Sequence record: MN432485
Source of the DNA: Shigella phage SFP17
Reading direction: 5' to 3' (one strand)
DNA length: 51,296 nucleotides
In this document: positions 1 to 51,296 of the stretch, one piece after another
Layout of the letters: each line of letters opens with the position of its first letter
Numbering within the stretch: the first letter of the stretch is position 1
Translations under genes and position numbers: made by a program
The notes under the pieces: generated by a model
What the model was told of the DNA's origin: nothing
What the model saw: the letters and a program-made list of their open reading frames with translations, nothing else
Databases searched by the model: none

Positions 1-387
1 ATGAAAGTTATCTGCAATAAAACCAACGTTTTGATGAACGGTCGTTATAAAGCTGTATACGAAAAAATTGCTGGTAGCGATGATGTGATCGAGTTGGAAC
101 AATTCCAGGTAAAGAGCATTACAAAGGGTAGCAAGTGGCAAAACGCTGTTGAATCTGACTATCGTCATATCAAGACAAAAACAATTAAATGCACCTTTGT
201 AGATCACAAGATCCCGTGTAAAAAGCATTTCAAAGAAGGAAAGCGCTACCAGATTGAGCAAGGCCGCGCGCTTGGTGCTGTTGCTGGTTATGTTTTTGAT
301 GAATCTGGCGACCGCTGGACGCTATACCGCGAAGAAGTGGGATTTTCAGCTGGTGGCTGTCATTTGTTTGAGGCCATGTATAAGTGA
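1..387 (+). CDS. hypothetical protein (128 aa)
   Basis: ATG at position 1; its RBS (AAAGGAGA) and motif promoter lie at the window end (51220-51290), so the genome representation is permuted; no recognisable motifs. Confidence 0.55.
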   Translation: MKVICNKTNVLMNGRYKAVYEKIAGSDDVIELEQFQVKSITKGSKWQNAVESDYRHIKTKTIKCTFVDHKIPCKKHFKEGKRYQIEQGRALGAVAGYVFDESGDRWTLYREEVGFSAGGCHLFEAMYK

Positions 388-605
388 TCAAGGCTGAATA
401 TCGCTATAAGGTGACTCATTCGGCAACAAAAACCTTTAAGCCTGGCGATATAGTCAGGCCAATAAAGAAAACGATGGTTGGGTGGCTGATTGGTCTTTCT
501 TACCACAAATCACTTTATTTTGATTTTGCTGATTCCGTAACCGCGCATTGCTATAGCGCAAGGGAACCAGAAAAAATCTTAGTTAGCATAGAGCGGATCA
601 AATAG
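384..605 (+). CDS. hypothetical protein (73 aa)
   Basis: GTG start overlapping upstream stop (GTGA); weak GAGG upstream; no ATG alternative near. Confidence 0.35.
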   Translation: MIKAEYRYKVTHSATKTFKPGDIVRPIKKTMVGWLIGLSYHKSLYFDFADSVTAHCYSAREPEKILVSIERIK

Positions 606-645
606 CATTTTTTGTTAAATGCGGGTAGCATTGGTGCGGTATTAT
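601..645 (+). promoter_or_regulatory. conserved-motif promoter (AATAGCATTTTTTGTTAAAT + 22 nt + TATTAT)
   Basis: Member of 16-copy motif family at fixed spacing to a -10-like hexamer; upstream of 674-2257. Confidence 0.5.
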
Positions 646-673
646 TGCCGCATCAAAAAAGGAGTTATCATCA

Positions 674-2257
674 ATGAATTTTTCGTTTGAAACCAATAAA
701 CTAACACCAAAACAAATTATCGAATTAGCTGATGCACAAGGATTGTCTCCGGTGCGCGTGTCCATTCAGGCAAACGGATACCGTCAATCGTCCAGCTTTT
801 GGGGTGAGGTTAATGATGTTAATAACGGAAACGATCGCTACCCTATAATTTCTCTTGGCAATGATGTTGATGTTGTTGGTAAGTTGGCGCGCAACATTGC
901 TCGATCAGTTCAGTTCCCTGAATCATCGGCATATATGCATTTTATCGGCTGCGTGTCTGCTGCAATGCTTGGACGCTTCACTGTTGAGTATCACGGAACG
1001 GATCAACCAACCGCTCTGTACGTTGTTACAAGCCAGCCTCCTTCAACTGGTAAATCTGCCGTTAACAGCCTGGCACTTGCTCCTATGGTTGCTGAAGTGG
1101 AAAGAATTAATGATCAGCGAAAGAAGGAGCGAAAAAAGATACAAGCTAAGCTGGCAGGTCTTGCAAAAGAGATGAAAAGCGAGCGCTCCGGCGCTGACAT
1201 GGAATCTCTGTACCAGGAGAAAGAAGATCTGGAAGAAAAACTGGAAAAGATGTGTGACATCGTTTTCCCTGTGTCCGACACAACGCCGGAAGGACTTGCA
1301 AGAATCAACAATCGCCAGGGTAACTTTGCTGTGATTTCAGACGAGGCAACAAGTATTAACAGCCTTTTAGGTCTGACATATGCCAATAGCGAACGTAAAA
1401 CCAACAGCGAACTTGTGCTAAAAGCATGGGATCATGGTCATGTTTCTATAGCTCGTGCAAACGCTGACAACAATATGAGTTTTAAAGCTCTTGGCTGTAT
1501 GGCGGTAATTGCCCAGGATGAAACAATCAATGCCATCATGGATGCAGGATCGCGCGGTATCGGTGTAAGTGAGCGTTATTTGCTTGTGCGTGAGGAATCA
1601 TTTTTAGGTCGTCGAAAGTTTGTTGATGATAACGGTGATTCTACTTATGAACCTGTTGATGGAGAACTGAAAAGCCAATATTTCAAGCTGATCCATAACA
1701 TCATGAGTGAATCGAACATCCAGCTTAAGATCAGCAAATCAGCAATGAGAGTTCTTAACATGGCTCGTCAGGAGATGGAACCGCACCTTGCCGATGGCGG
1801 AAAGTATTCGCATACAATGCTGCGCGGTGCGCTTGGCAAAATGGATAAGCAGGTGATCAGGATTGCTTCGGTTTTGCACACTATCCGCAATTGGTTTAAT
1901 CCTGGCGGATACCCTCAAAAGTCGAAAGAGATTGAGGTTGAAACCGTTCAGGAAGCACTGCTGATGTTTAGCGAGTTGAGCAAAACATACATTAGCGCCG
2001 CCAACGCTTCTGGCTATGCTGGTGATGATGCTGAAATGGGTAAACTAATCGAGATTATCACTCGACACGGTAAGGCTAACAAGGGAATCTTGAATGTGCG
2101 CGCCATATATGAGGCTGCACGAAAAGTTAAGCCGTTTGTTGGTCAGGCTGGCGTAATGAAGCGTATGGAAACGCAACTGCTGCCGATGCTTGAAGAAAGA
2201 AATTATATTTGTGTGATTAATGGCGTTGTTTTCGTAAATCCAACATTGCTGGGGTAA
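674..2257 (+). CDS. P-loop NTPase of unknown function (527 aa)
   Basis: RBS AAAGGAG 7 nt upstream; Walker A-like SQPPSTGKS and Walker B-like FAVISDEAT in translation; motif promoter at 601-645. Confidence 0.75.
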   Translation: MNFSFETNKLTPKQIIELADAQGLSPVRVSIQANGYRQSSSFWGEVNDVNNGNDRYPIISLGNDVDVVGKLARNIARSVQFPESSAYMHFIGCVSAAMLGRFTVEYHGTDQPTALYVVTSQPPSTGKSAVNSLALAPMVAEVERINDQRKKERKKIQAKLAGLAKEMKSERSGADMESLYQEKEDLEEKLEKMCDIVFPVSDTTPEGLARINNRQGNFAVISDEATSINSLLGLTYANSERKTNSELVLKAWDHGHVSIARANADNNMSFKALGCMAVIAQDETINAIMDAGSRGIGVSERYLLVREESFLGRRKFVDDNGDSTYEPVDGELKSQYFKLIHNIMSESNIQLKISKSAMRVLNMARQEMEPHLADGGKYSHTMLRGALGKMDKQVIRIASVLHTIRNWFNPGGYPQKSKEIEVETVQEALLMFSELSKTYISAANASGYAGDDAEMGKLIEIITRHGKANKGILNVRAIYEAARKVKPFVGQAGVMKRMETQLLPMLEERNYICVINGVVFVNPTLLG

Positions 2258-2259
2258 TT

Positions 2260-2652
2260 ATGTTTCTTCTGGATCTGTATCGCTGGTGTGAGTCATTCGA
2301 ATGGTTTACACGTCAACATATCGCAAAATTTATATTTCAGCATAGAGAATGTGAGCGGCTCGCAAGGGCCGCAGGATTTACGCCGAGAATGTTTGCAACC
2401 GCCGTTTCAAAAGAGTTTTGCGCAAGAATGATGACCGCTGGTTATCTTGATGGAGTTGGTGGAAAGTTCTGGTGTAAGAAAGGGTCTGCAAATCGACCTT
2501 TCTCGTTTGAACTTTACAGTCTGGAAGGTATGCAAAACGAATGGGTAATGGATGTTTTAAGGATCGGAGAAATGAGCGATGAAGAATTGTTTACGTCAAA
2601 TGCTAATAGACAAAATATTGAAGTTCTGCGCCGTAAGTTCAATCTCACATGA
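2260..2652 (+). CDS. hypothetical protein (130 aa)
   Basis: ATG 2 nt after upstream stop; long ORF in operon context. Confidence 0.55.
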   Translation: MFLLDLYRWCESFEWFTRQHIAKFIFQHRECERLARAAGFTPRMFATAVSKEFCARMMTAGYLDGVGGKFWCKKGSANRPFSFELYSLEGMQNEWVMDVLRIGEMSDEELFTSNANRQNIEVLRRKFNLT

Positions 2653-2773
2653 CGATTTCATGCACGCAATGTTAACGCTCATTCATTCTGACATGCGAGC
2701 GTTTGATATATCAGAGCATAATTTGTGTGATGATGATGGCGTTTTATTGGTTACTGTAAAGCGTATTGAATAA
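2579..2773 (+). CDS. hypothetical protein (64 aa), overlaps upstream gene out of frame
   Basis: ATG with GGAGA 9 nt upstream; ends at terminator hairpin; overlap of 74 nt makes it uncertain. Confidence 0.35.
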   Translation: MKNCLRQMLIDKILKFCAVSSISHDDFMHAMLTLIHSDMRAFDISEHNLCDDDGVLLVTVKRIE

Positions 2774-2774
2774 C

Positions 2775-2802
2775 AAAGGAGGCGTTAAGCCTCCTTTTTG
2801 TT
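2775..2802 (+). terminator. intrinsic terminator (AAAGGAGG-loop-CCTCCTTT + T-run)
   Basis: 8-bp GC-containing stem followed by TTTTTGTTG; boundary between convergent blocks. Confidence 0.7.
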
Positions 2803-3183
2803 GCCTTTGCGGTAGGAAAAGTAAAGCATTGACAAAAGACCACTGAAAATTGCAGCGCAATAGATTATAGGATCGTACCACTTCCTTTGCTCACCCTGCA
2901 CAACCTGGATTTTATCAGCCTTGATGGTGTTTGCCTGAATGGTTGACGTAGTGAAATCCTTCTTGCTGGAAGTGTCCACCTTATCAACCGCAGATTCCTT
3001 TATTGTAGTTTCCTGTTTTGTGCTGGTGTCCTGCTTTGCGGTAACGCCAATGGTCTGCTTTACGTTCTCCGCTCCTGCCTGTGCTGTGATTTCCGGCTTA
3101 CTACCGATTAATCCGGTCAGTGGCGTAACGCTTGAACATCCAGACAAAATAACAGCGATCGCGATTACTGATAACTTTCGCAT
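2785..3183 (-). CDS. unimolecular spanin-like outer-membrane lipoprotein with C-terminal TMD
   Basis: N-terminal lipobox ILSGC, C-terminal hydrophobic helix, RBS AAGGA; immediately downstream of endolysin. Confidence 0.65.
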   Translation of the reverse strand: MRKLSVIAIAVILSGCSSVTPLTGLIGSKPEITAQAGAENVKQTIGVTAKQDTSTKQETTIKESAVDKVDTSSKKDFTTSTIQANTIKADKIQVVQGEQRKWYDPIIYCAAIFSGLLSMLYFSYRKGNKKEA

Positions 3184-3185
3184 AA

Positions 3186-3674
3186 TTACAGATCCTTAAT
3201 GCAATATTTAAATTCCACCGCGCGGCGGTTGCGCAGTCCTTTAGACGTTTCTTTCTTTCCTGTTTTTGGATTGGTGTATTTTGTCCATCGCCATAACTGA
3301 TCGCACGCTTCCATATAACGACCGTTATTAATCAGCTTAAGCATAGTTGAATTTCTAAAAGCACCAGTGCCAGCATTGTATGTGAATGAATACATCGCCG
3401 CGCGCATTGTATCAGGAATGTCAACCTTCACACGTTTATCAACTTCATCCTTTGCGATCTTGATATGCTTTGCCAGTAGAGCATCACACTCTCTCTGTGT
3501 GTACGTTTTACCTGGTATTACGTCAGGTCCAGTTATTCCGGCGCAAACCGTCCATATTCCAGCAATATCTTTGTACGGCTTATATTTTACTCCTTCTATT
3601 TCCTCCAGTAGCGGAGAAGTAAGGGCAAGAGCAACGCCAAAAGCCGCAGCGGTCACTCTTTGTTTTATACTCAT
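3186..3674 (-). CDS. SAR endolysin (T4-type lysozyme, GH24)
   Basis: Catalytic E-8aa-D-5aa-T triad ([16 protein letters not shown]); Gly/Ala-rich weakly hydrophobic N-terminus typical of signal-anchor-release domains; start overlaps holin stop. Confidence 0.85.
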
Positions 3675-3889
3675 TATTTACCTCTGATCTCAATAGCTTT
3701 CTTAATATCACCGCATTCAAGAGCGTCACGTAGCGCCTTACTATCACGCCAACGAAGATAAGCGCCCCACATACCAAATGCAGCCATCAAAACTAAGCTG
3801 GCTATTGCGATAGTTGTTTGACCAGTTACCGCGCCAGTGATTGACGCGCCGCCAGTACCGGAAGTTGCAGCGTTTAAAAAATCTTTCAT
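3674..3889 (-). CDS. holin (71 aa, single TMD; pinholin-like)
   Basis: One strongly hydrophobic segment followed by charged C-terminus; RBS AGGAGA; position directly upstream of endolysin. Confidence 0.7.
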
Positions 3890-3960
3890 GATTAGATCTC
3901 CTGTAGATAAAAGTCAACAATTAATTGTTTGTATCCTAACCATTGAACTCACAAAAAGGA

Positions 3961-3992
3961 ATAAAAAAAGGGCGAAGCAAAATGCCACGCCC
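3961..3992 (-). terminator. intrinsic terminator after phosphoesterase gene
   Basis: GGGCG...CGCCC stem followed on minus strand by a run of T. Confidence 0.6.
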
Positions 3993-4035
3993 AATTAAAT
4001 TGATGATTTATATTTATATTTTAATGATTAAAAGT

Positions 4036-5151
4036 TCAATCAGCCATTTCTGGATAATGCATAAATCGCCCCACTTCTCCGTATTCTTTATCGTAAACAA
4101 TAACAGCTGCGCGGCGACGAGAACGCCATCCACCGCGCGCAGCATATGCATCTTTTGCCGCCATAGTGCTATGCACTTCAACAATGCCCAGGCTTGTTTC
4201 AGTTACTGTCTGATGATGCCAGTGCCCTACGTGAGCATACATCATTTTTGAATTTCCGAAGTCTTCGCGCCAGTCTGCCGCGCACATCATTAGTAATGTT
4301 TCAGGCTTGCGTATAGTGTGCCCGTGATGATATGCCAGGAATGTTTTGCCATACTGTGTGTGATGAACTACTCGCGGAGAAACATCAACATGCACTCGCG
4401 GCTCATTCTCATATGCTGCCGCCATTGCTGCGCGCAACCAGATCATGCCGCTTTGGTCGTGGTTTCCTTCAATAATCTGAATCTCGACGTTTTTGTGTTT
4501 TGATAACAGCTTTGTGATTGCTCGACGCACTGACCGGATGGCAACATAAACAAGTTTTGCGTATCGACTATCTTGATCTAATACGTGACCGCTTGCAGGT
4601 GTCACCGCTTCCAGTCCGTCGCTGTGAAGCATATCACCACCAATCAGCAAAACAGCTTTTTCACTATCCGGCGCGCACTGGATGGAATAATCAATGAAAT
4701 TATTCATTACGCGCTCTGCTGTTGCTGTATCCCAATTCTCGCCGCATTCATGCTTATGCGCCATTGCGCCCAAGTGCATGTCAAAGATCGGATACAGTGA
4801 TAACGTCTCGCTATAATCCTTTTGTGATTCTGGCTGTGGATCAAGTCGAGGAACTTCTTCGCTAAATGCATCCATAGCGGCCTGCATTAATGCTTCTAAC
4901 TGTTCGCGGTCCTTACTTGTCTTAATCCATGTCATAACCACATTGCCATCTTTATCAATTAGCTTTGATTCTCCAGTAACACCAAAACCAGGTGATCCGA
5001 TGGTTGTAACTTTACCTTGCTTTGCTAATCGTGCCGCGCGTCGCTCAATGCTGCGAACGTTCATACCATACTCATTAGCGATCTGCTTATATGTCTTTCC
5101 CTGCTTGCGCTCATTGATAAATTGTTCATCTGTGATTTTGATTTGCTTCAT
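4036..5151 (-). CDS. calcineurin-like metallophosphoesterase with N-terminal HTH domain (371 aa)
   Basis: HTH-like TYKQIANEYGMNVRSIERRAARLAKQG; phosphoesterase motifs GDMLHSD, GNHD, GHWHH; RBS AAGGAGA; ATG at 5151 (track start 5154 is TTG). Confidence 0.8.
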   Translation of the reverse strand: MKQIKITDEQFINERKQGKTYKQIANEYGMNVRSIERRAARLAKQGKVTTIGSPGFGVTGESKLIDKDGNVVMTWIKTSKDREQLEALMQAAMDAFSEEVPRLDPQPESQKDYSETLSLYPIFDMHLGAMAHKHECGENWDTATAERVMNNFIDYSIQCAPDSEKAVLLIGGDMLHSDGLEAVTPASGHVLDQDSRYAKLVYVAIRSVRRAITKLLSKHKNVEIQIIEGNHDQSGMIWLRAAMAAAYENEPRVHVDVSPRVVHHTQYGKTFLAYHHGHTIRKPETLLMMCAADWREDFGNSKMMYAHVGHWHHQTVTETSLGIVEVHSTMAAKDAYAARGGWRSRRRAAVIVYDKEYGEVGRFMHYPEMAD

Positions 5152-5249
5152 CAAAAATTCTCCTTATCTCATTATAACAACGTATACAATAGAGATCGCC
5201 ATCATAACAGGTAAGGGCAAAAGTAACAAACGCCACATGATAATAATCC

Positions 5250-5492
5250 TCATTTGTAGTATTTGCGCGGCTCGCGAATTTTCGCCATAGCCTCTTTGAA
5301 ATCAATCTTTGTTGGTATTGCTGGTACGCGATGCATCTTGCGCGGTCGTTCATTGAGAAATGTCATTTTGTCGCCGCTGATAATGCTTATGTCAGCAATA
5401 TCAAAATATTTTGCTATCCTGGCTATGTCTTCAGAGATCCCGCACTCCTTTGCGTGATCCCATACGGCCTGCCTACCTTGTTCAACCTTCAT
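5250..5492 (-). CDS. hypothetical protein (80 aa)
   Basis: ATG at 5492 overlapping upstream stop (ATGA); track ORF extended to a TTG at 5513. Confidence 0.5.
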   Translation of the reverse strand: MKVEQGRQAVWDHAKECGISEDIARIAKYFDIADISIISGDKMTFLNERPRKMHRVPAIPTKIDFKEAMAKIREPRKYYK

Positions 5493-5661
5493 GCTTATAA
5501 TATGCCTCCGCAAATTCTAATGGGTAGTGACCATATGCAACGCGAAGTAGAATCATTGCCGCGCCCCAATCAAGCTGCATATTGTTTTTCGTTCCACCTT
5601 TTACCGCCTCGCGTGCGGTTTGTTGCGCCTGGTCAAATGCTTTCTTGCTGTATACTACCAT
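5482..5661 (-). CDS. hypothetical small protein (59 aa, below ORF-track cutoff)
   Basis: ATG with GAGGAA RBS 6 nt upstream; sits directly downstream of motif promoter 5694-5739. Confidence 0.4.
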   Translation of the reverse strand: MVVYSKKAFDQAQQTAREAVKGGTKNNMQLDWGAAMILLRVAYGHYPLEFAEAYYKHEG

Positions 5662-5693
5662 TTTTATTTCCTCATGTTTGTTTCGTTGAAATA

Positions 5694-5739
5694 ATTATGC
5701 CCGACACAAGGCCGGGCGTTTTAACAAAAAGTGCTATTT
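5694..5739 (-). promoter_or_regulatory. conserved-motif promoter (motif + 22 nt dyad spacer + CATAAT)
   Basis: AAATAGCACTTTTTGTTAAAAC then GCCCGG...CCGGGC then CATAAT; upstream of 5482-5661. Confidence 0.5.
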
Positions 5740-5973
5740 TGACGCGGATTCGTAAAACTCTTGCAAGTCTTTACCGATCTGCTCATGCCATTTTTCAAGC
5801 GGTAGTTTTCTTGTTTCCTCAAAACTCATATCAAGCGCGCTTGTAAACTCCCACGGATCACAACCTAATAGCGGTTTTATGAAATCGTTTTTATCAAGCG
5901 CCTCGCAAACCATAGCGCGAAATAACAACCATTCGCCAGTTTCATTTAAATAAACGCTTCTTTCTTTCTGCAT
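5734..5973 (-). CDS. hypothetical protein (79 aa)
   Basis: ATG at 5973 with GGAG RBS; begins 4 nt after Dam stop; track ORF extended to 6060. Confidence 0.5.
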   Translation of the reverse strand: MQKERSVYLNETGEWLLFRAMVCEALDKNDFIKPLLGCDPWEFTSALDMSFEETRKLPLEKWHEQIGKDLQEFYESASK

Positions 5974-5977
5974 GATA

Positions 5978-6679
5978 TTAACTCCGCTTTCTTGCCCGAC
6001 GCTCTGCCACTGACGGGCAAATGTCGCTGATTTTAACGTATCGAGTTTTCTGCTGCTCACCTTCTTTCAGTTCGCGCATGATGAAAATAACGCTGCCTTT
6101 GTTGTTTCCCTGCACTGGTTTACCTGTTAGCGCGGAAGTAAACGCCAGGCGTCCGGTGCGGGAATATTCTGTTCCATCCTCCTGGTAAACTTCGCCAGTG
6201 ATCCAGATTATTTCCGCTGCGCGCTGCTGCGCTTCATAAAACCATCCTGTTGATGTGTCGCAAGGTAACAGAATGTCGATCTGGTTGTTGTGCTCCATTT
6301 GCTCAATCGCCTTCTTAACAAATGGCGTAATATTGCTATACGGTGGATTAAGCCATATATGCTTATTACTACCCCACCAACGCTTTAAGCAATTTGTTTC
6401 CTTGCTGTAGAATTTTTCACATACAGCATTTTCTTTGCTTGCCGCCGCGTCGATGTCATAATCACCGTATTCGCTCTCCATCCATTCGACAAGCTCAGAC
6501 GGCGTAGACCACAAATCGCGCACAACGTCCGGCGTATTGCTTCCGTTATAGCGGTTGCCAGTCACTTTGAAATATTGATTTGGTTTAACAGCCTGGTAAT
6601 GACCACCAGTAGCAAGAGCATTGCCAATGAATGTTTCGCGTTCTATTTGTTCAAATGTCACTTCGGTTTCTTTGCTCAT
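5978..6679 (-). CDS. dam: DNA N6-adenine methyltransferase (Dam-like)
   Basis: NPPY catalytic motif (WLNPPYSN) in translation; RBS AGGT; motif promoter immediately upstream. Confidence 0.85.
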   Translation of the reverse strand: MSKETEVTFEQIERETFIGNALATGGHYQAVKPNQYFKVTGNRYNGSNTPDVVRDLWSTPSELVEWMESEYGDYDIDAAASKENAVCEKFYSKETNCLKRWWGSNKHIWLNPPYSNITPFVKKAIEQMEHNNQIDILLPCDTSTGWFYEAQQRAAEIIWITGEVYQEDGTEYSRTGRLAFTSALTGKPVQGNNKGSVIFIMRELKEGEQQKTRYVKISDICPSVAERRARKRS

Positions 6680-6713
6680 TTCTTAATTACCTGTTGCTTG
6701 TTGAACTGGTGTT

Positions 6714-6759
6714 ATTATGGCGCAATCCTTCGCGCCTGTTTTAACAAAAAGTGCTATTT
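6714..6759 (-). promoter_or_regulatory. conserved-motif promoter upstream of dam
   Basis: AAATAGCACTTTTTGTTAAAAC + 22 nt (GGCGCgaaggattGCGCC) + CATAAT. Confidence 0.5.
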
Positions 6760-7173
6760 CATCATGTATTCTACCGCGATCATGAATTGCTTATATCCGT
6801 ATGTTACGGCAGCGAATCCGCCAAGCTCACGCACACGGCGCAAGAAGTCTTTTTGCTCCTTGCTGACTGGTGAAGCCTTACCCTTGCCAGACTTATTGAC
6901 GCGTTTCATCTCAATAGCCGCGAATGGGTAACGGCCTTTTAATCCAATCAGGATGATAAAATCACTTACGCCCTTAACGAGTCCAGCTTGCTGATCCATC
7001 ATTGCGGTAGCGATACCCTTTTCTCCCTCATTTTTCGTATGCCAGGCAAGAAATTCAGGATGAGCATAAGTTAACCATTGAAACGCCCCAATCTGGTGTG
7101 ATTCCTCTTTTAGCGTATCCGTCGGATCTCTTTCGTAAAACTCCAGATAATCGCCTTTATCAGTCATTGCCAT
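6754..7173 (-). CDS. VRR-NUC-like PD-(D/E)xK nuclease (139 aa)
   Basis: GVSDFIILIG...AAIEMK pattern matches VRR-NUC core; ATG at 7173 with GAAGGA RBS, overlapping helicase stop. Confidence 0.65.
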   Translation of the reverse strand: MAMTDKGDYLEFYERDPTDTLKEESHQIGAFQWLTYAHPEFLAWHTKNEGEKGIATAMMDQQAGLVKGVSDFIILIGLKGRYPFAAIEMKRVNKSGKGKASPVSKEQKDFLRRVRELGGFAAVTYGYKQFMIAVEYMMK

Positions 7174-9229
7174 AATTAAAGTCCTTCTTGTACAAATTAT
7201 CTTCACCCTTGCTAGTCTTGCGGTGAGTCACACGCGATGGCGGCATAATGTGATTCACATATTGCATTATTTTTCGTGCATTACGATAGCTCGCCACCAT
7301 GCCAGCAACGCGGCGATCTGGTATGTGCTTAAGAGCAACGCTTCGCCATTTTGCGCGGCAAATTTGGCTCTCAGATTCAGGGAAAAATATCTCTCTCGCC
7401 CTGAAAGTGTCCATGCCATCGGAAAGCTCATAATTAAATATTATCCCTTTCTGGTTTTTCGTCATGTCAACCGAGAAAGATTGCACCTTGAACCAGTCGT
7501 TTTTTGTGTAGTGCTTTCCGCTCAACTTCTCGTTAGGGTCGATCAATGACATGTCGCAATGTCTGCACACCCTGGCCGCAATATCATTTTTCGTTCCACA
7601 ACCGCGATGAATAATCTTTTTAGTGCGCGGGTCAATCTGATCATCGCATGTCCTGAATTTAAAGAACCACTCGCATCTGTTGCCGTTTTCGTCTACGTTC
7701 ATACAACGACGAGCATAATAGCTATTAAGAGTTCCGCAAATAGGGCAAGGTTTCGGATCTTTACCATTTCTGAATCGCTTCTGATGCTGCGCCTGTTCAA
7801 GTATCGGATCAAAATAAAGCTCACCTAACTCATCCATAGTTCCTGAAAAATCCATTACTAGGTGATCATCTTTCTTGAATCCTTGCTCCTTATGCCACTT
7901 CTTAAGCAGTCGCATTCCGCGTCCTAAAAGCTGAATCAACAAAGTTAGCGATCCAATCTTGCGCAGAATAACAGACGTATCCCAAAACGGCACGTTAACG
8001 CCAGTTGTTAGCGCCTGCACCTGGAAGATGTATTTAACCTTCCCCTCGTATGCTTCCCTCAGCCACTCCTTGCGCTGATTGTCGCCAGTCTTACCAGTAA
8101 TGATCCTGTAAGTAGTCCCATGTGGCAACGCTGCCGCTGCCTCTTTGCAATGCCTTTCTCCTGCACATGTCACAAGTACGCCATTGCGGTTTTTACAGAT
8201 CTCGTGAACTTTTGCCATGATGCGCTTTGTCATGGTCGCTTCTTCATGAATTTTTTGTTCCATCCTACGAAGCGTTTTAGCGTCAAAGTCTGCAACGCCA
8301 TCCTCGCTGGATGCCTCAAACTCTGAAAGGTCATACCCTAGATCGCCAACGTCGCCAAAATTTGTTGGCACAACAGAACCGAATTTAATCAGGTAGTTGG
8401 TGTCAATATTAGTAACCTGTTCACGCCAGAATCCTTTTTGTTTTTTGTCTTCTACCAGGATCGGGACTACGCCGCGAAACTCCGATCCAGTCATGCCAAA
8501 TATGCGCAGTTCATGGCCATATGCTTTCCTGCAACGTCGCATCATTTCCATGATAATGACAGTGTATTGTGTGCGGCCTGTTCCCTCCATTGGCAAGCCA
8601 TCCTCACCAATCAGGAACTCTGTATTTCTGTTCCTGCTTCCCTTTGTTATGTCATAATCTGGATTTGGTACTTTTTCGCCTTTCTTAGTTGTCATTTGTA
8701 AAAATGACTCGTCTTTCTCTATTGCGTCGGCAAGGTCTTCCCAATCCACCTGGTGACACTCGTCAATCCCGATAACGTGCGGAACATAGTCGCCAAGCGC
8801 TTTAAACAGTCCATTAACTACAGTTCCCTCAGAACCAACAACGATCGGAAAGTATGCGCTTTTTGTCTTCAGTCCTGCACAATAGATGGAGTTCGGCACA
8901 CCAAGATTTGTTATCTCTTCAGAATCCTGATCCACAATCTCAGCCTGGCGAGCAAGGACCATCATTTTCAAGCCCATTTTCCGGCACTGGTGAGCAACCA
9001 TTGCAAACATCAATGTTTTGCCAGCCGATACGGACGCTTTAACAAAGAATGGATGCTCATAATTTTTCATACGCTTTGCGATCTCAGCGTATGCAACGCA
9101 CTGGTAAGGGTAAGGCACAATTTCGCCAACAGTGAATCGCTCCTGAATGGATTTAATTACCGCTTCACCAAGTGCTGATATTTGCTTTTCAATGTTTGGA
9201 ATCATTCTAAAACCTTTGAGTAATGCCAT
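7160..9229 (-). CDS. SF2 ATP-dependent DNA helicase with C-terminal zinc ribbon
   Basis: Walker A SVSAGKT, DECH box (GIDECHQV), paired C-terminal CxxC motifs; start ambiguous (ATG 9229 nearly leaderless, or ATG 9205 with AAGG RBS). Confidence 0.85.
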   Translation of the reverse strand: MALLKGFRMIPNIEKQISALGEAVIKSIQERFTVGEIVPYPYQCVAYAEIAKRMKNYEHPFFVKASVSAGKTLMFAMVAHQCRKMGLKMMVLARQAEIVDQDSEEITNLGVPNSIYCAGLKTKSAYFPIVVGSEGTVVNGLFKALGDYVPHVIGIDECHQVDWEDLADAIEKDESFLQMTTKKGEKVPNPDYDITKGSRNRNTEFLIGEDGLPMEGTGRTQYTVIIMEMMRRCRKAYGHELRIFGMTGSEFRGVVPILVEDKKQKGFWREQVTNIDTNYLIKFGSVVPTNFGDVGDLGYDLSEFEASSEDGVADFDAKTLRRMEQKIHEEATMTKRIMAKVHEICKNRNGVLVTCAGERHCKEAAAALPHGTTYRIITGKTGDNQRKEWLREAYEGKVKYIFQVQALTTGVNVPFWDTSVILRKIGSLTLLIQLLGRGMRLLKKWHKEQGFKKDDHLVMDFSGTMDELGELYFDPILEQAQHQKRFRNGKDPKPCPICGTLNSYYARRCMNVDENGNRCEWFFKFRTCDDQIDPRTKKIIHRGCGTKNDIAARVCRHCDMSLIDPNEKLSGKHYTKNDWFKVQSFSVDMTKNQKGIIFNYELSDGMDTFRAREIFFPESESQICRAKWRSVALKHIPDRRVAGMVASYRNARKIMQYVNHIMPPSRVTHRKTSKGEDNLYKKDFNYGND

Positions 9230-9243
9230 TTGGCGTGTATAAT
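9216..9243 (+). promoter_or_regulatory. sigma70-like promoter for regulator/primase operon
   Basis: TTGAGT - 16 nt - TATAAT within palindrome GTGTATAATACAC; divergent from helicase promoter. Confidence 0.4.
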
Positions 9244-9282
9244 ACACAATCATTAAATCATCGTTTAACAAAAAATGCTATT
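9239..9282 (-). promoter_or_regulatory. conserved-motif promoter upstream of helicase
   Basis: AATAGCATTTTTTGTTAAACG + 21 nt + TATTAT; predicted start site almost coincides with ATG 9229. Confidence 0.45.
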
Positions 9283-9294
9283 GGAGAATGAATA

Positions 9295-9768
9295 ATGAAA
9301 GAACAGCGAATCGCAGTATCAACTGGTAAGATTGACAAACGCACAATCAATGGCAATAACGGAACTCGACGGGGTAAAGATAAGAAAAAGCGCAAGCGCC
9401 CTACAGGATACTATGTTTTAAAAGATGAAGTGCGCGCCGGACTAAAAGCACGGCTTGACATTCTTATTGAGTATTACGGCAGCGTGTCAGCAATGGCAAA
9501 GCGTCTTAACGTTAGCCAGCAAACTGTAAATCAGTGGCGCGTTCGCGGTATGATTTCAGCCGCTGGCGCTCAAAAGGTGCATAACGATTACAAAAAGTAT
9601 GGCTGTCAAGGCTATCGCGCTTCATTCTGCCGTCCAGATCTGCGATTTGATTCCAATGGAAAACCGCTCACAAAGAGATGTGATAAGCGTGAAATGTTGC
9701 GAGTGGTAAGAATGTCAGATTATGAGCCTGGCGGATTCCTGTATAAACCTGAAAGCACTAATTGCTAA
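9295..9768 (+). CDS. HTH DNA-binding protein (157 aa), putative replication/transcription regulator
   Basis: RBS GGAGA; HTH-like AMAKRLNVSQQTVNQWRVRG; basic N-terminus; directly upstream of primase. Confidence 0.65.
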   Translation: MKEQRIAVSTGKIDKRTINGNNGTRRGKDKKKRKRPTGYYVLKDEVRAGLKARLDILIEYYGSVSAMAKRLNVSQQTVNQWRVRGMISAAGAQKVHNDYKKYGCQGYRASFCRPDLRFDSNGKPLTKRCDKREMLRVVRMSDYEPGGFLYKPESTNC

Positions 9769-9775
9769 AAACAAT

Positions 9776-9813
9776 GCCTGGCATGATGTTATCATCTGTC
9801 AGGCTTTTTTGTT
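9776..9813 (+). terminator. hairpin + T-run (attenuator-like) between regulator and primase
   Basis: GCCTG...CAGGC stem with long loop followed by TTTTTTGTTT. Confidence 0.35.
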
Positions 9814-9823
9814 TGAGGTGCAT

Positions 9824-10756
9824 ATGAACAACGAAAACTTTATGGTTTATCAAAAGGAAGATGTTCTCCCATATATGCAAGGATTGTGGCGTGAGGCGCT
9901 ACAAAGTATTTGCGGTCTTCCAAATGAAGTTTTTAACGGCAAGCATCAATCTTGCCCCCACTGCGGCGGAAAGGATCGCTTCAGATGGACGGATAAACTT
10001 GGCGATAAAAAAGGCGATGGCGGTGCGATCTGCAACGTGTGCGGTAATGATACCGGAATTGGTTGGATCATGAAGCTAACCGGAGAACCTTACAGCGAAG
10101 TGATCAATATTTTGGGCCGCTTTCTTGGAAAAGTTCCGCAGGACTATAGAATCAAGGCAAATAAGCGAGTATCTCGTGATTCTGGTTATTCGTTTGGGAA
10201 ACAGGCAAGCCATGAATGCTGCGAGCGCGTTATGTCAAAAACACTAAAATTTGATCGCACGCCGTTAAGCACATATGAAGGAATATACCCGCCTGAAGAT
10301 GGTCATTATGATTGCGGCGTTAAAGATGGTCGATACATTCACGCGCTCCCATGTTACCTGGTACATTCAGATGAAATTGATGATGAAATGTGCAATGTGC
10401 TTTTCATTGATGAAGAAGGTAATAAGTCTTTTCTCGCAAAGGACTACACGCGCGGGTCGATTGTGAGAACAGGAAGCACAGATAAGACGATCTATCTTTG
10501 CGTTGACTGGATTGATGCGCAACACATCCATCTTGCAACTGGTCAAGAGGTTTGGGCCTGTTTTGATGCAACTAACATTGAGATTGTGGCTTACAGGTAT
10601 AAAGGCAACAGAAGAATGCGAGTTGTCTGTAAGAGCACAGATCGTGACGCTATCATTGCCGCAGAGGAAAGAGGTCTTGAAATTATGATGCCGATTAATG
10701 ATAATTACAGGCAAGGGATAGAGAAGAAGGTTTACAAACCTGAATCTCTTCTCTAA
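9824..10756 (+). CDS. DNA primase (zinc-binding plus TOPRIM-like)
   Basis: Zinc motif [14 protein letters not shown]...CNVCG; acidic DxD-like core; RBS GAGGTG; ATG at 9824 (track start 9722 is non-ATG and crosses a hairpin). Confidence 0.75.
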
Positions 10757-10773
10757 ATGTCACTGCTACTTTA

Positions 10774-10797
10774 CCCCGCATTGCGGGGTTTTTTTTG
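10774..10797 (+). terminator. intrinsic terminator after primase
   Basis: CCCCGC-att-GCGGGG followed by TTTTTTTTT. Confidence 0.8.
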
Positions 10798-10854
10798 GCC
10801 TTGGCAAATGCTATTATCTGCATTGACATTAACATGCAACATAGGAGAAAGCGC

Positions 10855-12975
10855 ATGGCAATTTACAGAACCGGACAAGCGTCAATGGACGCTCAAGGTT
10901 ATATAACTGGATACGAAACGAAATGGCGAGAGCAACTAGCGCTCATTCGCCCTGGTGCAACAATCTTTTTCATTGATGCACCATTTCAAGCGGCTGTGAT
11001 CAGTGAAGTTGTCAGCGATACACAAATCCGCGCCATCACAACTGGAGGCGCTGAAATTGGGAGAAGCAACTACATTATTTTGCTGCATGACTCAATCACT
11101 GTTGATGGCCTAGCGCAAGATGTTGCGGAAACGCTGCGTTACTATCAAAGCAAAGAAACTCAGATCGAGGAAGCTATTGAATTTTTCAAAAACTTTGACC
11201 TAAAACAGTTGCAAGATCTGGCTAATCAGGTTAAAGGTGATGCAGAGAAAACGGCAGAAGATCGTGCTGCTACTGAACAACTGAAAAACGACACTCAACA
11301 GATAAAGGATTCTGCTGTTGCTGAAACAAACCAGATTAAAGCAGACACCAACGCAATCAAGGCGCAAACGCAACAGATTAAAGATTCTGCGATAACGGAA
11401 GTTAATTCCGCACGCGATCAAGGTGTTTTGGCTGTAAACCAGACTAAAGATCAGGCTGTTTCAGAAATGAATCAGATAAAGGGTGATGTTTCGAATCTGA
11501 AAAACGAAGCTATTTCAGCAAGGGATTCAGCCCAGCAATACATGACTGGCGCTCAATCTGCAAATAACGCCGCTGAAACTGCAAAAAACGGCGCTGTTAC
11601 GGCGAGAAATGAGGCTGAAGAATTTGCTAAAAGCCTTGATGCTGAAAATCTACTCAAAAAAGATGCGAACCTTTCAGATCTGTCTAACATAGAAGTTGCT
11701 CGCCAAAACATGCGAGTCGGTCCTTTTGATACTGTTGGTGAACATACGATTATTTACTCGCCAGAAGGATCTTATAGGCTGGTTATCAAAAATGACGGAT
11801 TACTAATTTATCAGAAAGGTGACGGAACTGAAACCAAGCCATTTGAAATTGCGACTGGTGGGACTGGTGCAACTACTGTTGAGGGTGCTCGCAATAATCT
11901 TGGGCTTGGAACTGCGCAAGATGTTCAATTTAAGAGCATTGTTGCCACAGACGGCGATGTTCTAGTGCCGCAAGCTCGCATTGTCGGCTGTAAAACTGAT
12001 ATTGGTGGTGATAAACGCATCTATCTGATGAACGTAGGTGGCGACTCAAATCCATATGGGTGGGTAAACCTATTGCAAGGGAATTGGCATGAAGGATACT
12101 GGCGGTTCGGAGGAATCAGGGGCGACGGAACGGATCTAAACAATGTCCAGCTATACATGAGTCCAAATAAAGCAGGATACTCCGGCATCGCTTTTAACTT
12201 CATACCTGAGCAGAATGACGCTCATGCTAGCGGGTATGTAAGATCACCTCGCGGTTTTATGGGTCGTTGCTATATGGGTGGCTGGGACGCCGACGCAAAT
12301 AACAGGTTAACGCCGTTTTGGGCTGACACCGTTACTAGAAATAACAGCGGCTGGTCTCCGATAGTGTCAGGTGGGTCTATGTCTGACGGTGGTTACTATA
12401 TGAGAACGTCTTTAGGTATTATTTCAAGCGGCACTACCGATTGGCCCCAGGTTGCTATTCACATGTTAGGTGATGGTCGTTATCATCGCGCATATAATTT
12501 TAGTGAGTCTGGTGGCATTTATTCTTGGGGTAATGATCCGTGGGGTGGAAACTATGACTTTGCAAAAAACCCAACATCTGATCGTGATTTGAAGCACGAT
12601 ATTCAGTACACGGACGGAAAGGAAAGCTATGATCGCGTGATGCAATGGTTGCCAACCATGTTTAAATACAATGGATCTGATATCCAGCGTTTTGGCCTGA
12701 TAGCTCAAGACCTGTTAAAAATCGATCCGCAATACGTGAAACTTGTCCCAGGCTCACCAGTATTTGAAGATGTGATCGGGGTTGATGAAAATGGCGAGGA
12801 ATACATTGATCACCAGATTGAAACTGACAGAAAGGATGATACCTTAGCGCTTGATAGCAACGTTATGCTAACTGATATGGCTTGCGCTATGGTTTACATG
12901 GGAGGAATGATCGAAAAACAGCAAAAGGAGATAGACGAATTAAAGGCGGCTGTTGCTGCACTGCTCAATAAATAA
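10855..12975 (+). CDS. tail fiber protein with C-terminal S74 intramolecular chaperone domain
   Basis: C-terminal SDRDLKHD...[10 protein letters not shown] block typical of autocleaving S74 chaperone; N-terminal QQIKDSA coiled-coil repeats; RBS AGGAGA; ATG at 10855. Confidence 0.85.
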
Positions 12976-12991
12976 CAATATTTTTAACTCA

Positions 12992-13017
12992 AGCGCGGCT
13001 CATGCTGCGCTTTTTTT
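12992..13017 (+). terminator. intrinsic terminator after tail fiber gene
   Basis: AGCGC-loop-GCGCT followed by TTTTTTT. Confidence 0.65.
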
Positions 13018-13153
13018 CGTCTTTATGCCAGTTGCTTACATATCGCTTACAAATGTTTTATATCTATTCCTGACAGTTAGGCGCATACTCTTTGTCGTAA
13101 CATAAATGTTGCAAACTTTTTTTAATTTTTTTAACGTCAAAGAGGAATTTACT

Positions 13154-13855
13154 ATGTCAGATATGACTTTACTGCCTACTGGTGGTGGTTTTGGTGGCGA
13201 AGCTGGCGCGGCTGGTCTTGGCGGTGCTGTTGGCGGCCTGATTGGGTCATGGTTTGGTAACGGCTTTAATGGTCGTGGTGGTTATGGTGGTGATGGTGCT
13301 GCTGTTGCTGTCGGTGCTAACGCTGTTCTTGATGGAATTAATAACATCCAGACAGGAGTTAACAACCTTGGTCTGCAAACTCTGCAAGGCCAAAATTCCA
13401 CAAACCTTGCCGTTGAGCGCTCCGCTGCATCAACCTTTAACGGCATTACCAGCCAGAATACGCAAAACCTGCTTGCATCGGTGCAAGGTTTCGCAGGACT
13501 GAATACCGCGATTGTTAGCGGCACTAACCAGACAGTTGCTGCGATTAATGCTGCTGATGTTAATGCTCTTGAGCGTTCCTATCAGGCACAGATTGCAGCG
13601 GAGAGATGTTGCTGCGAGACTAACCTGAACATTGAGCGACAAGGTAACGCAACGCGAGATCTGATTCGTCAACAGTTTGCTGATTCTCAGGCTGTTTTGA
13701 TTTGCGATATGAAAGCTCAGTTGCAGGAAGCGCGTTTTGCTCTATCTCAGGCAAACCAGACCGCCGCACTGAATTGCAAAATCAACCAGGTAGAGCAATT
13801 GGTAAACTTCAAGTTGCCTACCCCTCAGACTCCGCCTACTGGCTGTTGCGGCTGA
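13154..13855 (+). CDS. glycine-rich protein with Cys clusters (233 aa), unknown function
   Basis: RBS AAGAGGAA; N-terminal ~60 aa Gly-rich, Q/N/T/A-rich middle, CCCE and C-terminal TGCCG; flanked by terminator hairpins. Confidence 0.65.
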   Translation: MSDMTLLPTGGGFGGEAGAAGLGGAVGGLIGSWFGNGFNGRGGYGGDGAAVAVGANAVLDGINNIQTGVNNLGLQTLQGQNSTNLAVERSAASTFNGITSQNTQNLLASVQGFAGLNTAIVSGTNQTVAAINAADVNALERSYQAQIAAERCCCETNLNIERQGNATRDLIRQQFADSQAVLICDMKAQLQEARFALSQANQTAALNCKINQVEQLVNFKLPTPQTPPTGCCG

Positions 13856-13864
13856 TAATAAATC

Positions 13865-13886
13865 AAGCGCCTTTCGGGGCGCTTTT
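13865..13886 (+). terminator. weak hairpin/attenuator after Gly-rich gene
   Basis: AGCGCC-tttcgg-GGCGCT followed by TTTT. Confidence 0.35.
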
Positions 13887-13904
13887 CATCAAGAGGGCGA
13901 GATA

Positions 13905-14228
13905 ATGAAGATCCGTTATGCTGGCTATAAAATACCGCGCATTCATTTGCCGCGAGTTTCAATCGGTAGTGATGATCATGATGATGATTATGAGCGAGAT
14001 AGCAAAAATGATTCAGTTATGGGAAGTGTTATGGAAAGAACTAAGCACTATCCTAAGACATGGGACGCGCACATTGACAAGCCAGGCGGCTTAATGTCGA
14101 TTGTAGAAATGGAATACAAAGAGCTAATGACCGAAAAGGCAGACGGCTCGCATCATGGCATAGAGAAAGAATTAACCGATCTTGCTGCCGCTTGTATCTG
14201 CGCATTGCGTAAAATGAAATCAATGTAA
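13905..14228 (+). CDS. hypothetical acidic protein (107 aa)
   Basis: RBS GAGGG; DDHDDDYERD acidic stretch; no confident family assignment. Confidence 0.55.
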   Translation: MKIRYAGYKIPRIHLPRVSIGSDDHDDDYERDSKNDSVMGSVMERTKHYPKTWDAHIDKPGGLMSIVEMEYKELMTEKADGSHHGIEKELTDLAAACICALRKMKSM

Positions 14229-14242
14229 AAAGGTTAACCGAT

Positions 14243-14734
14243 ATGCAAAACATTAATCAAAATGGCGCTGGCGTGACTCAATTCAACGGGATGAGGCCGA
14301 AACAAATCATTGAGATTGGCGGCGTTAAATGGTCGTTACGGCGTGATGCTACTGATTCATCAATGGCATTCCCACACCAGAAAGTAAACTGGCTTAACGC
14401 CGGATGTGAGCCGCTTGATGGCAACATTCATTATTGTTGGATAATGGGCGTAATTGCGCCAAATATGGGAACTCTTGAGCGTCCGGCTAATGTGATGTAT
14501 ATCGGTTTTCACCAACAGAGGATCATGATCGCACCAAATAGCGTTACTGTTGCAGATCTAGACAGGATGCATGTTTATGTAAGCGATAGTTCAAATTTCG
14601 TTGGTGAGTTTGTAGGAAAATTTTTAAGAATTGAACCTGAAAAGCCAGTAGCAGAAAGGGAATCAATTAGCCCGTGGCCTGTAATGCCAGAACAGCAATC
14701 AACTCCTGAAGGAAAAGAAAATGACGAAAAGTGA
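14243..14734 (+). CDS. hypothetical protein (163 aa)
   Basis: RBS AAAGG; clean ORF. Confidence 0.6.
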   Translation: MQNINQNGAGVTQFNGMRPKQIIEIGGVKWSLRRDATDSSMAFPHQKVNWLNAGCEPLDGNIHYCWIMGVIAPNMGTLERPANVMYIGFHQQRIMIAPNSVTVADLDRMHVYVSDSSNFVGEFVGKFLRIEPEKPVAERESISPWPVMPEQQSTPEGKENDEK

Positions 14735-14978
14735 AGGAATAGATCAGGTAGTTAAAGACCTGTCAGAGAGAGCGCATACAATAGCTGATGAAGGTCATTC
14801 GCCAATATCAATAATGAAATCAGCAATGTCAGATTTTAACGGGATTGGAAGTATGAGCGGAATGTTGTCAATAATGACCACTGGAAAACTTAACGCTCAT
14901 CAAACTGAACTTGCAAAGAGAATTGCTGTTAAGGTGATTGCAGTGCTTGGGATGGCTGAAAGTGAAAAAGGGGCGTAA
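14721..14978 (+). CDS. hypothetical protein (85 aa)
   Basis: RBS AAGGA; stop lies in loop of bidirectional terminator. Confidence 0.5.
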   Translation: MTKSEGIDQVVKDLSERAHTIADEGHSPISIMKSAMSDFNGIGSMSGMLSIMTTGKLNAHQTELAKRIAVKVIAVLGMAESEKGA

Positions 14979-14990
14979 TGCCCCTTTGTT
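14965..14990. terminator. bidirectional intrinsic terminator between convergent blocks
   Basis: AGGGGC-gtaat-GCCCCT with T-runs on both strands. Confidence 0.75.
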
Positions 14991-14992
14991 GA

Positions 14993-15445
14993 TCAGAAAG
15001 GAATGTCGTCGTCAAAGTCCATAGGAGGTTGATTGCTTTGTCTTGGCTGTTGCGGTTGTTGCGGTTGATTCTGTTGTTGTGGCTGCCCACATCCTCCTTG
15101 CGTTCGCTGCTGATATTGTTGCTGGCTTTCCCCGCGCTGACTGAAGATAAGATTTGCAAATCCTCCTGGCATTAAACTTGAATACATCTTTCCGTTATAT
15201 TCGCGCGTTTCAATGCGCAGCGTGTCGCAAGATACAGAAATAACCTTGCCAACCTGGAACGCCTCAGCATACCAATCATTAAGACCTTCTGTTTTGGCAT
15301 TAAAAAAGAAACTGTAGTTTGTATATTGCCAGTTTCCATCTTTATCTTTGTATCGCTCTGAAAGTTCAACCACATAAAGTGTGCTGCCGTTAGGCATTTG
15401 CTTTACTCGCGGCTCTTTTCGGATCTCACCAGTAATAATATGCAT
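14993..15445 (-). CDS. ssb: single-stranded DNA-binding protein
   Basis: OB-fold-like N-terminus, Gln/Pro/Gly-rich tail ending in MDFDDDIPF; RBS AGGAGA. Confidence 0.9.
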   Translation of the reverse strand: MHIITGEIRKEPRVKQMPNGSTLYVVELSERYKDKDGNWQYTNYSFFFNAKTEGLNDWYAEAFQVGKVISVSCDTLRIETREYNGKMYSSLMPGGFANLIFSQRGESQQQYQQRTQGGCGQPQQQNQPQQPQQPRQSNQPPMDFDDDIPF

Positions 15446-15460
15446 GTTTTATTCTCCTGT

Positions 15461-15482
15461 AAAAAAGGGGCGCAATCGCCCC
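15461..15482 (-). terminator. intrinsic terminator/attenuator between erf and ssb
   Basis: GGGGCG-caat-CGCCCC followed on minus strand by TTTTTT, immediately before the ssb RBS. Confidence 0.6.
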
Positions 15483-15488
15483 TGTCAA

Positions 15489-16145
15489 TCATTCAAAATC
15501 AGTGATACTTTGCGATTTTACTTGCTCGTCGTTTTTTGTGTCAACTTCTGGCGATGCAAGATTTTGTTTTGGTTGCGCTGGATTAAATCCTCGTGCTTTG
15601 CCGATCTCAAGCTCTGCCTTGCGCTTCTCGTAATGCTCTTTAATTACCTGCTTGCTTGCCGGATCGCTTGCCTTCCATGCTGATTTAAGCACTTCTTGCA
15701 ATTCGTTTACGCTTTCGCATTTCTCAATGTCACGCTTCCAGTCGTTTGCAGATTTAACGGCAATCTGTGCGTCATCGTCTGCCTGGCTTAAGCCAAATGC
15801 AGCTGCTGCTGCATAACGACGAGCGTATGTGAATGCGGATCCGACACCTTGAGGATCGTTTTTAACGATTGGTAGCTCTGCGTAAAATTTCACCCACTGA
15901 CCGGAAACATGAAGAACTGTTGTCTCAACCTTGATTCTGTTTGGTTGTTCGCTTTCAATCATGTCCTGCATCAACATTAGCTCGTTATCATTCAATGCTG
16001 GAGTGATTGCATCAAGTACGGCATCAAGCGTTGCGTAACGGTTTTTGAGGTGCGTGTTTTGCTTATCTTTCTTCACCTTTACAAACAAACTACGCGCCTT
16101 ATGCAGTGCTGGTAAAACCTTGTCGAATTGCTCTGATAGTTTCAT
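15489..16145 (-). CDS. erf: Erf-family single-strand annealing protein
   Basis: [24 protein letters not shown] resembles the conserved core of P22 Erf as recalled; sits between exonuclease and SSB. Confidence 0.8.
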
Positions 16146-16190
16146 GATTAATTCCCGTAATTAATGGCGGCTTTCGCCGCCTTGTTGCTG

Positions 16191-16469
16191 TTAATGTTTT
16201 GTTTCTTCTTTGGTGTGTAATTTAATCAGATTTTCCATCATGCGATCAGAACTTTCTTTTACCGCCTTTATTGCTTCCTCGTTGTCTTCGCTCATTGTTG
16301 CAACAAGTACGACGTTATCGACTGCATCCATTACTTTTCTGATGTACTCCATTTCTTCTGCGCCTGCCGTTGGATCAAGCGGCGCCACAAAGTCACGAAG
16401 CAACATAGCCATGCCGGTTGCAAAATTATTGATATGAATTGCTACCTCTGACACTTGTTTGTTTTCCAT
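16191..16469 (-). CDS. hypothetical protein (92 aa)
   Basis: RBS AAGGA; between exonuclease and erf. Confidence 0.6.
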   Translation of the reverse strand: MENKQVSEVAIHINNFATGMAMLLRDFVAPLDPTAGAEEMEYIRKVMDAVDNVVLVATMSEDNEEAIKAVKESSDRMMENLIKLHTKEETKH

Positions 16470-16498
16470 GTTTATTTCCTTACGCTTATTGTTGACTT

Positions 16499-16545
16499 AT
16501 GCGGTGAATTATAACACCGCATTTTTCATTTGTTTAGCTATTTGT
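16499..16545 (-). promoter_or_regulatory. hairpin with TATAAT in loop plus shortened motif (AAATAGCTAAAC)
   Basis: ATGCGGTG-aattataa-CACCGCAT stem-loop; AAATAGCTAAAC 21 nt upstream of TATAAT on minus strand; upstream of 16191-16469. Confidence 0.3.
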
Positions 16546-16550
16546 GCTGT

Positions 16551-17612
16551 TTAAATAAGATATTGCTTAAACTGGCGTCGCACCCAATCAGGAGTATCAA
16601 GGCAAACCTCCGGCTCACCGTTTGAATACGAAGGCCAAACGTCATGTTGCTGGCACATGGCAAACTGGTTAATTACGCTCATGTACTGAATGCGCCCGAT
16701 CTTCAATTGCTCGCTATTCATGCGGAAAGCCAACGGCAAATAAGGCTCTTTATTCTCTTGCGCTAACAGTCGAACAACTATAGGTCGCTTTTCTTCTGGA
16801 TACGCTTTTCTGAATAAATCACATTGCAACGCCATTTTCAAATAATAGCCGTGATTGTAAGCCAGGCGCATAAACTCAACCGGATTCGCGCTCATTGTGG
16901 TTTTGTAGTCTGTGATCACAATGGCCTCTGGATAAATAATATCGCGGCAAATCGGATGACCTTTTTCATCGTAACCATCAATCAGCGTTGCGGTGACGTT
17001 CTTTGTTACGTCAACGTGATCGCATCGCACTTTGACTTTTACGCCGTTGATTTCACCGAACAACGATAATTCACGTTGTGCTGTCTTGCTATTCATACAT
17101 GCGTTATGTTCCGGTATTGATTCCAGAACCTGGCGCATTGCAACGCACGCATCGTAATCTTTAGATTCGATTAGCTGTACGCCGTCAGCCCTGGCCTGGC
17201 TTTCTGCGATCATCTCAATCAACCACATAACGTTAAGGTCTTCTCCGCAATCCACCATCATTTTGATAAGGTCTGGATAAGTCTTTCCTGTTGTACCTTT
17301 CAGGCCAAATGATTTCAGCTTTGCAGCAAGTGCCGTTTGGCTAGTTATCAGATCCTTAAAGTCTTCTGGCGCTGGCGCGCGTCGATAGGTTTTTTCGAAA
17401 AGCTCCTTGCTTTCAAAGTTGGTATGCGACTGCGTACCGAAAACTAGCGCCTTGCTCTTATCGTCACGCGGCTTGAACTTCCACGCTGCCGGGCATGTGC
17501 TGTAAATCTCTGCCAGGCTTGAACCGCTAACATAATCAGCCGTCCACGCTTCTGGATCGTGATAAAGCTCATTGCTCATTTCTTCGCTGGTGTACGCCAT
17601 AAACTTATTCAT
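16551..17612 (-). CDS. PD-(D/E)xK recombination exonuclease (353 aa)
   Basis: ITDYKTT catalytic-core motif; RBS GAGGG; first gene of the exo-erf-ssb module. Confidence 0.8.
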   Translation of the reverse strand: MNKFMAYTSEEMSNELYHDPEAWTADYVSGSSLAEIYSTCPAAWKFKPRDDKSKALVFGTQSHTNFESKELFEKTYRRAPAPEDFKDLITSQTALAAKLKSFGLKGTTGKTYPDLIKMMVDCGEDLNVMWLIEMIAESQARADGVQLIESKDYDACVAMRQVLESIPEHNACMNSKTAQRELSLFGEINGVKVKVRCDHVDVTKNVTATLIDGYDEKGHPICRDIIYPEAIVITDYKTTMSANPVEFMRLAYNHGYYLKMALQCDLFRKAYPEEKRPIVVRLLAQENKEPYLPLAFRMNSEQLKIGRIQYMSVINQFAMCQQHDVWPSYSNGEPEVCLDTPDWVRRQFKQYLI

Positions 17613-17722
17613 GATTTGCCCTCATTGGTTGGTATGTCTGCATTGTAGCTATTTGATGCGTTTAGTCAATAGTTATTTTGTTTTTTCTGTTCTAACAACG
17701 TTCTCACCAACTTGGATAACAA

Positions 17723-17738
17723 AACTTACATGTAAGTT
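17723..17738. promoter_or_regulatory. 16-bp perfect palindrome AACTTACATGTAAGTT
   Basis: Exact inverted repeat ~110 bp upstream of exonuclease start, flanked by GGATAACAAA and TTGATAAAT. Confidence 0.4.
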
Positions 17739-17830
17739 ATTGATAAATATACGCGTTGTCTTTTTGTTCTCTTGTTCCTCCATTTGCGCCGGATATAGAT
17801 ATATAGACACACACAACCACTGACACATAC

Positions 17831-17940
17831 ATAATCACAATAAAAATCACCGGACACGCAAAATCACACAAAACATAGATAACAAGAAAAAACAAATATA
17901 AATATATATACTACTAACTTATTGATTTATATGTATGTAT
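17831..17940. repeat. iteron/AT-rich repeat block, copy A
   Basis: ATCACA/ATCACC iterons incl. TAAAAATCACC, then AACAAATATAAATATATATACTACTAACTTATTGATTT; ~85 percent identical core to 47491-47530; plus strand almost G-free. Confidence 0.6.
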
Positions 17941-18039
17941 ATATATTTATCTGTATGTATTGCGCTCTATTGTTGCTCACATTTTGAGCTAAATTTAAGC
18001 CTCCGCAGATTTGAGAACGCAGGATAACAAAAAGAACAG

Positions 18040-18083
18040 GATAGCACTTTTTGCTAAACGCCCACCGCAAGATCGTGTATAGT
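18040..18083 (+). promoter_or_regulatory. conserved-motif promoter upstream of cor
   Basis: GATAGCACTTTTTGCTAAACG + 21 nt + TATAGT. Confidence 0.5.
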
Positions 18084-18114
18084 TGCAACCAACAACAACT
18101 AAGGAGACACCAAA

Positions 18115-18342
18115 ATGAAAAAGTTAATCGCCGTTTTGATTGCCACCGTTGCACTGACTGGATGTGCAAATATGCCTAAGCGTGAATGCACGGCTATTTA
18201 TGAAAATAGCGGCATGCAGTATTCAGTTGCTATTTTTGGAGCAAAACGAGTTGGCGATCGCACTCTTGTTAAGGCTGGCTATCCGTTTAATTTTCAGTGG
18301 GTAAGTATTGATAACTTTAAAAACGCTGATTGCAGCATGTAA
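18115..18342 (+). CDS. cor: Cor-like superinfection-exclusion lipoprotein
   Basis: Signal peptide with lipobox LTGC; 75 aa; between tail and recombination modules; strong RBS AAGGAGA and own motif promoter. Confidence 0.55.
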   Translation: MKKLIAVLIATVALTGCANMPKRECTAIYENSGMQYSVAIFGAKRVGDRTLVKAGYPFNFQWVSIDNFKNADCSM

Positions 18343-18352
18343 ATAAAAATAA

Positions 18353-18376
18353 AGGGGCGAAAGCCCCTTTTTCTAT
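18353..18376. terminator. bidirectional intrinsic terminator after cor / end of tail operon
   Basis: AGGGGC-gaaa-GCCCCT with T-rich flanks on both strands. Confidence 0.75.
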
Positions 18377-19014
18377 TGGTCGTAAACATCAGTCTTTATT
18401 GCAATTATTGAATTTCCGTTATTTGTTATAGAGCCTGTTCCTGGCGTTGTCCTTGCTGCACCTATCCTTGTGCTTGAACCATCATACCTGCATGATGTAT
18501 ATATGTCAGACGCACCCATACCTATAACCGCACCAAGCCTTGATGGGCAAACAGCATAAGAACCAGATAATGTCTGATCTATATTAGTTCCCCCTGAAGA
18601 ACCAGGAGTACCAATTGTCACAAGGTCTGTTAGCACCCTGCTTTCATTAGTTAAAACCAACTTGCCGCTTGCATCCCATATAGCCATGCCATATTTTGGT
18701 AGAGTTTGAGGGAATATGGCAAATATATAAACAGTCATTGTAAATGATTGACCGTATGGATTGCCTCCGTTTACATAAATGTTGCCACCATTCCTGTAAG
18801 CTATTAATGCAGTTGGCTGCTGTGTGTTTGTTGTTTTTATAAATGCCATACATGGATAAGATTGGTTTAATGGTATATTTGCGCTTGCGCTATGATAGGC
18901 AGAAGTGCCAGAAGATGAATAAGTGTACTTGCCATATAAGCAAAATGGCGTTGATTTTGGTGTGATAAATGGATTCCCATTTGATAAAGATAACATTGCT
19001 CCATATTCAGCCAT
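18373..19014 (-). CDS. putative tail-tip associated protein, paralog B (213 aa)
   Basis: ATG at 19014 with RBS GAGAGGG; N-terminus MAEYG shared with upstream gene; internal WDASGK repeat of the N-terminal WDANGK. Confidence 0.6.
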   Translation of the reverse strand: MAEYGAMLSLSNGNPFITPKSTPFCLYGKYTYSSSGTSAYHSASANIPLNQSYPCMAFIKTTNTQQPTALIAYRNGGNIYVNGGNPYGQSFTMTVYIFAIFPQTLPKYGMAIWDASGKLVLTNESRVLTDLVTIGTPGSSGGTNIDQTLSGSYAVCPSRLGAVIGMGASDIYTSCRYDGSSTRIGAARTTPGTGSITNNGNSIIAIKTDVYDQ

Positions 19015-19015
19015 T

Positions 19016-19321
19016 TTAAGCCCTCTCAAGAAAAACAACTAACTCGCACTTTGAAGAAGAATACCTATTTGGACCAACTGACGATATAGGACTAATTCTT
19101 ATTGTATTTCCAGATGCCACTATTTCCCTTCCAACTCCTCTAGCGCCTTCATCAAGTGAAACAACATACCCAACCTTAAAACCACTTGGAATGCTAAAGC
19201 TCCACGATCCGCTTGTCTGACCAGCGGCAAGACTGATGACACCAACAACGGAAACTGGCTTGATTCCGTAGTTGTTATACTTCCCGTTAGCATCCCACGT
19301 TGAAACACCATATTCAGCCAT
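19016..19321 (-). CDS. putative tail-tip associated protein, paralog A (101 aa)
   Basis: ATG at 19321 with strong RBS GGAGG; MAEYGVSTWDANGK N-terminus; directly downstream of J. Confidence 0.55.
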   Translation of the reverse strand: MAEYGVSTWDANGKYNNYGIKPVSVVGVISLAAGQTSGSWSFSIPSGFKVGYVVSLDEGARGVGREIVASGNTIRISPISSVGPNRYSSSKCELVVFLERA

Positions 19322-19339
19322 TATTAAACCTCCATAAAT

Positions 19340-19357
19340 GCGGGGCAAACGCCCCGC
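19340..19357 (-). terminator. hairpin after J-like gene (weak terminator)
   Basis: GCGGGGC-aaac-GCCCCGC followed by ATTTAT on minus strand. Confidence 0.35.
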
Positions 19358-19364
19358 TTTGATT

Positions 19365-22300
19365 TTACCACGTACCAGTAAGCCTACCAATCTGAACACG
19401 CAAGCGCCCGTTTGCATCCCTAACGCTGATCGTTTCGTTTGTCATTTTCATGGCTCCCTCTCCAGGAGTAGAACCATAATTTTCAAACGTGCCGTTTTTA
19501 TCCAACCTCCATCCTGTTTGATTCCAAACGTAATTGTTTGATTGGATGAAGTTACCGATCATGGCGTTTGTGATTGATCCGTTCTTAACTAACAAGCTGT
19601 TGATGAATACTTGGTTATTTTCAACAACGAAAGGCAGCGTATACACTCCGCCAGTCGAACTTGTCATGATGGCGAACCTGTTCGCATCAAACAAAATCTG
19701 CGAAATAAGGCCGGATGAACCCTGCGAAAGCTGCATTACCATTCCTGCGCTGTACTGCTGCCCGTTGTAGGTCAATCCCAATTTCATTGCGTACTGTGAA
19801 CCAACGCCATTAACGCCAGCCCATGAATCAAGTTTTTCAGTCAGCGCCGATTCAACATCTCCAAACTTCGCTGTTAATGCTGTATCAGCCGAAACGCGCG
19901 CCTCTGTTTCGTTTGCAATCGCTTCCTCAACCCGCGTTAATTGCCCCTGAATATCATCACCAATCTGTGATTTCAATTCCTCAATGGCTGTTGCTCGCGT
20001 TTCCGATTCTGTTGCAATTGCCTGATCAAGCCTCGTTACTTCGCTAGTTATTTCCTCGTCAAATTCAGCCTTGAGTTGCGTCATTGCGGTAACGCGCGCC
20101 TCAGTTTCACTTGCGATCAATTGGATTGATTGCCTGAATTCGGCTTTGCGTTTTCCGTTTTCCTTCCTCATAATCCTGACGTCTGCATCATTCGCCAATG
20201 CGTTTTGAATGATGCTTTGTGCCTGATCCTTGATTTTGTTTGCGCTATCAATGGCATTCTCTTTCAGATCCTTTCCTGCTTCGGTATCAAAAATCTTATC
20301 AAGAATATCGCCTAAAACAGCCTCCACATCATCTGAAGCCATGCCTCTAACAAAATCAGTCCAGCCGGAAACGTTGCCGATTCTGTCAACGCTGCGGATT
20401 CTATACCATACAACATGACCAGCCGGAAGCGTACCGTGCCAGTATTCATATTGTGGATATGGGATCAGCGTTAACAGGCTTGAGTTTTCCGCTGTTCCAT
20501 CTGGCGACTGATGAAGCTCAATGTATGCCGTGTCTCCGCTCCCTTCTGGCATCCCCCACTTAACACGAATGCCAAACACCTCATTGTCGGATGCTGTTAA
20601 GTTAATTGGCGCGCCTGGCTCTCCTACCTTACCAGTCAGTGAAGCTGTCACAATTCTGGACCAAGGAGACGTAGAACCGGAAGCAGAAACAGATCTAACC
20701 CTTACCTGGTAGTTTCCTGAATAAATACCTTCAACCTCAATTTCTTTGTTTGCAGTCTGTGGTGTATTCAGCCAGTTGCCATCACCTTTTCGCCATTGCA
20801 TTTCATACAGCGATGCGTAAGGTACTTTATCCCACGACACAACCATTGTTTCAACGCTTGCACCCTGGACAATTCGCGAGTATGAGGATATTTGCACATT
20901 TTCCGGTGCTGCCATTGTGTCAGGCTGGACAATTGACGTTGGTCTGTCGTCAATGTTTACTCCATAATCAATCTCGTCGTATTTGTTCGGGTCATATTCA
21001 ACAGCCGTGATGGAGTATGTAAACTCATCATCATCATCACCTTTGCCGATACTCGTTACAACGTATTGCTGCAATGCAATATCAGTGCGGTCGATTGCAA
21101 AAACTGTGTCTGGTTTAACTTCAAACCCAAAACCAATGTTTAGTTCAATAGTTTTTCCGTCACCGCTTACTTTTGAGATTGTGCGCTTAACTGGCTTTCC
21201 GTCCGGTTTGTTGATGATAATGAAATCACCTGGTCGCGCGTCAATCTTAAACGGAGCGAACACCTGCAAGCCGGAAACTTCCATCACGCGCCCTGATAGG
21301 TTTAATTTAAGGTTGCTGCTGTGAAAATTGTCAGCAATAGCAATCACATCACCTATTGATGGGATCATGCCTTCCAGTCCAGTAGCAAAGTTTACCGTAG
21401 TGCTGCGCAAGTTGGTTTTTAGTATCCATCGACCGCGCCGATTAGCCTCACTCCTGCGTGTACATCCGATCGCGGTTATGCTTGTAGGATTGTATCCAAA
21501 GCGCAATGCTGCCTCGTTGTCGAATACGCCCTCTACGTCCTGTTGATACATGTTTTGTTCGTCGTCGAACGTCACGTTGCACTGCGTGTACATGCTCTTT
21601 TCGCTTGCTGTTGTGTACTGAAAATCACCATCAACAACGTTGTCATTGGTGAAGATGTACGACGGATCGCGCGGCTTATCAATGACGATTGACAAGCTCT
21701 CGCCATTCCAAAAGCTCATTCCTCGGAAGATTGAGCAAATATCACGAATAAGCTGATAAGCCTCAATCTGGCTTTGAATCACAACGTCGCATAGATAACG
21801 CGGCTCTGTACCGCCTTTTCCATCCGGCACTTTCTGATCGCAGTATTGCGCCGCTTCGTAAAGACTCCATTTGTCAACCTGCACACCAAGTTCTCGCTGA
21901 TCTAATCCGTATCGCTGGTTTGTGATAATGTCATAAAGAACCCACGCCGGATTGTTCGACCACGCTTTCTTGAAAGTACCATCCCATGAACCGTGATACT
22001 CTCGCATTACCGGATCGTAATTGCTCGGAACATTAATTAACTTCCATTTCTTCTTGATTGAAATGTTAGGGATCTGGTTAGGGAACAACTCACTGTCAAA
22101 TTCAACGTATACAAGACCAGTCAGAGGATAACGGAATTTTGCATCAATAACCTCAGCGTAACTTTGTATCTTAATCAGATCAGTAACACGAGAAGATGCG
22201 CTGTCTGCCGTAACCCTTCTAACCCTAAGTAATACGCGATCATTAAATGCCGGAAGGTCAATCCTTCGGCTCCTGTCGTAACCTGACCGCGTTTTACCTT

Positions 22301-22790
22301 CGATAGTGTCTCGCAATACTTCTTTGTAAGAGTCTCCGTCAACAGCCATATCAACAGCATAAGTGACCTTAACACCTACAAGATCGCCGTTATCCTCTTG
22401 CTTGATGCCTGTTGGCATTAGCATTTTGATTCTGATAGCCGATAATGTTTTGTTGGTTACAGAAATTACATAAGGATTTGATGTAGTAATGTCACGCGCC
22501 AGCGTCACTTCGCTTGATGTGTCAGTAAATCCCTGGATGTAATCTTGCGTCTGCGTTCCAGGTCGAAATTCAGCTTTCACACCCTGGTAGTTAACAGTTC
22601 CGTCGTCTGCAATTACCGGAACATCATCAAGATACAGATCGCGAAGTGTAAAACTTGGATCGCACTCACCATCGGAAACGGCAAGAAGTATTTTGATTTT
22701 GTTGATTGAGATCAGGTTATCTTCCATCTCTTTCGGAACATAAGGTTTTGATGATCCACCCTTACTGCCCGTTATCATATTTTCAGCCAT
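19365..22790 (-). CDS. tail tip / host-specificity protein (lambda J-like)
   Basis: 1141 aa; lambda J-like size and position after I/K/L/M; RBS AAGGTG. Confidence 0.9.
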   Translation of the reverse strand: MAENMITGSKGGSSKPYVPKEMEDNLISINKIKILLAVSDGECDPSFTLRDLYLDDVPVIADDGTVNYQGVKAEFRPGTQTQDYIQGFTDTSSEVTLARDITTSNPYVISVTNKTLSAIRIKMLMPTGIKQEDNGDLVGVKVTYAVDMAVDGDSYKEVLRDTIEGKTRSGYDRSRRIDLPAFNDRVLLRVRRVTADSASSRVTDLIKIQSYAEVIDAKFRYPLTGLVYVEFDSELFPNQIPNISIKKKWKLINVPSNYDPVMREYHGSWDGTFKKAWSNNPAWVLYDIITNQRYGLDQRELGVQVDKWSLYEAAQYCDQKVPDGKGGTEPRYLCDVVIQSQIEAYQLIRDICSIFRGMSFWNGESLSIVIDKPRDPSYIFTNDNVVDGDFQYTTASEKSMYTQCNVTFDDEQNMYQQDVEGVFDNEAALRFGYNPTSITAIGCTRRSEANRRGRWILKTNLRSTTVNFATGLEGMIPSIGDVIAIADNFHSSNLKLNLSGRVMEVSGLQVFAPFKIDARPGDFIIINKPDGKPVKRTISKVSGDGKTIELNIGFGFEVKPDTVFAIDRTDIALQQYVVTSIGKGDDDDEFTYSITAVEYDPNKYDEIDYGVNIDDRPTSIVQPDTMAAPENVQISSYSRIVQGASVETMVVSWDKVPYASLYEMQWRKGDGNWLNTPQTANKEIEVEGIYSGNYQVRVRSVSASGSTSPWSRIVTASLTGKVGEPGAPINLTASDNEVFGIRVKWGMPEGSGDTAYIELHQSPDGTAENSSLLTLIPYPQYEYWHGTLPAGHVVWYRIRSVDRIGNVSGWTDFVRGMASDDVEAVLGDILDKIFDTEAGKDLKENAIDSANKIKDQAQSIIQNALANDADVRIMRKENGKRKAEFRQSIQLIASETEARVTAMTQLKAEFDEEITSEVTRLDQAIATESETRATAIEELKSQIGDDIQGQLTRVEEAIANETEARVSADTALTAKFGDVESALTEKLDSWAGVNGVGSQYAMKLGLTYNGQQYSAGMVMQLSQGSSGLISQILFDANRFAIMTSSTGGVYTLPFVVENNQVFINSLLVKNGSITNAMIGNFIQSNNYVWNQTGWRLDKNGTFENYGSTPGEGAMKMTNETISVRDANGRLRVQIGRLTGTW

Positions 22791-22824
22791 GCTTTTTCAC
22801 CTTTTGTGCTATTTGATTTGTTGA

Positions 22825-22853
22825 ATTATACGGGCAAAAAAAAAGCCGCGCAA
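22825..22853 (-). promoter_or_regulatory. sigma70-like promoter upstream of J-like gene
   Basis: TTGCGC - 17 nt - TATAAT overlapping the terminator of the upstream gene. Confidence 0.35.
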
Positions 22854-22860
22854 CGCGCGA
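22836..22860 (-). terminator. intrinsic terminator between I-like and J-like genes
   Basis: GC-rich palindrome GCGCaacGCGC followed on minus strand by nine T. Confidence 0.55.
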
Positions 22861-22870
22861 CTCTTTTATA

Positions 22871-23467
22871 TTAAGCCTTATCTTCTGCATAACTACCAGC
22901 CGACCAGATAGCTCCACCGACGGTCCTTTGACCGTATGGCAATGGTATTGGGTATCCTGCCGCCGTTGTGTTAACCGCACCGCCAAAAGCGTAAGACGGC
23001 TTATTCTCTGCTGATTGGGATGATAACCGCGACCCGCCTTGCTGTGGTGAAATCATTTGCATTACGCCGCCAAGCACCATAGCACCACCCATCATGAAAG
23101 CAGACGATGCAAAAGCACCCATCAACGCAAGTGAAGCGCCGCCAGTGAAAAATGCAGTCGCCATAATAACCGCCCCAAGAACAACCTGAAACAACCCACC
23201 AGACTTTGAACCTGTTGGGATTGGAATAATCCTCACTTCCTTTGCGCATTGCCACGCTTTTTCATCGTGCTGTCCTACATTCTTACCGTCAACAAATACA
23301 GCGTAACGCATACGCGATCCTACTTCGCTTTGCATGTAGTCCTTGAATCCTTCCACCTGCGAAGATAGTGCGCGTATTGCTTCTGGGTATGAATCAACAG
23401 CCAGCTTATGAAATACTCCAAATCTTCGGCCTAAAGATCCAGATAATTTAATTACCTTCAAAGTCAT
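22871..23467 (-). CDS. tail assembly protein (lambda I-like)
   Basis: Position between K and J; C-terminal Gly-rich hydrophobic segment. Confidence 0.65.
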   Translation of the reverse strand: MTLKVIKLSGSLGRRFGVFHKLAVDSYPEAIRALSSQVEGFKDYMQSEVGSRMRYAVFVDGKNVGQHDEKAWQCAKEVRIIPIPTGSKSGGLFQVVLGAVIMATAFFTGGASLALMGAFASSAFMMGGAMVLGGVMQMISPQQGGSRLSSQSAENKPSYAFGGAVNTTAAGYPIPLPYGQRTVGGAIWSAGSYAEDKA

Positions 23468-24179
23468 ATTTTAGATCCTTATGTCTACAAACCATTTTTG
23501 CATGTTCCTGATACCATCCAGAATACAAATCAACACTTGACAACTTGCCAAAGGCATGATGGAGCAATTGGTTGTTGCCAAGATAAATACCTGCATGATT
23601 CCACACTGGCGCGGAAAGCTGAAAGATAACCATATCACCAGGTTTTGGCGGCTCTCCTGTTTCAATAAAGCCCTCTTTCAGATAATTTTCTTGATAAAGA
23701 TTTTCACCGTGCTCAGGCTTCCACCATTCATATGGTTTCCTGAAGTCATTCAGGATAACGCCATGTTGCTTATGCCATGCCATAATAAGCCCCCAGCAAT
23801 CATACGCCCCAAGCGACCACGGGCGACCAATCAGAGGACGAGATTCAGGCTCAATGATTCTCATATCACCTTCGGGCCATGACACAATAACCCATGAAAC
23901 ACCCATTTCATCACACATGCATGTATCATGGGCGCTTGGAATTGTACTTGCCCCGTCTCCAGTGTGGCTATGCACAACAGCAATAAGATCGCCACTTTCG
24001 CACGCTTCAACGTATTCAATTGCGTCCATCTCAAAATGATTTTCAGGATCATCATGTACGTTGGTTATGCGGCGGTATTTTTGCACGCGTGATTTTTGAG
24101 TGATAACACCGCACGCCTCGCGCGGGTATTCATCTTTTACGTGCTGCATTATTTCAAGTTTTATTTTTGCACTAATCAT
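23448..24179 (-). CDS. tail assembly protein K-like (MPN/JAMM plus NlpC/P60)
   Basis: JAMM motif HSHTGDGASTIPSAHD; C-terminal Cys/His peptidase-like region; ATG overlaps L stop. Confidence 0.85.
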   Translation of the reverse strand: MISAKIKLEIMQHVKDEYPREACGVITQKSRVQKYRRITNVHDDPENHFEMDAIEYVEACESGDLIAVVHSHTGDGASTIPSAHDTCMCDEMGVSWVIVSWPEGDMRIIEPESRPLIGRPWSLGAYDCWGLIMAWHKQHGVILNDFRKPYEWWKPEHGENLYQENYLKEGFIETGEPPKPGDMVIFQLSAPVWNHAGIYLGNNQLLHHAFGKLSSVDLYSGWYQEHAKMVCRHKDLKYDFEGN

Positions 24180-24940
24180 CACTGATTTCTCCTTAACAGG
24201 CTTGCTACTGGCGCACCGCCAAAATCAAGCTGCTGATCTGCACCAAAACGAAGTTTGCACGCTGTTACAGTTCCGGCGCAAAAGTCTTGAGATGGATCGG
24301 TTACAGGATTGTTGTCTTTGTCAAACATTCGCGATCCATTGTATCCGCAACCCTTTCCGCTTCGATACCATCCACGCTGCGCCCAATAACAAACGCTTTG
24401 AGTTATTCGCGGAGGAATCATTATTCCATCCATATCATAAGGCGATGTCAGATCAAACTTTGCCATCATTCTATTGTAATGGCTTGGGCGCTCAATGTAA
24501 TAAACCAGCTTTCTTGAAGCGCCATCTTTAATGCTGCCATCTTTACCCATTAATTCTGCTGGCGTGATCCAGATTGTAACCTTAGCTTGCATCATGCCGT
24601 TAAAGTTGCGAATCATCGCGCTCACCTGGCTGTCAAGGTTTGACAGTATCAATTGTGGCTTATCAGCCTTTCCGTTGCTTGTGAAGTTGATACCTGATAT
24701 TCCGAACGGGCGCGCGCCGTAAACCTCACCACGGAATGTAATCTCTTTCGGCGGAAGAACTCCAGTTTCTCGCGCCTGCAATAATTCTTCCGCAGTGTAT
24801 GAGATGTTCTCATTGTGTATGCGGTAAATGTTTGCGCCAAACTTTGTTCCGTCAATTTCAATTAGCGTGATAATCTCGCCAGGGTAAAGGCTTTGCAGAC
24901 AATTTTCAAGATCCGCGCGACCTGTTTTTTCATTAGCCAT
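24179..24940 (-). CDS. minor tail protein L-like
   Basis: ATG at 24940 with RBS AGGAGG; C-terminal Cys cluster; position between M and K. Confidence 0.8.
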   Translation of the reverse strand: MANEKTGRADLENCLQSLYPGEIITLIEIDGTKFGANIYRIHNENISYTAEELLQARETGVLPPKEITFRGEVYGARPFGISGINFTSNGKADKPQLILSNLDSQVSAMIRNFNGMMQAKVTIWITPAELMGKDGSIKDGASRKLVYYIERPSHYNRMMAKFDLTSPYDMDGIMIPPRITQSVCYWAQRGWYRSGKGCGYNGSRMFDKDNNPVTDPSQDFCAGTVTACKLRFGADQQLDFGGAPVASLLRRNQ

Positions 24941-24962
24941 AATTGCACCTCCTTTCGTACAT

Positions 24963-24988
24963 TGTATCATCAATAAAAAAGCCGCACA
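24963..24988 (-). terminator. intrinsic terminator between M-like and L-like genes
   Basis: AAGCCGCC-loop-GGCGGCTT then TTTTTTATTG on minus strand. Confidence 0.6.
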
Positions 24989-25001
24989 AAGGCGGCTTGA
25001 A

Positions 25002-25358
25002 TTATTGCATTGATGTAAATTGTTCAGTAAATGTTGCTTTCACTTCCTGAACGGTTGCTGATATTGGAGTTAATCCAACGCTACCAGATTTCACCCTGAA
25101 TAGACCAGGTTGACCGTCAGGCATAAACCATAAAAACGGCTTCAGCCTGTGTCCATTCAGGAAGTCAACAACGTCTCTGTAATCCTTGCCAACATAGACA
25201 ATGGGAAACTCCCTGCGTACCGTGTTAAACCCTCCTGAAGCAACCTGCGTGTAACCATTGCCAAATGAGATTTCCCTGTCGTTATTCGATGTGGTCATAG
25301 TGCCGCCGCCTCCTTGCGTTTGCGTGCACCATTTGAATTGCTCAAGTTTCACTATCAC
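25002..25358 (-). CDS. minor tail protein M-like
   Basis: FKW...FGNGY...FLWFMPDG pattern resembles lambda M as recalled; GTG start overlapping tape measure stop (GTGA). Confidence 0.7.
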
Positions 25359-28027
25359 CCCCGCTTAGACATAACAAATTCATAAACTTCCCCACCCTGC
25401 GTACAGGAACGCTTAATCATATCAGTGAAAATCATTTTTACGCCAGTCTCCAAACCTTTCGGATCGCTTCCGTTGTTAATATCAACGCTGATCCCGCCAA
25501 TATTAAGATTTGTTGCTCCAGATGAAACGCCTCCGCCAGTGTATGAAGATCCACCAACAACGCCGCCATTTGCATAACCGCGCATCATTTTGTAAAGATT
25601 TCCAACTCCGATCCGCTTCGTGGCCTCCTTCGTCATGACAAACTCGCCTTTATGGACAACACCTGCTGGCTCATACTTCCCGCCATCGCCAGTGTATCCA
25701 CCAGTTGCAAATCCAACATTTTTAAGAAGGCTTCCAATCGTCCAAGTGTCACCGCCAACCGCACCGGATATGGCATTAAAGATAACCATCTTCGTGATCA
25801 TCTGGATAATCATTTGGATGATTGACGTTGCGAAGCTCTTAAAGTTTGCCTTACCTGTTGCAAGGAAAGTAGCCATTTGGTTGGTTAGACCGTTGAGCGC
25901 CTCGCTTGCAATATCTTGCACGTTGCCGTACATATCCATTGCATCTTGTCCGTAAACCTCCCATGCGTTCTTTGCTCCTGCAATCCAGTTATTTCTAAGC
26001 TGATCTTCAGTGGCGTAATACTCTTTCAGCTTTGCTTCCATCTGCTGATAAATTTCATCGTCGATACTACCGCCGCCAGCAACATAATCAGTTCGCAACT
26101 TTTTCAATTCAAGCTCTCGCTGGATTTGCAGATCTGTAGCTCCAGACTGTCGCAAGTTCATAGCATCAATGGCATCTGAAGTTTGCTGAATGAACTTTAG
26201 CCCTTCCTGATATTGCTTGTTCTTTCTCTGTTGCAAAACAATCTGATCGCCTATCTCTGCCTTTTCTTTTGCCATAGCAAGAACTGTTTTTTGCTCGTTT
26301 AGTAACGCCTGTTCCGCTTTTGTCAGCTTACGTTTGCTTTGCGCTTCCTCTAGGATCTGGATCTGCTTTTCAATACTCCACAAAGATTGCCTCTGGCGTG
26401 AAATAACATCATTTACAGTTCGGTGCTCTTTCAGCGTTTCAAGTTGCGCCTTGAGAACATATAGCTCCTTATCAAGCTGCTCTGTTGGTGCTTTTACAAC
26501 TCCGCCAACTTTCTCCTTTTGCTGCTGTGCCTTCTTCGCCTCTTCAAGCTCTTTTCGCCTGAACTCAACGTTCTCGGCTGCTCGTTTTTTCAACTCTTCG
26601 TCTGCTGTCCTTGCTACATTTTTCTGATCCTCTATGGCTTTGTTTAAAGCCTCTTGCGCCGCTCGAACTCTGTTTAAGGAAAGATTTTCTCTGTCGATGC
26701 GTGCTGCTCGTTCCGCCATATCCTTATTCGCATCTTTTACGATCTTTCCTATATCCTCATAGGTGTTCTTCGCAAATTGCAACATAGGATTTACATAACC
26801 AAGCTCTTTCCCCAACAGCCCTCCGGACGGTGAAGCATAATCATTCTTCGCTTTTAAGACTTCATACCACGAATCGCCAAGCTCAAGAACCTTGTTTTTG
26901 TGATCAGCAATCTCATTGTTGAGACTTACAAAACTTGATGCATTCTTGTATTCGTTTACCTTTACCTTTGCTTCGTCATAGGTAAACCCAACATCGACGA
27001 GTTTTTGTATGGCCTCGGTTGCTCCATCCTTAGTGCTTATGTATGCCTTTGCCAGATTATCGGCGCTCTCACCTGTCTTGTCAGATAGCGCCTGGATTCC
27101 AGTTGCAATCCGCTCCGCAAAATCACCAGAAAGACCAGTTGCCTCCTGAACGGTTTTTGTGATCTCCTTCAGTTGTGCATTTGCTTTGTATGCATTATAT
27201 GCAGCATAACCAAGAGCACCAGTCAGCGCCGTCATTCCTACACTTAAAGGCGTGACAAATGTCATTAGCGCTTTAAACGTGTTAGCAACACCGCCAAATG
27301 AGTCCTTGATTTGCCCGCCCTGCTGGATTGCGATCATCCATACTGGCATACCTGAAGCAAGAGAAGTAACAACGTCAGTAATCTGCATTGGCAATTGCGC
27401 CATTGCTTGCTTGTACTGCCCCATAGAAACGCCAAGTTTTGAGGCTTGTTTTTCCTGCTCCTTCATTTTTGCAATAAATGGCGCGGCCTCTGCACTAACT
27501 CCAAGTTGTGCGGCTCTCATTTCTACAAGCTCTGATTTTGTTTTTTCCGCTGCGTCAGCTTGCGCCTGCAATGCCGCAATGAACTTTCTTGCCTCAGCCT
27601 CTGCTCTTGCCTTATTTTTTGCTTCCTCAAGCGCTGCGCGGCCTTCTTCAGTTAGTGCCTTTTTAGTTGCGATCAGTTTATTTTGCTGCGTCTCAAGAAT
27701 TGATCCTAACTCAAAGAATGTATCATCCGGCACAATTCCTTTTTTCCAAAGCGCATCAAGCTGTGTCGCAGCTTGGCGCAACTTATCCATTTTGCTTGCT
27801 GTCGGATCTATTGCCGACTGAATTGCTTTAAATTCTTGCTTCTGCTTTGCCAATTCCTCAGCCAGTTGTTTGGCTCTTTGTCTTGCAACAACCTCTGAAT
27901 CAACAAAACTCTCAACGCTCCCCTTTGCGTCGTCGTTTGCCTTCTTGAATTGCTGTAAAGACTTTACAGCATTGTTGAGTTGAGAAACGTCAACCCCAAG
28001 CGTCAAGCCTGCGTATTGTTCTGACAT
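25355..28027 (-). CDS. tail tape measure protein (890 aa)
   Basis: Long alpha-helical Ala/Gln/Lys/Glu-rich protein with Gly-rich C-terminus; RBS GGAGG; follows chaperone pair. Confidence 0.9.
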
Positions 28028-28044
28028 TATTAATCCTCCAGGTA

Positions 28045-28068
28045 ATAAAAAAAGCGCCCGTAGGCGCT
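28045..28068 (-). terminator. intrinsic terminator/attenuator between chaperone and tape measure genes
   Basis: AGCGCC-cgta-GGCGCT followed on minus strand by TTTTTTTT; chaperone stop lies in the stem. Confidence 0.55.
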
Positions 28069-28696
28069 TATTTTGAATGCATCATTTCAAGTGCTTTTTG
28101 CTCCATGATTCGCAAGTCGTTTAGCGCCATCTCGCGATCCTCAACCTTGTAAATCTCAAAAAGCATAGGCAAGACATTATAATCAAATCCGTAAGCGCCA
28201 CCGCCAGAACATCTCCATTGCGTTTGCATTGCGCAAAATATATCCCATGATTGCATCATGCTTTCATCAAATATAACCTCTGGCGGATCTTCTCCTTCAT
28301 AGTCTGCCCTTGTAAGGCCAACGGCCTCAAGCTCTGCATCTGTCGGCGGTTTCTGATAAAACAGGTAAACCGCCCTTTTTAGTTTTTTACTCGCTGCCCC
28401 GCAAGCGCTTTCATGTATGCGCTAGTTAATCCGATTGCTGTTGCTGGGTAGTAATCAAGAAGCTGTTTAATATTTTCTTCGTTAAATTCATCATCAAGAT
28501 TCCAACCTGAAGCAAGGAAGGTGATCATTTCAACATCGCTCATTGGAGTATCTGAAGTGTATCGCTCGTGAATCTCACTTGTTTTGCGGTGGCGAACTGT
28601 GAAGATAATTGTTTGATCTTCTCCGTTAGGTATTGCAAATTTCACTGGTAATTTAAAGTCAGGAAGCGGCCCAATCGTCAATTTCATTTTTGACAT
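28068..28696 (-). CDS. tail assembly chaperone frameshift product (G-T-like) via -1 programmed frameshift
   Basis: Slippery A_AAA_AAC at 28382-28388; -1 frame stays open from the slip site to stop at 28068. Confidence 0.6.
28379..28696 (-). CDS. tail assembly chaperone (lambda G-like)
   Basis: 105 aa directly upstream of tape measure; ends GTA AAA AAC TAA with slippery heptamer. Confidence 0.75.
   Translation of the reverse strand: MSKMKLTIGPLPDFKLPVKFAIPNGEDQTIIFTVRHRKTSEIHERYTSDTPMSDVEMITFLASGWNLDDEFNEENIKQLLDYYPATAIGLTSAYMKALAGQRVKN
28382..28388 (-). other. -1 programmed frameshift slippery heptamer A_AAA_AAC
   Basis: Last codons of chaperone gene read GTA AAA AAC TAA; -1 frame open downstream to 28068. 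Confidence 0.6.
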
Positions 28697-28709
28697 TTCT
28701 TTCTCCTTG

Positions 28710-28729
28710 ATAGCACTTTTTGTTAAAAG
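28710..28729 (+). promoter_or_regulatory. conserved motif copy in reverse orientation relative to flanking tail genes
   Basis: ATAGCACTTTTTGTTAAAAG reads rightward, abutting the RBS of the minus-strand chaperone gene; poor -10 (TAGCAT) at the usual spacing. Confidence 0.35.
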
Positions 28730-28765
28730 AATTGATTATGAATCGTGTAGCATGATTGTACAGTA

Positions 28766-28790
28766 ACAAAAAAAGGGGCGCAACGCCCCT
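28766..28790 (-). terminator. strong intrinsic terminator after major tail protein gene
   Basis: AGGGGCG-caa-CGCCCCT followed on minus strand by TTTTTTTT. Confidence 0.8.
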
Positions 28791-28795
28791 TGTGA

Positions 28796-29458
28796 TTATG
28801 CTACTTGAGAAGGTAGGAAGGTGAATCGACCTTTCAGGGATACAGACAGGGAAACAGTTTCCATTTCGTTAACGGTCGTTTGTGGGATCTCGTTAAACGA
28901 AAGGACACCAGCCCAGCAACGCATCTCTTTCGCTTTCGGTACATACATGCGAAGCGCGGTCACTTCACCGGATTCATCTGCTGCACGAAGTAACGGATAG
29001 ATCGCGTTATCGTATTCGTGCGCAAAAGTGTAGGTCAGAGAAACGGCGCTCTTATAGGTAGGTAACTGCTGCTCCTGGTCGTCCGCCAAACACTGATAAG
29101 TGTAATATTGCTGTTCTCCGCCGTCCTGCGACAAATCCTGAACGCAAGGGATCTCAGTCCATGCATCAATCTTGGCAAAAGATGCAGTGCCGCCAGTCGG
29201 GAACACGTTCTGATCGGTAGTATCAACACCCTCAAGAGTCACGCTTGTTTCTTCACCGTTAGCCTTTACACGCATAACACGATCAATCAGCTTGCCCCAA
29301 GAGGACGCAGTTATGATCACATAATCACCTTTCTTGTACGCAGTGCCACCAGATGCAACGGTGAATACAGGATCTTTAGCGTTTGATACTGCCGTTGCTT
29401 GGATTTCGCTGCCACGATTGCTCTCAACGAAAATTTGCGATCCATTTGGTAAATGCAT
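28796..29458 (-). CDS. major tail protein
   Basis: 220 aa with strong RBS AAGGAG, followed by strong intrinsic terminator; position upstream of chaperones. Confidence 0.7.
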   Translation of the reverse strand: MHLPNGSQIFVESNRGSEIQATAVSNAKDPVFTVASGGTAYKKGDYVIITASSWGKLIDRVMRVKANGEETSVTLEGVDTTDQNVFPTGGTASFAKIDAWTEIPCVQDLSQDGGEQQYYTYQCLADDQEQQLPTYKSAVSLTYTFAHEYDNAIYPLLRAADESGEVTALRMYVPKAKEMRCWAGVLSFNEIPQTTVNEMETVSLSVSLKGRFTFLPSQVA

Positions 29459-29463
29459 AATTT

Positions 29464-29862
29464 TTACTCCTTTGTTTCAATTCGAACATAAAATCTTATT
29501 GGGAGAAGCCAGCCGCTTTCACTCTTGAGCGGCTTGTGAACTCTTGCACCCTCATATATATAACCATGCTCCAACATTTTACCATCGTAAAAGAATTGCG
29601 CAATCTCTTTAGCGAGCACACGCGGTCTGTCAGTTCCGTAACCTGGCGGAAACACAATGCCAACCTGAATCATTCCGATATAGGAAACACATTTGCGATC
29701 CAATGACAAGTATTCTGTGTCAACTTCAGTATAGTCAAACTTCAACCACGGCGAACCGTCACCAGGTGGAGTGAACTCTACGTTTTCATAAGCGATCATG
29801 AATCTTCTTTCGTATTCAGTAGCCAGCGCCTTACGCGCCGATAGCATTAATTCATAGTGCAT
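29464..29862 (-). CDS. putative tail terminator / minor tail protein
   Basis: Position only; RBS GAGGG. Confidence 0.45.
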   Translation of the reverse strand: MHYELMLSARKALATEYERRFMIAYENVEFTPPGDGSPWLKFDYTEVDTEYLSLDRKCVSYIGMIQVGIVFPPGYGTDRPRVLAKEIAQFFYDGKMLEHGYIYEGARVHKPLKSESGWLLPIRFYVRIETKE

Positions 29863-30295
29863 TTTTTGCCCTCGACTCTTTTATTGCCTCAGCCATATAA
29901 GATCTCAACTTAACCGCTACAATCCCAAGCACACCCGCTGGCGCTTGTTTTGAATGACCGTATTCAAGCGCGTTAGCGTAAATAAGCATATTTGAAAAAT
30001 AAATGGCCCTTACCGCTCCGCCACCTCTCAATATTGCGTATATAGCTCGCTTACCTTCCGCGATCGTTTTGTCGCCGTGCTTATCGTACTGGTTAAGCGC
30101 ATACAATGGCGGCTTATTTGCTGTTACCTGCCAGTTTCCACGGTAACGACCAGTATCTACCGGAGAACGCTTAACCAAATCTGTGTGTACTTTTTCGGCG
30201 AATAACTCCACGCAATCTTTTAGTCCACTATCAACGGCGTTTATCCACGCATCAATGTTGCCGTGAAATTCTCTTATCGTGTAGTTTTTAGCCAT
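29852..30295 (-). CDS. putative tail completion / head-tail joining protein
   Basis: Position only; RBS GAAGGA. Confidence 0.45.
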   Translation of the reverse strand: MAKNYTIREFHGNIDAWINAVDSGLKDCVELFAEKVHTDLVKRSPVDTGRYRGNWQVTANKPPLYALNQYDKHGDKTIAEGKRAIYAILRGGGAVRAIYFSNMLIYANALEYGHSKQAPAGVLGIVAVKLRSYMAEAIKESRAKNAL

Positions 30296-30659
30296 GTACA
30301 GAAATCCTTCTCAAAATAGGCCGATAAGCAACAGTGACATTGGTTTGTCTGATTGGTCTTGCTTCAACTACAACATATAATTCACCATCAACATCAATAT
30401 GATACCCGTTCTTAATTTCAACCTTGTTGTTAAAAACTCCCAACTTATCGGTTACTCGTATTGTCTCGCCGTCAATCTCGCGTACTTTTGGTGAGCGAAT
30501 TAAACCTTTGATCATTACACTGATCTCTGGCTTTTCTACTTCTTCGCCTCCGATGATTTCAACGCTTCCACGCTGCGTTATGCACTTAAACTCACCGTTG
30601 CCATCACTAAAGAAGTTAATTCCTTCGGTTGCCATTCTTGCGATCTCGTTATAGTTCAT
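30288..30659 (-). CDS. putative head-tail connector protein
   Basis: ATG at 30659 with RBS AGGAGA (track start 30665 is TTG); position. Confidence 0.45.
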
Positions 30660-31072
30660 TTGCAACGTCTCCTAAATCCAGTAACAAGACCAAATCCGCC
30701 GCCTTTTTTGCGATTTAACGTTTCATACATTTTACCCCACGGAGTTTGCCTTATCTCTTTTCCGCTTGAATCGCCGGACACACGATCAAATGTCTGACTA
30801 AATTCACCAGTCAGGGAAAATGACGCCACGCGCCGCGAGTAACTATCTACGCTTTCCCCTTCCTGTTTCATCGCTCCATCAAGCGTCATAAGGTGCAACG
30901 TATAAAGAGCAACCGCTTTGGGATATGATTCTTTAAACCGCTTCTTGCAAACAAATTCCTTTGCAAGCCCAATCCATGCCACCATTAAATCTGGATCAAT
31001 CTGCTTCATCGGTGGCGCTAATTTCACGATTTGCTGCGTTATTTCTGCGTCAGTGAAAAATTCATCAACCAT
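30656..31072 (-). CDS. putative head-tail adaptor protein
   Basis: Position downstream of capsid genes. Confidence 0.45.
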
Positions 31073-31095
31073 TGTGTTTCCTCCAGATATGACAA

Positions 31096-31114
31096 AGGGC
31101 GCTTATAGCGCCCT
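31096..31114 (-). terminator. GC hairpin (weak terminator)
   Basis: AGGGCGC-ttata-GCGCCCT; only a short T-tract follows. Confidence 0.35.
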
Positions 31115-31119
31115 CTTTA

Positions 31120-31392
31120 TTAATAGATGCCGCCGTCTTCAAGTTCGGCTTTGCTCTTGCCCTCTCGTGGGTCTTTTTTACGTTTGCTTGCTGCGCTCTG
31201 TTTGATTTCTTCGTTCAATGCGGAGTTGTCTTTAACCTCCAGATCTCCTTTTGCAATTAGATATTCAAACGCGCTTGTTTTCAATTTTGATTCTTCTACG
31301 TCAAACTCTTTGCCTGGATGATAATGCTCACCATCAACAATGATAAGGCACACGCCGGAAACCTTTAGCGTTACAGTTTTTTCTTTAGCCAT
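31120..31392 (-). CDS. hypothetical structural-module protein (90 aa)
   Basis: RBS GGAGG; flanked by hairpins. Confidence 0.55.
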   Translation of the reverse strand: MAKEKTVTLKVSGVCLIIVDGEHYHPGKEFDVEESKLKTSAFEYLIAKGDLEVKDNSALNEEIKQSAASKRKKDPREGKSKAELEDGGIY

Positions 31393-31405
31393 TTCATAAC
31401 CTCCA

Positions 31406-31435
31406 ATAAAAAAGGGAATCCAGTTAAGGATTCCC
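31406..31435 (-). terminator. intrinsic terminator after major capsid gene
   Basis: GGGAATCC-agttaa-GGATTCCC followed on minus strand by TTTTTTATTGG. Confidence 0.75.
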
Positions 31436-31448
31436 CAATGTTATACGA

Positions 31449-32423
31449 TTAACCTGATTTTTTCAAGCCAGTAATAAGTACTAGCGTAAACGGACGGTAA
31501 ATCGTCAGGCCAGTACATTTTGAAGTGCACGGAACTTTGAAATGCAGATCTTTTGGTTGCGCCGGAAGCATGTTAAATGCTTCTGGAATTTCGATCGACA
31601 TGTTCATCGGGTCTTTCTCATATACCAGGCAACCTTTCGTTCCAGCGCCATCAATATCCTCAAGCTCTGCGATTGAGTCGATGGTGATTCCGCTGTTTTG
31701 TTTCTGGAAGTATTCCAGATAACTTTCAGTGGTGTTTTCCATTCGAACGGAAAGAACCTTGCGCATAGACGGCGGAATCAAGATATTGGTTGCGCGGTGC
31801 TGACCATTGGTGATGGTCTGAATGGTTTCAATAGCCTTTTCCAGTTCATCAGATGCAGCCTGCGGGAACTTAGTGTTTTCATCATTACTTAACCAGCCAG
31901 AAGACATGATCTTTGTCAGGTTAGGATGTTCGAACACCGAAAGAATCTTATGCGGCTTTGAACCCTTAAACACCAGGCGGTTAACTTCCTGATCATGAGC
32001 GTTTTGCGCTGCGTTTGCCTTGCGAGTGGAAAGGCTCTTACCAGTGCGCTGACCAGCCTTGATTTCGTCAATGGAGATCAAGAACGCGTTACCCAGGCGG
32101 AATACTTTACCGAACTCGCTAGACATCAGCGCGTCAACGGTCGGCAGGTCGTCGGTGTAATCAGCGATAATTTTTGCGTAACCAACTTTGTCAAACATCT
32201 GATATTCAAAAGTCTTATCAGTATCAGAAAGCTCATTAGTTACAGGGAATACGCGAAGCGCTGAACCTGCCGGATATTCTTTCTCGTAAGCATTAGAGCG
32301 AATCTTATGCAGTTCTTGAGCGGCCCAAATACCCATATCGGACGCATCACCTTTAACGCCGCGAGTAGCCAGATAGCTAGAAACAATGTCCGCATCTAGC
32401 TGATCAAATTTTTCTTTTTCCAT
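31449..32423 (-). CDS. major capsid protein
   Basis: 324 aa, strong RBS GGAGGAAG, strong terminator downstream; position after scaffold and decoration-like genes. Confidence 0.8.
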   Translation of the reverse strand: MEKEKFDQLDADIVSSYLATRGVKGDASDMGIWAAQELHKIRSNAYEKEYPAGSALRVFPVTNELSDTDKTFEYQMFDKVGYAKIIADYTDDLPTVDALMSSEFGKVFRLGNAFLISIDEIKAGQRTGKSLSTRKANAAQNAHDQEVNRLVFKGSKPHKILSVFEHPNLTKIMSSGWLSNDENTKFPQAASDELEKAIETIQTITNGQHRATNILIPPSMRKVLSVRMENTTESYLEYFQKQNSGITIDSIAELEDIDGAGTKGCLVYEKDPMNMSIEIPEAFNMLPAQPKDLHFKVPCTSKCTGLTIYRPFTLVLITGLKKSG

Positions 32424-32469
32424 TTTCTTCCTCCATATATAAAGGTCGTTAGTATGTAACGGACCAATG

Positions 32470-32489
32470 ATAGCATTTTTTGTTAAACG
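32470..32489 (+). promoter_or_regulatory. conserved motif copy in reverse orientation relative to flanking capsid genes
   Basis: ATAGCATTTTTTGTTAAACG reads rightward between two minus-strand capsid genes; poor -10 (TATGGG). Confidence 0.35.
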
Positions 32490-32506
32490 TGCAACATAAT
32501 TTTGTG

Positions 32507-32941
32507 TTATGGGTCAATGCTTACCCCGACAATATATGAATCATTATCAACCTTTACATGTTCGCCAGTAAAGATCCAACCAATCAGCAAGTCGCCTTCA
32601 CTGTATGCCACATCTCCATCTTGCGTTACAAATACTTTATCTCCATATTCTGGCGCTTCGCTCTCAGAAGTTAAGCACCAAACATTACCTCGACTAACCA
32701 CATTAACTGGATCGCCCTCCTCATATATGCACGAGTCCGGCGGCCTTACTGCCACGCCAATAACGAGATCCCCATTAACACTTGCTATTTTGTATCCATT
32801 TGTTGTATGTGATAGTCGCACAATCTTACCTGGCTCAATAAATTCATCTCCGCACACGAAAGATCCGTTAATCACCATTATTGAAGAATCGACCATGCAC
32901 CCTGGCGACTCAGCGCCAACAATGACTGAATAATCACTCAT
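32507..32941 (-). CDS. capsid-associated (decoration-like) protein, paralog 2
   Basis: Shares G-V-W-L...AP..G...DG.V....G....WI.TG...K block with 32987-33499; RBS GGAG. Confidence 0.55.
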   Translation of the reverse strand: MSDYSVIVGAESPGCMVDSSIMVINGSFVCGDEFIEPGKIVRLSHTTNGYKIASVNGDLVIGVAVRPPDSCIYEEGDPVNVVSRGNVWCLTSESEAPEYGDKVFVTQDGDVAYSEGDLLIGWIFTGEHVKVDNDSYIVGVSIDP

Positions 32942-32954
32942 GAGAACTCCAAAT

Positions 32955-32979
32955 ATAAAAAAGGCGCTCAGTGAGCGCC
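32955..32979 (-). terminator. intrinsic terminator between the two capsid-associated paralogs
   Basis: GGCGCT-loop-AGCGCC followed on minus strand by TTTTTTATATTT. Confidence 0.65.
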
Positions 32980-32986
32980 ATATTTA

Positions 32987-33499
32987 TTAACCTGCTGAAA
33001 CTGCCGGAACTTTTTGCACCTGAACCTCTACCAGCTTCAAGTCTTGAAACTTGGTGAAATCACCAGTCGCGATCCAGTTTGTTTCGATAGTGCCAGACGT
33101 GGTATCGACCTGACCATCATCAGACAGTTTGATTGCAGTGCCGAAAGCTGGCGCGGAAGCGTCTTTAGCCAACATCCAAACACGCCCCTCAGTCATTACG
33201 TTGATTCCGCCGCCAGATTCATAAATCATTCGACCGTCAGACGAAGTTGTCTGAAAGTGAGATCGAATTGCAACGCCGTAAGCCTTTCCGCTTGCCGCCA
33301 TCGGCTTAATTAGCTTATTGCCCATAGCGTCAACGCCGCCATGCTGGACCGCCACACCAACAAAAACAGACTGATTCTGATTGCCTGCTGCATTCTCAAG
33401 AACACAAGCGCCATCAATATTATAAGCTGAAGTGTCAGAAACCTGACCAGGTAACGCACGAGACATTACAGCAAAGTAGCTTGCTCCAATTGTAGCCAT
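32987..33499 (-). CDS. capsid-associated (decoration-like) protein, paralog 1
   Basis: Paralogous to 32507-32941; RBS AGGAGA; terminator downstream. Confidence 0.55.
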   Translation of the reverse strand: MATIGASYFAVMSRALPGQVSDTSAYNIDGACVLENAAGNQNQSVFVGVAVQHGGVDAMGNKLIKPMAASGKAYGVAIRSHFQTTSSDGRMIYESGGGINVMTEGRVWMLAKDASAPAFGTAIKLSDDGQVDTTSGTIETNWIATGDFTKFQDLKLVEVQVQKVPAVSAG

Positions 33500-33511
33500 G
33501 TTTATTTCTCC

Positions 33512-34624
33512 TTATTTAAGTTTTTTCAAACGCGCAGTAGGATCAAGGGAGTCGGTTTTTTCACTCTTGCCAGATTCGAAAGAATCGCCCTTAACAGATT
33601 TACGCTGCGCCGCCATTTTATCAGACTGCTTCGCAAGGTCAAAAGCTGTTTCAATATATGCATCGGCTTTTTCTGAAATATCAGCGCCAGTGACTTCTTT
33701 GACATAAGCAACCTTGATCGCTTTAGCGTCCAATCCGTCACACTTGATGCCAATTTCAGTTGCATCTGCAACCAGCTTGGCGTGTTCTTCTGCGTCAGTC
33801 TTTGCCTTCTTAACAGCTTCTGCAATCTGCGCCGGAATGCCATCGACTTTAGTTTTCAGGGCGTCGCGCTCGGCCTCAAGGCCATCAGCTTTTTCGGTTG
33901 CAGCTTTTGCGTCTGCCTTTAACGCCTCAATATGATCAGCAACGGCCTTTGGAACATCAAATTCTACCGCGCCATCAAGTTTAATTTTTACTGTCATTTC
34001 CTCATCTCCTTTGTCATTTAGAACCTCGTCACTATACGGAAAATCTTGTTCACTATCAAGATTTAATTTGGCAATGCCAGCACGACCACGAAAGACAAGA
34101 GCAATGTGATTAACTCTGATGTTAGTCTGAATGGCGTCAAATTTCACCCAATCAGGAGAATCCGGATTCCAGTCTTCTTTAATGTCTTCCTCAAATAAGT
34201 AATCACCAGTTTTATTGTTGCCCCAGCCTGGCTTATCAATATCAATTGATGTGTAACCAACTGAAATTTCAGCCGTATCTTTCTTTTTTGCGCTCTCAAT
34301 TGCTCGCTTTGAGTAAATGCTTAACGGAACTTCAACGCCAATTCCATTAGGAACACCAGCGCCAGCGCATGAACCAACAACAACCTGATCCGCATTATCT
34401 GGCGTCACTGTGACGTGACCGATAGTGATCGGCTTACCTGCGAAAGTAGCAAGGGAATCAGCCTTGAACACCTCGGACGCTGGACGGAACTCTCGTCTGA
34501 TTCCATACGGTGTGCGGTACTCCTGCAAGCCAATTCTCGCCACAATTGGGCGATCAACTAAAAAGCCATTATCATCAAAATGCGCCTTAACCTGGACGCT
34601 ATCAAATCTTTGTTTTGCCTTCAT
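33512..34624 (-). CDS. putative capsid scaffolding / maturation protein
   Basis: Globular N-terminal domain plus Ala/Lys/Glu/Asp-rich coiled-coil C-terminus; position between head morphogenesis gene and capsid. Confidence 0.5.
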   Translation of the reverse strand: MKAKQRFDSVQVKAHFDDNGFLVDRPIVARIGLQEYRTPYGIRREFRPASEVFKADSLATFAGKPITIGHVTVTPDNADQVVVGSCAGAGVPNGIGVEVPLSIYSKRAIESAKKKDTAEISVGYTSIDIDKPGWGNNKTGDYLFEEDIKEDWNPDSPDWVKFDAIQTNIRVNHIALVFRGRAGIAKLNLDSEQDFPYSDEVLNDKGDEEMTVKIKLDGAVEFDVPKAVADHIEALKADAKAATEKADGLEAERDALKTKVDGIPAQIAEAVKKAKTDAEEHAKLVADATEIGIKCDGLDAKAIKVAYVKEVTGADISEKADAYIETAFDLAKQSDKMAAQRKSVKGDSFESGKSEKTDSLDPTARLKKLK

Positions 34625-34627
34625 TAA

Positions 34628-35392
34628 TTACTCTCCTTTATTATTCCAATCTGGAATCGCCCAGCAACGGCAACCCCACGGCTCACCAGGGAAATCATGA
34701 ATTGCATCAAGCGCTATTCTTTTACCTTCCCATAACACATGCTGCAAGCGCTCTCTATCATCTAACATCCCATGCCAGAAATAATGAGTCACCTTAGCAT
34801 CATAAAGGCGCTGGCGCATCAGGCGACTATTCCACGCGCCGATAATGTTTTCTGATCTTGTTTTGCCCCAAGAGCTATAAACAGCAAATCTCTTTTCTGC
34901 AAGATCATTAACCTGTTTATCATTGCTTCCGCGAAAGTTTGCATTGCGAATGTTTGTTGACCAGTCAGACACAATATTTGTGAATAGCTTCCTTAGCGAT
35001 GATTCTGTAAGGCCGTGCCATTGACCGTAAAGCGTCTGATACCACTCCTCGTTAGCGTTAGCGCCAATCGCGATCAAAACAATTACCGCCGTGTTATCCT
35101 TTCCGCCAGTTGACTTGGCAACATTGATAAACTGCTTCGCATTGAATTTATAAATGGTCAACGCGATTGCAGGAAGAGTGGAAACAATGCCAGCTATAAG
35201 GTCAGTTGCCAGGATGTTAATTTCATCTTCTGCGCTGTTGATCTCATTATCTGTTGCGTCAAACTTCATCGCTTTTGTTCGCTTGCGCATGAGAACCACA
35301 AGATCTCTAATTGCCTCCTGAATTGAGCGGCTAAATTGCCGCTCGCTTGCTTCAGGAAAGCGCCATTGTTTAACGACGCCCTTCACTTTCAT
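34628..35392 (-). CDS. head morphogenesis (minor head) protein
   Basis: Directly downstream of portal; C-terminal CRCWAIPDW motif. Confidence 0.6.
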   Translation of the reverse strand: MKVKGVVKQWRFPEASERQFSRSIQEAIRDLVVLMRKRTKAMKFDATDNEINSAEDEINILATDLIAGIVSTLPAIALTIYKFNAKQFINVAKSTGGKDNTAVIVLIAIGANANEEWYQTLYGQWHGLTESSLRKLFTNIVSDWSTNIRNANFRGSNDKQVNDLAEKRFAVYSSWGKTRSENIIGAWNSRLMRQRLYDAKVTHYFWHGMLDDRERLQHVLWEGKRIALDAIHDFPGEPWGCRCWAIPDWNNKGE

Positions 35393-36672
35393 TACTCATT
35401 CCCCTGTGTGCCTGGCTCCGGCTCAGTTGGCTCCGGCAGCTTGATTTTATTAGTGTCCTTTAGTTTAACGCTTGGGGCGATTGCTCGCAACGTGTCGCGC
35501 GCCTCTTCAACATCAAGGAACTGACCATCAATAGCCTTGCTGATTGAGTCGATATTCTTATTCAGAATTTCAGCCTGATCTTTATCGCTAGGTACGCTCA
35601 AAGGTGAGAACTCAATGCTCCACTCCTGCTCACTAATGATGAACGGTAATAGAAATTCAAGGATAGGCTTGTAATCCTCAATGCGCTTTCGTTCAATCAG
35701 TTTATAGAATGTTTCAAGCGCCGTGTTTTGGCTTGCGCTAACGCCGCCAACGTTTTTATTTTTCAGGATGATTTCATGAATACCTGAAAGGGAAACGATG
35801 CGATCCATTTTCTTTTCCAGAAAAGAATCAACGCCGCTAATATCAGAGTTAAGAACATCATATTCCTCATCCTCAGCATCAATACCAATGGCCTTGCCTA
35901 CTCCACCCTCATCGTCAACCTGCGCAAGTCTCAGGCGTGCCGCGCTAACTCCCTCCTCATCATCGCACAAGTCAGCGAGTCCTTTAGCTTTCCATACTGC
36001 CTGTTGCTTCCGCCGCAATAATTGCGTTGCCAATGTTTCACAATAGTTATAATCAACAATGGCCTCAACAAGTCTCTTGTTAAGAACTGACTCACCCCAT
36101 CCATCATTGCTGCGTCGCTTTGCGTTAGGTATCCGCTCACCGTCGATAATGCAAACACGCGTGTAGTGTACCTGGTATTCCGGCAAATCTCCGCCTGGCG
36201 TTACAGTGTAAAGCACTGGCTCACCATAGCGAACCTTGCGGGGATTAGTTTCGCGCGCTTCAACGCGAATCTGATAACGATCATAAACGCGCACATCTTC
36301 CAGAATAGCTCCAGGCTTTACAGGTGATTTGAGCGCTCGCCCATCCTGAACAAGAGCAATGATTGCAGATCCGCCAAACAAACGCGACCAGCAAAGCGCA
36401 TCAATGATTTTTGCATTCAATCGCTTCTCATCCCACAAAGAACGGAATGCCGCCTCGTCTGCCACGCCGTCAACAGTAAAGCCAGGGGAAACCATTTCCT
36501 CTGGTACTACGTCAATAATCCTTTTTGCCAGGCCATCTTTTTCGTAAAAGTCAGCAAGTGTCTTGTATGGCATTGATTGCATGTAGAATGGTTGCTCTAC
36601 TCGCGATTTGCAATTCTCGCCTTTAAAGATCTCGTTATAGCCGTCAGCCTTAACGATTCGTGATTTACTCAT
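35392..36672 (-). CDS. portal protein
   Basis: 426 aa immediately downstream of terminase large subunit; acidic C-terminus; RBS GGAGG. Confidence 0.8.
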   Translation of the reverse strand: MSKSRIVKADGYNEIFKGENCKSRVEQPFYMQSMPYKTLADFYEKDGLAKRIIDVVPEEMVSPGFTVDGVADEAAFRSLWDEKRLNAKIIDALCWSRLFGGSAIIALVQDGRALKSPVKPGAILEDVRVYDRYQIRVEARETNPRKVRYGEPVLYTVTPGGDLPEYQVHYTRVCIIDGERIPNAKRRSNDGWGESVLNKRLVEAIVDYNYCETLATQLLRRKQQAVWKAKGLADLCDDEEGVSAARLRLAQVDDEGGVGKAIGIDAEDEEYDVLNSDISGVDSFLEKKMDRIVSLSGIHEIILKNKNVGGVSASQNTALETFYKLIERKRIEDYKPILEFLLPFIISEQEWSIEFSPLSVPSDKDQAEILNKNIDSISKAIDGQFLDVEEARDTLRAIAPSVKLKDTNKIKLPEPTEPEPGTQGNE

Positions 36673-36684
36673 TATCTTTCCTCC

Positions 36685-36710
36685 AATAAAAAAGGCTGGA
36701 TTTACCAGCC
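36685..36710 (-). terminator. intrinsic terminator/attenuator between terL and portal
   Basis: GGCTGG-attta-CCAGCC followed on minus strand by TTTTTTATTGG, immediately before the portal RBS. Confidence 0.6.
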
Positions 36711-36740
36711 TTTGATTATATATTGGTTTGTCGATTCGTG

Positions 36741-38309
36741 CTATTTGTTCCGCAAACCTGCCAATTTTTTCATTCTTCCTACCGGATCATCTGCCATGTT
36801 CATTTCAATGTTAACAGCATCAATGATGTTATCAACAATATCATCATGAGGATGCGAATCATCGAATGTAAACGCCGCAACTTCAGCCAGTATCTCAGCC
36901 AGCATAGGGTGGGATTCTGGAAGTGCTACGCGTCCGGCGCGCATTACTGGCGCTGCGTCCATTGCACGAGTAACCTTGTCTTTATCGCGCTGAACGGGAT
37001 TGATCTTGATCATGATTTTTTTCGCTGCGCTCTGAATCAAGCCAGTGCCAGACGATTTATCTTCAACATGAATCCTTCTCAACGTTCCGCATTCTTTATT
37101 GCGCTTCCAGCACTGATTAACGAACGCAACAAAATTAGTCTCAAGGTCTGGCGCTTCCCATTTTCCGCGAACACCATCAATGAAGTAAACGCGATCTTTA
37201 TACATCCCCCAATAACAGATCACGGAGTAGTCGTTAAGCTCCCCTGTTTTCTGCGCGGTATCAACCGTGATAAATGTATATTCAAAGCGATCCGGTTTTG
37301 GTAGCGTGCATTTCTCGCTGCTTCCGTAATACCGAAACCACTCTGTTTTAAACACGTTGCCGCCAAGCGCAACAGGCTGTTGCTGATACTGACTAGCAAA
37401 CGTGTACGGATCAGCATTTCGAAGTGCAAGTAATTCCTCCGCGCTTTCCTTAGCAGGCCAGAATGAATAATGAGCAACACCATCAATCATTACTGGCTTA
37501 CTGGACAAAACATCGCGATCAAACTCAGGCTTTAACCAATCAGGAAGCGTTTCGCGATATTCCTTAGTAACGAGCGCCGGAATACTGACCACCTTAAACT
37601 GGATGCCGCCCATGCCGCCGTTTGTCATGAACCATGTTGAATCATTGACGTGTAGCCGTTGCTGGACCATTACGATTGGCGTGGTGTCCTTCATTCGACG
37701 TGATCGCACCGTGTTCTTTAGGCGCATGTGTCCGGCTTCGCGCTTCACCTTAGAAAGCATATCATCCGGCTTGTCTGGATCGTCAAGAACCAGCATACCA
37801 GTAAATCCATCATCCATGTAGCCGCCACGCAGACCAGTAACCTGACCACCGATAGAACGCGAGTTAACTTGCAATTTAACCTTGCCGCCATCGGTTACAA
37901 TCAAATCCTTTGCGCTCGCCTTTGCCAGCTTTCCAGGCCATAGCTCCTGCCATTCTGGAGAACCAATAATCTCTTTGATGCGGTTGCTATTCTGCTGGAC
38001 AAGGCCATCACTAAACGAAAGATTAAGATTTCGCACCTTCTTACTTTTCAATGACGCATAAGGTGACATGTGGATCGAGAATATCTCTGTTTTACCACTG
38101 CCTGGCGTTATGTTGAAAATTACATTCTGTGACTCGCCTTTGATGATTTTTTCAACTTCGCTACATAGGTAACTGAAATGCCAGTTTCCTAAGAATTTCT
38201 GACCTTGCAATAACTGAAACCAAATGCGGATCATCTTTTCGAATGAATATTCGCTCATTTCCTTAACGGCGCGTTTTTGCGCCGCTGTTAAGTCTTCCCA
38301 AATCAGCAT
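36741..38309 (-). CDS. terL: terminase large subunit
   Basis: Walker A-like TPGSGKTE, Walker B-like LVLDDPD, C-terminal acidic nuclease-like region; followed by portal. Confidence 0.85.
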   Translation of the reverse strand: MLIWEDLTAAQKRAVKEMSEYSFEKMIRIWFQLLQGQKFLGNWHFSYLCSEVEKIIKGESQNVIFNITPGSGKTEIFSIHMSPYASLKSKKVRNLNLSFSDGLVQQNSNRIKEIIGSPEWQELWPGKLAKASAKDLIVTDGGKVKLQVNSRSIGGQVTGLRGGYMDDGFTGMLVLDDPDKPDDMLSKVKREAGHMRLKNTVRSRRMKDTTPIVMVQQRLHVNDSTWFMTNGGMGGIQFKVVSIPALVTKEYRETLPDWLKPEFDRDVLSSKPVMIDGVAHYSFWPAKESAEELLALRNADPYTFASQYQQQPVALGGNVFKTEWFRYYGSSEKCTLPKPDRFEYTFITVDTAQKTGELNDYSVICYWGMYKDRVYFIDGVRGKWEAPDLETNFVAFVNQCWKRNKECGTLRRIHVEDKSSGTGLIQSAAKKIMIKINPVQRDKDKVTRAMDAAPVMRAGRVALPESHPMLAEILAEVAAFTFDDSHPHDDIVDNIIDAVNIEMNMADDPVGRMKKLAGLRNK

Positions 38310-38830
38310 TATATCTTCTCCAGAATGTCAATTACCGCCTCTTTGACTTCCTCCGCCGTTACAGCGTCAACGCTGGCGCTTGTGTTATTCTCAATGGTAA
38401 CGGTGGCTGGCTTTTCAATGCCGATCTCTTTACCAATGAATCCGGCGTTAACAATATTGTTTGCAGCAAGCTGGAATTTTTGCTCGTAAACAACGCCGTC
38501 GATAAAGTCCATAACCTCGCTGAATCCTGGCTCACGTCGCCATTTTTCAAGTACGGAAGCAGAAAGGCCAGCGAATAATCGGAATCCGTTTAAGGTGAAC
38601 ACTCGCGGCTTGTGAATCTTGCTTTCGTATACGTCACCCTGAAAGGATGCCGTTTCCGCAGCCTGTATATGGTTTTCCTCGGCCCACGTAAAGTAACGTA
38701 CAGCCAGATCAAACACCTGTTCCGGCGTGTACTTGTGCGCCTTTGTCATTTTTGCAATATCGCCATATTGCTTATTATATAGTTTTTTAAAATTGCAAGC
38801 CTTTACTGCTGGCTCAACGTTTTTAGCCAT
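38309..38830 (-). CDS. putative terminase small subunit
   Basis: ATG at 38830 with RBS AAGGAGGG; 173 aa directly upstream of and overlapping terL start; call is positional. Confidence 0.55.
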   Translation of the reverse strand: MAKNVEPAVKACNFKKLYNKQYGDIAKMTKAHKYTPEQVFDLAVRYFTWAEENHIQAAETASFQGDVYESKIHKPRVFTLNGFRLFAGLSASVLEKWRREPGFSEVMDFIDGVVYEQKFQLAANNIVNAGFIGKEIGIEKPATVTIENNTSASVDAVTAEEVKEAVIDILEKI

Positions 38831-38881
38831 AATGCGCCCTCCTTTATAACAAAGCCTCATTATAGACAAATTGCAGACAAT

Positions 38882-38903
38882 AAAAAACCCGCCATTTGGC
38901 GGG
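38882..38903 (-). terminator. intrinsic terminator upstream of terminase genes
   Basis: CCCGCC-attt-GGCGGG followed on minus strand by TTTTTT; a TATAAT hexamer follows before the terS RBS. Confidence 0.65.
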
Positions 38904-38910
38904 TAGTTGG

Positions 38911-39150
38911 TCAATACTTGTATTTTACTTTCTCTGGATTTGTTTTCATAGTGCTGTGAATCCTGCCACCGATTGATAAATAGTGACCGCGAACCTGCCA
39001 AACTTTCTGCTCTTCATCCCAAAACGCTAAAGCAAATTCACCCTTTTTTGACTTATAGCGAACGCCAACAGCCACCACGAAAGATACAGCAACAAAGCCG
39101 ATTAGAACACCAATGATTAAAGAAACCAAACCAATAATTACAGAACTCAT
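38911..39150 (-). CDS. small membrane protein (79 aa)
   Basis: N-terminal ~30 aa hydrophobic helix; RBS AAGGAAAA; terminator downstream. Confidence 0.5.
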   Translation of the reverse strand: MSSVIIGLVSLIIGVLIGFVAVSFVVAVGVRYKSKKGEFALAFWDEEQKVWQVRGHYLSIGGRIHSTMKTNPEKVKYKY

Positions 39151-39335
39151 GATATTTTCCTTACAAGATCTATTGAAAACTGGTGAGTGTCTTGATTAGC
39201 GCCGGACAACTCTTTTGCTCTTGCTGCTGCCTCAAGCTCTCCGCGCGCTTCAACCTCACATTCAAAAATTTGTTTGCATGAAGAGCAATTACGCCCCATT
39301 CGTCTGATTGTCAGCTTTACTTTGTACTTCATCAT
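39147..39335 (-). CDS. hypothetical protein (62 aa)
   Basis: ATGATG start overlapping end of upstream gene; weak RBS. Confidence 0.4.
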   Translation of the reverse strand: MMKYKVKLTIRRMGRNCSSCKQIFECEVEARGELEAAARAKELSGANQDTHQFSIDLVRKIS

Positions 39336-39522
39336 TAACAATCTCGCGCTTGATGCAATTGATATTGTGAATAGGATAAATGTAATCACCTATTCGAATA
39401 AATTTACCATCATCATCAATTTCATCCTCATTCACGGTAACAGAAAAGCTATTGCAAGCGTAACCATTTAATGGATTCATCACCATACTGTTAAACATGA
39501 AAGTTAATTTGTACTTTTCCAT
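39289..39522 (-). CDS. hypothetical protein (77 aa)
   Basis: ATG at 39522 with RBS AGGTGA immediately after terminator hairpin; track ORF extended through the hairpin. Confidence 0.5.
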   Translation of the reverse strand: MEKYKLTFMFNSMVMNPLNGYACNSFSVTVNEDEIDDDGKFIRIGDYIYPIHNINCIKREIVNDEVQSKADNQTNGA

Positions 39523-39534
39523 ATATTCACCTAT

Positions 39535-39576
39535 AAAAAAGGCGATACGTCTTACGGTAAAAACCTGCATATCGCC
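39535..39576 (-). terminator. hairpin + T-run (terminator-like)
   Basis: GGCGATA...TATCGCC stem with long loop, followed on minus strand by TTTTTTAT. Confidence 0.4.
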
Positions 39577-39668
39577 GTTGTTGCGTGGCAACCGCGCCAC
39601 CCGTTCGGCACTAACGCCGCTCTTATGTAAACGCCGAAGATGTTAACCAATCAGGAAATCTTTGTCAA

Positions 39669-39899
39669 TCATTCGCGGTCAAATGCGTTTCCCCATCGCC
39701 CACGAAGATAACCACACAACCAGATGAATTGGGTAATTGCAAGCATTGGCGCAACTGGCTGATAATGTTCGGCAATAATTCCCTTCATAACTTCATCAAC
39801 ATACTTTCCGCGCTTTTCAACATCCGCTTTCATTGCCTCGCCGTACTTCTTAGCCTGGCGTTTTGCAGCGTTGAATTGTGCCTCGTTCATTCCAAACAT
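39669..39899 (-). CDS. hypothetical protein (76 aa)
   Basis: ATG overlapping stop of upstream micro-ORF. Confidence 0.5.
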   Translation of the reverse strand: MFGMNEAQFNAAKRQAKKYGEAMKADVEKRGKYVDEVMKGIIAEHYQPVAPMLAITQFIWLCGYLRGRWGNAFDRE

Positions 39900-40027
39900 T
39901 ACAGACCTCTACCCTTCCACAAGTTGTACATTTCGAAATAGTGCATTGCAGTTTCAGTGTCGCCGCGTTCTAATGCTTCCTCTTGCTTCTGTGCGCACCA
40001 CTGCGACGGTTTTATGTAGTTATCCAT
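39899..40027 (-). CDS. hypothetical small protein (42 aa, below ORF-track cutoff)
   Basis: ATG with RBS AGGTGA; stop overlaps next ATG (TAATG). Confidence 0.35.
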   Translation of the reverse strand: MDNYIKPSQWCAQKQEEALERGDTETAMHYFEMYNLWKGRGL

Positions 40028-40042
40028 TGAATCACCTTACCT

Positions 40043-40087
40043 AAAAAATGCCTCGTCAAAATGCGTCCTGTTCGCTGTATGAGGCAT
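40043..40087 (-). terminator. hairpin + T-run (terminator-like)
   Basis: ATGCCTC...GAGGCAT stem with long loop, followed on minus strand by TTTTTT. Confidence 0.4.
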
Positions 40088-40097
40088 TCAATTTTAA

Positions 40098-40412
40098 TTA
40101 AAAATCGTCGAGCAACTCACGAAAGTTGTTAAGCGTTGCAACTTTAGCGCAATCCCACTCCGTCGATCCGGCTTCTTCCCACGGAGAACCAGGCCCGTGA
40201 TTTGTCATGTCGTCGATTAGTGATGAAATTTCATCAACAACAATCTCTTTCAAATGCTCTCGGTGCTCTATGTCTTCCACTGGCTCAAAAGCCTGAATTA
40301 CGCCACCCAAAACGCGTTGCTGTGCTTTCGCATCGTCGAGCGTATCACAAATTGCTCTGCGCTCCTGCTTGTTTTCGTTTGTCCCGATCTGGTAGTAGTG
40401 AATGTAAATCAT
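40098..40412 (-). CDS. hypothetical acidic protein (104 aa)
   Basis: RBS GGAGGA; ATGA overlap with upstream gene. Confidence 0.6.
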   Translation of the reverse strand: MIYIHYYQIGTNENKQERRAICDTLDDAKAQQRVLGGVIQAFEPVEDIEHREHLKEIVVDEISSLIDDMTNHGPGSPWEEAGSTEWDCAKVATLNNFRELLDDF

Positions 40413-40642
40413 AATCCAGCATCCTCCGCCGTCTCGTTTTTGCGCTTCCAGTATTCAATAGCCTTCTGAATGTATCCTGCCTCGTTACGCCATGCGGCAG
40501 TTTCTGCCGCTCGCGTTGGTGCTGGTGTAAGTTGACGGCAAATCTGATCCGCAACTTCACCCATAGCGCCTTCCATACCAAATCCAGAAATGTAGCTCAT
40601 CACTTGATATGCTTGCTTCTCTGAAAGGTTAATCGTGATCAT
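40409..40642 (-). CDS. hypothetical protein (77 aa)
   Basis: RBS GGAG; translationally coupled. Confidence 0.6.
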   Translation of the reverse strand: MITINLSEKQAYQVMSYISGFGMEGAMGEVADQICRQLTPAPTRAAETAAWRNEAGYIQKAIEYWKRKNETAEDAGL

Positions 40643-40896
40643 TCGATAATCTCCGCTTCATTCTCTGTAAGACTAAACCAATCTGTTTCTTTTACTTCGC
40701 CAAATTCGCCGTTGTGATTAATGCCAGCCATCGCCCACATCTCACCATCTTTGTAAAGCTCGACAACCATTTCCTTTCCGTTTTCGAATCCGGCCCACTC
40801 GCGCAATGTTGGAGATTCTGGATCTGGTCTGTAGTCAACATTGATTAACTTAACTCTAACATGACCGATAAAATTTTTATCTTTTAAGGTTGACAT
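40639..40896 (-). CDS. hypothetical protein (85 aa)
   Basis: RBS GAGGAAAG; motif promoter 40929-40973 upstream. Confidence 0.6.
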   Translation of the reverse strand: MSTLKDKNFIGHVRVKLINVDYRPDPESPTLREWAGFENGKEMVVELYKDGEMWAMAGINHNGEFGEVKETDWFSLTENEAEIIE

Positions 40897-40928
40897 TGCT
40901 CTTTCCTCTGTTTCGCTTCAATGAGGAC

Positions 40929-40973
40929 ACTTTAACAAATGCCCTCGCGGAAGTTTTAACAAAAAGTGCTATT
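40929..40973 (-). promoter_or_regulatory. conserved-motif promoter
   Basis: AATAGCACTTTTTGTTAAAAC + 22 nt + TAAAGT; upstream of 40639-40896. Confidence 0.5.
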
Positions 40974-41259
40974 AGCTCATGTAATAGATTTCATCGCGAA
41001 CAAAATCGTCAAAATCAGATTGCGTTAACGGTCGATCCTCTAATGCTGCCTGTTCAATCATTTCAACCAGGGCGCAATCCATATCAAGGTAATGCGCATC
41101 AAGATCATACCATGAAGCCATTTCACGCGCCCAGGATCGGCAATTCTTGAATCCGTAACGGCGGATACAGTTTGCTGTGTGAAATGAGTCATTCCAACCA
41201 CGCTCAAGCGCTGACTTTTCGAATGCGTTAATCAACATTTTACGATAGCTTTTAGCCAT
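40972..41259 (-). CDS. hypothetical protein (95 aa)
   Basis: Strong RBS AAGGAGGAAG. Confidence 0.6.
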   Translation of the reverse strand: MAKSYRKMLINAFEKSALERGWNDSFHTANCIRRYGFKNCRSWAREMASWYDLDAHYLDMDCALVEMIEQAALEDRPLTQSDFDDFVRDEIYYMS

Positions 41260-41302
41260 TTGCTTCCTCCTTTTAGCGCCACCGAAGCGGCGCGGTTAAA
41301 CA

Positions 41303-41479
41303 TTATTTCTTCCCGGTCAGAATGTAACGCTTGCCATTTTTAAATCCATCGCCGTAGCCGTAATATGCGCCAGCCAGGAAAATAATCATTCCGCCGATTG
41401 ACTCAACAATGCCGCTATACCCATAAGCCAAGTGGGAACCAGCGATAAGTGCAATAAAGGTGATAATTACTCTTTTCAT
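41303..41479 (-). CDS. small membrane protein (58 aa)
   Basis: ATG overlapping upstream stop (ATGA); hydrophobic Gly-rich helix IITFIALIAGS...GGMIIFLAGAYYGYG. Confidence 0.45.
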   Translation of the reverse strand: MKRVIITFIALIAGSHLAYGYSGIVESIGGMIIFLAGAYYGYGDGFKNGKRYILTGKK

Positions 41480-41739
41480 TCGTGATCCCATACGTCGCAC
41501 TTTTTGACAACCAACAAACGCAGTTTGTAAGGTCGGAACTTGTGCAACTTTTTAGCGTACTCACGCGCTTCACTGTAGCTATTGAACTCCATAGCCCAAA
41601 AGCCGAAAGCATCATCCGTCAGATATTCCCAATCACCACTAATAACTCGGCGGCGTTGCAGGTAATAAATCTTGCATTCTGTGCAAGCAACGATCCGGTA
41701 TTCAGGTTTAAAGATTCGTTTTAGTGCGTTAAAAACCAT
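41476..41739 (-). CDS. hypothetical protein (87 aa)
   Basis: RBS GAGGG. Confidence 0.55.
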   Translation of the reverse strand: MVFNALKRIFKPEYRIVACTECKIYYLQRRRVISGDWEYLTDDAFGFWAMEFNSYSEAREYAKKLHKFRPYKLRLLVVKKCDVWDHE

Positions 41740-41838
41740 AGTGCGGCCCTCACTGAATAAATAAATAAGAGAATCAAGAATAACACAATCATGATTTCAT
41801 GAAAATCAAACGGTGGCTTAGGATTGGTTGCGTTGTTG

Positions 41839-42243
41839 TTATTTCCCAGCATTTCGCGCAATCCCCTTGTACATGACGTAAAAATCATTACCAGGCTTTT
41901 TGAACTTGATCGCATTGCGCGCAAGTCGGCGCATACGTCGCGCATCGTATCGCGCTCGCTGAAATGGTGTTTTCATTGTCTTAACATGGCAGCCGCGATG
42001 ATCGCTGATTCGCTTAAGCTCAATCAAAACTCCTTGAGTTGCCACTACGCAATAATGATCAAAGCCAAGTCGTCGAGTAATGATATATCCATTCTTGATG
42101 CGTGGTCGGTTAAACTCTTTGAGCGATCCGATATAGCGATCTGAAGCCGTTACAATCTCACCTTTACGAATGCCGCATCGCTCATCATATACCCAGGTTA
42201 CAACAAATTTTGTGCCTACGCGGATTTTGTGAAGATCTAACAT
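41839..42243 (-). CDS. hypothetical basic protein (134 aa)
   Basis: ATG at 42243 with RBS GAGAGGA, downstream of the -10 of motif promoter 42274-42319; track start 42288 would lie upstream of that -10. Confidence 0.55.
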   Translation of the reverse strand: MLDLHKIRVGTKFVVTWVYDERCGIRKGEIVTASDRYIGSLKEFNRPRIKNGYIITRRLGFDHYCVVATQGVLIELKRISDHRGCHVKTMKTPFQRARYDARRMRRLARNAIKFKKPGNDFYVMYKGIARNAGK

Positions 42244-42273
42244 GTTCAAGTCCTCTCGTTGATTGGTGTTTAC

Positions 42274-42319
42274 ATTATAGCGAGGCATTGCGCCCCGCTT
42301 TTAGCAATTCGTGCTATTT
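42274..42319 (-). promoter_or_regulatory. conserved-motif promoter (GAATTG variant)
   Basis: AAATAGCACGAATTGCTAAAAG + 22 nt + TATAAT; upstream of 41839-42243. Confidence 0.5.
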
Positions 42320-42904
42320 GATCTTAATGTGTTTCCACTGGACCGTTTTGATGATCTCGTCAACAGTCTTTTCTGGATCGCCATCAATCATTGTGAAGTC
42401 GTAATGTTTTACGCGGTGATGGTATCCGCTCAGGTCAATATAGTTTCGTGAATCGCCATCAAACGTGAAGCCTTCGCGATGCAGTCGGCAAATGTGCACT
42501 TCATGTCCTGCCTTAACTAGCGGCTTGATTTCTTCAGGGAATCCGCCATCACTAATTACAACAGCTAAATCTCTGTACATCTCGTGTACTTGCTCAACCA
42601 TGCGATTTCCGAAATATTGCTCGCCAAAAGCTGGCTTCATAACTTCTTCGCTAATCCAGATCATGAACTGGCGAGGAGACTTTCCTTGCAAGATTGCTTG
42701 AGGCTTTTCTTTCTGCTCGCGGTCGTTATACAGATCAATGAACTCGTCATATCGGTAAACGCCAAGCATGGAGAATGCAATATCAAACATAGGCTGTTTA
42801 AACGACGCTTTAACCGCTGCGTAACGATGGCCCGTTAAGTATGCCGCAAGCGTATCCTTGCCAACTCCTGGCGGTCCGTTAAGGATGATAATGTCTCGTT
42901 TCAT
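42314..42904 (-). CDS. P-loop kinase (polynucleotide kinase-like or dNMP kinase-like)
   Basis: N-terminal Walker A ILNGPPGVGKDT right after Met; ATG at 42904 with RBS GGAGA. Confidence 0.7.
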   Translation of the reverse strand: MKRDIIILNGPPGVGKDTLAAYLTGHRYAAVKASFKQPMFDIAFSMLGVYRYDEFIDLYNDREQKEKPQAILQGKSPRQFMIWISEEVMKPAFGEQYFGNRMVEQVHEMYRDLAVVISDGGFPEEIKPLVKAGHEVHICRLHREGFTFDGDSRNYIDLSGYHHRVKHYDFTMIDGDPEKTVDEIIKTVQWKHIKIK

Positions 42905-42905
42905 A

Positions 42906-43043
42906 TTAGTTGTCTCCATATCTGCTTGAATGTTTACCTGGGCGCTTGCGCTTATTGCGATAGCGTTGATTCATCTCTTGGTGCTCGTGGTAGCTGTATC
43001 GCTTCTTTTTGGATACGATTTTTTCGAAGTTTCGCATCTTCAT
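42906..43043 (-). CDS. hypothetical small highly basic protein (45 aa, below ORF-track cutoff)
   Basis: ORF rich in K/R immediately upstream of kinase gene; weak RBS; speculative. Confidence 0.3.
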   Translation of the reverse strand: MKMRNFEKIVSKKKRYSYHEHQEMNQRYRNKRKRPGKHSSRYGDN

Positions 43044-43098
43044 GATCTCATGTTGTTATCTCAACATAGCGCACTGCATGAATGCGCTATAGCAAGAA

Positions 43099-43284
43099 TC
43101 ACCACTTAAAGCCGCTTTCATCCCGTACAATCTGGTAAAGCGCCACCCAAAACCACACAAACCAGAACATCAGAACAAGAGGCTGATCTTTATCCGTGCA
43201 ATCACACTCTTTAACCAATGCGCGGAAGATGAATAGTCCTGAAATATAAAAGAAAATCACCAAAAATACAAGTGCATATATCAT
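43099..43284 (-). CDS. small membrane protein (61 aa)
   Basis: RBS GGAGAA; two hydrophobic segments. Confidence 0.5.
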   Translation of the reverse strand: MIYALVFLVIFFYISGLFIFRALVKECDCTDKDQPLVLMFWFVWFWVALYQIVRDESGFKW

Positions 43285-43300
43285 TTGTTCTTCTCCTCTA

Positions 43301-43600
43301 TCACTTGCGCGCCATTTTGCGAAGCTGGCGACTTGTTAGTTTGCGCGGATCGACTACGTGACTGGCAACAATTCGGCCTCCTGCAACCAATACTTTATTC
43401 CAATGGTTATGGTTGCTTTGTTCTGTTGCATACCATCTGAACATGAAGAACGCAGGAGAGATTCTGCCACACAGAGAAGGTTTGCACTTCCCGCGAGCGT
43501 CGCGATACATCGCAATTGATGTGTGGCCTTGATGGTTTACGTGGTAAAGTTGAACTCCCATCTCGTTGGTGAATTTATAAATCGCATCACGAACTAACAT
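43301..43600 (-). CDS. hypothetical protein (99 aa)
   Basis: RBS AAGGA; motif promoter 43632-43677 upstream. Confidence 0.55.
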   Translation of the reverse strand: MLVRDAIYKFTNEMGVQLYHVNHQGHTSIAMYRDARGKCKPSLCGRISPAFFMFRWYATEQSNHNHWNKVLVAGGRIVASHVVDPRKLTSRQLRKMARK

Positions 43601-43631
43601 GATGTTTTCCTTTTTCGTTGTCGATGGGCTT

Positions 43632-43677
43632 ACTATACCGCAAGCCCAACAATCTGTTTTTGCAAAAAGTGCTATTT
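43632..43677 (-). promoter_or_regulatory. conserved-motif promoter
   Basis: AAATAGCACTTTTTGCAAAAAC + 22 nt + TATAGT; upstream of 43301-43600. Confidence 0.5.
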
Positions 43678-43833
43678 ACGGACACATAACGCCGTTACAT
43701 CTTTTCCACTATCTGACATGTGGAGAACAACTTGCTTTCGTGCTTCCTGACATCTTGATTCGCCGTGGAACTCATGCGATTCAATAGCGGCGGAGTTGTA
43801 ACTTGTGACAAAGATTAAAAGTAACCAGGTCAT
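43672..43833 (-). CDS. hypothetical small protein with N-terminal hydrophobic segment (53 aa)
   Basis: ATG at 43833 with strong RBS GGAGGG, ATGA overlap with phosphatase stop. Confidence 0.4.
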   Translation of the reverse strand: MTWLLLIFVTSYNSAAIESHEFHGESRCQEARKQVVLHMSDSGKDVTALCVRK

Positions 43834-44450
43834 TTCAAACCCTCCACGCCGCAACGCAAACATTTACCATCAACCACACTAAAACAGTGCTCGCCTTCGC
43901 ATTCGATTTTTGGCTTCAATTCATCCACGCCGTGCGATTGGATGTGATTATGTGGCTTGTCGTATTCCGTGACCTGATAGGTTGTGATTCCCAGGCTGCG
44001 GAAGTGCTTAACCACGTTCGGCGAATCATCAAAAGCACACACGATGTTTTCCAGTCCGATAGCTCGCAAGACTTCCTCTTTGATGATCGTGTCTTTTCGG
44101 TTATCTTCCTTGCGGCGCATGATTAACGCGTCGTACTTGATGCCGTTATAATTTAACCAGTCGCAGGTGTCAGCCATCACCTCATCGCTGCGTCCGGTCA
44201 GGATAACAATGGCAAATCCTGACATCCACAATCCGTTAACCACTGCAACCGTGCTCTTAATCGGCGAATCGCCAACAGCCGCTTTGTTGAACTCAGACCA
44301 GCTTTCTGTAAGGTGTAAATCTTCTGTCGGCAGCAGGTGCAAACGATGAGTCCCATCGGATAACGTGCCGTCAAGGTCAACGACAACAATCGGCTTGCTC
44401 GTGGAAAAATGGTATTTGCTTCCCCAAAGTTCAAATTCGTATTTTTTCAT
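43830..44450 (-). CDS. HAD-family phosphatase with C-terminal zinc ribbon (polynucleotide 3-phosphatase-like)
   Basis: HAD motif I VVVDLDGTLSD near N-terminus; C-terminal CEGEHC...CLRCG; ATG at 44450. Confidence 0.7.
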   Translation of the reverse strand: MKKYEFELWGSKYHFSTSKPIVVVDLDGTLSDGTHRLHLLPTEDLHLTESWSEFNKAAVGDSPIKSTVAVVNGLWMSGFAIVILTGRSDEVMADTCDWLNYNGIKYDALIMRRKEDNRKDTIIKEEVLRAIGLENIVCAFDDSPNVVKHFRSLGITTYQVTEYDKPHNHIQSHGVDELKPKIECEGEHCFSVVDGKCLRCGVEGLK

Positions 44451-44461
44451 TATCAAACCTA

Positions 44462-44683
44462 TCAATTAAAATGGATTTGCTTGTATTCGATTTCATCTGC
44501 CAGATCATTTAACTTATCCGCCAGCTTGCGCACCTGGTCAACGGTGAGTATCGACCTAAAATCCGGCCTGCGACCACCTTCAAGCGTGCCATCAATAAAC
44601 ACTCTATCGCCGAACTTATATACTTCAAGTGCATCGCCATGATTATCAATAAACTTGTGCTTAACGCGCTTATTTGTTTCCAT
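44462..44683 (-). CDS. hypothetical protein (73 aa)
   Basis: RBS GAGGTGA. Confidence 0.55.
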   Translation of the reverse strand: METNKRVKHKFIDNHGDALEVYKFGDRVFIDGTLEGGRRPDFRSILTVDQVRKLADKLNDLADEIEYKQIHFN

Positions 44684-44900
44684 CTTTCACCTCTTCAAAT
44701 TCAGCAATTACCATAGCGTGTGCCATAACCTTAGTGCCTTCACCACCGTTCAGGAACATGCGATGCCCTTTACTATTGCTCACGTAAAAGGATCCGGTTG
44801 ATGATTTCAGCTTTTGCGCCGTATAGATTTCGCCAGGCTTGAACATTCCAGCACAACCATAGTTAACGGAAACGCATTTCATCTTCTTGTTAATATACAT
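44670..44900 (-). CDS. hypothetical protein (76 aa)
   Basis: ATG at 44900 with RBS AAGGA downstream of motif promoter -10; track start 44963 lies inside the promoter. Confidence 0.5.
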   Translation of the reverse strand: MYINKKMKCVSVNYGCAGMFKPGEIYTAQKLKSSTGSFYVSNSKGHRMFLNGGEGTKVMAHAMVIAEFEEVKDGNK

Positions 44901-44930
44901 CGTTTTATATCCTTCGTTGAAAGTGAGGCC

Positions 44931-44975
44931 ATTATACCTGGCCCCACATTTGAGTTTTAACAATTCGTGCTATTT
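44931..44975 (-). promoter_or_regulatory. conserved-motif promoter (GAATTG variant)
   Basis: AAATAGCACGAATTGTTAAAAC + 21 nt + TATAAT; upstream of 44670-44900. Confidence 0.5.
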
Positions 44976-45879
44976 ACACTTTAACCTTCCACTTAACCAT
45001 CGTTCCGCGCTTGATGCTGATCTCTCCTGCAACAGTCCGGTTTTTCGCACTGCCATAATGAAGCAGAAGAATAACAACGTCATCATGAATCTCGATCGTC
45101 TTTGGCTTTGCCGTTAATTCAAACCATGTGCCATCCGCAATTTGGACGCCTTTTAGCGTGGCGGCAAGCGGCATGTCTTCAATTGCGCCATGAGTTACGA
45201 TTTCTTGATGGGCAAAGGCGCTCTTATCAATACGCCATCCTCCGGACGCCTTAATTGTTTGACTGTGAATCTGCTCACCAATACGTCGAGCGGCGTTATC
45301 TATCGCCTGCGCAAAATATGATTTACCTCCGCCAATTGGCGCATCTCCAAACAAGTGTTTCGTAATATCTTCCACGTAATACACTTTATCCTTTTCGTTG
45401 TGCGGATTGAATTTGTTGTGACCATTGACAAAGAAATCAACTTTCAACTCCGATTTCTGACCATCGCTATAAACGCCATTGTCGCGCGATGTGAAGCGAA
45501 TCGTTGAATTACCAACCGTGTAGAACGTGATCGGATACTTGATATTGTCCACACTTAAGCACCACAGCTTTTTGTAGTCGCAGGTTTTCATCTCGACCGT
45601 ATGAATCTCTGATCGCTCAGTTGAGCGCACTGGTAACACTTGGCCTTTATATGGCTTATAGTGCAAACATGTGTAGCCTGGCATTGCGTAGCCGTAGTCA
45701 TGTATTGAGTTGTAGTGCTTATTGTGCGCATCAATGAAGTGCTCAATCTCCATAGTTGAAACATCAGGCTTTCCGTATTCGTTAAACTTAGTGCATGTAT
45801 TTTTGTCGGAATACATGAAGTGACCAACGCCGCGAGATTGGAAGGTGATCGGGAATTTAATGTCAGCTAATTTTAACAT
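44974..45879 (-). CDS. hypothetical protein (301 aa) with N-terminal internal repeat
   Basis: RBS AGGAGAAAG; repeated IK(F/Y)PITF segments; His-rich; no family recognised. Confidence 0.7.
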   Translation of the reverse strand: MLKLADIKFPITFQSRGVGHFMYSDKNTCTKFNEYGKPDVSTMEIEHFIDAHNKHYNSIHDYGYAMPGYTCLHYKPYKGQVLPVRSTERSEIHTVEMKTCDYKKLWCLSVDNIKYPITFYTVGNSTIRFTSRDNGVYSDGQKSELKVDFFVNGHNKFNPHNEKDKVYYVEDITKHLFGDAPIGGGKSYFAQAIDNAARRIGEQIHSQTIKASGGWRIDKSAFAHQEIVTHGAIEDMPLAATLKGVQIADGTWFELTAKPKTIEIHDDVVILLLHYGSAKNRTVAGEISIKRGTMVKWKVKV

Positions 45880-45934
45880 GGTGCTTTCTCCTGATTGGTT
45901 TAACTGGGCGACGCCGTGCCGCCCTATGTGATTT

Positions 45935-45980
45935 ATTATGCCTGGTTATCGTTTTTGAGTTTTGACAAAAAGTGCTATTT
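45935..45980 (-). promoter_or_regulatory. conserved-motif promoter
   Basis: AAATAGCACTTTTTGTCAAAAC + 22 nt + CATAAT; upstream of 44974-45879. Confidence 0.5.
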
Positions 45981-46164
45981 AGAATTTTACCTCTTCCACA
46001 AGCTCAACCATTTTATAGCCCAGCCGATAAGAGTCACCGAACAACAAGATCCCCATAAATTCATCGTGGCTTATTGACTCTTTGCCAACCGTTCTAAGCT
46101 CGCCGTTGTGAATCACAGTATCGCCGATCTTGATTTCTGATTTATGGACTAATTTCGTCTTCAT
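45979..46164 (-). CDS. hypothetical protein (61 aa)
   Basis: RBS AGGTGA. Confidence 0.5.
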   Translation of the reverse strand: MKTKLVHKSEIKIGDTVIHNGELRTVGKESISHDEFMGILLFGDSYRLGYKMVELVEEVKF

Positions 46165-46179
46165 TTATTCACCTGCTAA

Positions 46180-46365
46180 TTAAAAGAAAGCTACATAGTT
46201 TGCAATGCCTTTGGCGTCGTCGTTTGGCATTGCTTTTACAGCCAGGTCATAACCTGCCTCTACCTTCTGCTTTGCTGTTTCTTCGTTGTATCCCCAGATG
46301 ACCAGGATTTTAACTACGTTTTCTTTGTTCAGGACTTTAAGGTCTTTGGTGATGCGACGTGCCAT
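46180..46365 (-). CDS. hypothetical protein (61 aa)
   Basis: RBS GAGGAAAA; motif promoter upstream. Confidence 0.5.
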   Translation of the reverse strand: MARRITKDLKVLNKENVVKILVIWGYNEETAKQKVEAGYDLAVKAMPNDDAKGIANYVAFF

Positions 46366-46397
46366 TTTGTTTTCCTCAATCTCGTTTCGATGAGGCT

Positions 46398-46443
46398 ATT
46401 ATGCCAGGATTTGCACCTGGCGTTTTAACAAAAAGTGCTATTT
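46398..46443 (-). promoter_or_regulatory. conserved-motif promoter
   Basis: AAATAGCACTTTTTGTTAAAAC + 22 nt (CCAGGtgcaaatCCTGG) + CATAAT; upstream of 46180-46365. Confidence 0.5.
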
Positions 46444-46698
46444 AATATCTGTTGTGACTTGTTGGTGTATTACGTTTTTGCCGTTGCGGTATGTGCTATC
46501 CGTTGCGCCTTTGCAATTTGTGTAATAGATCGCGCGACCGTTATCATAGAATCTGTATGCTGTGCATCCGTCAACAGTGAACAGGCGACCGACTTTGAAA
46601 TCTGACTCCACGCCTACGACAACCGTTGATTCTGACGCCTTTTCGCATCCGGTCAGCGTAGCGATTGCAATCAAAAGTCCAATTAATGCCTTATTCAT
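46438..46698 (-). CDS. lipoprotein (86 aa)
   Basis: Signal peptide with lipobox LTGC; RBS AGGTGGGGG. Confidence 0.6.
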   Translation of the reverse strand: MNKALIGLLIAIATLTGCEKASESTVVVGVESDFKVGRLFTVDGCTAYRFYDNGRAIYYTNCKGATDSTYRNGKNVIHQQVTTDIK

Positions 46699-47267
46699 TA
46701 TTCATCCCCCACCTTTACCATCTCGTTGAGCATTTCATTCATTCGCTCAAGTGCGATTGCCGCACCCTCCAGGCGCTCACCTTCCAGATCACTGATTCGC
46801 GGCTGTGTTTTCAGTAGTTGAGCAACAAACTTTGCTCGCCACTTGATTTCAAGTTTCGCTATATCATCTCCAGTCAGAACGCGAGGCTTGCTTTTGGCTT
46901 CAGTGAGCGTAAACACAAAGCCATCACCCTCATCAGTCACCTTTCGCTTAATGCTGATCACGCCTTTTTGCTTTACTTCTGGCACACGGTTGACCACCTG
47001 GCGCATGTACGATGCTGTAATTGCGTCGCCGTTCTCCACGTTAGCGCACAAGAAAAGTGCTGGCATGAATACATTATTACGCTCACCACTACCAATTGCC
47101 GCGCCCAGGTCGCGAAGCATATCGCAGAACTCACTACGCGACATGGTGCTAATATTTTCTTCATTCATGGCGTCTACTCCTTTTGTTGCGTTTAAACTGG
47201 ATGCATTATTGCCTTGCCCTTCCCACGTGTCAATGTATTCTTGTGTTTTAATAACAATTTTTGGCAT
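46698..47267 (-). CDS. hypothetical early protein (189 aa)
   Basis: First minus-strand gene after the 47.3-47.9 kb non-coding region; clean ORF. Confidence 0.6.
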   Translation of the reverse strand: MPKIVIKTQEYIDTWEGQGNNASSLNATKGVDAMNEENISTMSRSEFCDMLRDLGAAIGSGERNNVFMPALFLCANVENGDAITASYMRQVVNRVPEVKQKGVISIKRKVTDEGDGFVFTLTEAKSKPRVLTGDDIAKLEIKWRAKFVAQLLKTQPRISDLEGERLEGAAIALERMNEMLNEMVKVGDE

Positions 47268-47375
47268 GTGGCGCGTTTAAAGATAACAAAATGCTTCAGT
47301 TAAGTCATTGGTTTTTCTGTTAAAAGTGACCTTGTTGACTTGGTTGACGGAGGATTGCCCCATACCCATATATAT

Positions 47376-47545
47376 ACATATAAAAATCACCACACATCAC
47401 CATTGATTAAAAAATATACAATCACACATACATATCACCACAAACAATACCACTCCACCATATACCCATAGAACAAGCTCAACAGTAAATAACAAATATA
47501 AATACATATATAACTAACTTATTGATTTTATGGGTATATATATAA
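47376..47545. repeat. iteron/AT-rich repeat block, copy B
   Basis: TAAAAATCACC plus 4-5 ATCAC(C/A) iterons, then AACAAATATAAATACATATATAACTAACTTATTGATTTT; direct orientation relative to copy A; plus strand almost G-free over ~125 bp. Confidence 0.6.
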
Positions 47546-47768
47546 ATTTTACTTTGTTCTTTTTGTTGATGAACGCCGATTCTGTTATCTAAAAGTGCGG
47601 AGGCTTATTTGAGATAACATGGGGAACAGAAATAACAGATGCGCGCGCCAGGATTGCTGGAAAGGATGCAAGAGGGCCGTGTTTCTCTATCCCCTCCACA
47701 CAAAAAGTTAATCACTTGATTAAAATTGACCAAACTCAAAGTCTCACAATCCAGGTGATCGCGAATGA

Positions 47769-47813
47769 GTTATTCCTGTTATTCCTGATTAATGGAATAG
47801 ATGGAATAATAAC
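47769..47813. promoter_or_regulatory. operator-like repeat array (GTTATTCCT x2 followed by inverted GGAATAgatGGAATAATAAC)
   Basis: Four half-sites with dyad symmetry centred about 47790, 10-50 bp upstream of motif promoter 47822. Confidence 0.4.
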
Positions 47814-47821
47814 CAGTCAGC

Positions 47822-47867
47822 AAATAGCACTTTTTGTTAAAACGTGCCTGACTGGATTCGGCATAAT
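47822..47867 (+). promoter_or_regulatory. conserved-motif promoter
   Basis: AAATAGCACTTTTTGTTAAAAC + 22 nt + CATAAT; upstream of 47906-48178. Confidence 0.5.
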
Positions 47868-47905
47868 GCACACATCGAAACGAGATACCATTCAGGAGAT
47901 AGCAA

Positions 47906-48178
47906 ATGAACATCAGCAAAACCACTTTCAACTTTGCAAAGCGTCATGGTCTGGACCTGACTGTTGAGAATTTCGGCGATGTTCTGCAACTCTGCATTTG
48001 GGAAGCGGATAACGATTGCGAGTGGCTTTGCTCTTATCGTATCAACTACGATTGCTTAACCTGGCATGGCAACGTTTACCTGCCGCAAGAAGTGAAAGAG
48101 GAATTGCCAGCGACCATCAATAATGAAGTGTTTTTGCGCAAAGTCATGAAGTTTATTGCTGAGGAGATCAAGAAATGA
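47906..48178 (+). CDS. hypothetical protein (90 aa)
   Basis: RBS AGGAGA; motif promoter 47822-47867 upstream. Confidence 0.6.
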   Translation: MNISKTTFNFAKRHGLDLTVENFGDVLQLCIWEADNDCEWLCSYRINYDCLTWHGNVYLPQEVKEELPATINNEVFLRKVMKFIAEEIKK

Positions 48179-48420
48179 TTAATGAAGTGGATTTTGAACT
48201 TGCTGAGGCCCATGTAAGGGCCAAAAAGATGGGATTTCGGATCTTGACGCAAACAGTCGAGTTCCCGTCGATGCCGTTCGCATCATTCCATAAAGTGACG
48301 GTATTCAGTCGCAAACGCGAGTGTAATGCGCTAATACATGTTGGTGATGATAATCGCATGGCTAAATTCATTAACGAGTCCTGTGATGTTCTGAGGGCCG
48401 TTAAACACGATCAACAATGA
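48175..48420 (+). CDS. hypothetical protein (81 aa)
   Basis: ATGA overlap with upstream gene. Confidence 0.55.
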   Translation: MINEVDFELAEAHVRAKKMGFRILTQTVEFPSMPFASFHKVTVFSRKRECNALIHVGDDNRMAKFINESCDVLRAVKHDQQ

Positions 48421-48433
48421 AGGAGAAATAAAG

Positions 48434-48700
48434 ATGGCGCGAATCAATGCACCTATTCCAGTTAAGCGCAAAGCACGTTTGCTCAATAACGGATGTTACG
48501 CCCTGCGGCCTGCATTTAAGGATCGCACCTTTCCGGTTATCGTTAACGTATCTCACGTAAGCCGTAGCGGAAACCTGGTATTCGTTGAAGGCTCTGACCT
48601 GGCGGCGCTTGGATTCTATGGCGGCATATTCAATGAGCCGCTTGCATTTTGGGCCAAGCATCCATCAACCGGATTGCCAGAAATTGAACTTATCGACTAA
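48434..48700 (+). CDS. hypothetical protein (88 aa)
   Basis: RBS AAGGAGAA. Confidence 0.6.
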   Translation: MARINAPIPVKRKARLLNNGCYALRPAFKDRTFPVIVNVSHVSRSGNLVFVEGSDLAALGFYGGIFNEPLAFWAKHPSTGLPEIELID

Positions 48701-48744
48701 AAAGCACTTTTTGTTAAAACTCAATCCTGGCAATCCGATATATT
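48699..48744 (+). promoter_or_regulatory. conserved-motif promoter
   Basis: AAAAGCACTTTTTGTTAAAAC + 22 nt + TATATT; upstream of 48778-48930. Confidence 0.5.
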
Positions 48745-48777
48745 ACACACATCGACAACGAATGCGAGGATTTGAAA

Positions 48778-48930
48778 ATGGTTACTCTGATTACCTGGGA
48801 ACACGAAAACAGCCAGCCGGAAGTGCGCGAATTTGAAACTGTAGCGGCCTGCTACAACCTTGCGAAAAATGGCGGCTTCTATAAGGCGCAAATTGTTAAC
48901 GAATTTGGAGTTGTTGACTATGAGTTCTAA
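48778..48930 (+). CDS. hypothetical small protein (50 aa, below ORF-track cutoff)
   Basis: RBS GAGGA; downstream of motif promoter 48699-48744; stop overlaps next start. Confidence 0.45.
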   Translation: MVTLITWEHENSQPEVREFETVAACYNLAKNGGFYKAQIVNEFGVVDYEF

Positions 48931-49201
48931 GTTTTACAGTTATACCGATACCGTTGATTTTGATGGGATACAATTGCCCCTCCCTAACAACTACAGATAC
49001 ATAACTCGTGACCGTTTCGGTTTTATCCAGGGGTGGCGGAACAAACCAACACACACTGAGTTCGGTATGTCTGGAGGAGAAGAGTTGCCGATCACTTTTG
49101 GTCATCAAAGCGGTGAAAATCTTCCGGTTGTTGCGCGTAAGTATCGCAGACACAAGATTACAAGGCAGCTTATCTCTTTAACTGGATCTGTTGTTGAATA
49201 G
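48920..49201 (+). CDS. hypothetical protein (93 aa)
   Basis: ATG at 48920 with GGAG upstream; track ORF starts earlier at non-ATG. Confidence 0.55.
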   Translation: MSSKFYSYTDTVDFDGIQLPLPNNYRYITRDRFGFIQGWRNKPTHTEFGMSGGEELPITFGHQSGENLPVVARKYRRHKITRQLISLTGSVVE

Positions 49202-49241
49202 CACTTTTTGTTAAAACCGATGCGTCTCTGATTGGTATATT
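49197..49241 (+). promoter_or_regulatory. conserved-motif promoter
   Basis: AATAGCACTTTTTGTTAAAAC + 22 nt + TATATT; upstream of 49273-49467. Confidence 0.5.
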
Positions 49242-49272
49242 AAGCGCATCGACAACGAACGAGGATTTAAAA

Positions 49273-49467
49273 ATGGAAAATCAGGTTGACGTTAAAGTTG
49301 TACAGCGTGACACCACTCACGAGAAAGGAATCTTTAAGAAAGGCGCTATCATCACAATCGATCTTGATGATATGGTTGCGTATCACTCCGGCCTGACATG
49401 GAACGTTGTTAAACATGGCAATGATTTCAAACTGCGTGGATTCAATACTTTTATGGAGGTTGTGTAA
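49273..49467 (+). CDS. hypothetical protein (64 aa)
   Basis: RBS GAGGA; motif promoter upstream. Confidence 0.55.
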   Translation: MENQVDVKVVQRDTTHEKGIFKKGAIITIDLDDMVAYHSGLTWNVVKHGNDFKLRGFNTFMEVV

Positions 49468-49748
49468 TGGCATACAAAAACAGCGATTTTAAAAACTCAG
49501 CCGAAACAATCAAGACGCAACTCATTAAACAACGCGCTTATAGATTCTGGCTTGATTATCATGACCTAAGAAAAGAGATGGATAATCTTATCAAGACTGG
49601 TAACGCGTTCTGTTCTAACAGGACGGTTTGGCGCAATATGAATGCGCAGTACGGTTATGGAAAAATTCGTGTATTTGGTGAGGCTGTTGAAGCGTATGTA
49701 TTTAGCGCAACAAAAGCTGTGAGTTTTAATGTTGTTGGTATTAATTAG
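49467..49748 (+). CDS. hypothetical protein (93 aa)
   Basis: RBS GGAGG; start overlaps upstream stop. Confidence 0.55.
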   Translation: MAYKNSDFKNSAETIKTQLIKQRAYRFWLDYHDLRKEMDNLIKTGNAFCSNRTVWRNMNAQYGYGKIRVFGEAVEAYVFSATKAVSFNVVGIN

Positions 49749-49848
49749 ATGAAGCTAATAATATTCCATAATGCCTGGATGGTAGCTGTTGCAAATAATC
49801 ATTATGGCGGAGACGGCAAGCGAGCAAAGCGCCATAGCTATTTCAACT

Positions 49849-49892
49849 GATAGCACGAATTGCTAAACAATATTTCTCAAACCTGGTATAGT
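49849..49892 (+). promoter_or_regulatory. conserved-motif promoter (GAATTG variant)
   Basis: GATAGCACGAATTGCTAAAC + 21 nt + TATAGT; upstream of 49923-50150. Confidence 0.5.
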
Positions 49893-49922
49893 TATCACAC
49901 CAAATATAATGAGGATTGCATA

Positions 49923-50150
49923 ATGAAAGCTAAAGTTACTAACATCATGAACACTGTTGATGCACATCACCGCGTCGCCGTGAAAATGGATAAATCTTGT
50001 GGAATCAACCAGTTAACAATCACGAGTGGTAAAGGTGTGTTTGTTGTTGGCTCACATCCAGGTAGTAAAATCCGCAAATATACGCGCGAAGAATTGATTA
50101 AACTGCTGGAAGAAAACAGCATGTTTATTGAAAGCTGGAAGGCTGTATGA
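49923..50150 (+). CDS. hypothetical protein (75 aa)
   Basis: ATG at 49923 with RBS GAGGA downstream of motif promoter; terminator hairpin follows. Confidence 0.55.
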   Translation: MKAKVTNIMNTVDAHHRVAVKMDKSCGINQLTITSGKGVFVVGSHPGSKIRKYTREELIKLLEENSMFIESWKAV

Positions 50151-50159
50151 TTAATCAAT

Positions 50160-50183
50160 GGGAGGTTTCCGCCTCCCTTTAAA
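50160..50183 (+). terminator. intrinsic terminator
   Basis: GGGAGG-tttccg-CCTCCC followed by TTTAAAT. Confidence 0.5.
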
Positions 50184-50197
50184 TAAAGGTGATAATA

Positions 50198-50299
50198 ATG
50201 ATGAAATTTCTTGATATTTTATTTGTCGTGATGATTGGCCTTGTTGGTTTGCTTTGGCTTGAAATTCTTCTTACTGTTATTAAGGAGTTTATTAAATGA
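50198..50299 (+). CDS. hypothetical small hydrophobic peptide (33 aa, below ORF-track cutoff)
   Basis: RBS AAGGTGA; single predicted TM helix; stop overlaps next ATG. Confidence 0.3.
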   Translation: MMKFLDILFVVMIGLVGLLWLEILLTVIKEFIK

Positions 50300-50520
50300 G
50301 TCAAGACGGTTTTTTTGAGCGACTACAAAAAGCGGAAGATGCCGGACTGAATAAAGAGGCCGCGCTTGAAGTCGCATATAAAATCAGGACGCTTGATGAT
50401 GCGTTGGGTGAAATGGATATGGACCATGAATGCGGCGCTGCATTTGCAGATCCAACTATGATTGTTAATGATTGTGGTTGCAATTTTGATCCGAACTGTC
50501 CTAGATGCTTTCCGTTTTGA
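50296..50520 (+). CDS. hypothetical Cys-rich protein (74 aa)
   Basis: RBS AAGGAG; C-terminal CGCNFDPNCPRC suggests metal binding. Confidence 0.55.
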   Translation: MSQDGFFERLQKAEDAGLNKEAALEVAYKIRTLDDALGEMDMDHECGAAFADPTMIVNDCGCNFDPNCPRCFPF

Positions 50521-50529
50521 GGTGATGAA

Positions 50530-51225
50530 ATGTATAAAGGTTTAATATTCTCTTTGTTTGATGGATCTGGCAAAGCCGTTAAAGATTGGGCGGAGGCTGG
50601 ATATCAATGCATTTGCTTTAATGCTGATGATGCTGATCATGGTGATTACCAGTCAGTGCGGATAATTCACGATAACATTTATTACGTTAACGCGTGGATT
50701 GATGCTGATTTTATATATAAAGCGTGCCTTGAAACATGGGGTAAGCCTGATTTCATTATGGCATTTCCGCCTTGCACACAATTAGCAAATAGTGGATCTC
50801 GTCATTGGGCTAAAAAGCGCATGGAAAATCCTAACTTCCAATATGAAGCCGCCGACACTTGCAAAATTGCGGCGCATATCGCTGATTATTTCGGTGTTCC
50901 GTACATGATAGAGAATCCTGTAGGCAAGCTGTCAACGTTATGGCGCAAGCCTGATTATACGTTCCATCCGTGCGATTATGCTGGCTATCTTCCGGAAGAT
51001 GATAAGCATCCCGACTTCCCTGATATTATTCCGGCGCGGGATCGGTACTTTAAGAAAACATGCCTTTGGACTGGAAACGGATTTGTTATTCCTCCGCGCG
51101 CAACAATCCTTCCTAAAGAGGATGACAAGGATAATCCTGGTTGGGCCAAAACTGGCGGAAAATCATCTCGCCGCCCTACTCCGCGAGGTTTTGCTCGCGC
51201 CGTCTTTGAAGCTAACGCAAAATAG
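50530..51225 (+). CDS. putative DNA methyltransferase (C5-cytosine-like motifs)
   Basis: Motif I-like LFDGSG, motif IV-like FPPCTQ, motif VI-like IENPVGKL; RBS GAGGTGA; short (231 aa) so assignment is tentative. Confidence 0.55.
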   Translation: MYKGLIFSLFDGSGKAVKDWAEAGYQCICFNADDADHGDYQSVRIIHDNIYYVNAWIDADFIYKACLETWGKPDFIMAFPPCTQLANSGSRHWAKKRMENPNFQYEAADTCKIAAHIADYFGVPYMIENPVGKLSTLWRKPDYTFHPCDYAGYLPEDDKHPDFPDIIPARDRYFKKTCLWTGNGFVIPPRATILPKEDDKDNPGWAKTGGKSSRRPTPRGFARAVFEANAK

Positions 51226-51265
51226 CACTTTTTGTTAAAAGCCAGGTGTAAAAGCCTGGCATAAT
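51220..51265 (+). promoter_or_regulatory. conserved-motif promoter driving the gene at window position 1
   Basis: AAATAGCACTTTTTGTTAAAAG + 22 nt (GCCAGGtgtaaaaGCCTGGC) + CATAAT, then RBS AAAGGAGA at window end. Confidence 0.5.
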
Positions 51266-51296
51266 CACTTCACCGAAACGAAAGGAGAAATAAACG

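Follow-up and report, generated by a model that had tools for sequence, protein, structure and literature searches.

In Shigella phage SFP17, helicase and regulator genes are separated by a 90-bp gap that looks like a two-way promoter with one common −10 box. The sequence analysed (record MN432485, 51,296 nt over its full length, referred to here as the window) is that of a Hanrivervirus (Drexlerviridae, T1-like) and shows 99.4% identity to phage vojen. The helicase coding region (7160..9205, minus strand) is read leftward from the gap and the regulator coding region (9295..9768, plus strand) is read rightward. A preliminary description of the window had reported a palindrome, a −10 hexamer in each direction, a TTGAGT hexamer and a reverse-complemented conserved motif in this region, and all of these are found where it placed them. 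Its proposal of a compact control region, divergent and with −10 elements that overlap, is also supported: the rightward promoter has a homolog in promoter P57 of phage TLS, and the leftward promoter is a typical member of a family of motif promoters.

We give about even credence to the gap being a bidirectional promoter built on the shared −10, with a class II marbox helicase arm and a sigma-70 regulator arm that are coupled by competition for RNA polymerase. The features that exceed chance are the motif family itself, the fixed distance from motif to −10, a TATAATA core and an inverted motif that are both conserved, and the recurrence of the arrangement in viral contigs. Core and inverted motif are both kept across 17 aligned intergenic sequences, which consist of the window and 16 relatives from about a dozen Drexlerviridae genera, and the same architecture recurs in 75 viral contigs. 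A scan of the entire window against Rfam at gathering thresholds showed no known RNA families.

The shared −10 box and the rightward promoter

The rightward −10 hexamer, TATAAT (9238..9243, plus strand), and the leftward one, TATTAT (9239..9244, minus strand), have 5 bp in common, and together form the box TATAATA at 9238–9244. Hexamer positions 2 and 6 (A-11 and T-7) of the two promoters are paired reciprocally, i.e. A9239 with the leftward T-7 and T9243 with the leftward A-11. The published bidirectional promoter layout consists of overlapping −10 elements with positions 2 and 6 base-paired and transcription starts 18 bp apart (PMC12825309). The starts predicted here, A9249 rightward and A9231 leftward, are likewise 18 bp apart, and both directions run into genes with a ribosome binding site (RBS), the helicase leftward and the regulator rightward. 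The shared symmetric −10 with its reciprocal pairing thus has the geometry of the published bidirectional promoters, and the divergent promoter reading is supported at the level of predicted elements.

The shared −10 is surrounded by the 13-nt palindrome GTGTATAATACAC (9235..9247). The palindrome was considered as a special feature in its own right and rejected, as the window has 14 perfect 13-nt palindromes where 12.8 are expected and GTGTATAATACAC is present in a single copy. Other genera share only the inner TGTATAATACA or TATAATA.

The rightward −35-like hexamer is TTGAGT (9216..9221, plus strand). With a 16 nt spacer to TATAAT it gives a 10/12 match and is the top promoter-like site within positions 8500–10500; the number of such sites in the region, five where 3.7 are expected, is by itself no more than chance. 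In the 17 aligned intergenic sequences the rightward −10 is TATAATA in 14, and TATCATA or TATACTA in the remainder. Homologous −35 hexamers are TTGACT in Tlsvirus (TLS P57), TTGTCA in Webervirus and TTGAAT in Tunavirus, and are weaker in other genera; the several genera with a weak rightward −35 count against the bidirectional reading. In addition, TTGAGT overlaps the complement of the helicase RBS, thus part of the apparent −35 conservation may be a by-product. TLS P57 (ttgact-17-tatcat) was published independently and is among only three sigma-70 promoters predicted in the TLS genome. The rightward arm is best read as a sigma-70 promoter of the ordinary kind, with a predicted start near 9249, for the Cro-like regulator gene.

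The helicase start codon

The helicase open reading frame from ATG 9205 encodes 681 amino acids and displays ResIII and Helicase_C domains. The preliminary description had instead proposed a start at an upstream ATG (9227..9229, minus strand), with the leftward transcript beginning at this codon or a few nucleotides from it, and had suggested that the inverted motif could double as an operator of the rightward promoter. As it said, ATG 9229 has no Shine-Dalgarno sequence. The codon is in the helicase frame in this phage, its A is 9 nt past TATTAT, the predicted leftward start is 1–3 nt upstream of that A, and three genera retain the block CCAAATGGCATT. However, an ATG of the 9229 type is lineage-specific: it is confined to Hanrivervirus, Warwickvirus and Tlsvirus and is missing from most genera. 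In Warwickvirus and Tlsvirus, two of the three genera that have it, it is out of frame with the helicase and opens an 8–9 codon open reading frame whose end overlaps the helicase start as ATGA. The genera that lack the ATG have an obvious 5′ UTR at the equivalent place.

The start of the 9205 type (MIPNIEKQ), with an AAAGG RBS 7–10 nt upstream, is conserved out to Vibrio phage Vc1. CCTTT and the start position are conserved across the genera compared, and the RefSeq helicase start of vojen is the ATG 9205 equivalent. Other motif promoters of the family also have leaders, of 30–45 nt, with an RBS. The near-leaderless start at 9229 is therefore not supported, in view of its absence from most genera and of its frame, and a leaderless or near-leaderless helicase transcript together with a motif that, once bound, would shut off the rightward promoter as an operator has a very small probability.

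Translation initiating at ATG 9205 from a longer transcript was named in the preliminary description as a result that would contradict it; the start-codon half of this agrees with the family-wide conserved 9205-type start. A start at ATG 9205 needs no longer transcript, as a leader of about 26 nt on the same leftward transcript is enough. The predicted helicase 5′ UTR spans 9206..9231 (minus strand) and carries the RBS AAAGG at 9217–9213. Judged by this conservation, the helicase start should stay at 9205, whatever the mechanism.

The repeat motif and the proposed leftward promoter

The motif, ATAGCATTTTTTGTTAAACG, is 20 nt long (9262..9281, minus strand) and sits, as first described, between the rightward −10 and the regulator RBS GGAG. 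It is a copy of the Drexlerviridae 21-nt direct repeat. These repeats are numbered DR1–DR18 in TLS and are also carried by T1, Rtp and Rogue1. The TLS consensus, aaATAGCACnnnTTGnTAAAA, is intergenic, lies along the direction of transcription and is found about 76 nt ahead of the start codon. The window copy, caATAGCATtttTTGtTAAAc, fits this definition, as it is co-oriented with the helicase gene and its first base is 78 nt before ATG 9205. It is the equivalent of DR11, which lies between regulator and helicase in TLS; the regulator gene has its end overlapped by DR10, as in the window. In 2024 the TLS paper counted the role of the repeat among its open questions and named stoperator, enhancer and UP-element readings; it makes no mention of a fixed-distance −10, a marbox match or a shared −10.

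The motif is of marbox type. The published marbox consensus is gcannwwntgnnaaa (PMC12052159), and a 20-mer form is AYNGCACNNWNNRYYAAAY (PMC2064960). The 15-mer GCANNWWNTGNNAAA has 19 exact matches in the window where 1.83 are expected, and none of 100 shuffles reached 19; AYNGCACNNWNNRYYAAAY with at most one mismatch also gives 19 matches, against 1.53 expected. The copy at 9281–9262 matches the 15-mer exactly and matches 12 of the 13 specified positions of the 20-mer (AYNGCACNNWNNRYYAAAYN), the exception being a T at position 7. Agreement with the 20-mer was tallied over 66 sites from five genomes at positions not forced by the search, and these show A1 in 62/66, Y2 in 60/66, C7 in 58/66, Y14 in 65/66 and Y15 in 62/66. 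Three points count against the marbox assignment or its application to this copy: the phage motif has A at position 19, a Y in the consensus (micF likewise has A there), position 7 of the window copy is T, not C, and its spacer is 17 nt, the modal value being 18. By its sequence, the motif corresponds to the site bound by MarA, SoxS and Rob, stress activators of the host, which would explain the 21-nt repeat.

The motif keeps a fixed distance of 19–20 nt from a −10-like hexamer. Of 65 sites, 49 have a gap of 20 nt between AAA and the −10 and 6 have one of 19 nt, the window copy among the latter, and the sites are almost always co-oriented with a downstream RBS and ATG. The leftward arm has a poor −35 hexamer, TAAACG (3/6), 17 nt upstream of TATTAT, and a consensus scan lists no leftward promoter. 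This arm thus has no usable −35 and carries a marbox-like repeat 17 nt upstream of TATTAT, from which we propose an activator of the MarA/SoxS/Rob type.

The E. coli micF promoter is the closest known counterpart. Its layout is ACAGCACTGAATGTCAAAAC-N18-TAGAAT-N7-+1, the gap from AAA to −10 is 20 nt as in the phage family, and its site is identical to one phage copy at 16 of 20 bases. Like micF and other class II promoters that respond to MarA, SoxS, Rob or RamA, the phage promoters display an asymmetric 20-bp site (AYnGCACnnWnnRYYAAAYn) in forward orientation that overlaps the −35 region, 18 nt (17 in the window copy) from the −10, with the center at about −40/−41. Class II promoters are defined by forward marboxes that overlap the −35 and are centered between −36 and −55 (PMC12052159); RamA at micF is centered at about −41 (Klebsiella RamA structure paper). 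The window motif is in forward orientation for the leftward promoter, with AAA facing the −10 and GCA on the far side as in micF, and its predicted center is about −40 if transcription starts 7–8 nt past TATTAT. The best reading of the leftward arm from sequence, orientation and spacing is a class II marbox-type promoter, with a predicted start near 9231.

It is improbable that the motif works with no dedicated activator, whether as an element that plain host polymerase uses like an UP element or an unusual −35, or as a stoperator-type silencing site. These are ideas named by the TLS authors, and the motif is indeed A/T-rich around TTTTT and AAAA and includes TTG. However, one would not expect an UP element to contain the invariant GCA(C) block, and the strict distance and orientation to the −10 point to a promoter part rather than a stoperator roadblock. 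The close likeness to micF, spacing included, would have to be a coincidence. The motif as an UP element or a shifted −35 was also rejected on distance, TTGnTA being 22 nt from the −10, too far for a −35 role.

The phage motif is used about 19 times per virulent phage genome in near-consensus form, whereas host marboxes are degenerate. Differing from the micF class, the candidate activator of the phage promoters could be encoded by the phage. The same motif is present in a phage whose label gives Vibrio cholerae as host, which may count against a host activator. Native Rob is described as largely inactive without inducers, unstressed cells have low levels of MarA and SoxS, and T1-like phages grow well in plain broth, all of which weigh against host stress activators being needed.

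The regulator and the proposed coupling of the two arms

The regulator consists of 157 amino acids with a single Cro/YdaS-like helix-turn-helix, and has Pfam and PHROG matches. Its RBS, GGAG (9283..9286, plus strand), is 8 nt before ATG 9295 and 1 nt past the motif, and GGAG or GAGG is conserved there. The AlphaFold model of the regulator (pLDDT 85.5) has Cro proteins as its best PDB fold matches, which are weak (E about 0.01). A MarA-like nature of the regulator was rejected, as no AraC/MarA fold is found among the 50 best matches shown for the predicted model. A tblastn search of five phage genomes, with E. coli MarA as query, had no hit stronger than E = 0.33.

The motif may instead be the site of the Cro-like regulator itself, a dimer of which would bind TAGCA-N5-TG(C/T)TA at about −42, activate the motif promoters as lambda cI does at PRM, and exert negative feedback on its own gene. 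About half of the sites show a perfect 5+5 inverted repeat, a center at about −42 fits a dimeric class II activator, and the regulator gene adjoins a motif copy in every genome examined. The regulator is also driven by one of few canonical promoters (in TLS, one of only three of sigma-70 type), which is equally expected of an early, phage-encoded activator of motif promoters and so counts against the marbox reading. The remaining half of the sites, however, break the inverted repeat with TGTTA, and the conserved A1, C7, T11 and A17–19 have no symmetric partners; a marbox explains these positions better. The start of the recognition helix, which would contact bases, varies between genera (QQ, HA, FG, IQ, TK and others) while the motif is unchanged, and the invariant parts of the regulator lie outside the helix-turn-helix. 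A comparison with operators of Cro-type repressors, which are two-fold symmetric, mostly come in several copies and change along with the recognition helix, showed that the motif is only partly symmetric, and that the single-copy 13-nt palindrome is not conserved beyond TGTATAATACA. Binding of the motif by the regulator is unlikely, although clearly less so than the leaderless start.

In the bidirectional marbox promoter that we favor, TTGAGT-16-TATAAT would start a transcript near 9249 that encodes the Cro-like regulator and ends at the hairpin and T-run at 9776–9810. An activator of the MarA/SoxS/Rob type, most likely the host's own, would bind the leftward motif at about −40 and contact sigma region 4 or the alpha subunit, recruiting RNA polymerase. 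Leftward transcription would begin near 9231, giving an mRNA with a leader about 26 nt long, and translation of the helicase would initiate at ATG 9205 by way of the AAAGG RBS. Both arms need the same −10 DNA, thus only one polymerase could be accommodated at a time, and strong activation of the helicase arm would lower regulator synthesis through polymerase competition with no need for a roadblock.

This bears on the operator role that was proposed for the motif, which occupies roughly +14 to +33 in the predicted rightward transcript. Bound SoxS is no hindrance to elongation at acrA/acrR (PMC12825309), and the arms would already compete for RNA polymerase, making a roadblock role less likely. 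An operator role for the rightward promoter is possible.

The E. coli PacrA/acrR region (Warman et al., PMC12825309) is similar in that divergent mRNAs flank a shared symmetric −10, a marbox is present on one arm and a helix-turn-helix regulator is encoded by the other. SoxS activates one arm there, and the other is repressed through competition for RNA polymerase (PMC12825309). The two regions differ in that acrA is class I, with an upstream marbox, in the Klebsiella RamA structure paper, whereas the phage has a class II layout. Both acrA/acrR arms are shut by AcrR, an auto-repressor of the TetR type, whereas the phage regulator is Cro-like. The gap also resembles regions of the lambda PRM/PR type, in which a Cro-fold regulator gene is found at a compact divergent promoter and an activator site near −42 is possible. 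Unlike these, the phage region has no repeated palindromic operators, its palindrome being unique, and has one shared −10 rather than back-to-back promoters. The phage is moreover virulent, which sets it apart from lambda PRM/PR and other Cro/cI regions.

In T1-like phages (Drexlerviridae, with the Klebsiella weberviruses among them), most non-structural genes may be driven by class II marbox promoters through host MarA, SoxS, Rob or RamA, a suggestion that we hold tentatively and rate at somewhat under an even chance. If true, phage expression and a helicase versus regulator switch would be wired to the host antibiotic and oxidative stress regulon, and bacteria with up-regulated mar or ram would be different hosts for T1-like phages. 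A large, widely isolated phage family would then depend on, or sense, the regulators of enteric multidrug resistance, which would bear on phage behavior in stressed or resistant hosts. The marbox reading also makes the question of the 21-nt repeat testable, and the region offers a clean example for promoter biology, namely a conserved, predicted phage bidirectional promoter with a candidate activator site on one arm only. Literature searches found nothing relevant on transcript starts or transcriptomes of T1-like phages, no binding or genetic data for them, and no link between marboxes and these phages; most subscription journals were outside their reach, so these results are weak evidence of absence.

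The regulator transcript has a predicted terminator at 9776..9810 (plus strand), a hairpin GCCTG...CAGGC followed by T6 with −20 kcal/mol, thus the regulator appears to be a one-gene unit. Homologous terminators are annotated in T1 and in TLS, where T57, together with P57, corresponds to the terminator and promoter of the rightward unit. The primase probably starts at 9824 rather than 9722. The loop of the terminator contains the −10 of the next motif promoter.

Anatomy of the divergent control region

Window positions 8700–9900 share 99.4% identity with Escherichia phage vojen (Drexlerviridae, Tempevirinae, Hanrivervirus). About 20 records labelled 'Campylobacter phage' (MG0656xx) match this E. 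coli phage region at 97–98% identity, and their host label looks doubtful. The control region occupies the 89 bp gap between the minus-strand helicase gene, whose RefSeq start is at the position equal to 9205, and the plus-strand gene of a 157 aa "transcriptional regulator" (9295–9768). The elements listed in the preliminary description were each confirmed: the palindrome GTGTATAATACAC (9235–9247), a rightward −10 TATAAT (9238–9243, plus) with a −35-like TTGAGT 16 nt upstream (9216–9221, plus), a leftward −10 TATTAT (9244–9239, minus), an upstream ATG without ribosome-binding site at 9229 (minus) and a reverse-complemented 20 nt motif (9262–9281) ending 1 base before the regulator GGAG. TTGAGT-16-TATAAT is a 10/12 match and the top promoter-like site in a 2 kb scan. 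However, promoter-like matches in that scan are barely over background (5 vs 3.7 expected), and 13 nt palindromes are not unusual in the window (14 vs 12.8 expected). Thus the case rests on the motif family and on conservation.

The leftward and rightward −10 hexamers overlap by 5 bases, and positions 2 (A) and 6 (T) of each pair with positions 6 and 2 of the other. The same pairing is described for bacterial bidirectional promoters of the commonest class, whose two starts lie 18 bp apart (bioRxiv 10.1101/2020.01.31.928960; PMC12825309); the starts predicted here at the nearest A residues, 9249 (plus) and 9231 (minus), are also separated by 18 bp. In an alignment of this intergenic region with its counterparts in 16 relatives, covering about a dozen genera, 14 of the 17 sequences have a TATAATA core and the rest TATCATA or TATACTA. 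Nearly all of them have the inverted motif TTTARCAAAAARTGCTAT, and the alignment also conserves CCTTT, which on the opposite strand forms the ribosome-binding site of the helicase. Searching viral contigs by pattern gave 75 loci (56 unique) with this architecture, on ~50 kb genomes. The overlapping divergent −10s proposed earlier thus agree with a published layout, and the rightward promoter has a homologue in phage TLS, P57 (ttgactaaatgccatttgcggcatatcat; TLS supplementary table), in a genome with just two other predicted sigma-70 promoters. Its −35 hexamer differs between genera: TTGTCA in Webervirus, TTGACT in Tlsvirus, TTGAAT in Tunavirus, TTGAGT in Hanrivervirus (the window) and TTAACG or TTTATT in others. 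Conservation of the TT may be partly a by-product, since the hexamer overlaps this CCTTT.

The suggestion that the helicase has a near-leaderless start at ATG 9229 was not supported. This ATG is present only in Hanrivervirus, Warwickvirus and Tlsvirus, and in the latter two it is shifted out of frame by a length difference of 1 nt and opens an 8–9 codon ORF ending ATGA on the helicase start. Nearby ATGs in Webervirus open frames with only three to five more codons before a stop. Tunavirus, Changchunvirus, Henuseptimavirus and others have AAACGA..., the leader motif usual in the family, in the equivalent stretch, which is clearly not translated there. A MIPNIEKQ-type start, with AAAGG 7–10 nt upstream, is conserved out to Vibrio phage Vc1, a phage labelled with Vibrio cholerae as host; thus the helicase most likely starts at 9205, behind a ~26 nt leader. 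A small amount of an extended isoform, or a very short upstream ORF, may also exist. The block CCAAATGGCATT with its ATG (9206–9229, minus) is kept in the three genera but its frame is not; a coupled mini-ORF and a non-coding signal are both conceivable.

The motif family and its match to class II marboxes

A scan of the window gave about 19 ATAGCACTTTTTGTTAAAAC-like copies. A −10-like hexamer lies at a set distance behind each, and for most copies the same strand continues with leader, strong ribosome-binding site and start codon. The motif is the 21 nt direct repeat aaATAGCACnnnTTGnTAAAA reported for phage TLS, which has 18 intergenic copies oriented with transcription; a stoperator, enhancer or UP-element role was proposed and the function listed as an open question (PMC11447400). 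TLS shares with the window the copy between regulator and helicase (DR11; TLS supplementary table), a copy over the regulator 3′ end (DR10) and a terminator after the regulator (T57).

The MarA-site consensus is 5′-gcannwwntgnnaaa-3′ (PMC12052159) and the classical 20-mer marbox, the site of the E. coli stress activators MarA/SoxS/Rob, is AYNGCACNNWNNRYYAAAYN (PMC2064960). The window contains 19 exact 15-mer matches (1.83 expected), a number reached in 0 of 100 shuffles, and 19 matches to the 19-mer with at most one mismatch (1.53 expected). Among 66 sites from five genomes, positions that the search left free mostly fit the 20-mer as well: A at position 1 (62/66), Y at 2 (60/66), C at 7 (58/66), and Y at 14 (65/66) and 15 (62/66), but position 19, expected Y, is mostly A. 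The phage sequence also closely resembles the mar operon's own marbox, which in the genome reads ATGCCACGTTTTGCTAAATC. Judged by sequence, the phage motif would be classed as a marbox.

Of 65 sites in four genomes (window, T1, Klebsiella phage KP1801 and the 44 kb phage PCEc3), 49 have a 20 nt gap from AAA to the −10 and six a 19 nt gap; Vc1 shows the same pattern. The proven class II promoter micF, taken directly from E. coli K-12 for calibration, reads ACAGCACTGAATGTCAAAAC, 18 nt, TAGAAT, 7 nt and then the annotated MicF 5′ end, with the same orientation and 20 nt AAA gap. Its marbox is identical to the phage copy ATAGCACTTTTTGTCAAAAC at 16 of 20 bases, including the A at position 19. Class II sites are forward marboxes over the −35, centred at −36 to −55 (PMC12052159), and RamA is described on micF at about −41, reading CACT-7X-AAA. 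The geometry of the phage motif is likewise that expected of a class II marbox.

The copy at this locus, ATAGCATTTTTTGTTAAACG (9281–9262, minus), lies 17 nt from TATTAT (9244–9239). It fits the 15-mer consensus exactly; position 7 is T rather than C, and the spacer falls 1 base under the mode, as in the helicase promoters of KP1801, PCEc3 and Vc1. With TAAACG (3/6) at the −35 position, the leftward promoter has no usable −35 of its own.

Several further features accompany the family. A second conserved block, CATCGA(A/C)AACGA, lies right behind the −10 of most motif promoters at the predicted mRNA 5′ end (47868–47884, 46392–46408 and 49242–49258, for example) in 5/5 genomes examined; it is missing from the window phage's helicase leader but found in those of other genera. 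Many motif promoters carry a GC-rich hairpin just upstream of or across the −10 (6719–6736, 5697–5717, 46401–46421, 51242–51260, 43631–43655), with stems that vary in sequence from copy to copy but keep complementarity. The T1 record labels such hairpins rho-independent terminators, thus the −10 may also serve the gene upstream as the U-rich tail of its terminator. Two copies (28713–28727 and 32473–32487, plus) oppose structural genes, with downstream gene starts poor or absent; T1 has counterparts in the same places (18847 and 15083, minus) and TLS DR7 is similarly antisense. These could be antisense promoters or decoy sites. A 95 nt A/T-rich direct repeat (17834–17928 and 47434–47528, 71% identity), also among inverted-repeat hits, ends ...AACAAATATAAATA...ACTAACTTATTGATTT in both copies.

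Proposed mechanism and candidate readers

On the leftward arm, a MarA/SoxS/Rob-type protein at about −40 would recruit polymerase, and the rightward arm would act as an ordinary sigma-70 promoter. Since both arms use one −10, strong activation to the left would reduce regulator transcription. E. coli PacrA/acrR offers the nearest worked-out parallel: there marbox-bound SoxS activates one arm and represses the divergent repressor gene by polymerase competition alone (PMC12825309). This makes a simple roadblock, the operator role earlier suggested for the motif, less likely. The locus is mechanistically composed of known kinds only, and its repeat, rightward promoter and terminator have already been published for TLS. 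A literature search of incomplete coverage found no paper that reads the promoter pair as one bidirectional promoter, describes the fixed −10 spacing or links the motif to class II marboxes.

A host Mar/Sox/Rob-type factor has roughly an even chance of being the reader of the motif; no MarA homologue was detectable in five phage genomes. The phage's own Cro-like regulator is an unlikely reader. It gives borderline Pfam hits to YdaS and P22 Cro (PHROG family phrog_2856), and its AlphaFold model (mean pLDDT 85.5, 43 homologues) has Xfaso 1 Cro and N15 Cro as closest PDB folds, weakly (E about 0.01), with no AraC/MarA fold among the best 50 matches listed. The start of its recognition helix differs among genera while the DNA motif is constant, which argues weakly against it. 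The remaining weight falls to another phage factor or to none. Conservation in the regulator is highest outside the helix-turn-helix, in two parts: a basic, predicted-disordered N-terminal stretch, DKRTxNGNNGTRRGKDKKxRK, and a C-terminal block with conserved cysteines, RASFCRPDLRFDxNGK, both invariant across genera. Thus there are hints of a function beyond simple operator binding.

The regulator forms a one-gene unit closed by a hairpin plus T6 (9776–9810, −20 kcal/mol), which matches terminators annotated in T1 and TLS. Another motif copy, AAAGCACTAATTGCTAAAAA (9752–9771), overlaps the gene end and encodes its last codons and stop (STNC*); its −10, TATCAT (9790–9795), lies inside the terminator hairpin loop. 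ATG 9824 follows a strong ribosome-binding site, GAGGTG. With this motif-promoter layout the primase probably starts at 9824 and not at 9722 as annotated in vojen; several other phage records place the primase start after the regulator gene.

Follow-up and report, generated by a model that had tools for sequence, protein, structure and literature searches.

The window analysed here is a stretch of 51,296 nucleotides of Shigella phage SFP17 (record MN432485), a Hanrivervirus, i.e. a T1-like virulent coliphage with about 97% identity to Shigella phage pSf-1/egaa. The ORF listing confirmed four co-oriented genes on the + strand at 13154-14978, as described in an earlier sequence-only reading. These genes, named g1 to g4, and their surroundings are organised as follows:

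10795-12975, lateral tail-fibre gene; C-terminal Peptidase_S74 chaperone domain (PF13884, E 2e-08)
12991-13012, + strand, terminator-like hairpin and T-run after the tail-fibre gene; 9-bp stem with 6 GC pairs, TTTTT tail
13018-13153, + strand, AT-rich leader; 31.6% GC vs. 44.1% for the window; Shine-Dalgarno AAAGAGG about 8 nt 5' of the g1 ATG
13154-13855, + strand, g1; 233 aa; PHROG 9288
13865-13884, + strand, GC-rich hairpin between g1 and g2; AAGCGCC-loop-GGCGCTT, then TTTT
13905-14228, + strand, g2; 107 aa; PHROG 9157
14243-14734, + strand, g3; 163 aa; PHROG 8329
14721-14978, + strand, g4; 85 aa; PHROG 7239
14967-14987, hairpin common to the 3' ends of g4 (+ strand) and ssb (- strand); downstream boundary of the cassette

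The hairpin at 12991-13012 constitutes the upstream boundary of the cassette. The AT-rich upstream region and the terminator-like internal hairpin after g1, both pointed out earlier, were recovered. Within the leader, the block CATACTCTTTGTCGTAAC..TGTTGCAAA is partially conserved in Tlsvirus and eiAU, and an alignment of the regions upstream of the cassettes revealed only patchy conservation. A promoter scan detected no sigma-70 consensus in 13018-13153 upstream of g1; for the other cassettes, it gave only weak candidates in eiAU, and the cassette strand of vB_YenM_12 had none. A longer g1 ORF, starting at 13106, was not retained, since 50 of the 52 homologues begin with MSDM or MTDM and the AAAGAGG motif lies just before the ATG at 13154. 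The hairpin between g1 and g2 is kept across Tempevirinae, Seuratvirus, Nonagvirus and the Yersinia phage. From the 14-nt overlap between the start of g4 and the end of g3, translational coupling of these two genes can be proposed. The last hairpin (14967-14987) had been read as a bidirectional terminator, which is plausible and half-demonstrated: the scan scored the - strand and did not score the + strand. Equivalent AAGGGGCC..GGCCCCTT hairpins close the cassette in eiAU and in the Yersinia phage vB_YenM_12.

The four genes are real and, where present, evolve under strong purifying selection, with dN/dS of about 0.02-0.1. Compared with six Hanrivervirus relatives, dN/dS was 0-0.07 for g1, 0.04-0.11 for g3 and 0.05-0.11 for g4, g2 being the least constrained of the four (0.06-0.38). 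Each product matched its own PHROG with E-values of 1e-44 to 1e-124, all four PHROGs being labelled 'unknown function'. The GC content of the cassette does not deviate from that of the window (45.4% vs. 44.1%).

We then examined the distribution of the cassette. In SFP17, 1.9 kb separates the homologues of the T1 fibre and ssb genes. At the same junction in T1, the tail-fibre gene ST26, a bidirectional terminator and the ssb gene ST27 are adjacent and the cassette is absent. What could be taken for a local, one-off insertion is instead a fixed four-gene unit common to many phage lineages: the four-gene cassette is carried by Tempevirinae, Seuratvirus/Nonagvirus, Sashavirus, Eiauvirus, Yersinia phages and metagenomic phages (eiAU, vB_YenM_12 and KurtStettler being named examples). 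A g3 search retrieved 33 viral loci, with identities as low as 42%, and about 30 of them keep the order g1-g2-g3-g4. The same layout is retained in metagenomic phages with a g1 of no more than about 30% identity. Even remote copies could be recognised, such as L043 (HMM E-values of 6e-19 for g2 and 8e-29 for g3) and L051, which lies before the terminase with genes of 259, 83, 131 and 74 aa. The upstream neighbours vary by lineage: a fibre gene, a fibre gene with Tfa, lysis genes on the opposite strand, early genes or the terminase.

The cassette is also frequently lost. In Seurat, which lacks g1-g3, the fibre gene directly precedes g4, and nested deletions of the cassette occur in several other Seuratviruses. 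Natural deletion variants among close relatives include Seurat, GottfriedDienst, SHIN8 and KS_W4, and decayed cassettes were found in L031, L037 and T5-like remnants. The accessory status claimed earlier is thus borne out by T1 and by Seurat and its relatives, and these are not core genes of all related phages. All the named carriers are virulent phages, and a search of 185,579 bacterial genomes with g1 or g3 patterns returned no copy. In sum, the four genes form a self-contained operon of virulent siphoviruses that moves horizontally and can be dispensed with; in SFP17, it occupies the junction between the fibre and ssb genes.

The compositional features attributed to g1 are all present: glycine represents 35% of residues 1-60, the middle part is rich in Q, N, T and A, and the protein has seven cysteines, including CCC at residues 152-154 and a C-terminal GCCG. 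Behind its N-tip (MSDMTLLP, this tip being short and acidic in the family), the glycine-rich part displays a (G/A)xxx(G/A) ladder, or glycine zipper, G11-G15-A19-G23-G27-G31-G35. In the set of 52 homologues, G27 and G31 never vary, and at least 90% of the sequences conserve G23 and G35. A linker rich in glycine, aromatic residues and arginine extends up to about residue 50. Residues 51-220 are predicted to be helical and include a QGFAGLN unit, this region containing one to four QGFxGLN repeat units in the family. The CCC at 152-154 and C184 (LCD cysteine) are invariant, the C-terminus is PTPQTPPTGCCG, and CCC was found in 66 of the 74 family representatives, whose tails are either Thr/Pro-rich or Cys-rich.

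Among these 74 representatives, 14 possess a clear transmembrane segment (Kyte-Doolittle value of at least 1.6, e.g. WLWIIVVFALLFGW), and a further 41 have a hydropathy of 1.0-1.6; the N-flank of the segment is acidic. In distant members, an unmistakable transmembrane helix occupies the position of the zipper. The segment of SFP17 itself reaches only 1.13, under the usual transmembrane threshold. From these sequence features, the glycine-rich part of g1 is a conserved glycine-zipper hydrophobic segment and a likely membrane anchor. The acidic N-flank hints at an N-out/C-in topology. An extracytoplasmic C-terminal domain would agree with the Thr/Pro tails, with a polar composition rich in N, Q and T, and with the conserved cysteines. 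The AF2 model of g1 is of low confidence (pLDDT 59) and no continuous heptad register was found, so that neither 'rod' nor 'coiled coil' is established; a canonical coiled coil was rejected on the discontinuity of the register, with only a weak 3.67-residue periodicity (p about 0.02).

By its sequence, g1 belongs to a large phage protein family without prior characterisation (127 clusters at 50% identity). The family reaches enterobacterial phages and one phage with a PG_binding_1 endolysin and a Phage_holin_1 holin, two lysis families that suggest a Gram-positive host. When 38 distant g1 homologues were compared with Pfam and PHROGs, the only matches were to PHROGs 9288 and 16490, both of unknown function. 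Several other origins were considered and discarded. A likeness to the influenza HA2 fusion peptide (phmmer, single sequence, E 0.05-0.5) disappeared with a 52-sequence profile and was judged compositional or due to chance. Pairwise BLASTP with the tape-measure protein and with the fibre of SFP17 gave only glycine-rich noise. A small fifth ORF in Seuratvirus, similar by eye to the C-terminal part of g1, was not retained as a paralogue (BLASTP E 0.38).

The N-terminus of g2 is strongly acidic (SDDHDDDYERD), as had been noticed. The N-terminal half of the family is variable, acidic or His-rich (His-rich tracts being common among homologues), and the C-terminal 65 aa are conserved: PGGxMSIVEMEYKELM..x15..KELTDLAAACICAL. 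Within this region, the motif ExxE-x15-ExxD (E70xxE73-x15-E89xxD92) is kept in 27 of the 28 aligned homologues, D92 being replaced by E in vB_YenM_12. In L043 and L050, two distant cassettes, the second half of this motif changes from KELTD to KENLxH. The Pfam family PRA-PH (PF01503) matched one of four g2 homologues at E 0.016, under the curated threshold, and the g2 profile weakly matched 2p06 (AF_0060) in the PDB at E 0.048. For g2 of SFP17 itself, there was no match in Pfam and nothing relevant in NCBIfam. The conserved part of g2 is weakly similar to MazG and all-alpha NTP-PPases. The model of g3 combines a beta-sheet and two helices, with a core pLDDT of about 90 and an acidic, disordered C-tail; structure and sequence searches returned no significant relative outside its own family. 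A His/Cys enzyme was envisaged for g3 and rejected, as H45, C55 and H110, invariant in close homologues, are lost in the distant L043 homologue. In g4, the motifs TGKL and RIAVK are conserved and no known relative was recognised. No signal peptide was found in g2, g3 or g4.

Searches of g1-g4 against Pfam, NCBIfam and the PDB, by sequence and by fold, were all negative or marginal and returned no named anti-defence family. For the host-interaction or anti-defence role suggested by the sequence-only reading, which is conceivable, PADLOC gave no match at E of 1 or below with any of the four proteins. No homology was detected to toxins, tail-fibre chaperones, spanins or defence proteins. Sequence searches for structural or tail-fibre-assembly homologues were equally negative, the only tail-protein match in Pfam and PHROGs being a chance one to a tape-measure protein (E 0.007).

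These data bear directly on the moron-like nature that the sequence-only reading had proposed. Morons in the Juhala/Hendrix sense are additional transcription units with a promoter and a terminator of their own; temperate phages or prophages carry them, they benefit the lysogen, and their base composition is often deviant. Taken literally, the earlier reading would make the cassette a classical moron for a glycine-rich toxin or receptor-interaction protein that aids a lysogen or kills competitors. The layout agrees with this: the cassette separates two genes that are neighbours in T1, has terminator-like hairpins on both sides and follows the AT-rich leader. The glycine-rich N-terminus of g1 also bears a superficial resemblance to colicin translocation domains. 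Beyond layout, the resemblance fails. No promoter was detected, GC content is not deviant, every carrier is virulent, and the absence of any copy in the bacterial genomes leaves no prophage context. No cytotoxic or receptor-binding domain was found, and the glycine-rich part of g1 is a conserved hydrophobic zipper rather than a disordered translocation domain. The proposed likeness to glycine-rich toxins or receptor-interaction proteins found no support. The moron or toxin interpretation is largely refuted by the distribution data, and we consider it most improbable.

The position of g1 raises another explanation, in which g1 would be an accessory part of the virion (a homo-trimer of fibrous shape, for instance a whisker, a side fibre or a factor associated with the fibre) and g2-g4 its assembly factors. 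In Tempevirinae, Seuratvirus, Nonagvirus and T5-like phages, g1 lies directly 3' of lateral tail-fibre/S74 genes; KurtStettler even shows an in-frame S74::g1 fusion ORF, and in a Firmicutes-type phage the g1 homologue adjoins a BclA_C (fibre-tip-like) gene. With its polar composition (N/Q/T/S/A/G) and a long predicted helix, g1 is fibre-like, the hairpin after g1 implies high expression, and the Pro-rich C-terminal end (...PTGCC) is one that we take to resemble a collagen-type cystine knot. In such a virion part, g1 would be covalently locked after lysis through its Cys clusters. However, the cassette is remote from any fibre gene in vB_YenM_12, L041, L043 and L051, Seurat and its relatives keep functional fibres without g1-g3, and the T1 fibre does without g1. 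The g1 N-terminus is nearly the same in phages whose virion modules are unrelated, an awkward finding for a protein that would dock at a specific site. A true transmembrane helix in distant members, and the lack of similarity of g1 to the fibre or the tape-measure protein of its own phage, also argue against a virion protein. The only related virion proteome found, that of vB-EcoS-95 (PMC6340994), includes no g1-like protein, but this phage itself seems to lack the cassette, as implied by the numbers 0086-0089 of the genes that lie between those of the J side and the fibre. Overall, we consider a virion role unlikely.

The variable presence and lateral mobility of the cassette, typical of anti-defence loci, would also agree with a counter-defence or host-takeover module, in which g2 would act as a MazG-like nucleotide pyrophosphohydrolase that clears a nucleotide with a signalling or toxic effect, and the other three products would position or regulate this enzyme. 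The ExxE/ExxD residues of g2 correspond to the MazG metal-binding pattern, the weak matches to PF01503 and 2p06 point in the same direction, the His-rich tracts imply metal binding, and other annotators have named g2 'putative pyrophosphatase'. On the other hand, every MazG signal is under curated thresholds, the second motif is not maintained in L043 and L050, and g2 is the gene with the most relaxed constraint. It also lies 3' of the presumed attenuating hairpin, the abundant and best-conserved product being the non-enzymatic g1. No PADLOC or named anti-defence family was matched, and the cassette evolves slowly, not in the manner of an arms race. We regard this explanation as unlikely. A lysis-associated envelope function of g1, either i-spanin-like across the periplasm or as a holin/antiholin-type lysis timer, is less credible still. 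The N-terminal anchor, long helix, cysteines and Pro-rich end of g1 recall the layout of the lambda Rz i-spanin, and a helix of 170 residues, if formed as modelled, would measure about 25 nm, roughly the width of the periplasm. Channel-forming oligomers typically have glycine zippers, and the cassette or a g1 homologue lies within 1-2 kb of an endolysin or holin gene in L041, L043/L044 and L045. Nevertheless, SFP17 already possesses a complete T1-type set (holin, endolysin and T1 gp11-like u-spanin at 2788-3889), 10 kb from the cassette. There is no lipobox in g1, no embedded or adjacent lipoprotein ORF and no o-spanin partner; homologues exist in a phage of suggested Gram-positive host, where spanins are not needed; phages without g1-g3 still lyse their hosts; and g2-g4 would be left without explanation. 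We thus consider a role in lysis very unlikely.

The explanation that we tentatively favour, as possible and still short of probable, is that g1 forms an abundant membrane-inserted oligomer that works at the envelope of infected cells, assisted by three cytoplasmic proteins. The hairpin between g1 and g2 would function as a partial terminator or mRNA stabiliser, and g1 would then be far more abundant than g2-g4; we infer this excess from the conserved hairpin and T-run after g1. The glycine zipper would insert g1 into the cytoplasmic membrane as a homo-oligomer, which the cysteines could lock, unless they bind metal. From the envelope, g1 would most likely prevent other phages from delivering their DNA into the cell, or alternatively change the state of the membrane or envelope during infection. 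The small helical and putatively metal-binding MazG-like g2, g3 with its novel beta-rich fold, and g4 would be low-abundance cytoplasmic partners, i.e. chaperones, assembly factors or regulators. Other envelope tasks are already filled in SFP17 by the holin, endolysin and u-spanin and by a cor homologue (18115-18339), which we count in favour of an envelope role. The presence of cor also counts against exclusion as the specific function, as does the fact that superinfection exclusion has mostly been described in temperate phages. The location beside lateral fibre genes in most lineages also fits a fibre-related role.

In a bolder version, which seems to us unlikely, the g1 family would be a new class of phage membrane proteins, with a glycine-zipper anchor, a helical repeat body of variable length and an invariant CCC knot. 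In Gram-negative phages, it would build a new kind of envelope machine with three dedicated partners, namely a degenerate metal-binding protein of MazG type, a protein with a new beta fold and a small helical one. Such a machine, perhaps one that blocks DNA entry or remodels the membrane, would be swapped as a unit between unrelated virulent phages.

Whatever its activity, a fixed four-gene unit moves among at least six unrelated lineages of virulent phages and is kept by strong purifying selection, although phages can do without it on laboratory hosts. Such a pattern is usual for genes whose benefit shows only in nature, for instance in competition between phages or in the face of host defences or envelope stress. 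Several phages of the BASEL collection carry the cassette (KarlJaspers, PaulSarasin, DanielBernoulli, KurtStettler and SeppeHuegi) and, together with the natural deletion variants, they make its function directly testable with isogenic or near-isogenic phages. The genes are not discussed in the papers inspected, among them those on BASEL, the KanT1 Drexlerviridae, Seuratvirus comparative genomics, the Sf11 structure, the vB-EcoS-95 and Sfin-1 proteomes and an accessory-gene screen. The GenBank names given to cassette genes ('sugar-binding protein', 'lateral tail fiber chaperone', 'TerL', 'matrix protein' and 'transcriptional regulator') found no support in our analysis. The weak MazG-like signal of g2 is the sole partial support for any existing name.

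Compared with known systems, g1 and g2 recall something familiar and depart from it. Like members of the MazG superfamily (PF03819/PF01503; 2p06), g2 is small and helical with an ExxE...ExxD acidic motif on two helices; unlike them, it conserves only about 65 residues, carries an additional His/Asp-rich N-terminal tract and matches far under the curated cut-offs. For g3, the T6SS Eag/DUF1795 chaperones (SciW, PA0094) and the DcrB/PsbP-like fold are tentative candidates for a related fold. The protein g1 shares with the lambda Rz i-spanin an N-terminal anchor, a helical body, cysteines, a Pro-rich end and a periplasm-compatible length, but it lies outside the lysis cassette and has no detectable homology to it. 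With glycine-zipper proteins (SlyB/PCP lipoproteins, VacA and the Pfam Gly-zipper families), it shares the small-xxx-small ladder on one helix face; the matches to Gly-zipper_Omp (E 0.04) and SlyB (E 3.6) are marginal and non-significant, and g1 differs by the lack of a lipoprotein signal, by a single hydrophobic segment instead of a hairpin and by an unrelated remainder. The last comparison concerns T1 cor, T5 llp and T4 imm. These are single small genes, whereas the cassette is a four-gene operon including a 233-aa Cys-bearing helical protein, with no lipobox and no similarity to Cor, Llp or Imm in sequence or fold. Like the cassette, however, they are non-essential genes of lytic phages, readily lost or exchanged and located next to host-recognition genes; they target the envelope, and the principle proposed for g1 would be the same, i.e. 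protection of the envelope from further phage entry.

The four open reading frames that the sequence-only reading had placed at 13154-14978 are present as described. The flanking terminators and internal hairpin it reported correspond to three terminator-like hairpins, and the AT-rich upstream region is a 136-bp leader of 31.6% GC, against 44.1% for the window. The cassette and its surroundings are as follows:

10795-12975, lateral tail-fibre gene upstream of the cassette, with a C-terminal Peptidase_S74 (S74) intramolecular-chaperone domain
12991-13012, terminator-like hairpin after the fibre gene
13154-13855, + strand, g1 (233 aa)
13865-13884, terminator-like hairpin between g1 and g2, GC-rich with a T-run
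13905-14228, + strand, g2 (107 aa)
14243-14734, + strand, g3 (163 aa)
14721-14978, + strand, g4 (85 aa)
14967-14987, terminator-like hairpin after g4
downstream of the cassette, opposite strand, ssb, Erf-like annealase and exonuclease genes

The start of g1 was set at the ATG at 13154, not at 13106, because 50 of 52 homologues begin with MSDM or MTDM and the ATG at 13154 follows a strong AAAGAGG. A search of the leader for a sigma-70 consensus promoter found none. Each of the four proteins gave a full-length match to its own PHROG profile (E from 1e-44 to 1e-124), all four labelled "unknown function". Against six Hanrivervirus relatives, dN/dS was 0-0.07 for g1, 0.06-0.38 for g2, 0.04-0.11 for g3 and 0.05-0.11 for g4; judged by such comparisons, all four genes are genuine and maintained by selection. 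Our searches gave no support to any of the names used in GenBank ("sugar-binding protein", "lateral tail fiber chaperone", "TerL", "matrix protein", "transcriptional regulator"), and literature searches returned no paper discussing the cassette genes.

The GC-rich hairpin and T-run behind g1 are conserved in Tempevirinae, Seuratvirus, Nonagvirus and the Yersinia phage, from which we infer an attenuator, with g1 probably produced at higher levels than g2-g4. In eiAU, vB_YenM_12 and the window alike, the cassette ends in a AAGGGGCC..GGCCCCTT-type hairpin. An imperfect, partly conserved inverted repeat (CTCTTTGTCGTAAC-ATAAA-TGTTGCAAA, 13085-13115) lies 40-70 nt before the g1 start; its eiAU counterpart reads CTCTTTGTGTAAC-TTAGTT-GTTACAAAA, and it recurs in otherwise unrelated phages (L007 4775-4800 and upstream of g1 in L014, both viral loci). 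It may travel with the cassette as an operator or as a stem-loop in the 5'-UTR.

We then considered the distribution of the cassette. Its 2.2-kb region shares 95-97% DNA identity with Escherichia phage egaa, Shigella phage pSf-1 and other genomes of Hanrivervirus (Drexlerviridae, Tempevirinae), which are virulent T1-like siphoviruses. In phage T1 itself, the tail fibre, a bidirectional terminator and ssb are directly adjacent, so the cassette is an insertion at that junction. The synteny comparison proposed with the initial reading recovered the same four genes in order across several phage groups: Seuratvirus KurtStettler, Eiauvirus eiAU and Yersinia phage vB_YenM_12 keep order and similar sizes, and pairwise alignments confirmed that all four products are homologous. 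Scanning viral contigs with a g3 profile gave 33 loci, about 30 of which are colinear for g1-g2-g3-g4, with g3 identity as low as 42%. The layout survives g1 divergence down to about 30% identity. In locus L043, the genes after g1 match the g2 and g3 HMMs (E 6e-19 and 8e-29), and in L051 a set of 259-, 83-, 131- and 74-aa genes precedes the terminase genes. The gene upstream differs by lineage (S74 fibre; fibre plus Tfa; 1380-aa protein; opposite-strand lysis genes; early genes); the cassette therefore moves as a whole. On gene order and homology, the cassette is a fixed four-gene unit, not a local oddity. Three unannotated INPHARED records labelled as Campylobacter jejuni phages (A123, A118 and A16a; MG065669, MG065675 and MG065636) show 94-97% identity to this E. 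coli/Shigella Hanrivervirus region and are probably mislabelled or contaminant sequences.

Several genomes have lost parts of the cassette. The type phage Seurat lacks g1-g3, its fibre gene leading directly into g4; deletions nested from the fibre side occur in SHIN8, PLYYY01, GottfriedDienst, KS_W4 and WildeMaa, and partial cassettes in L031 and the 9NA-like L037. T5-like Epseptimaviruses retain no more than g1 fragments, which follow an S74 fibre. Cassette loss seems to be collateral damage of tail-fibre swapping. In the Epseptimavirus Salmonella phage polluks (L005 4749-5340), frameshifted g1 fragments (MSDRTLLPT..., ...KKYCCETSLNL...) lie just 3' of the S74-type fibre gene without g2-g4, as in Eps7-type genomes, and many T5-like genomes hold a g1 remnant of only 55 residues, often unannotated. 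It looks as if g1 came along when a fibre module was swapped in, and decayed afterwards.

Other variants are rearranged. In KurtStettler (MZ501091, L004 3981-5513), the S74 "lateral tail fiber chaperone" and g1 form one in-frame 510-aa ORF, joined at ...GLLVQVCR/EAGAAGIGG... (slash at the junction), which lacks the last part of the S74 domain and g1 residues 1 to ~16 (N-tip); the two are separate genes in other Seuratviruses. The fusion may reflect a genuine deletion carried by a viable phage, or it may have arisen in sequence assembly. Shigella phage 2019SD1 (NC_049820, L009 2281-5968) carries the fibre/S74/g1 region in inverted and duplicated pieces, lacks g2 and keeps g3 and g4 intact; the rearrangement is either natural or a product of mis-assembly. 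In Seuratvirus and 9NA-like loci, a small Cys-rich fifth ORF (MCGNTNRCCLGSPATQ...CNCK..., with CC/CCC motifs and a Pro-rich stretch) directly follows g4 (L004 6782-6985, L029 6814-7017, L037 6639-6851); BLASTP did not support it as a g1 homologue (E 0.38).

All the features first noticed in g1 (Gly-rich N-terminus, Q/N/T/A-rich middle, Cys motifs) are present in the protein. An HMM search of 1.84 billion representatives returned 127 clusters, most of 200-290 aa and matching end to end, whose design is, from the N-terminus:

M-[STD]-D-M-x-L tip
hydrophobic Gly-rich segment
Gly/Trp/Phe/Arg linker
unit of ~22 residues in 1-4 copies, ending QGF[AS]G[LV]N
GYExRLAT motif
invariant CCC (66 of 74 full-length representatives)
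ATRxLI and LCDAK motifs
tail, Thr/Pro-rich (e.g. TTTTTTTTTPAA) or Cys/Gly-rich (e.g. YGCGNGCGC)

In the window, the hydrophobic segment forms a (G/A)xxx(G/A) ladder of seven rungs from G11 to G35, with G27 and G31 invariant, and its hydropathy is modest (1.13). An unmistakable transmembrane helix stands at this position in 14 of 74 relatives, 41 more score 1.0-1.6, and the preceding flank is acidic (176 acidic vs. 57 basic residues summed over the 74 proteins). Mainly from these relatives and the flank, we infer that g1 is membrane-targeted. For g1, the structure prediction that had been called for yielded a low-confidence AlphaFold2 model (52-sequence alignment, pLDDT 59), with residues 1-50 disordered and one long helix at 51-220. 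A coiled coil is not claimed because the heptad register is not continuous (weak 3.67-residue periodicity). Single-sequence matches to the influenza HA2 fusion peptide vanished with the family profile and were therefore treated as chance. No Pfam family matched 38 diverse members, and g1 showed no similarity to the window's own tape-measure protein or fibre.

In metagenomic loci L045 (3482-5996) and L042, distant g1 homologues combine a true transmembrane helix with Gly/Tyr-rich N-termini, two CCC motifs and tails of the GCGCGC type. They follow a holin and an endolysin, adjoin genes for a BclA_C-domain protein and a DUF7841 protein, and lack g2-g4; small Gln-rich ORFs lie upstream in both. 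The families of the lysis genes, PG_binding_1 and Phage_holin_1, point to a Gram-positive host.

The N-terminal half of g2 is acidic in the window, as first noted, and varies across homologues: it is poly-His in many lineages (HHHHHYHHGHH, HQHIHHHHHH in L032, L034, L041 and proteins P0195-P0207), which suggests metal binding as a recurrent property. In the C-terminal 65 residues, which are conserved, E70xxE73-x15-E89xxD92 matches the MazG metal-binding pattern; its second acidic motif reads KENLxH in distant cassettes. Profile matches were weak, to PRA-PH (E 0.016, one of four homologues) and to the archaeal MazG-like AF_0060 (2p06; E 0.048); we call g2 MazG-like but do not assign it to the family.

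We are confident that the cassette is a mobile, dispensable operon of virulent phages only, dominated by g1, itself from a large uncharacterised family with a glycine-zipper segment and CCC. Its function can be proposed only tentatively: g1 would form a homo-oligomer inserted in the cytoplasmic membrane and act at the envelope of the infected cell, most plausibly hindering the entry of competing phage DNA or modifying the membrane state, with g2-g4 as cytoplasmic helpers. That g1 is instead an accessory virion or fibre-associated protein appears somewhat less probable. It adjoins fibre genes and is fibre-like in composition, but some cassettes lie far from fibres, cassette genes are lost while fibres stay intact, and relatives have real transmembrane helices. 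The virion proteome of the related phage vB-EcoS-95 lists no cassette-type protein (PMC6340994); this phage appears to lack the cassette, and its proteome is therefore uninformative on g1.

It is unlikely that the cassette serves counter-defence with the MazG-like g2 at its centre; PADLOC models matched none of the cassette proteins. The least credible reading is a classical moron or toxin. The cluster is accessory, as initially proposed (T1 lacks it and Seurat lacks g1-g3), but "moron" does not suit genes confined to virulent phages: with g1 or g3 patterns, no copy was found in bacterial genomes of 185,579 species (one per species), hence no prophage context. Nor does the toxin or receptor-interaction colouring of g1 hold, its Gly-rich part being a hydrophobic glycine-zipper segment.

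Unknown accessory genes in a phage are unsurprising in themselves. This cassette nevertheless lends itself to study: its four genes are tightly linked across unrelated phages, g1 belongs to a broad family, and a standard phage collection includes natural deletion variants. For comparison, the window carries these T1-type genes elsewhere:

2788-3889, - strand, holin, endolysin and u-spanin (complete lysis cassette)
18115-18339, + strand, cor homologue (55% identity to T1 cor)
18463-19312, - strand, T1 gp31/gp32 homologues, adjoining the J-like tip protein

A lysis-associated g1 is improbable, and because lysis and Cor functions are both encoded separately, the four genes were rejected as a lysis system and as the known Cor exclusion gene of T1.

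Follow-up and report, generated by a model that had tools for sequence, protein, structure and literature searches.

Between the genes for a RecE-like exonuclease and a small protein of 92 codons, a T1-like phage genome carries an inverted repeat whose loop holds the -10 hexamer of a predicted promoter. The question raised by this locus is whether such a hairpin acts on the promoter in which it is embedded, on transcripts arriving from the opposite strand, or on RNA that enters it from the gene upstream. The window, by which is meant the whole stretch of DNA analysed (51,296 bp), is the complete genome of a T1-like coliphage of the Drexlerviridae, and its 15400-17700 region shares 95-97% identity with Escherichia phages Fulano1, Henu8, vojen and pSf-1 (Drexlerviridae, Tempevirinae). 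The hairpin occupies an 81-nt gap separating two minus-strand genes, the exonuclease gene upstream, annotated as exonuclease VIII in relatives, and orf92 downstream (Table 1). The minus strand is accordingly referred to as the sense strand.

As read on the plus strand, the hairpin consists of a perfect 8-bp stem, in which five of the eight pairs are G-C, and an 8-nt loop: ATGCGGTG (16499-16506), AATTATAA (16507-16514) and CACCGCAT (16515-16522). The stem-loop with TATAAT in its minus-strand loop, as given in the preliminary description, is therefore confirmed, and the reported T-run on the plus strand is present as TTTT at 16523-16526. The hairpin dominates the predicted fold of the intergenic segment on both strands, the RNA minimum free energy of the 81 nt being -16.7 kcal/mol (z -3.7) for the minus strand and -17.2 kcal/mol (z -2.8) for the plus strand; as DNA, the corresponding 32-mer folds with -8.8/-8.6 kcal/mol (z about -5.5). 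Perfect 8-bp stems with loops of 3-10 nt nevertheless number 18 in the window, against 8.65 +/- 3.0 in Markov-1 random sequence. Since an 8-bp hairpin is not significant alone in 51 kb, comparison with relatives was used as evidence. An inverted-repeat search of the window (minimum length 16) returned only imperfect palindromes elsewhere, the hairpin at 16499-16522 being absent from its output, and an Rfam 15 scan of 16100-16700 produced a single meaningless match of 14.3 bits (gathering score 70, E = 0.55).

Table 1. Features of the exonuclease-orf92-erf region, in coordinates of the window.
Feature	Coordinates	Strand	Basis
Exonuclease-gene promoter, sigma-70-type, TTGACT-16-TACAAT	17642..17669	minus	promoter scan; equals P51 of TLS
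RecE-like PD-(D/E)XK exonuclease gene	16551..17612	minus	ORF; Pfam DUF3799, E = 3.6e-15
21-nt T1/TLS-type direct repeat (DR), 'A-type' copy AAACAGCACAAATAGCTAAAC	16532..16552	minus	3 mismatches to aaATAGCACnnnTTGnTAAAA
-35-like hexamer TAAACA, 4/6 match, 17 nt upstream of -10	16531..16536	minus	overlaps TAAAC block at 3' end of DR
TTTT run after stem (AAAA upstream of hairpin on sense strand)	16523..16526	plus	sequence
5' arm ATGCGGTG, approximately promoter -21 to -14; final TG (16516..16515) is the extended -10 motif	16515..16522	minus	sequence
Loop TTATAATT with -10 hexamer TATAAT (16513..16508)	16507..16514	minus	sequence, promoter scan
3' arm CACCGCAT, spanning discriminator and predicted transcription start	16499..16506	minus	sequence
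Shine-Dalgarno AAGGA and orf92 ATG	16481..16477; 16469..16467	minus	sequence
orf92, first gene behind the promoter, 92 codons	16191..16469	minus	ORF
Second hairpin, GGCGGC-GAAA-GCCGCC, no U-tract, in the orf92/erf gap	16166..16181	minus	-14 kcal/mol, z -3.9
erf (ssDNA-annealing protein), second gene of the unit	15489..16145	minus	Pfam ERF, E = 5.9e-25
Canonical intrinsic terminator, 7-bp GC-rich stem and TTTTT, ending the orf92-erf unit	15466..15483	minus	terminator scan
ssb	14993..15445	minus	ORF/Pfam

On the minus strand, the loop hexamer belongs to an extended -10 motif, TGtTATAAT (16516..16508, with T at 16516 and G at 16515), and the promoter scan scores the element as TAAACA-17-TATAAT, with 10 of 12 matches and the TG present. 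Upstream of it stands a copy of the 21-nt direct repeat (DR) known from phage TLS, in which 18 intergenic copies (DR1-18, consensus aaATAGCACnnnTTGnTAAAA) all point in the direction of transcription (PMC11447400). The copy at this locus is likewise intergenic and on the strand of the genes; it starts within the exonuclease stop codon TAA (16553..16551), and 62 nt separate its end from the orf92 ATG. It is of full length, AAACAGCAC-AAATAGC-TAAAC, and relative to the consensus, whose blocks are a conserved 5' ATAGCAC and a 3' TAAAA, it is a diverged 'A-type' copy with three mismatches. The preliminary description had instead recognised a shortened motif copy, AAATAGCTAAAC, 21 nt upstream of the loop TATAAT. 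That sequence is indeed found upstream of the loop, at 16543..16532, but the gap to TATAAT is 18 nt (16531..16514), and the apparent shortening is an error of register, in that the full 21-nt AAACAGCACAAATAGCTAAAC (16552..16532) contains AAATAGCTAAAC. A reading of the repeat as a copy with a 9-nt deletion was also rejected, as the published consensus with its free positions gives a full-length copy. A scan with the 22-mer AAATAGCACTTTTTGTTAAAAC, allowing up to six mismatches, does not detect the copy at this locus.

Judged by sequence alone, the DR match is weak: its 19-nt core, ACAGCAC-AAA-TAG-C-TAAAC, has three mismatches against the 15 specified positions of ATAGCACnnnTTGnTAAAA, a level at which about 2.4 chance hits are expected. 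Its identity is, however, backed by the TLS-like phages (Stevie, SP-126, F115, Brooksby and TLS), in which the orthologous position is occupied by a canonical DR whose start likewise falls within the exonuclease stop codon and behind which a hairpin, GATGCGTG-GTATACTA-CACGCATC, encloses the -10. The orthologous repeat is annotated as a repeat_region in Stevie and corresponds to DR9 in TLS, where it lies between the exonuclease gene gp51 and gp52.

Because a full-length DR lies 18 nt before an extended -10, the element is very likely the promoter of the orf92-erf unit. The distance from a -10 to the transcription start is normally 6-8 nt, and the start is thus predicted at about 16502..16500 on the minus strand; a search of the literature found no transcript 5' or 3' ends for T1-like phages (Drexlerviridae), and a query of the literature with the exact sequence AAATAGCAC matched only unrelated primers. 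The earlier proposal of a minus-strand promoter with the loop TATAAT as its -10 and a link to a conserved motif is borne out by the invariance of the -10 and the TG, by the spacing found throughout the repeat family (both described below), and by the Shine-Dalgarno sequence and orf92 that follow. A small upstream ORF, running from an ATG in the 5' arm through 16 codons to TAA, was rejected as a coding feature, since many lineages do not have this ATG (GCGGGGTG, GGTTGGTG and others), no Shine-Dalgarno sequence precedes it, and the predicted transcription start is downstream of it. In TLS, gp52 is annotated from the equivalent ATG.

Collection of the loci downstream of the exonuclease gene yielded 77 loci and 44 unique sequences, which span Tunavirus T1, Hanrivervirus, Warwickvirus, Tlsvirus, Henuseptimavirus, Sertoctavirus and Klebsiella phages. 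For the weakest matches, in phages such as T1, Shfl1 and pSf-2, the blastn alignment covers the intergenic block only (query 128-183, 86-87% identity), without flanking coding sequence. Both the TG and T-A-T-A-n-T are invariant across 20 diverse orthologues (T1, TLS-like phages, Warwickvirus, Sertoctavirus and Klebsiella phages). A hairpin around the -10 is present in all Drexlerviridae lineages sampled, with stem sequences that differ: besides ATGCGGTG in the window and ATGAGGTG in T1, the variants include GCGGGGTG, GCGTGGTG, GCGCGGTG, GGTTGGTG, ACGGGGTG and GATGCGTG. Some lineages have a stem of another register or length that is still placed around the -10 (ATGGAGG/CCTCCAT, CGGTGAT/ATCACCG, GAGCCAATT/AATTGGCTC and GTGATGCTCA/TGAGCATCAC), and in many orthologues a T.G closing pair reduces the loop to the hexamer itself. 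Among close relatives, the arms are the most variable part of the locus, set between a constant loop and constant flanks.

In an in-register alignment of 20 sequences, 93.8% of the cells are paired, a count that overstates the number of independent events because the orthologues are phylogenetically related, and changes on both sides are seen in six of the eight pairs. The covariation score is 0.609, compared with 0.224 in shuffles, none of 500 of which reaches it, and with at most 0.17 for slid registers. It is almost certainly the base pairing of the inverted repeat that is under selection; the arm sequence itself is not.

The same alignment bears on which strand does the folding. Wobble pairs fill 12 stem cells on the sense strand and only 2 on the antisense (plus) strand, where the sense wobbles become A.C mismatches and the proportion of paired cells falls to 87.5%; the wobbles at the locus correspond to roughly 6-8 independent events on the sense strand versus 2. 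In RNAfold predictions for 25 representatives, the sense-strand hairpin is the stabler one in 19, and the summed minimum free energies are -341.9 kcal/mol for the sense and -277.7 kcal/mol for the antisense strand. The sense-strand tail after the hairpin, AAGUCAACAA, has no U-tract. Such a wobble bias toward the sense strand would also be expected for a hairpin formed in the non-template DNA strand. As only few independent events are available at one locus, the whole family of repeat promoters was tested.

A scan with the published consensus finds 22 DR copies in the window, and each strong copy is followed by CATAAT, TATAAT, TATAGT, TATATT or TATTAT 17-18 nt after ...TAAAAC. A family set of 540 unique repeat-downstream sequences was drawn from the window and from IMG/VR contigs; in 78% of them the best -10-like hexamer begins 19 nt after TAAAA, and in 89% it begins 18-20 nt after it, a rule with which the spacing at the exonuclease-orf92 locus agrees. 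The TTGnTA within the repeat is 22 nt from the -10; hence, the repeat replaces a usable -35 rather than supplying one.

Hairpins are a recurrent part of these promoters. When a hairpin is defined by at least six Watson-Crick pairs within 50 nt after the repeat, 126 of 217 cluster representatives possess one, as opposed to 39 +/- 6 in shuffles, an enrichment of about threefold. The loop is centred on the -10 in 71 of the 126, and 44 lie in the spacer. Furthermore, the right arm ends mostly at -1, which means that the promoters' own transcripts would exclude the hairpin. On the sense strand, the 8 nt that follow the stem of a -10-centred hairpin contain 1.4 U on average. The bias seen at the single locus recurs in the family: interior transition mismatches on the sense strand comprise 68 G.T and 21 A.C, for a null G.T fraction of 0.43 in composition-matched shuffles (binomial p = 1.5e-10), and the counts are 44 versus 12 for -10-centred loops and 22 versus 2 for spacer hairpins.

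Equally informative is the position of these promoters relative to genes. In 15 of the 22 window copies, the DR abuts or contains the stop codon of a co-directional upstream ORF, and a stable fold (z < -1.5) accompanies 13 of these 15, compared with none of the seven repeats without such an ORF (Fisher p = 2e-4, Mann-Whitney p = 0.002). Among 206 cluster representatives, with an upstream ORF counted from a threshold of at least 50 codons, folding is found in 72% with a co-directional ORF upstream versus 31% without (odds ratio 5.7, p = 1e-8). The latter figure also means that nearly one third of the repeats without an upstream ORF of at least 50 codons still fold well. The concentration of hairpins behind co-directional genes, together with the placement of one third of them in the spacer, fits a role at the RNA level on read-through transcripts. 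Thus, the fold probably acts in sense-strand RNA, and the molecule that folds would be RNA rather than the non-template DNA strand.

The reading favoured here, with a probability of about one half, is that the hairpin serves as an attenuator or 3'-end structure in read-through RNA from the exonuclease gene and forms part of a composite promoter/stem-loop cassette. This cassette would measure about 85 nt and comprise, in order, the exonuclease stop codon, the DR (approximately -51 to -31), the extended -10, the start at about 16500-16502, and the Shine-Dalgarno sequence with the ATG. RNA polymerase that sets out from the exonuclease promoter (TTGACT-16-TACAAT) would read into the promoter and its hairpin; a sense-strand terminator scan from the exonuclease gene to the hairpin found none. 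Because the cassette's own transcript would begin at the end of the 3' arm, the hairpin would form only in RNA entering from the exonuclease gene. In such RNA it may cause attenuation or termination of transcription, or may provide the exonuclease message with a protected 3' end. Attenuation of read-through could relieve occlusion of the downstream promoter, or insulate it, and the hairpin may in this way set the ratio of exonuclease to erf expression. The lack of a U-tract on the sense strand sets the hairpin apart from canonical intrinsic terminators, and as a terminator it may be inefficient; the case for attenuation or 3'-end formation as its actual effect is evenly balanced. In some lineages, orf92 is missing or swapped for another small ORF, and where it is missing, erf stands directly behind the same promoter.

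The absence of a sense U-tract also makes a serious rival of the idea that the sense-strand RNA hairpin does not terminate at all, and instead works after transcription, where it would block 3'-5' exonucleases or mark a processing site and so stabilise the exonuclease message within a longer polycistronic RNA. A stem with no U-tract behind it agrees with this idea, and a second hairpin of the same kind follows about 320 nt downstream of the promoter hairpin, in the orf92/erf gap; its GNRA loop exists on the sense strand only, it equals 'T52' of TLS, and a terminator with a U-tract comes only after erf. The analogous stem-loops of T4-type phages (below) have, however, been reported as terminators or attenuators in a reporter test, and stabilisation and attenuation are alike at the level of sequence. 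On balance, pure stabilisation is judged unlikely. The favoured reading and this one share an RNA hairpin on the sense strand. The preliminary description, in contrast, had suggested that hairpin formation switches the promoter on or off, which would place the fold in DNA, either as a hairpin or cruciform or as a non-template-strand hairpin that exposes a single-stranded -10, for example in response to supercoiling. The -10 hexamer does sit exactly in the loop, and is the whole loop in the many orthologues with a T.G closing pair; the wobble bias falls on the non-template strand, the one read by sigma-70 region 2; and as DNA the element folds at -8.8 kcal/mol. Yet an 8-bp stem with a loop of 6-10 nt is a poor candidate for extrusion, and the opposite strand would bear A.C mismatches in many relatives. 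Moreover, the 44 family hairpins that lie in the spacer do not expose the -10 and show the same bias, and repeat promoters without a co-directional gene upstream are usually hairpin-free, which is unexpected for an initiation mechanism. Elements tied to an extruded or single-stranded hairpin do exist, as in the N4 virion RNA polymerase promoters and the Frpo-type ssDNA promoters of the F plasmid. These need a dedicated polymerase or the entry of single-stranded DNA, and they have short 3-nt loops with specific bases, or a -35 and -10 held as duplex within the stem, unlike the present -10, which lies in the loop of a hairpin with 6-10 nt. No sign of DNA extrusion emerges from these comparisons, most of the hairpins stand behind a co-directional gene that reads into them, and a DNA switch is accordingly considered quite unlikely.

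The preliminary description had also taken the hairpin for an intrinsic terminator of antisense transcripts, which in this orientation would be plus-strand transcription into the recombination genes. The TTTT after the plus-strand stem in the window invites this interpretation, and the antisense strands of the family hairpins do carry 3-4 U within the 8 nt beyond the stem, contributed by the A-rich repeat upstream. At this locus, however, the T-run is not conserved, being replaced by TAATTATTTG in T1 and by CGAATGGC in TLS-like phages, and the strand comparison (12 versus 2 wobble cells, the stabler fold on the sense strand in 19 of 25) runs the other way, with mismatches and weaker folds on the antisense side. 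Nor did the ORF list and the promoter and terminator scan contain a plus-strand gene or strong promoter feeding into the hairpin site; the nearest plus-strand genes stop at 14978, with a bidirectional terminator at 14967-14987 behind them. An antisense terminator is thus very improbable, and the claim was not upheld. Finally, a 24-bp palindrome centred on the -10 could be an operator at which a dimeric regulator occludes the hexamer, and palindromic half-sites would also co-vary symmetrically. Repressor operators, though, have conserved half-sites around a variable centre and usually occur in several copies, the reverse of what is found here, where the arms vary among close relatives, the centre and flanks are constant, and the stem even shifts its register in some lineages. 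The half-site ATGCGGTG, with up to one mismatch, occurs 40 times for 44 expected, and the genome has no second such palindrome. Selection on pairing and not on arm sequence, in a palindrome that is unique, argues against a protein operator, and a G.T bias confined to one strand is not predicted by protein recognition; this explanation can hardly be correct.

The closest counterpart to an attenuating hairpin within a promoter is found in the T4-type phages, whose promoter-early stem-loops (PeSLs) are repeated intergenic cassettes that extend from the upstream stop codon to a Shine-Dalgarno sequence and ATG (PMC2839356, PMC4122927). Their stem-loops, which include G-T pairs, are placed either in the spacer separating the -35 from the -10 or across the -10 (Arbiol et al. 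2010, PMC2839356), and were reported by the authors as terminators or attenuators from a lacZ reporter test (PMC2839356). Genes are, in addition, shuffled in modular fashion at PeSLs (PMC2839356; Comeau et al. 2014, PMC4122927). The T1-type cassette resembles them in running from stop codon to Shine-Dalgarno/ATG, in joining a host-type promoter to a GC-rich stem-loop that overlaps the -10 and has G-T pairs, in being repeated many times in a genome, chiefly ahead of small early genes, and in the gain and loss of genes at the cassette (orf92 present, replaced or absent). There is, however, no sequence homology between the two; the T1-type stems are of mixed sequence rather than polyG/polyC, and where the T4-type consensus has a -35 and -10 close to the standard hexamers, a specific 21-nt repeat takes the place of a good -35, often together with an extended -10. 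Whereas terminator and promoter activity was tested for PeSLs, the T1-type cassette is known here from its sequence. For want of a good -35, and with its distinct 21-nt repeat and mixed stems, the T1-type cassette is, on these sequence features, a PeSL analogue and not a member of the PeSL class. Similarly, the hairpin shares with intrinsic terminators a GC-containing stem-loop with a short loop directly downstream of a gene, and in the GenBank record of phage G29-2 the orthologous hairpin is annotated as an ARNOLD-predicted terminator; it differs from them in that the transcribed strand, the one with the conserved pairing, has no U-tract, and the T-run of the opposite strand is lineage-specific.

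As to the repeat itself, the TLS study left its function open, with a stoperator, an enhancer site and an UP element as guesses, and reported no phage polymerase or sigma gene in TLS (PMC11447400). A broader proposal is that the DR and its embedded hairpin constitute a distinct Drexlerviridae system of transcription 'punctuation', in which termination and the next initiation would be mechanically coupled at one cassette. The repeat, in place of a -35, would then be read by a phage or host factor or through an unusual RNA polymerase contact, and the hairpin, without a U-tract and ending at -1 of the next start, would stop or release the incoming polymerase; in a bolder variant, a non-template-strand hairpin might offer the -10 as single-stranded DNA to sigma-70. 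At present, this larger proposal must be regarded as doubtful.

The 21-nt repeat itself is already published (PMC11447400). What is new, relative both to the literature searched and to the TLS paper (PMC11447400), is the fixed distance of 18-19 nt to the -10, the embedded hairpins and their strand bias; relative to the literature searched, the dependence on an upstream gene is new as well. The question of what the repeats do in T1-like phages thereby becomes directly testable: each repeat would form the upstream half of a promoter whose -10 stands at a constant 18-19 nt, giving about 20 such promoters per genome, and where a gene precedes the repeat promoter, a stem-loop under selection for folding on the gene strand is in most cases present. 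Such promoters supply a transcription map for T1-type phages, and they explain why terminator-prediction programs call 'terminators' inside promoters. Furthermore, the idea of a promoter/stem-loop cassette, including the gain and loss of genes, is widened from the T4-type myoviruses to an unrelated family of siphoviruses. For the phage itself, the locus suggests how the recombination genes for the exonuclease, Erf and SSB may reach different levels of expression.

Comparison of the orf92 interval (the 92-codon reading frame behind the promoter/hairpin between the exonuclease gene and orf92) with six loci of relatives (L092, L093, L094, L087, L023 and L076) reveals that the first gene behind the promoter varies among close relatives that share the same conserved promoter/hairpin. 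In some relatives this gene is orf92, while in ityhuna and tonijn the position is occupied by an unrelated 85-aa reading frame; in T1, MatMar and mar001J1 there is no first reading frame at all, and the conserved promoter/hairpin is followed directly by erf. The endpoints of the insertion or deletion of the first gene coincide exactly with the boundary of the cassette, which is composed of an upstream stop codon, the direct repeat, the −10 hexamer with its stem-loop, and the Shine-Dalgarno sequence with its ATG. Eighteen records named 'Campylobacter phage A1xx' (for example MG065669, MG065675, MG065671 and MG065680) match this coliphage region at roughly 92-97% identity. Their stated host, Campylobacter jejuni, is odd for a T1-like phage of enterobacteria; mislabelling or contamination may be the explanation.

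RefSeq records and PHROG 11265 name the orf92 product a 'tail length tape measure protein'. This label is implausible, because the protein has only 92 residues and its gene lies inside the exonuclease-erf-ssb recombination module. A Pfam search with the 92-aa product returned no match. Between orf92 and erf lies a second stable hairpin, GGCGGC-GAAA-GCCGCC (−14 kcal/mol, z −3.9), whose GNRA tetraloop is present on the sense strand only. It is not accompanied by a U-tract; its counterpart in TLS, 'T52', is listed as a terminator.

The start codon of TLS gp52 (locus L138) was annotated as the ATG 10 nt past DR9, the TLS copy of the repeat between gp51 and gp52 (PMC11447400 supplement). This ATG falls within the orthologous hairpin's 5′ arm; the predicted transcription start lies downstream of it, and it is not preceded by a Shine-Dalgarno sequence. 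The shorter form found in phage Stevie, for which a ribosome binding site is annotated, is the more plausible start.

Coordinates of features in the window
Feature	Position	Strand
Direct repeat copy (example)	602-620	+
Direct repeat copy (example)	5719-5737	-
Direct repeat copy (example)	6739-6757	-
Direct repeat copy (example)	42299-42317	-
Direct repeat copy (example)	46423-46441	-
Direct repeat copy (example)	47824-47842	+
Direct repeat copy (example)	51222-51240	+
CAtCGAaACGA block, example repeat copies	46422, 47822, 48699, 49196, 51220	
orf92	16191-16469	-
Second hairpin	16166-16181	-
AT-rich stretch 1	17834-17928	
AT-rich stretch 2	47434-47528	

The 21-nt T1/TLS direct repeat occurs in 22 copies in the window, each in the same direction as the local genes. 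Gene orientation appears to change strand at both of two AT-rich stretches, which are 95 nt each, 71% identical, and share the end ...ACAAATATAAATA[T/C]ATATA...ACTAACTTATTGATTT. Downstream of the repeat, a −10-like hexamer follows at a constant distance of 18-19 nt; among 540 unique sequences from many phages, it lies exactly 19 nt past TAAAA in 78%. Given this fixed spacing, the repeat appears to make up the upstream half of the promoters in a family that does not possess a usable −35 element. Immediately 3′ of the predicted start, many of the window's repeat promoters carry a conserved block, CAtCGAaACGA, whose counterpart behind orf92's promoter is AAGTCAACAATAAG; this block may belong to the cassette's 5′ UTR.

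The repeat also serves the gene that precedes it. At 15 of the 22 copies, the upstream reading frame ends either at the TAG within the repeat's ATAGCAC or at a TAA directly before the repeat, and thus the cassette provides stops in two reading frames. Such an arrangement is as expected for a portable module that joins a gene end to a promoter.

Follow-up and report, generated by a model that had tools for sequence, protein, structure and literature searches.

Two non-coding regions of the Shigella phage SFP17 genome, referred to here as regions A and B, appear from their sequence to be two copies of one origin-type nucleoprotein assembly module. We consider it slightly less than an even chance that they are candidate replication origins, or one origin and a second required or auxiliary cis site. 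The window analyzed (51,296 nucleotides, record MN432485) is a complete Hanrivervirus genome (T1-like, Drexlerviridae) of 51 kb. T1 belongs to the seven classical T phages, yet two recent papers report that neither an origin nor iterons were found in T1-like phages (PMC11447400, PMC7718038). The literature was searched for a T1-family origin, for IHF dependence and for transcription start sites, and gave only statements that the origin is not known; no description of the A/B pair was found in the accessible literature. Regions A and B are, on sequence grounds, the best candidates so far for this origin, and they offer two precise targets of 200-300 bp with defined sub-elements that can be mutated singly; the family counts more than 800 sequenced members, among them therapy candidates and notorious laboratory contaminants. 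If the origin reading is true, this would be the first origin for a phage pairing an MCM-like (DUF3987) helicase with a P4-type primase, and SFP17 would join SPP1 as the second pac-type siphovirus with paired distant origins; it would also give a function to the conserved helix-turn-helix (HTH) protein annotated as a "transcriptional regulator".

Two related regions at the compositional extremes of the genome

Region A (17613-18114) is a non-coding intergenic region between divergent genes, with an exonuclease VIII/RecE-like gene on its left (16551-17612, minus strand) and the Cor lipoprotein gene on its right (18115-18342, plus strand). This layout agrees with the initial annotation, which described a divergent intergenic region of about 500 bp without a convincing ORF, and every item listed there was found either exactly where it had been placed or a few bases away. 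Some GenBank records carry hypothetical ORFs annotated in the region. The recE-erf-ssb operon lies directly downstream of the leftward promoter of region A, which adjoins it. Region B (47169-47641), also non-coding, lies about 30 kb from region A and is flanked by the DUF7174 gene (46698-47168), the first gene of a leftward early operon. A location in or beside replication genes is a common, although not universal, feature of origins, and neither region has it in SFP17, where about 7.8 kb separate A from the HTH-primase genes and about 4 kb separate B from the helicase gene. KP36 was the sole case tested in which region A adjoins the primase gene.

Region A, whose AT-rich core the initial annotation had seen duplicated 30 kb away, has a true paralogue in B, with about 90% identity between 17881-17929 in A and 47481-47529 in B. 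A wider gapped local alignment of the two regions spans 133 columns at 77% identity with a score of 97, whereas block-shuffled controls reached 45 at most. Both follow a common modular plan, in which a 75-bp AT core with dyad symmetry, centred on an exact IHF consensus site, is flanked by arrays of (T/G)AACA boxes in both orientations, 9-10 bp apart, and has on its left a CA-rich stretch that is poor in G. The 10-mer noted earlier as common to both regions, TAAAAATCACC, occurs at 17841 and 47381 and nowhere else in the genome, and all three genome copies of GATAACAAAA fall within A or B. The palindrome reported in A was likewise recovered (AACTTACATGTAAGTT, 17723-17738); only one other perfect palindrome of 16 bp occurs in the genome. 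Regions A and B also rank first and second in the genome in AT content, whether over 60, 100 or 200 nt, and in scarcity of G over 100 nt, and by nearest-neighbour energy they contain its two least stable 80- and 150-bp windows. A third AT-rich spot (3993-4040) proved to be a terminator-flanking AT tract devoid of boxes. The cumulative GC-skew minimum falls at B, but GC skew was dropped as evidence for an origin because gene orientation switches at this point and confounds the minimum. Copies of A or B were sought in E. coli chromosomes, prophages, satellites and plasmids, with no match.

Organization of region A

In the left part of region A lies a sigma70-type promoter for the recE-erf-ssb operon (TTGACT, 16-nt spacer, TACAAT; 17642-17669, minus strand), the -35 hexamer of which lies at 17664-17669. 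Its AGTCAA is invariant among 13 lineage representatives, and its TLS equivalent is promoter P51 (PMC11447400, Table S1). Box array L1 (TTTTGTTTTTTCTGTTCTAACAACGTTCTC, 17676-17705) reads GAGAACG-AGAACAG-AAACAAA on the minus strand, making it an inverted copy of array R2 described below. The first copy of the GGATAACAAAA box (17714-17724, plus strand), at the position of which relatives carry GACAACAAAA, GAAAACAAAA or GTAAACAAAA, is followed by the 16-bp palindrome overlapping IHF consensus site 1 (TATCAATAACTTA, 17733-17745), the two together covering 17723-17745 on the minus strand. Array L2 (GTTGTCTTTTTGTTCTCTTGTTCC, 17755-17778) consists of three TGTT-orientation boxes and forms an inverted repeat (pair I3) with array C, while GC clamp 1 (TTTGCGCCGGAT, 17783-17794) has the equivalents TTTACGCCGCAT and TTTGCGGTGGG, and TTTCCGCGGA in Rtp.

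The G-poor, CA-rich spacer (17795-17873, plus strand; A41 C21 G6 T11) contains TAAAAATCACC and three ATCAC[AC] elements, namely, ATCACA at 17834, ATCACC at 17846 and ATCACA at 17863, within a stretch (17831-17870) that has three G in 40 nt. Its position is kept in 44 of 44 region-A homologues, and no other part of the module varies as much in sequence and length. Array C (CATAGATAACAAGAAAAAACAAAT, 17874-17897, plus strand), with AACA-orientation boxes spaced by 9-10 bp, runs into the dyad-symmetric AT core (17887-17961; arms 17887-17911 and 17937-17961), a candidate DNA-unwinding element that is 87% A+T and constitutes the least stable 80-bp stretch of the genome. IHF consensus site 2 (AATCAATAAGTTA, 17915-17927, minus strand) occupies the dyad centre, and the same 13-mer is found in B. 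To the right lie GC clamp 2 (AAGCCTCCGCAGAT, 17997-18010) and array R2 (GAGAACG CAG GATAACA AAA AGAACAG G; 18013-18040, plus strand), which includes the second copy of GGATAACAAAA at 18022. Next comes a 21-nt repeat, ATAGCACTTTTTGCTAAA, with a -10-like hexamer TATAGT at 18079-18084 (18041-18084, plus strand), probably the cor promoter. This repeat family has 21 copies in the genome and was previously described, with no function assigned to it (PMC11447400).

Organization of region B and the adjacent probable pac module

Region B contains a sigma70-type promoter for the leftward early operon (TTGACA, 17-nt spacer, AATAAT; 47205-47233, minus strand), whose TLS equivalent is P01 (PMC11447400, Table S1). 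Within 47282-47361 are a GATAACAAAA box (47282-47291), L2-type boxes (47312-47348) and GC clamp 1 (47346-47361). The CA-rich spacer (47358-47470, plus strand) has a single G in 113 nt and is followed by array C, made of AGAACAAG, TCAACAGT and AATAACAAAT at 9-10 bp spacing (47467-47497, plus strand). The dyad-symmetric AT core (47487-47562; arms 47487-47512 and 47537-47562) carries the IHF consensus AATCAATAAGTTA at 47515-47527 on the minus strand. Neither promoter scans nor inspection by eye gave a consistent sigma70 match inside the AT core. Array R1 (TTTGTTCTTTTTGTTG, 47553-47568), GC clamp 2 (47593-47608) and array R2 (GAGATAACATGGGGAACAGAAATAACAGATG, 47611-47641) complete the shared part (47553-47641).

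The next segment (47642-47815) has no counterpart in A. It contains a further IHF consensus (47709-47721), two TTATTCC and two GGAATA elements forming inverted repeats (47769-47810), and a probable pac end near 47688-47697. Published work places pac in the untranslated region equivalent to this B-only module (PMC11447400, PMC7718038). The record of G29-2 starts at the equivalent of 47688, that of haarsle ends at 47697, and those of T1 and TLS have their starts no more than about 60 bp from the corresponding point, although such mapping of the pac end is indirect because it is based on where database records start. The initial annotation had suggested a packaging role for the duplicated region; this role is better assigned to the separate B-only module (about 47642-47815), where related records start or end. 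Beyond it, a 21-nt repeat, ATAGCACTTTTTGTTAAA, with a -10-like hexamer CATAAT at 47862-47867 (47824-47867, plus strand), is the probable promoter of the rightward early genes.

Phased AACA boxes and IHF consensus sites, not DnaA boxes, characterize the module

Together, A and B represent 2% of the genome length and contain 10 of its 30 same-orientation AACA pairs at 8-11 bp spacing (p ~0.001 per region); arrays of at least three strict boxes occur in B only. The box core is short and carries little information, and AACA density alone is only 2 to 2.5 times background in A and B. Depending on the lineage, the inner inverted boxes are 62-64, 73-74 or 83 bp apart, that is, at steps of one helical turn. 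Exact matches to the IHF consensus WATCARNNNNTTR number 13 in the genome, 4 of them in A and B. Site 1 has a counterpart at the same position in T1-like lineages, in which the consensus positions are fixed and the N positions vary; site 2 is kept in Hanrivervirus and related lineages, with changes at N positions only. In TLS-like lineages, IHF sites are present as one-mismatch versions only.

The GGATAACAAAA repeats at 17714 and 18022 had been likened to complements of DnaA boxes, a reading that we reject, as neither A nor B has a match to TTATCCACA with up to one mismatch, and the 13 such matches in the whole genome compare with 12.7 expected by chance. GGATAACAAAA is instead a member of the phage-lineage-specific (T/G)AACA box family. 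There is also no cluster of GATC sites, with one GATC in each region and a genome mean of 5.4 per kb. The ATCACA/ATCACC elements that the initial annotation proposed as iterons do exist, but the iteron role did not hold up: they are only weakly enriched (8 of 105 genome copies of ATCAC[AC] in A and B), they are missing from other lineages, and they sit in the G-poor spacer, the most variable part, which makes them unlikely iterons.

Conservation of the pair and lineage-specific change of the boxes

Alignment against related phages, a comparison that the initial annotation had proposed, revealed an A/B pair with significant A-to-B similarity in all 10 related genomes checked, including T1, TLS, Rtp and KP36. 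B regions were gathered via the neighboring DUF7174 gene, which yielded only seven loci because the early genes are mosaic. The box sequence differs between lineages, being GTAACAC in T1, GTGAACA in TLS and GTAAGAT in KP36, and all six copies of TGTAACA in the T1 genome are inside A and B. Since the E. coli phages share a host and nevertheless differ in their boxes, this variation points to a phage-encoded binder. TLS retains array R2 although it has neither the cor gene nor a rightward promoter there, and the boxes are therefore not solely promoter operators. In KP36, the A module has been relocated along with the recE operon.

The Cro-like HTH protein (9295-9768), which is translationally coupled to the primase (9722-10756), and the MCM-like helicase (DUF3987; 674-2257), which has a C-terminal winged helix, are the best candidates for this binder. 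The HTH protein is of the Cro/YdaS type, matching Cro proteins of the PDB with E values of 2e-5 and 3e-4, with Pfam P22_Cro and YdaS just under threshold and an assignment to PHROG 2856 ("transcriptional regulator"). It seems confined to the family, with no homologue outside Drexlerviridae, since all 842 records with a match were T1-like phages. Its recognition helix is the most variable segment of the protein and differs in every lineage that has a different box, which is suggestive, and only suggestive, of covariation between box and HTH protein. T1 and Rtp have similar boxes and different recognition helices. The winged helix of the helicase varies too, so that box covariation does not choose between the two candidate binders. 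A structure model of the helicase (pLDDT 89) matches MCM helicases, with the winged helix at its end. The primase has homology with P4 alpha, limited to the primase domain of the latter (E 1e-11). A phage version of the origin-binding domain of P4 alpha was also sought, but the HTH protein is Cro-like, and a tblastn search with the alpha C-terminus against the genome returned nothing.

A proposed assembly pathway and its alternatives

The initial annotation had likened this combination of elements to the grammar of origins and protein-assembly sites; its repeated boxes, easily melted AT core and host-factor sites stand, and its DnaA boxes do not. Origins of the iteron type, such as those of lambda, P4, SPP1 or SaPI, carry clustered repeated boxes, found here as the phased AACA pairs, the arrays of B and TGTAACA in T1, together with an adjacent, easily melted AT-rich element, found in both regions. 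A conserved match to WATCARNNNNTTR, a mark of IHF-assisted complexes, is also present. From these features we infer that a phage protein reads the boxes, that the DNA melts and that replication is initiated at A and B. A site-specific phage protein, most plausibly the primase-coupled Cro-like HTH protein or the winged helix of the MCM-like helicase, would occupy the helically phased (T/G)AACA arrays. Host IHF would then bend its dyad-centre site in the 75-bp AT core and bring the inverted arrays C and R1 together. The AT core, the genome's least stable duplex, would open beside the G-poor strand, predicted to be unstructured, and the MCM-like helicase and P4-alpha-type primase would be loaded before host polymerase III takes over. 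A bolder version of this proposal, which we offer as a conjecture that is probably wrong in at least part, holds that the twin modules are the Drexlerviridae origins, with the MCM-like helicase loaded head-to-head across the IHF-bent dyad through boxes read by the Cro-like protein. In addition, the A copy would act as a programmed fork barrier leading to recombination-driven concatemers, and the near-G-free flank would be an undescribed strand-specific loading or priming signal.

The regions could alternatively be twin early-gene control regions, comparable to lambda OL/OR or to the IHF-assisted early operator of Mu, a role compatible with that of an origin and, as an explanation, the main rival, judged less likely than the origin reading. 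The HTH protein, made from its own sigma70 promoter, would bind the arrays and, with looping by IHF, shut off or time the recE promoter in A and, in B, that of the leftward early operon; activation of the rightward 21-nt-repeat promoters by the same protein is a further possibility. If so, A and B would define the early regulatory switch of the family. The phage does encode a protein of the Cro family (by the PDB, P22_Cro, YdaS and PHROG 2856 matches given above), and of the only three consensus sigma70 promoters of the family, A and B hold one each and the third precedes the HTH-primase operon. L1 and R2 are inverted copies of each other, and each stops about 7-10 bp short of a promoter element on its upstream side, a placement expected of activator or repressor sites. 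The joint move of the A module and recE operon in KP36 suits a control region. However, the arrays are direct repeats rather than palindromes and do not overlap -35 or -10 hexamers as lambda-type operators do, L1 (17676-17705) being upstream of the -35 element (17664-17669), and no box array was found in the promoter region of the HTH gene itself. The part best conserved and most alike in A and B, made up of array C, the AT dyad with IHF and array R1, is 110-250 bp from either promoter. TLS, moreover, keeps R2 with no promoter to control, and operators leave unexplained why the genome melts most easily, and is most depleted of G, at these two sites.

Packaging or recombination is an improbable primary role. 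In such a scheme, the shared module would aid pac recognition as accessory DNA bound by terminase, A being a secondary or pseudo-pac site, or would form a recombination or fork-arrest hotspot feeding RecE/Erf concatemers. The pac sites of P1 and SPP1 do combine repeated boxes with bent DNA, and also with IHF in P1; B is within 50-200 bp of the probable pac end, and the pac module has its own IHF consensus (47709-47721). However, region A has no equivalent of the B-only module to which the genome ends map, and a mosaic breakpoint near 47614 lies between the shared module and the pac module. In vojen, the leftward early genes and the shared module of B were exchanged together, without the pac module. 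T1 and TLS are, in addition, reported to have one pac site (PMC11447400). For recombination or fork arrest, region A adjoins recE-erf-ssb, and SPP1 oriR is a proposed fork barrier (PMC6316719). It seems very unlikely that A and B give rise to small proteins or to non-coding RNAs such as a C-rich, G-poor transcript without structure. The extreme depletion of G on one strand would yield unstructured RNA, but Rfam gave no match at the gathering score or at E <= 1, the central part has no conserved promoter, and fold z-scores were -0.02 (B) and -0.41 (A, minus strand), neither of them significant, and -2.65 (A, plus strand), the last due only to the AT palindrome. Small proteins would agree with the hypothetical ORFs of some records; against them, indels in the G-poor stretch, which is variable in both sequence and length, do not keep a reading frame.

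Comparison with known systems

Lambda OL/OR and the Mu early operator share with A and B the arrangement of two related or IHF-containing operators at divergent early promoters and a phage-encoded Cro-type HTH protein. Unlike in those systems, the boxes of A and B are phased direct repeats outside the promoter hexamers, the SFP17 regulator gene is about 8 kb from A, and the AT-rich dyad and G-poor stretch have no counterpart. In the plasmid origins pSC101 and R6K gamma, initiator sites flank an AT-rich unwinding element and IHF induces a bend inside the AT-rich region. The dyad origins of archaea (ORB-DUE-ORB), SV40 and papillomavirus, which use AAA+ or SF3 helicases, have inverted sites suited to head-to-head loading. 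The resemblance of A and B to both groups is one of grammar, without evidence of homology, and A and B differ from them in having no DnaA boxes and in boxes much shorter than the 19-22 bp iterons.

Satellite phage P4 offers a closer parallel, as its ori and crr are also two separate cis regions, with TGTTCACC / GGTGAACA repeats in both orientations at 9-11 bp spacing around AT-rich DNA (NC_001609). The P4 box core, GAACA, resembles the boxes of TLS and Hanrivervirus, and the primase domain of P4 alpha is homologous to the SFP17 primase. By contrast, the C-terminal origin-binding domain of alpha has no detectable SFP17 homologue, the SFP17 helicase is MCM-like (DUF3987) and not that of alpha, and the distance between the two sites is 30 kb, compared with 4.5 kb in P4. 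The central IHF site and G-poor flank likewise set A and B apart from P4.

Phage SPP1, a virulent pac-type siphovirus of similar size with a Bacillus host, has two distant origins of similar organization, oriL and oriR, bound by gp38 and composed of direct repeats with an AT-rich unwinding element (PMC6316719). Its proteins are unrelated to those of SFP17, with a DnaB-type helicase and loader acting in a different host, and oriL lies inside the initiator gene, unlike A and B. Binding and in vitro replication have been demonstrated for SPP1, whereas those at A and B are predictions. Both SPP1 origins are nevertheless among the most AT-rich islands of the genome, one of them in a long intergenic region, and SPP1 replication is coupled to an exonuclease, an annealing protein and SSB, a further likeness to SFP17 (PMC6316719). 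The second initiator-bound site, oriR, is proposed to stall forks and thereby switch SPP1 to recombination-dependent concatemer synthesis (PMC6316719).

Two noncoding regions of SFP17 share a single modular plan

The window is a complete, circularly permuted T1-like siphovirus genome of 51,296 bp from the genus Hanrivervirus (Drexlerviridae, Tempevirinae), and its nearest relatives are the E. coli phages vojen, Fulano1, egaa, herni, and JLBYU41 (93-97% identity). About 20 unannotated GenBank records titled "Campylobacter phage" (MG0656xx) match this group of E. coli phages at 92-100% identity and are probably mislabelled or contaminant T1-like coliphages. Region A (17613-18114) is a divergent intergenic region; its left neighbour is an exonuclease VIII/RecE-like gene (16551..17612, minus strand; Pfam DUF3799), and on its right lies the gene of the Cor superinfection-exclusion lipoprotein (18115..18342, plus strand). 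Region B (47169-47905), also long and divergent, separates two clusters of small early genes, with a DUF7174 protein gene (46698..47168, minus strand) as its left neighbour.

Every sequence element that the initial annotation named for region A was found in the window. The G-depleted stretch at 17831-17870 holds 3 G and three ATCAC[AC] elements, TAAAAATCACC occurs at only two sites in the genome (17841 and 47381), copies of GGATAACAAAA lie at 17714 and 18022, and the perfect 16-bp palindrome AACTTACATGTAAGTT (17723-17738) is one of just two that long in the genome. The AT cores, already described as alike, are about 90% identical between 17881-17929 and 47481-47529, and a wider gapped alignment of A and B extends over 133 columns at 77% identity (score of 97 versus at most 45 for block-shuffled controls). 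Two of the meanings given to these elements were not supported: A and B contain no DnaA boxes, and the ATCAC elements, proposed as iterons, sit in a variable spacer and are missing from other lineages. A and B take the first two ranks in the genome for AT content (60-, 100-, and 200-nt windows), are the top two for fewest G per 100 nt (1 G at 47364 and 5 G at 17824), and have the lowest nearest-neighbour stability genome-wide in 80- and 150-bp windows. No GATC cluster was found in either region. The third AT-richest spot (3993-4040), a C-free tract right after a terminator-like hairpin between the holin and exonuclease genes, was rejected as a third copy of the module, as it carries neither boxes nor an IHF site.

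Comparison of A and B of the window phage, vojen, T1, TLS, Rtp, and KP36, with 44 distinct region-A homologues from IMG/VR as an additional sample, yielded a single modular plan common to the compared regions. Rightward in window orientation, A comprises a leftward sigma70 promoter (17642-17669, minus strand), box array L1, a GATAACAAAA box, an IHF consensus site (17733-17745) that overlaps the palindrome, array L2, a GC "clamp" (TTTGCGCCGGAT), a G-poor, CA-rich spacer of variable length, array C, a 75-bp dyad-symmetric AT core centred on a second exact IHF consensus (AATCAATAAGTTA, 17915-17927), array R1 (degenerate in A, clear in B), a second GC clamp, array R2 (18013-18040), and a copy of the family's 21-nt repeat with a -10-like hexamer ahead of cor. 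Region B follows the same plan over 47205-47641, then holds an extra module (approximately 47642-47815) and its own 21-nt repeat (47824). The boxes have the core (T/G)AACA and are spaced by 9-10 bp in a single orientation inside each array, and adjacent arrays face one another. An inverted repeat in B (47460-47473 / 47526-47539, ATATACCCATAGAA / TTTTATGGGTATAT) brackets array C and the AT core; in its TLS counterpart (comparison locus L003, 211-219 / 291-299, ATACCCTAT / ATAGGGTAT), both arms are changed in matching fashion. No clear counterpart of this repeat was found in A.

Five of the 30 same-orientation AACA pairs with 8-11 bp spacing in the genome lie in A and five in B, corresponding to 10 pairs per kb in these regions versus 0.58 genome-wide (p about 0.001 for either region when compared with locally shuffled sequence). 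Among 500-nt windows, A and B also score highest in the genome for such pairs, and the only two arrays of at least three strict boxes are both inside B. The IHF consensus WATCARNNNNTTR has 13 exact matches in the genome versus 7.3 expected, four of them inside A plus B and all four on the minus strand. In relatives, the N positions of these sites vary and the consensus positions are held (e.g., AATCAAT-GG/GA/GT/AG/TA/TG-CTTA in T1-like lineages). In Tempevirinae lineages, 62-64, 73-74, or 83 bp separate the inner inverted boxes on the two sides of the AT core, distances that differ by whole helical turns.

Conservation of the plan and lineage-specific boxes

By blastn, region A showed about 74% identity to a second phage group (tonnikala, tonijn, SECphi27, and others) and about 68% to TLS-like phages, and within the genus it is conserved to the same degree as its flanking genes. 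With one exception (L048), the 44 region-A homologues have an AT peak of 0.83-0.92 at 270-310 nt from the recE start; the G-poor stretch is on the recE side of the peak. Local similarity between A and B exceeded shuffled controls in 10/10 genomes for which both regions were compared; the two share 83% identity over 123 nt in Rtp and about 55 identical bases in KP36. Searches of E. coli genomes and plasmids for A/B-like sequence returned nothing similar.

The boxes themselves change with lineage, reading GATAACA and AGAACAG in the window phage, TGTAACAC in T1, GCGTAAC and GTTACA in Rtp, GTGAACA and GGAACA in TLS, and GTAAGAT in KP36. In the T1 genome, all six copies of TGTAACA fall inside A plus B. 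Since T1, TLS, Rtp, and relatives of the window phage all infect E. coli, a host protein would not explain these differences; a phage-encoded binder co-evolving with both regions would account for them. One candidate binder is a Cro-like HTH protein (9295..9768). This protein, whose gene overlaps the start of the primase gene (9722..10756), matches Cro proteins in the PDB (E 2e-5) and the PHROG "transcriptional regulator", and falls slightly below threshold against Pfam P22_Cro and YdaS. It is restricted to Drexlerviridae (842/842 matching records are T1-like phages) and is 55-71% identical between subfamilies. Variation is greatest in its recognition helix, which is different in every lineage that has a different box.

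Two rearrangements were also observed. Relative to vojen (L001, 1071-1751), with which the window phage shares an identical HTH protein and a 96% identical region A, a mosaic breakpoint lies within B at approximately 47614: the left half of B, together with the DUF7174 gene beside it (27% protein identity), was swapped as one unit, and to the right the two phages are again about 90% identical. In Webervirus, represented by Klebsiella phage KP36 (L059, 32253-35008), the recE-erf-ssb operon is inverted and adjoins the primase gene; the A-type module (34514-35008) moved together with it and now lies beside primase, and recE there has a promoter of the 21-nt-repeat type in place of a plain sigma70 one.

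Packaging and regulation as alternative roles

The two similar copies had also been taken to suggest packaging or recombination, a role that we consider improbable for the shared module. Packaging does involve B: the TLS report states that its pac site was mapped to the untranslated region equivalent to B (PMC11447400), where that of T1 and other T1-like phages is also placed (PMC7718038), and the T1 and TLS records begin there. The G29-2 record starts at the equivalent of 47688, the haarsle record ends at that of 47697, and the T1 and TLS records start at most about 60 bp from the equivalent point; all of these ends fall in the B-only module (47642-47815), which has no counterpart in A and probably holds the packaging end. 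This module carries an IHF consensus (47709-47721) and TTATTCC/GGAATA repeats (47769-47810; two direct and two inverted copies), which are kept in T1 and replaced by other repeats in TLS and Rtp. Judged by where these database records begin and end, region B therefore combines an A-like module with a pac module, and cleavage falls outside the shared module. RNA or peptide products appear very improbable: an Rfam search of A and B gave zero matches even at E <= 1, and their folds are no more stable than shuffled sequence, the AT palindrome excepted.

A purely regulatory role, in which the Cro-like protein would use the boxes as operators to time early transcription, is the main alternative, albeit a less likely one. 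For TLS, the same report lists only three consensus sigma70 promoters, in A, in B, and before the HTH-primase operon (PMC11447400). The window has the same three, the only near-consensus ones in a scan covering part of the genome: 17642-17669 (minus strand, recE operon), 47205-47233 (minus strand, leftward early genes), and 9216-9243 (plus strand, HTH-primase operon), which suggests three immediate-early operons. Moreover, arrays L1 and R2 stop just upstream of promoter elements, so the boxes could be operators. Several observations speak against this as a full account: the boxes form direct repeats that do not overlap the promoter hexamers, 110-250 bp separate the part with the highest conservation and A/B similarity from any promoter, TLS retains R2 although the promoter and gene to its right are absent, and the HTH protein's own promoter region has no boxes. 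Regulation and origin function can go together, since origins are often found at regulated promoters.

The 21-nt repeat ATAGCACnnnTTGnTAAA occurs at 21 sites in the window (e.g., 602, 5737, 18041, 28710, 47824, and 51222), always in the orientation of the genes. Most copies have a -10-like hexamer that begins 38-39 nt past the first base, and the gap from TTGnTA to this hexamer is 22 nt, which exceeds normal sigma70 -35 element spacing and is often occupied by a GC-rich hairpin. The repeat was already known from TLS, T1, and Rtp, and the accessible part of that description does not mention the fixed -10 distance or the hairpin (PMC11447400).

The shared module as a candidate replication origin

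We tentatively read A and B as origin-type modules, with somewhat less than even confidence. On sequence grounds, the shared module has what would be an origin grammar: phased initiator-type repeats in inverted arrays on both sides of the DNA that melts most easily in the genome, and a predicted IHF bend at the dyad centre. The replication genes are those of the HTH protein, the primase, an SF2 helicase, and a DUF3987 "helicase" (674..2257, plus strand). The AlphaFold model of the latter (pLDDT 89) has eukaryotic MCM2-7 and archaeal MCM helicases as its best solved-structure matches (Foldseek E 2e-5 to 1e-3); from this model, T1-like phages seem to use an MCM-like replicative helicase. Its C-terminal winged-helix domain (residues 451-521) is among the least conserved parts of the protein. 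Inverted sites flanking an unwinding element are also employed by those AAA+ helicases that are loaded head-to-head, which is of interest in view of the MCM-like fold.

No description of the A/B pair was found in the searchable literature, and the SU57 paper did not find an origin. The named coordinates and sub-elements make a long-open question on a classical phage accessible to direct testing. Elements of this kind are already known, and the A/B pair would be a new member; phages P4 and SPP1 fit well as precedents. In the annotated P4 genome, ori and crr are two separate cis regions, and in each of them AT-rich DNA is surrounded by TGTTCACC repeats that lie 9-11 bp apart and occur in both orientations. 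The P4 alpha protein is a relative of the window-phage primase, which has a P4-type zinc ribbon and matches the P4 alpha primase domain (E 1e-11); no homologue of the alpha origin-binding domain was found in the genome. SPP1, a virulent pac-type siphovirus, has two distant, similarly organised origins that share one initiator. The second of these is proposed to stall forks and thereby trigger recombination-dependent synthesis of concatemers, carried out by an exonuclease, an annealing protein, and an SSB (PMC6316719). In the window phage, region A lies directly upstream of recE-erf-ssb.

Follow-up and report, generated by a model that had tools for sequence, protein, structure and literature searches.

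A probable FhuA-type host-recognition cassette with a Cor exclusion lipoprotein downstream of the J-like gene of Shigella phage SFP17

The genes that follow the J-like gene in the window analysed here (the whole stretch of 51,296 nucleotides of Shigella phage SFP17 DNA, sequence record MN432485) are best explained, as a whole, as a host-recognition cassette of the FhuA type in a coliphage that is T1-like (Drexlerviridae, Hanrivervirus-like), an explanation that we regard as probable. The cassette comprises the gene for a J-like central tail fibre or tip attachment protein of 1141 aa (19365..22790, minus strand), two genes on the same strand that code for proteins of 101 aa (19016..19321) and 213 aa (18373..19014), and cor (18115..18342, plus strand), which encodes a lipoprotein with a 75-aa precursor and is separated from a divergent exonuclease gene by an AT-rich non-coding region of 502 bp (17613..18114). 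An earlier note, made from the sequence, had described two consecutive genes downstream of the J-like gene, both starting with MAEYG, and they are indeed read at 19016-19321 and 18373-19014. There are 43 nt from the stop codon of J to the start of the 101-aa gene, whose own stop (TAA) is followed by one base and then by the ATG of the 213-aa gene, and the two genes may be translationally coupled. The arrangement is already known, as ST32/ST31/cor in T1 and as gp22/gp23/cor in N15, and the locus is ordinary, with near-identical FhuA-type loci in many sequenced phages; the exception is the larger protein, which appears to be distantly related to a phage receptor-binding protein (RBP) of solved structure. 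Such a cassette sets the outer-membrane receptor of a T1-like phage and whether the infected cell can be reinfected, which makes it the region to consult for host-range prediction and to swap for engineering.

In the mechanism proposed here, the late tail transcript would run from J through a hairpin into the two closely spaced genes, whose products, devoid of signal peptides, would be made in the cytoplasm and would come together at the end of the trimeric J fibre, on its last ~40 residues, which are allele-specific. The larger protein (213 aa, two-lobed and all-beta) would be the RBP, engaging the extracellular face of FhuA and triggering irreversible adsorption, and the 101-aa protein, a beta-sandwich with an invariant arm at its N-terminus, would be an adaptor or partner at the J tip. 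Once exported, Cor would carry a lipid at Cys17 and, having Ala at position +2, would end up in the outer membrane, in its inner leaflet, where it would bind the periplasmic side of FhuA and block RBP binding, and by this block superinfecting FhuA phages would be excluded and progeny would not be lost on cell debris.

The DNA of the locus is 94-96% identical to that of Hanriverviruses, and the three cassette proteins share 96.0%, 97.7% and 96.0% identity with those of phage JLBYU41, which depends on FhuA by experiment (PMC10373560); by this near-identity of proteins, the phage of the window is likewise predicted to be FhuA-dependent. In the BASEL collection, Cor and both upstream proteins are found together in 10 phages, all of them FhuA users (PMC13164509, section 2.5), and the site downstream of gpJ has been called a "bona fide RBP locus" (PMC8594841). 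The order J, small protein, large protein is kept in T1, N15, Klebsiella phage Sushi and Aeromonas phage pAEv1818, and cor lies on the opposite strand in T1, as in the window, on the same strand as the pair in N15, and is absent in Sushi and pAEv1818. T1 (where cor is ST30) and N15 share with the window the sizes (101, 213-229 and 75-78 aa) as well as the order after J, although their large proteins are longer than that of the window by ~11-16 residues, the variable segment being located at about residues 165-170; phi80, HK022 and the mEp lambdoid phages are grouped with this T1/N15 system. Homologues of the large protein, the small protein and Cor were found in 351, 345 and 430 phage records, respectively, of which 111, 111 and 3 are from Klebsiella phages, and the taxon breakdown of the 101-aa homologues is the same as that of the 213-aa protein.

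The earlier note had also pointed to a 75-aa Cor-like lipoprotein on the opposite strand, and this identification holds. The protein matches the NCBIfam equivalog NF047972 "phage exclusion lipoprotein Cor" over residues 1-74 with 66.1 bits (cut-off 31; E 2e-18), and phrog_1119 with an E of 9e-28. Its N-terminus (MKKLIAVLIATVALTG followed by C) consists of a signal peptide and an LTGC lipobox (18154-18165), which is covered by a Pfam LPAM_1 match at residues 1-18. The residue after the lipidated Cys is Ala, and Ala in this position directs lipoproteins to the outer membrane. Cor shares 55% identity with its T1 counterpart and 32% with that of N15, and C17, C25, C73 and the AGYPF sequence are invariant in an alignment with both. 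Its best sequence match in the PDB is Llp from T5 (8a60_B; phmmer E 0.038 over residues 1-70, partly signal peptide), and for another Cor the similarity in fold with Llp has been reported (TM 0.69; PMC13164509). Exclusion of FhuA-dependent phages, with binding or inactivation of FhuA, is known for the Cor proteins of phi80, N15, mEp167 and T1 (literature cited in PMC13164509), and an AlphaFold3 model of the contact between Cor and FhuA has been built by others (PMC13164509); by analogy with those proteins and from that model, the allele in the window would be expected to contact FhuA as well. A comparable logic, with the same receptor, has been described for the pb5/Llp system of T5, in which an RBP held non-covalently on the central fibre binds FhuA and an adjacent, divergent or convergent, gene encodes a small outer-membrane lipoprotein that blocks FhuA from the periplasm (PMC9586334). 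However, pb5 has 640 aa and is unrelated in sequence, the similarity between Llp and Cor is marginal, and T5 has no counterpart of the small-protein pair.

The 101-aa protein is the orthologue of T1 ST32 and N15 gp22 (60-65% identity) and matches phrog_557 with an E of 7.7e-30. Its AF2 model (pLDDT 88.3) is a beta-sandwich preceded by an arm of about 20 N-terminal residues that is modelled with low confidence but hardly varies within the family. The 213-aa protein is the orthologue of T1 ST31 and N15 gp23 (55-57% identity; phrog_425, E 3.1e-69), and its AF2 model is confident (pLDDT 90.9). The two N-termini (MAEYGAMLSLSNG and MAEYGVSTWDANG) have no basic residues in their first 8 aa, signal peptides and transmembrane segments are absent from both proteins, and the maximal Kyte-Doolittle means over 19 aa are 0.93 and 1.05. 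Searches against Pfam and NCBIfam gave no match for either protein, and no solved structure was found by sequence for either family.

The modelled fold of the 213-aa protein is shared with the solved RBP of a small siphophage, Oekolampad (Bas18) bas18_0025 (PDB 9rpt, chain C). The 213-aa protein also cross-matches phrog_1265 (E 3.6e-5, residues 38-194), the family that the Oekolampad RBP matches over its full length (E 2e-122). When the two families were compared with hhalign, the corresponding regions were aligned, but with an E of 0.014 and a probability of 3%; the Pfam search of the 213-aa protein gave no match at E <= 1, including DUF6453/PF20051, the domain present in all homologues of the Oekolampad RBP, and a profile search through 1.84 billion proteins, whose hits were all ~205-240 aa long, retrieved none of the 320-aa LptD-type family. 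Taken together, the 213-aa protein appears to be a remote homologue of the LptD-type RBP, and FhuA- and LptD-type RBPs appear to share ancestry. There are also differences between both systems: the receptor of the Oekolampad RBP is LptD instead of FhuA, the protein is one chain of 321 aa compared to the 101 and 213 aa of the window, its gene lies on the strand opposite to J, whereas the pair in the window lies on the J strand, and the exclusion lipoprotein of Oekolampad (Rtp45 type, phrog_4281) belongs to a different family than Cor. The earlier note had seen in the MAEYG proteins candidate receptor-binding or tail-tip accessory proteins, to be checked by homology and structure prediction, and both approaches point that way, the former through orthology with T1 and N15 proteins at the RBP locus and the latter through a predicted fold like that of 9rpt_C. 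The 213-aa protein is probably the FhuA-binding RBP. In published in silico modelling, a "hand-like" protein of ~21-23 kDa is favoured as terminator of the J tip and FhuA binder (PMC12309495), and virion and receptor-binding roles of the pair have been proposed from in silico models (PMC12309495; 10.64898/2026.04.02.716166). In the virion-proteomics literature, the SH6 paper deals with a phage whose locus differs, and the mEpimmI paper is uninformative. Two natural fusions were not accepted as signs of an interaction: P0360, in which part of J is joined to the large protein, comes from a heavily deleted prophage remnant, and P0211 is a read-through fragment.

The J protein matches Pfam Phage_Tail_Tip (E 1.6e-39), FNIII-A_GpJ and Phage-tail_3, as well as phrog_31. 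Among phages with the same downstream pair (T1, N15, PeterMerian and Klebsiella phage Sushi), the identity of its last 45 aa is 64-91%; in IsaakIselin, whose locus is of the YncD type, identity falls to 42% in these 45 aa, against 71% in the preceding 45. The last 45 residues of J co-vary with the type of downstream locus, a co-variation also described in a preprint (10.64898/2026.04.02.716166), and the last ~40-45 residues are probably the docking site for the downstream proteins. In the cryo-EM map of the T1 tail tip, the C-terminal part of J, and anything attached to it, is unresolved (PMC11945409).

Different roles could be given to these proteins. The database names ("outer membrane protein" for phrog_557 and "membrane associated protein" for phrog_425, in the category "moron") imply that the MAEYG pair are membrane or outer-membrane (Lom-like) proteins of the Cor exclusion system that help to block FhuA, as is also assumed in the KanT1 paper. 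Although the pair is constantly associated with cor in FhuA phages, and a role in exclusion has been speculated (PMC13164509), this is highly improbable: the pair is co-oriented with J and directly follows it, whereas cor switches strand or is absent; the fold of the 213-aa protein matches a solved RBP; and Cor/Llp homologues occur in T5-like phages that lack the pair. Because the two proteins lack a signal peptide or membrane segment, always come after J, and are present in 111 Klebsiella phage records nearly without Cor (3 records), the MAEYG pair are tail genes, neither exclusion genes nor genes for "membrane proteins", whose products we infer to be located in the virion; the database names are unsupported and should read tail-tip/RBP proteins. 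Recognition of FhuA could also reside in the C-terminal tip of J or in the 101-aa protein, leaving the 213-aa protein as a decoration or a binder of a secondary receptor (e.g., LPS). There is a precedent in lambda, where J binds LamB, its C-terminal receptor-binding domain serving this function at the far end of a central fibre that is homologous. We consider this unlikely, however, as the J tip is also found in Klebsiella phages and varies little where the RBP body varies greatly, in Oekolampad it is the homologue of the 213-aa protein that cryo-EM shows on the receptor (10.1101/2025.07.07.663478), and J-FhuA and small-protein-FhuA contacts had poor confidence in published models (PMC12309495).

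The role of the small protein is the part of the cassette for which the competing explanation has more weight. Tail-fibre assembly proteins are known that act during assembly and are then released, and the 101-aa protein might be a chaperone of this kind, needed for folding or attachment of an RBP of 213 aa and not present in the virion. It is small, its gene lies immediately upstream of the RBP gene, 1 nt apart, the LptD-type locus works without such a small gene, and published multimer models preferred the large protein capping J over a trimer of the small protein (PMC12309495). On the other hand, its near-invariant 25 N-terminal residues carry the hairpin-like motif of the RBP and are more in keeping with a stable interface than with a transient one, the YncD-type locus retains a 101-aa partner with the same motif, and the protein was not found to resemble Caudo_TAP or other families of chaperones; the chaperone role is thus the less likely one, while keeping an appreciable chance. 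The 101-aa protein is probably an adaptor or partner of the RBP at the J tip, a role that we infer from these features.

Both MAEYG proteins share the short motif WDA(N/S)GK, as had been pointed out before: WDANGK occupies residues 9-14 of the 101-aa protein (19280..19297, minus strand) and WDASGK residues 113-118 of the 213-aa protein (18661..18678, minus strand). Among the 559 six-frame ORFs of the window (46,734 residues), WDA[NS]GK and MAEYG occur twice each, confined to these two proteins, against ~0.0006 matches to WDA[NS]GK expected from composition. WDANGK belongs to a conserved hairpin-like motif, YG-x3-W-D-x2-G. In the AF2 model, WDASGK is placed in an internal beta-hairpin (strands at residues 111-113 and 119-122), just past the break between two strand-rich blocks (gap at residues 100-110), and this segment is the part of the 213-aa protein that aligns with the N-terminus of the 101-aa protein. 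The earlier note had considered the element to be duplicated in the longer protein, but the literal element occurs there once, the other copy being degenerate (YGAMLSLSNGNPF, residues 4-16). This N-terminal copy of the hairpin motif (residues 4-17, YGAMLSLSNGNPFI; 18964..19005, minus strand) is modelled with strands at residues 7-9 and 15-17, with a pLDDT of just 67-70, and its kinship with the internal copy becomes clear only in remote family members, such as P0433 (YGLKVIAENGNAFILP and YGLRIFDKNGILIYNL). The proposed paralogy of the two MAEYG proteins stands for the short hairpin motif and was rejected for the full length, where BLASTP aligns 14 residues and hhalign is confident over 18 columns only. 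Comparisons of half proteins gave E values of 0.13 (D1 against D2), 9.5e-4 (small protein against D1) and 2.8e-5 (small protein against D2), with confidence only in the motif, and for this reason the claim of paralogy is kept at the level of the motif. With an HMM of the motif, J ranks third of the 559 ORFs (E 1.4, not significant).

The YncD-type locus of IsaakIselin (Bas10) resembles that of the window in sizes, order and motif positions, with a 101-aa protein that starts with MPGLQAWDASGN and, after it, a protein of 217 aa in which residues 109-114 read FDASGN. Nevertheless, its proteins belong to other PHROG families (7961 and 4524), the locus lies opposite to the J strand, the receptor is a different one, and the third gene encodes a 110-aa protein with a signal peptide in place of Cor. 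It is conceivable, and we propose it tentatively as a doubtful idea, that the MAEYG/WDAxGK element marks one ancient "hairpin plus beta-sandwich" module ancestral to FhuA-, YncD- and LptD-type RBPs, the 101-aa protein being a detached tail-proximal module that is still fused in the 321-aa LptD-type RBP (101 + 213 ~ 321), and the N-terminal hairpin being a universal plug of the J tip. Segment-wise hhalign of the small protein against the first 100 aa of the LptD-type RBP (a "split gene") gave weak E values of 0.002-0.24, and the FhuA-, YncD- and LptD-type RBP families have been called unrelated in a 2026 preprint. If a single ancient module existed, the J tip, adaptor and RBP could be exchanged together to re-engineer receptor specificity. 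What is added here to the literature is slight, namely the corrected tail-tip/RBP naming, the apparent ancestry shared by FhuA- and LptD-type RBPs and the architecture in common with the YncD-type pair; if true, shared ancestry and architecture would unify loci that are now treated as unrelated. The J tip was also seen to end in D-A-N-G turns that resemble the hairpin motif.

Two G+C-rich hairpins flank the MAEYG genes. The one located between J and the 101-aa gene (19340..19357, minus strand) has a 7-bp all-GC stem (-16.5 kcal/mol, z -2.8) and is followed by a GGAGG ribosome-binding site at 19329-19333. T1 also has a hairpin after J, which is annotated as a rho-independent terminator, but because the coding strand shows just a weak U-tract, the hairpin in the window is at most a candidate leaky attenuator. 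The second (18351..18370) has an 8-bp stem with T-runs on both sides and scores as terminator-like on either strand (-13.9 and -14.2 kcal/mol), consistent with a bidirectional intrinsic terminator common to the convergent cor and 213-aa genes, the same arrangement that is annotated in T1. The lipoprotein gene had been credited in the earlier note with its own promoter and terminator; the terminator is there at 18351-18370, shared with the tail genes, but the promoter could not be upheld, as the number of promoter matches in the cor region is no higher than in shuffles. A scan of that region with the sigma-70 consensus gave nothing convincing, just weak matches (the best one 9/12, 270 nt upstream). 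The cor promoter is presumably contained in the 17613..18114 region, which is conserved in 197 phage records. The ribosome-binding site of cor, AAGGAG, is located at 18101-18106. A putative -10 element, TATAGT, was read by eye at 18078-18083.

Downstream of the J-like gene (19365-22790, minus strand), which codes for a 1141-aa tail tip protein with the Pfam domains Phage_Tail_Tip, FNIII-A_GpJ and Phage-tail_3, two genes of the same strand code for proteins of 101 aa (19016-19321) and 213 aa (18373-19014), the second starting one base past the stop codon of the first (TAA-A-ATG). As the earlier note had read, both begin with MAEYG and have a WDA(N/S)GK element in common, which reads WDANGK in the short protein (residues 9-14) and WDASGK in the long one (residues 113-118). 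Among the 559 six-frame ORFs of the window, MAEYG and WDA[NS]GK are confined to these two proteins, with 0.0006 matches to the latter expected from composition. The internal duplication claimed for the long protein holds only in a looser form: the literal motif occurs once, and the hairpin at residues 108-122 has a degenerate counterpart at residues 4-17 (YGAMLSLSNGNPFI), a duplication that becomes evident in distant relatives such as the homologous protein P0433, with YGLKVIAENGNAFILP and YGLRIFDKNGILIYNL. The proposed paralogy has statistical support in a hairpin-like motif, [YW]G-x3-[WF]-D-x2-G, and nowhere beyond it. An HMM of the first 26 residues of the small protein has the large one as its best non-self match (E 6e-4, 559 ORFs), an HMM of the internal motif of the large protein matches the small one (E 0.031), and profile-profile comparison of the two gives E 4.8e-5 over 18 columns. 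The end of J also has turns resembling WDAxGK (GWRLDKNGTFE and SVRDANGRLRV), a resemblance that is not statistically significant.

The MAEYG proteins are most probably products of tail genes, not of membrane or exclusion genes. Both lack a signal peptide and any hydrophobic segment, which contradicts their database names as membrane proteins. J is followed by the small and then the large protein in T1, N15, Klebsiella phage Sushi and Aeromonas phage pAEv1818 alike; the last two lack cor, which is convergent in T1 and co-directional in N15. In the phage collection, the large protein is found in 351 records and the small one in 345, and their spread over taxa is almost the same (111 Klebsiella records each); Cor is found in 430 records, just 3 of them from Klebsiella, and many T5-like phages contain Cor and lack the pair. 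Between phages with this pair, identity over the final 45 residues of J is 64-91%; in a close relative with a YncD-type locus it is 42%, against 71% for the 45 residues before them. These last ~45 residues (window 19368-19500) co-vary with the type of the downstream receptor-binding protein (RBP) locus, which suggests the very end of J as the place of docking; the T1 cryo-EM map leaves the C-terminal portion of J unresolved (PMC11945409). In a 139-aa bacterial ORF (P0211), the J C-terminus (…RVQVGRLTG) runs directly into the small protein (MAYGIQTWDASGK…), probably a decayed prophage that has lost a stop codon.

The AlphaFold2 model of the 213-aa protein (39-sequence alignment) is confidently all-beta (pLDDT 90.9, pTM 0.87), less so in the N-terminal 20 residues. 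The protein matches phrog_1265 over residues 38-194 (E 3.6e-5), a family that the solved LptD-type RBP of Oekolampad (Bas18) matches in full length (E 2e-122), and the same regions are paired, weakly (E 0.014), when hhalign compares the alignments of the two families; a Pfam search did not place it in DUF6453. The LptD-type RBP starts with a similar motif, G-I-L-I-D-Y-N-D-G-R-P. In our reading, the 213-aa protein of the FhuA type is probably a distant homologue of this small-siphophage RBP, which has been visualised by experiment. The candidacy of the MAEYG proteins as receptor-binding or tail-tip proteins is supported. In BFVD, many phages have uncharacterised proteins of 200-310 aa with this fold (17 matches at E <= 1e-3). 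In P0360, a protein of 337 aa, a J-like FN3/coiled-coil segment continues without a break into the C-terminal 170 residues of the large protein. Two independent samples contain this fusion (L014:3530-4543 and L015:4001-5014); it is part of a prophage remnant with heavy deletions, in the order small terminase, tape-measure C-terminus, tail proteins M and L, fusion, 77-aa gene and tail fibre.

The convergent gene (18115-18342, plus strand) codes for a 75-aa lipoprotein that, from its sequence, is Cor, in agreement with the resemblance to exclusion factors noticed earlier. It scores 66.1 bits with the NCBIfam model 'phage exclusion lipoprotein Cor' (curated cut-off 31 bits), matches phrog_1119 (E 9e-28), contains a lipobox (LTGC, then Ala) and retains C17, C25, C73 and the AGYPF motif of T1 and N15 Cor; its best PDB sequence match, a marginal one, is T5 Llp (E 0.038). 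The gene had been credited with its own promoter and terminator. A G+C-rich hairpin (18351-18370) between it and the MAEYG operon, terminator-like on both strands, bears out the latter; for the former, a sigma-70 scan gave no convincing candidate. Upstream of cor, an AT-rich non-coding region of 502 bp (17613-18114) extends to the divergent exonuclease gene. Conservation of the region extends to 197 phage records, and that of the two thirds nearer the exonuclease also to phages using other receptors (TolC phages DanielBernoulli and LL5). The region contains 10-bp-phased TATGTATGTA repeats (17920-17959), numerous imperfect inverted repeats and, immediately 5' of cor, a CAGGATA(A/G)CA direct repeat (18020-18046); it could serve in regulation or replication. 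Another strong hairpin (19340-19357; 7-bp stem, all GC; -16.5 kcal/mol) lies between J and the GGAGG ribosome-binding site of the 101-aa gene (minus strand), where the T1 annotation has a terminator at the equivalent site. This hairpin has a better T-run on the plus strand than on the coding one, and it could dampen expression of the RBP genes compared with J or block antisense transcripts arriving from cor.

In the mechanism that we consider rather probable, a late tail transcript would provide J and both MAEYG proteins, which would assemble on the allele-specific J tip via conserved N-terminal arms; the 213-aa protein would then bind FhuA, leading to irreversible adsorption, and Cor, expressed from its own convergent unit, would be lipidated, sent to the outer membrane and block FhuA from the periplasmic side. 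That the small protein is instead an assembly chaperone, released afterwards, seems unlikely to us, and we hold it improbable that J or the small protein is the true FhuA binder. It is hardly credible that the pair helps Cor in exclusion, a role that the absence of export signals and the distribution in Klebsiella phages both contradict.

The cassette is ordinary, because it is already known and nearly identical in many deposited phages. Its DNA is 94-96% identical to Hanriverviruses (e.g., vojen, egaa, herni and JLBYU41), and identity to the counterparts in JLBYU41, a phage shown by experiment to be FhuA-dependent (PMC10373560), is 96.0%, 97.7% and 96.0% for the three proteins, whose orthologues are T1 ST32/ST31/Cor and N15 gp22/gp23/Cor. 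The BASEL study described a 'bona fide RBP locus' downstream of gpJ, with alleles matching the terminal receptor (PMC8594841). According to the KanT1 paper, 10 BASEL phages, FhuA users without exception, have Cor together with the two proteins upstream of it, for which Foldseek and HHpred gave no matches (PMC13164509). In silico modelling in 2025 proposed ~11-kDa and ~21-23-kDa proteins as undetected J-tip RBPs (PMC12309495), and a 2026 preprint assigned an FhuA-specific RBP family and accessory proteins to this locus (10.64898/2026.04.02.716166). What goes beyond the available literature is the structural and profile link of the FhuA-type protein to the solved LptD-type RBP, the unfounded 'membrane protein' names and an architecture common to FhuA-type and YncD-type pairs. 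The YncD-type locus of IsaakIselin (Bas10; L010:3599-4973) codes for a 101-aa, a 217-aa and a 110-aa signal-peptide protein (strand opposite to J); the first starts with MPGLQAWDASGN and the second contains FDASGN near residue 110, so that motif, motif positions, protein sizes and gene order match those of the FhuA-type pair, although the PHROG families differ. Tentatively, and with more doubt than confidence, all these RBP loci may go back to a single hairpin-plus-sandwich module, the small protein being an adaptor that split off from it.

Eighteen 'Campylobacter phage' records (MG065636-MG065687, host Campylobacter jejuni) are ~94% identical to this T1-like locus of E. coli/Shigella phages, which suggests coliphage contamination or wrongly assigned hosts. 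A 92-aa ORF that lies between the exonuclease and Erf genes (16191-16469, minus strand; also L001:2293-2571) is named 'tail length tape measure protein' in RefSeq vojen, a label that is implausible for an ORF of this size within the recombination module. The composition of a 249-aa ORF (13106-13855) is unusual: its N-terminal third (GGGFGGEAGAAGLGGAVGG...) is rich in Gly, it contains a CCC cluster, and its C-terminus reads ...TGCCG.
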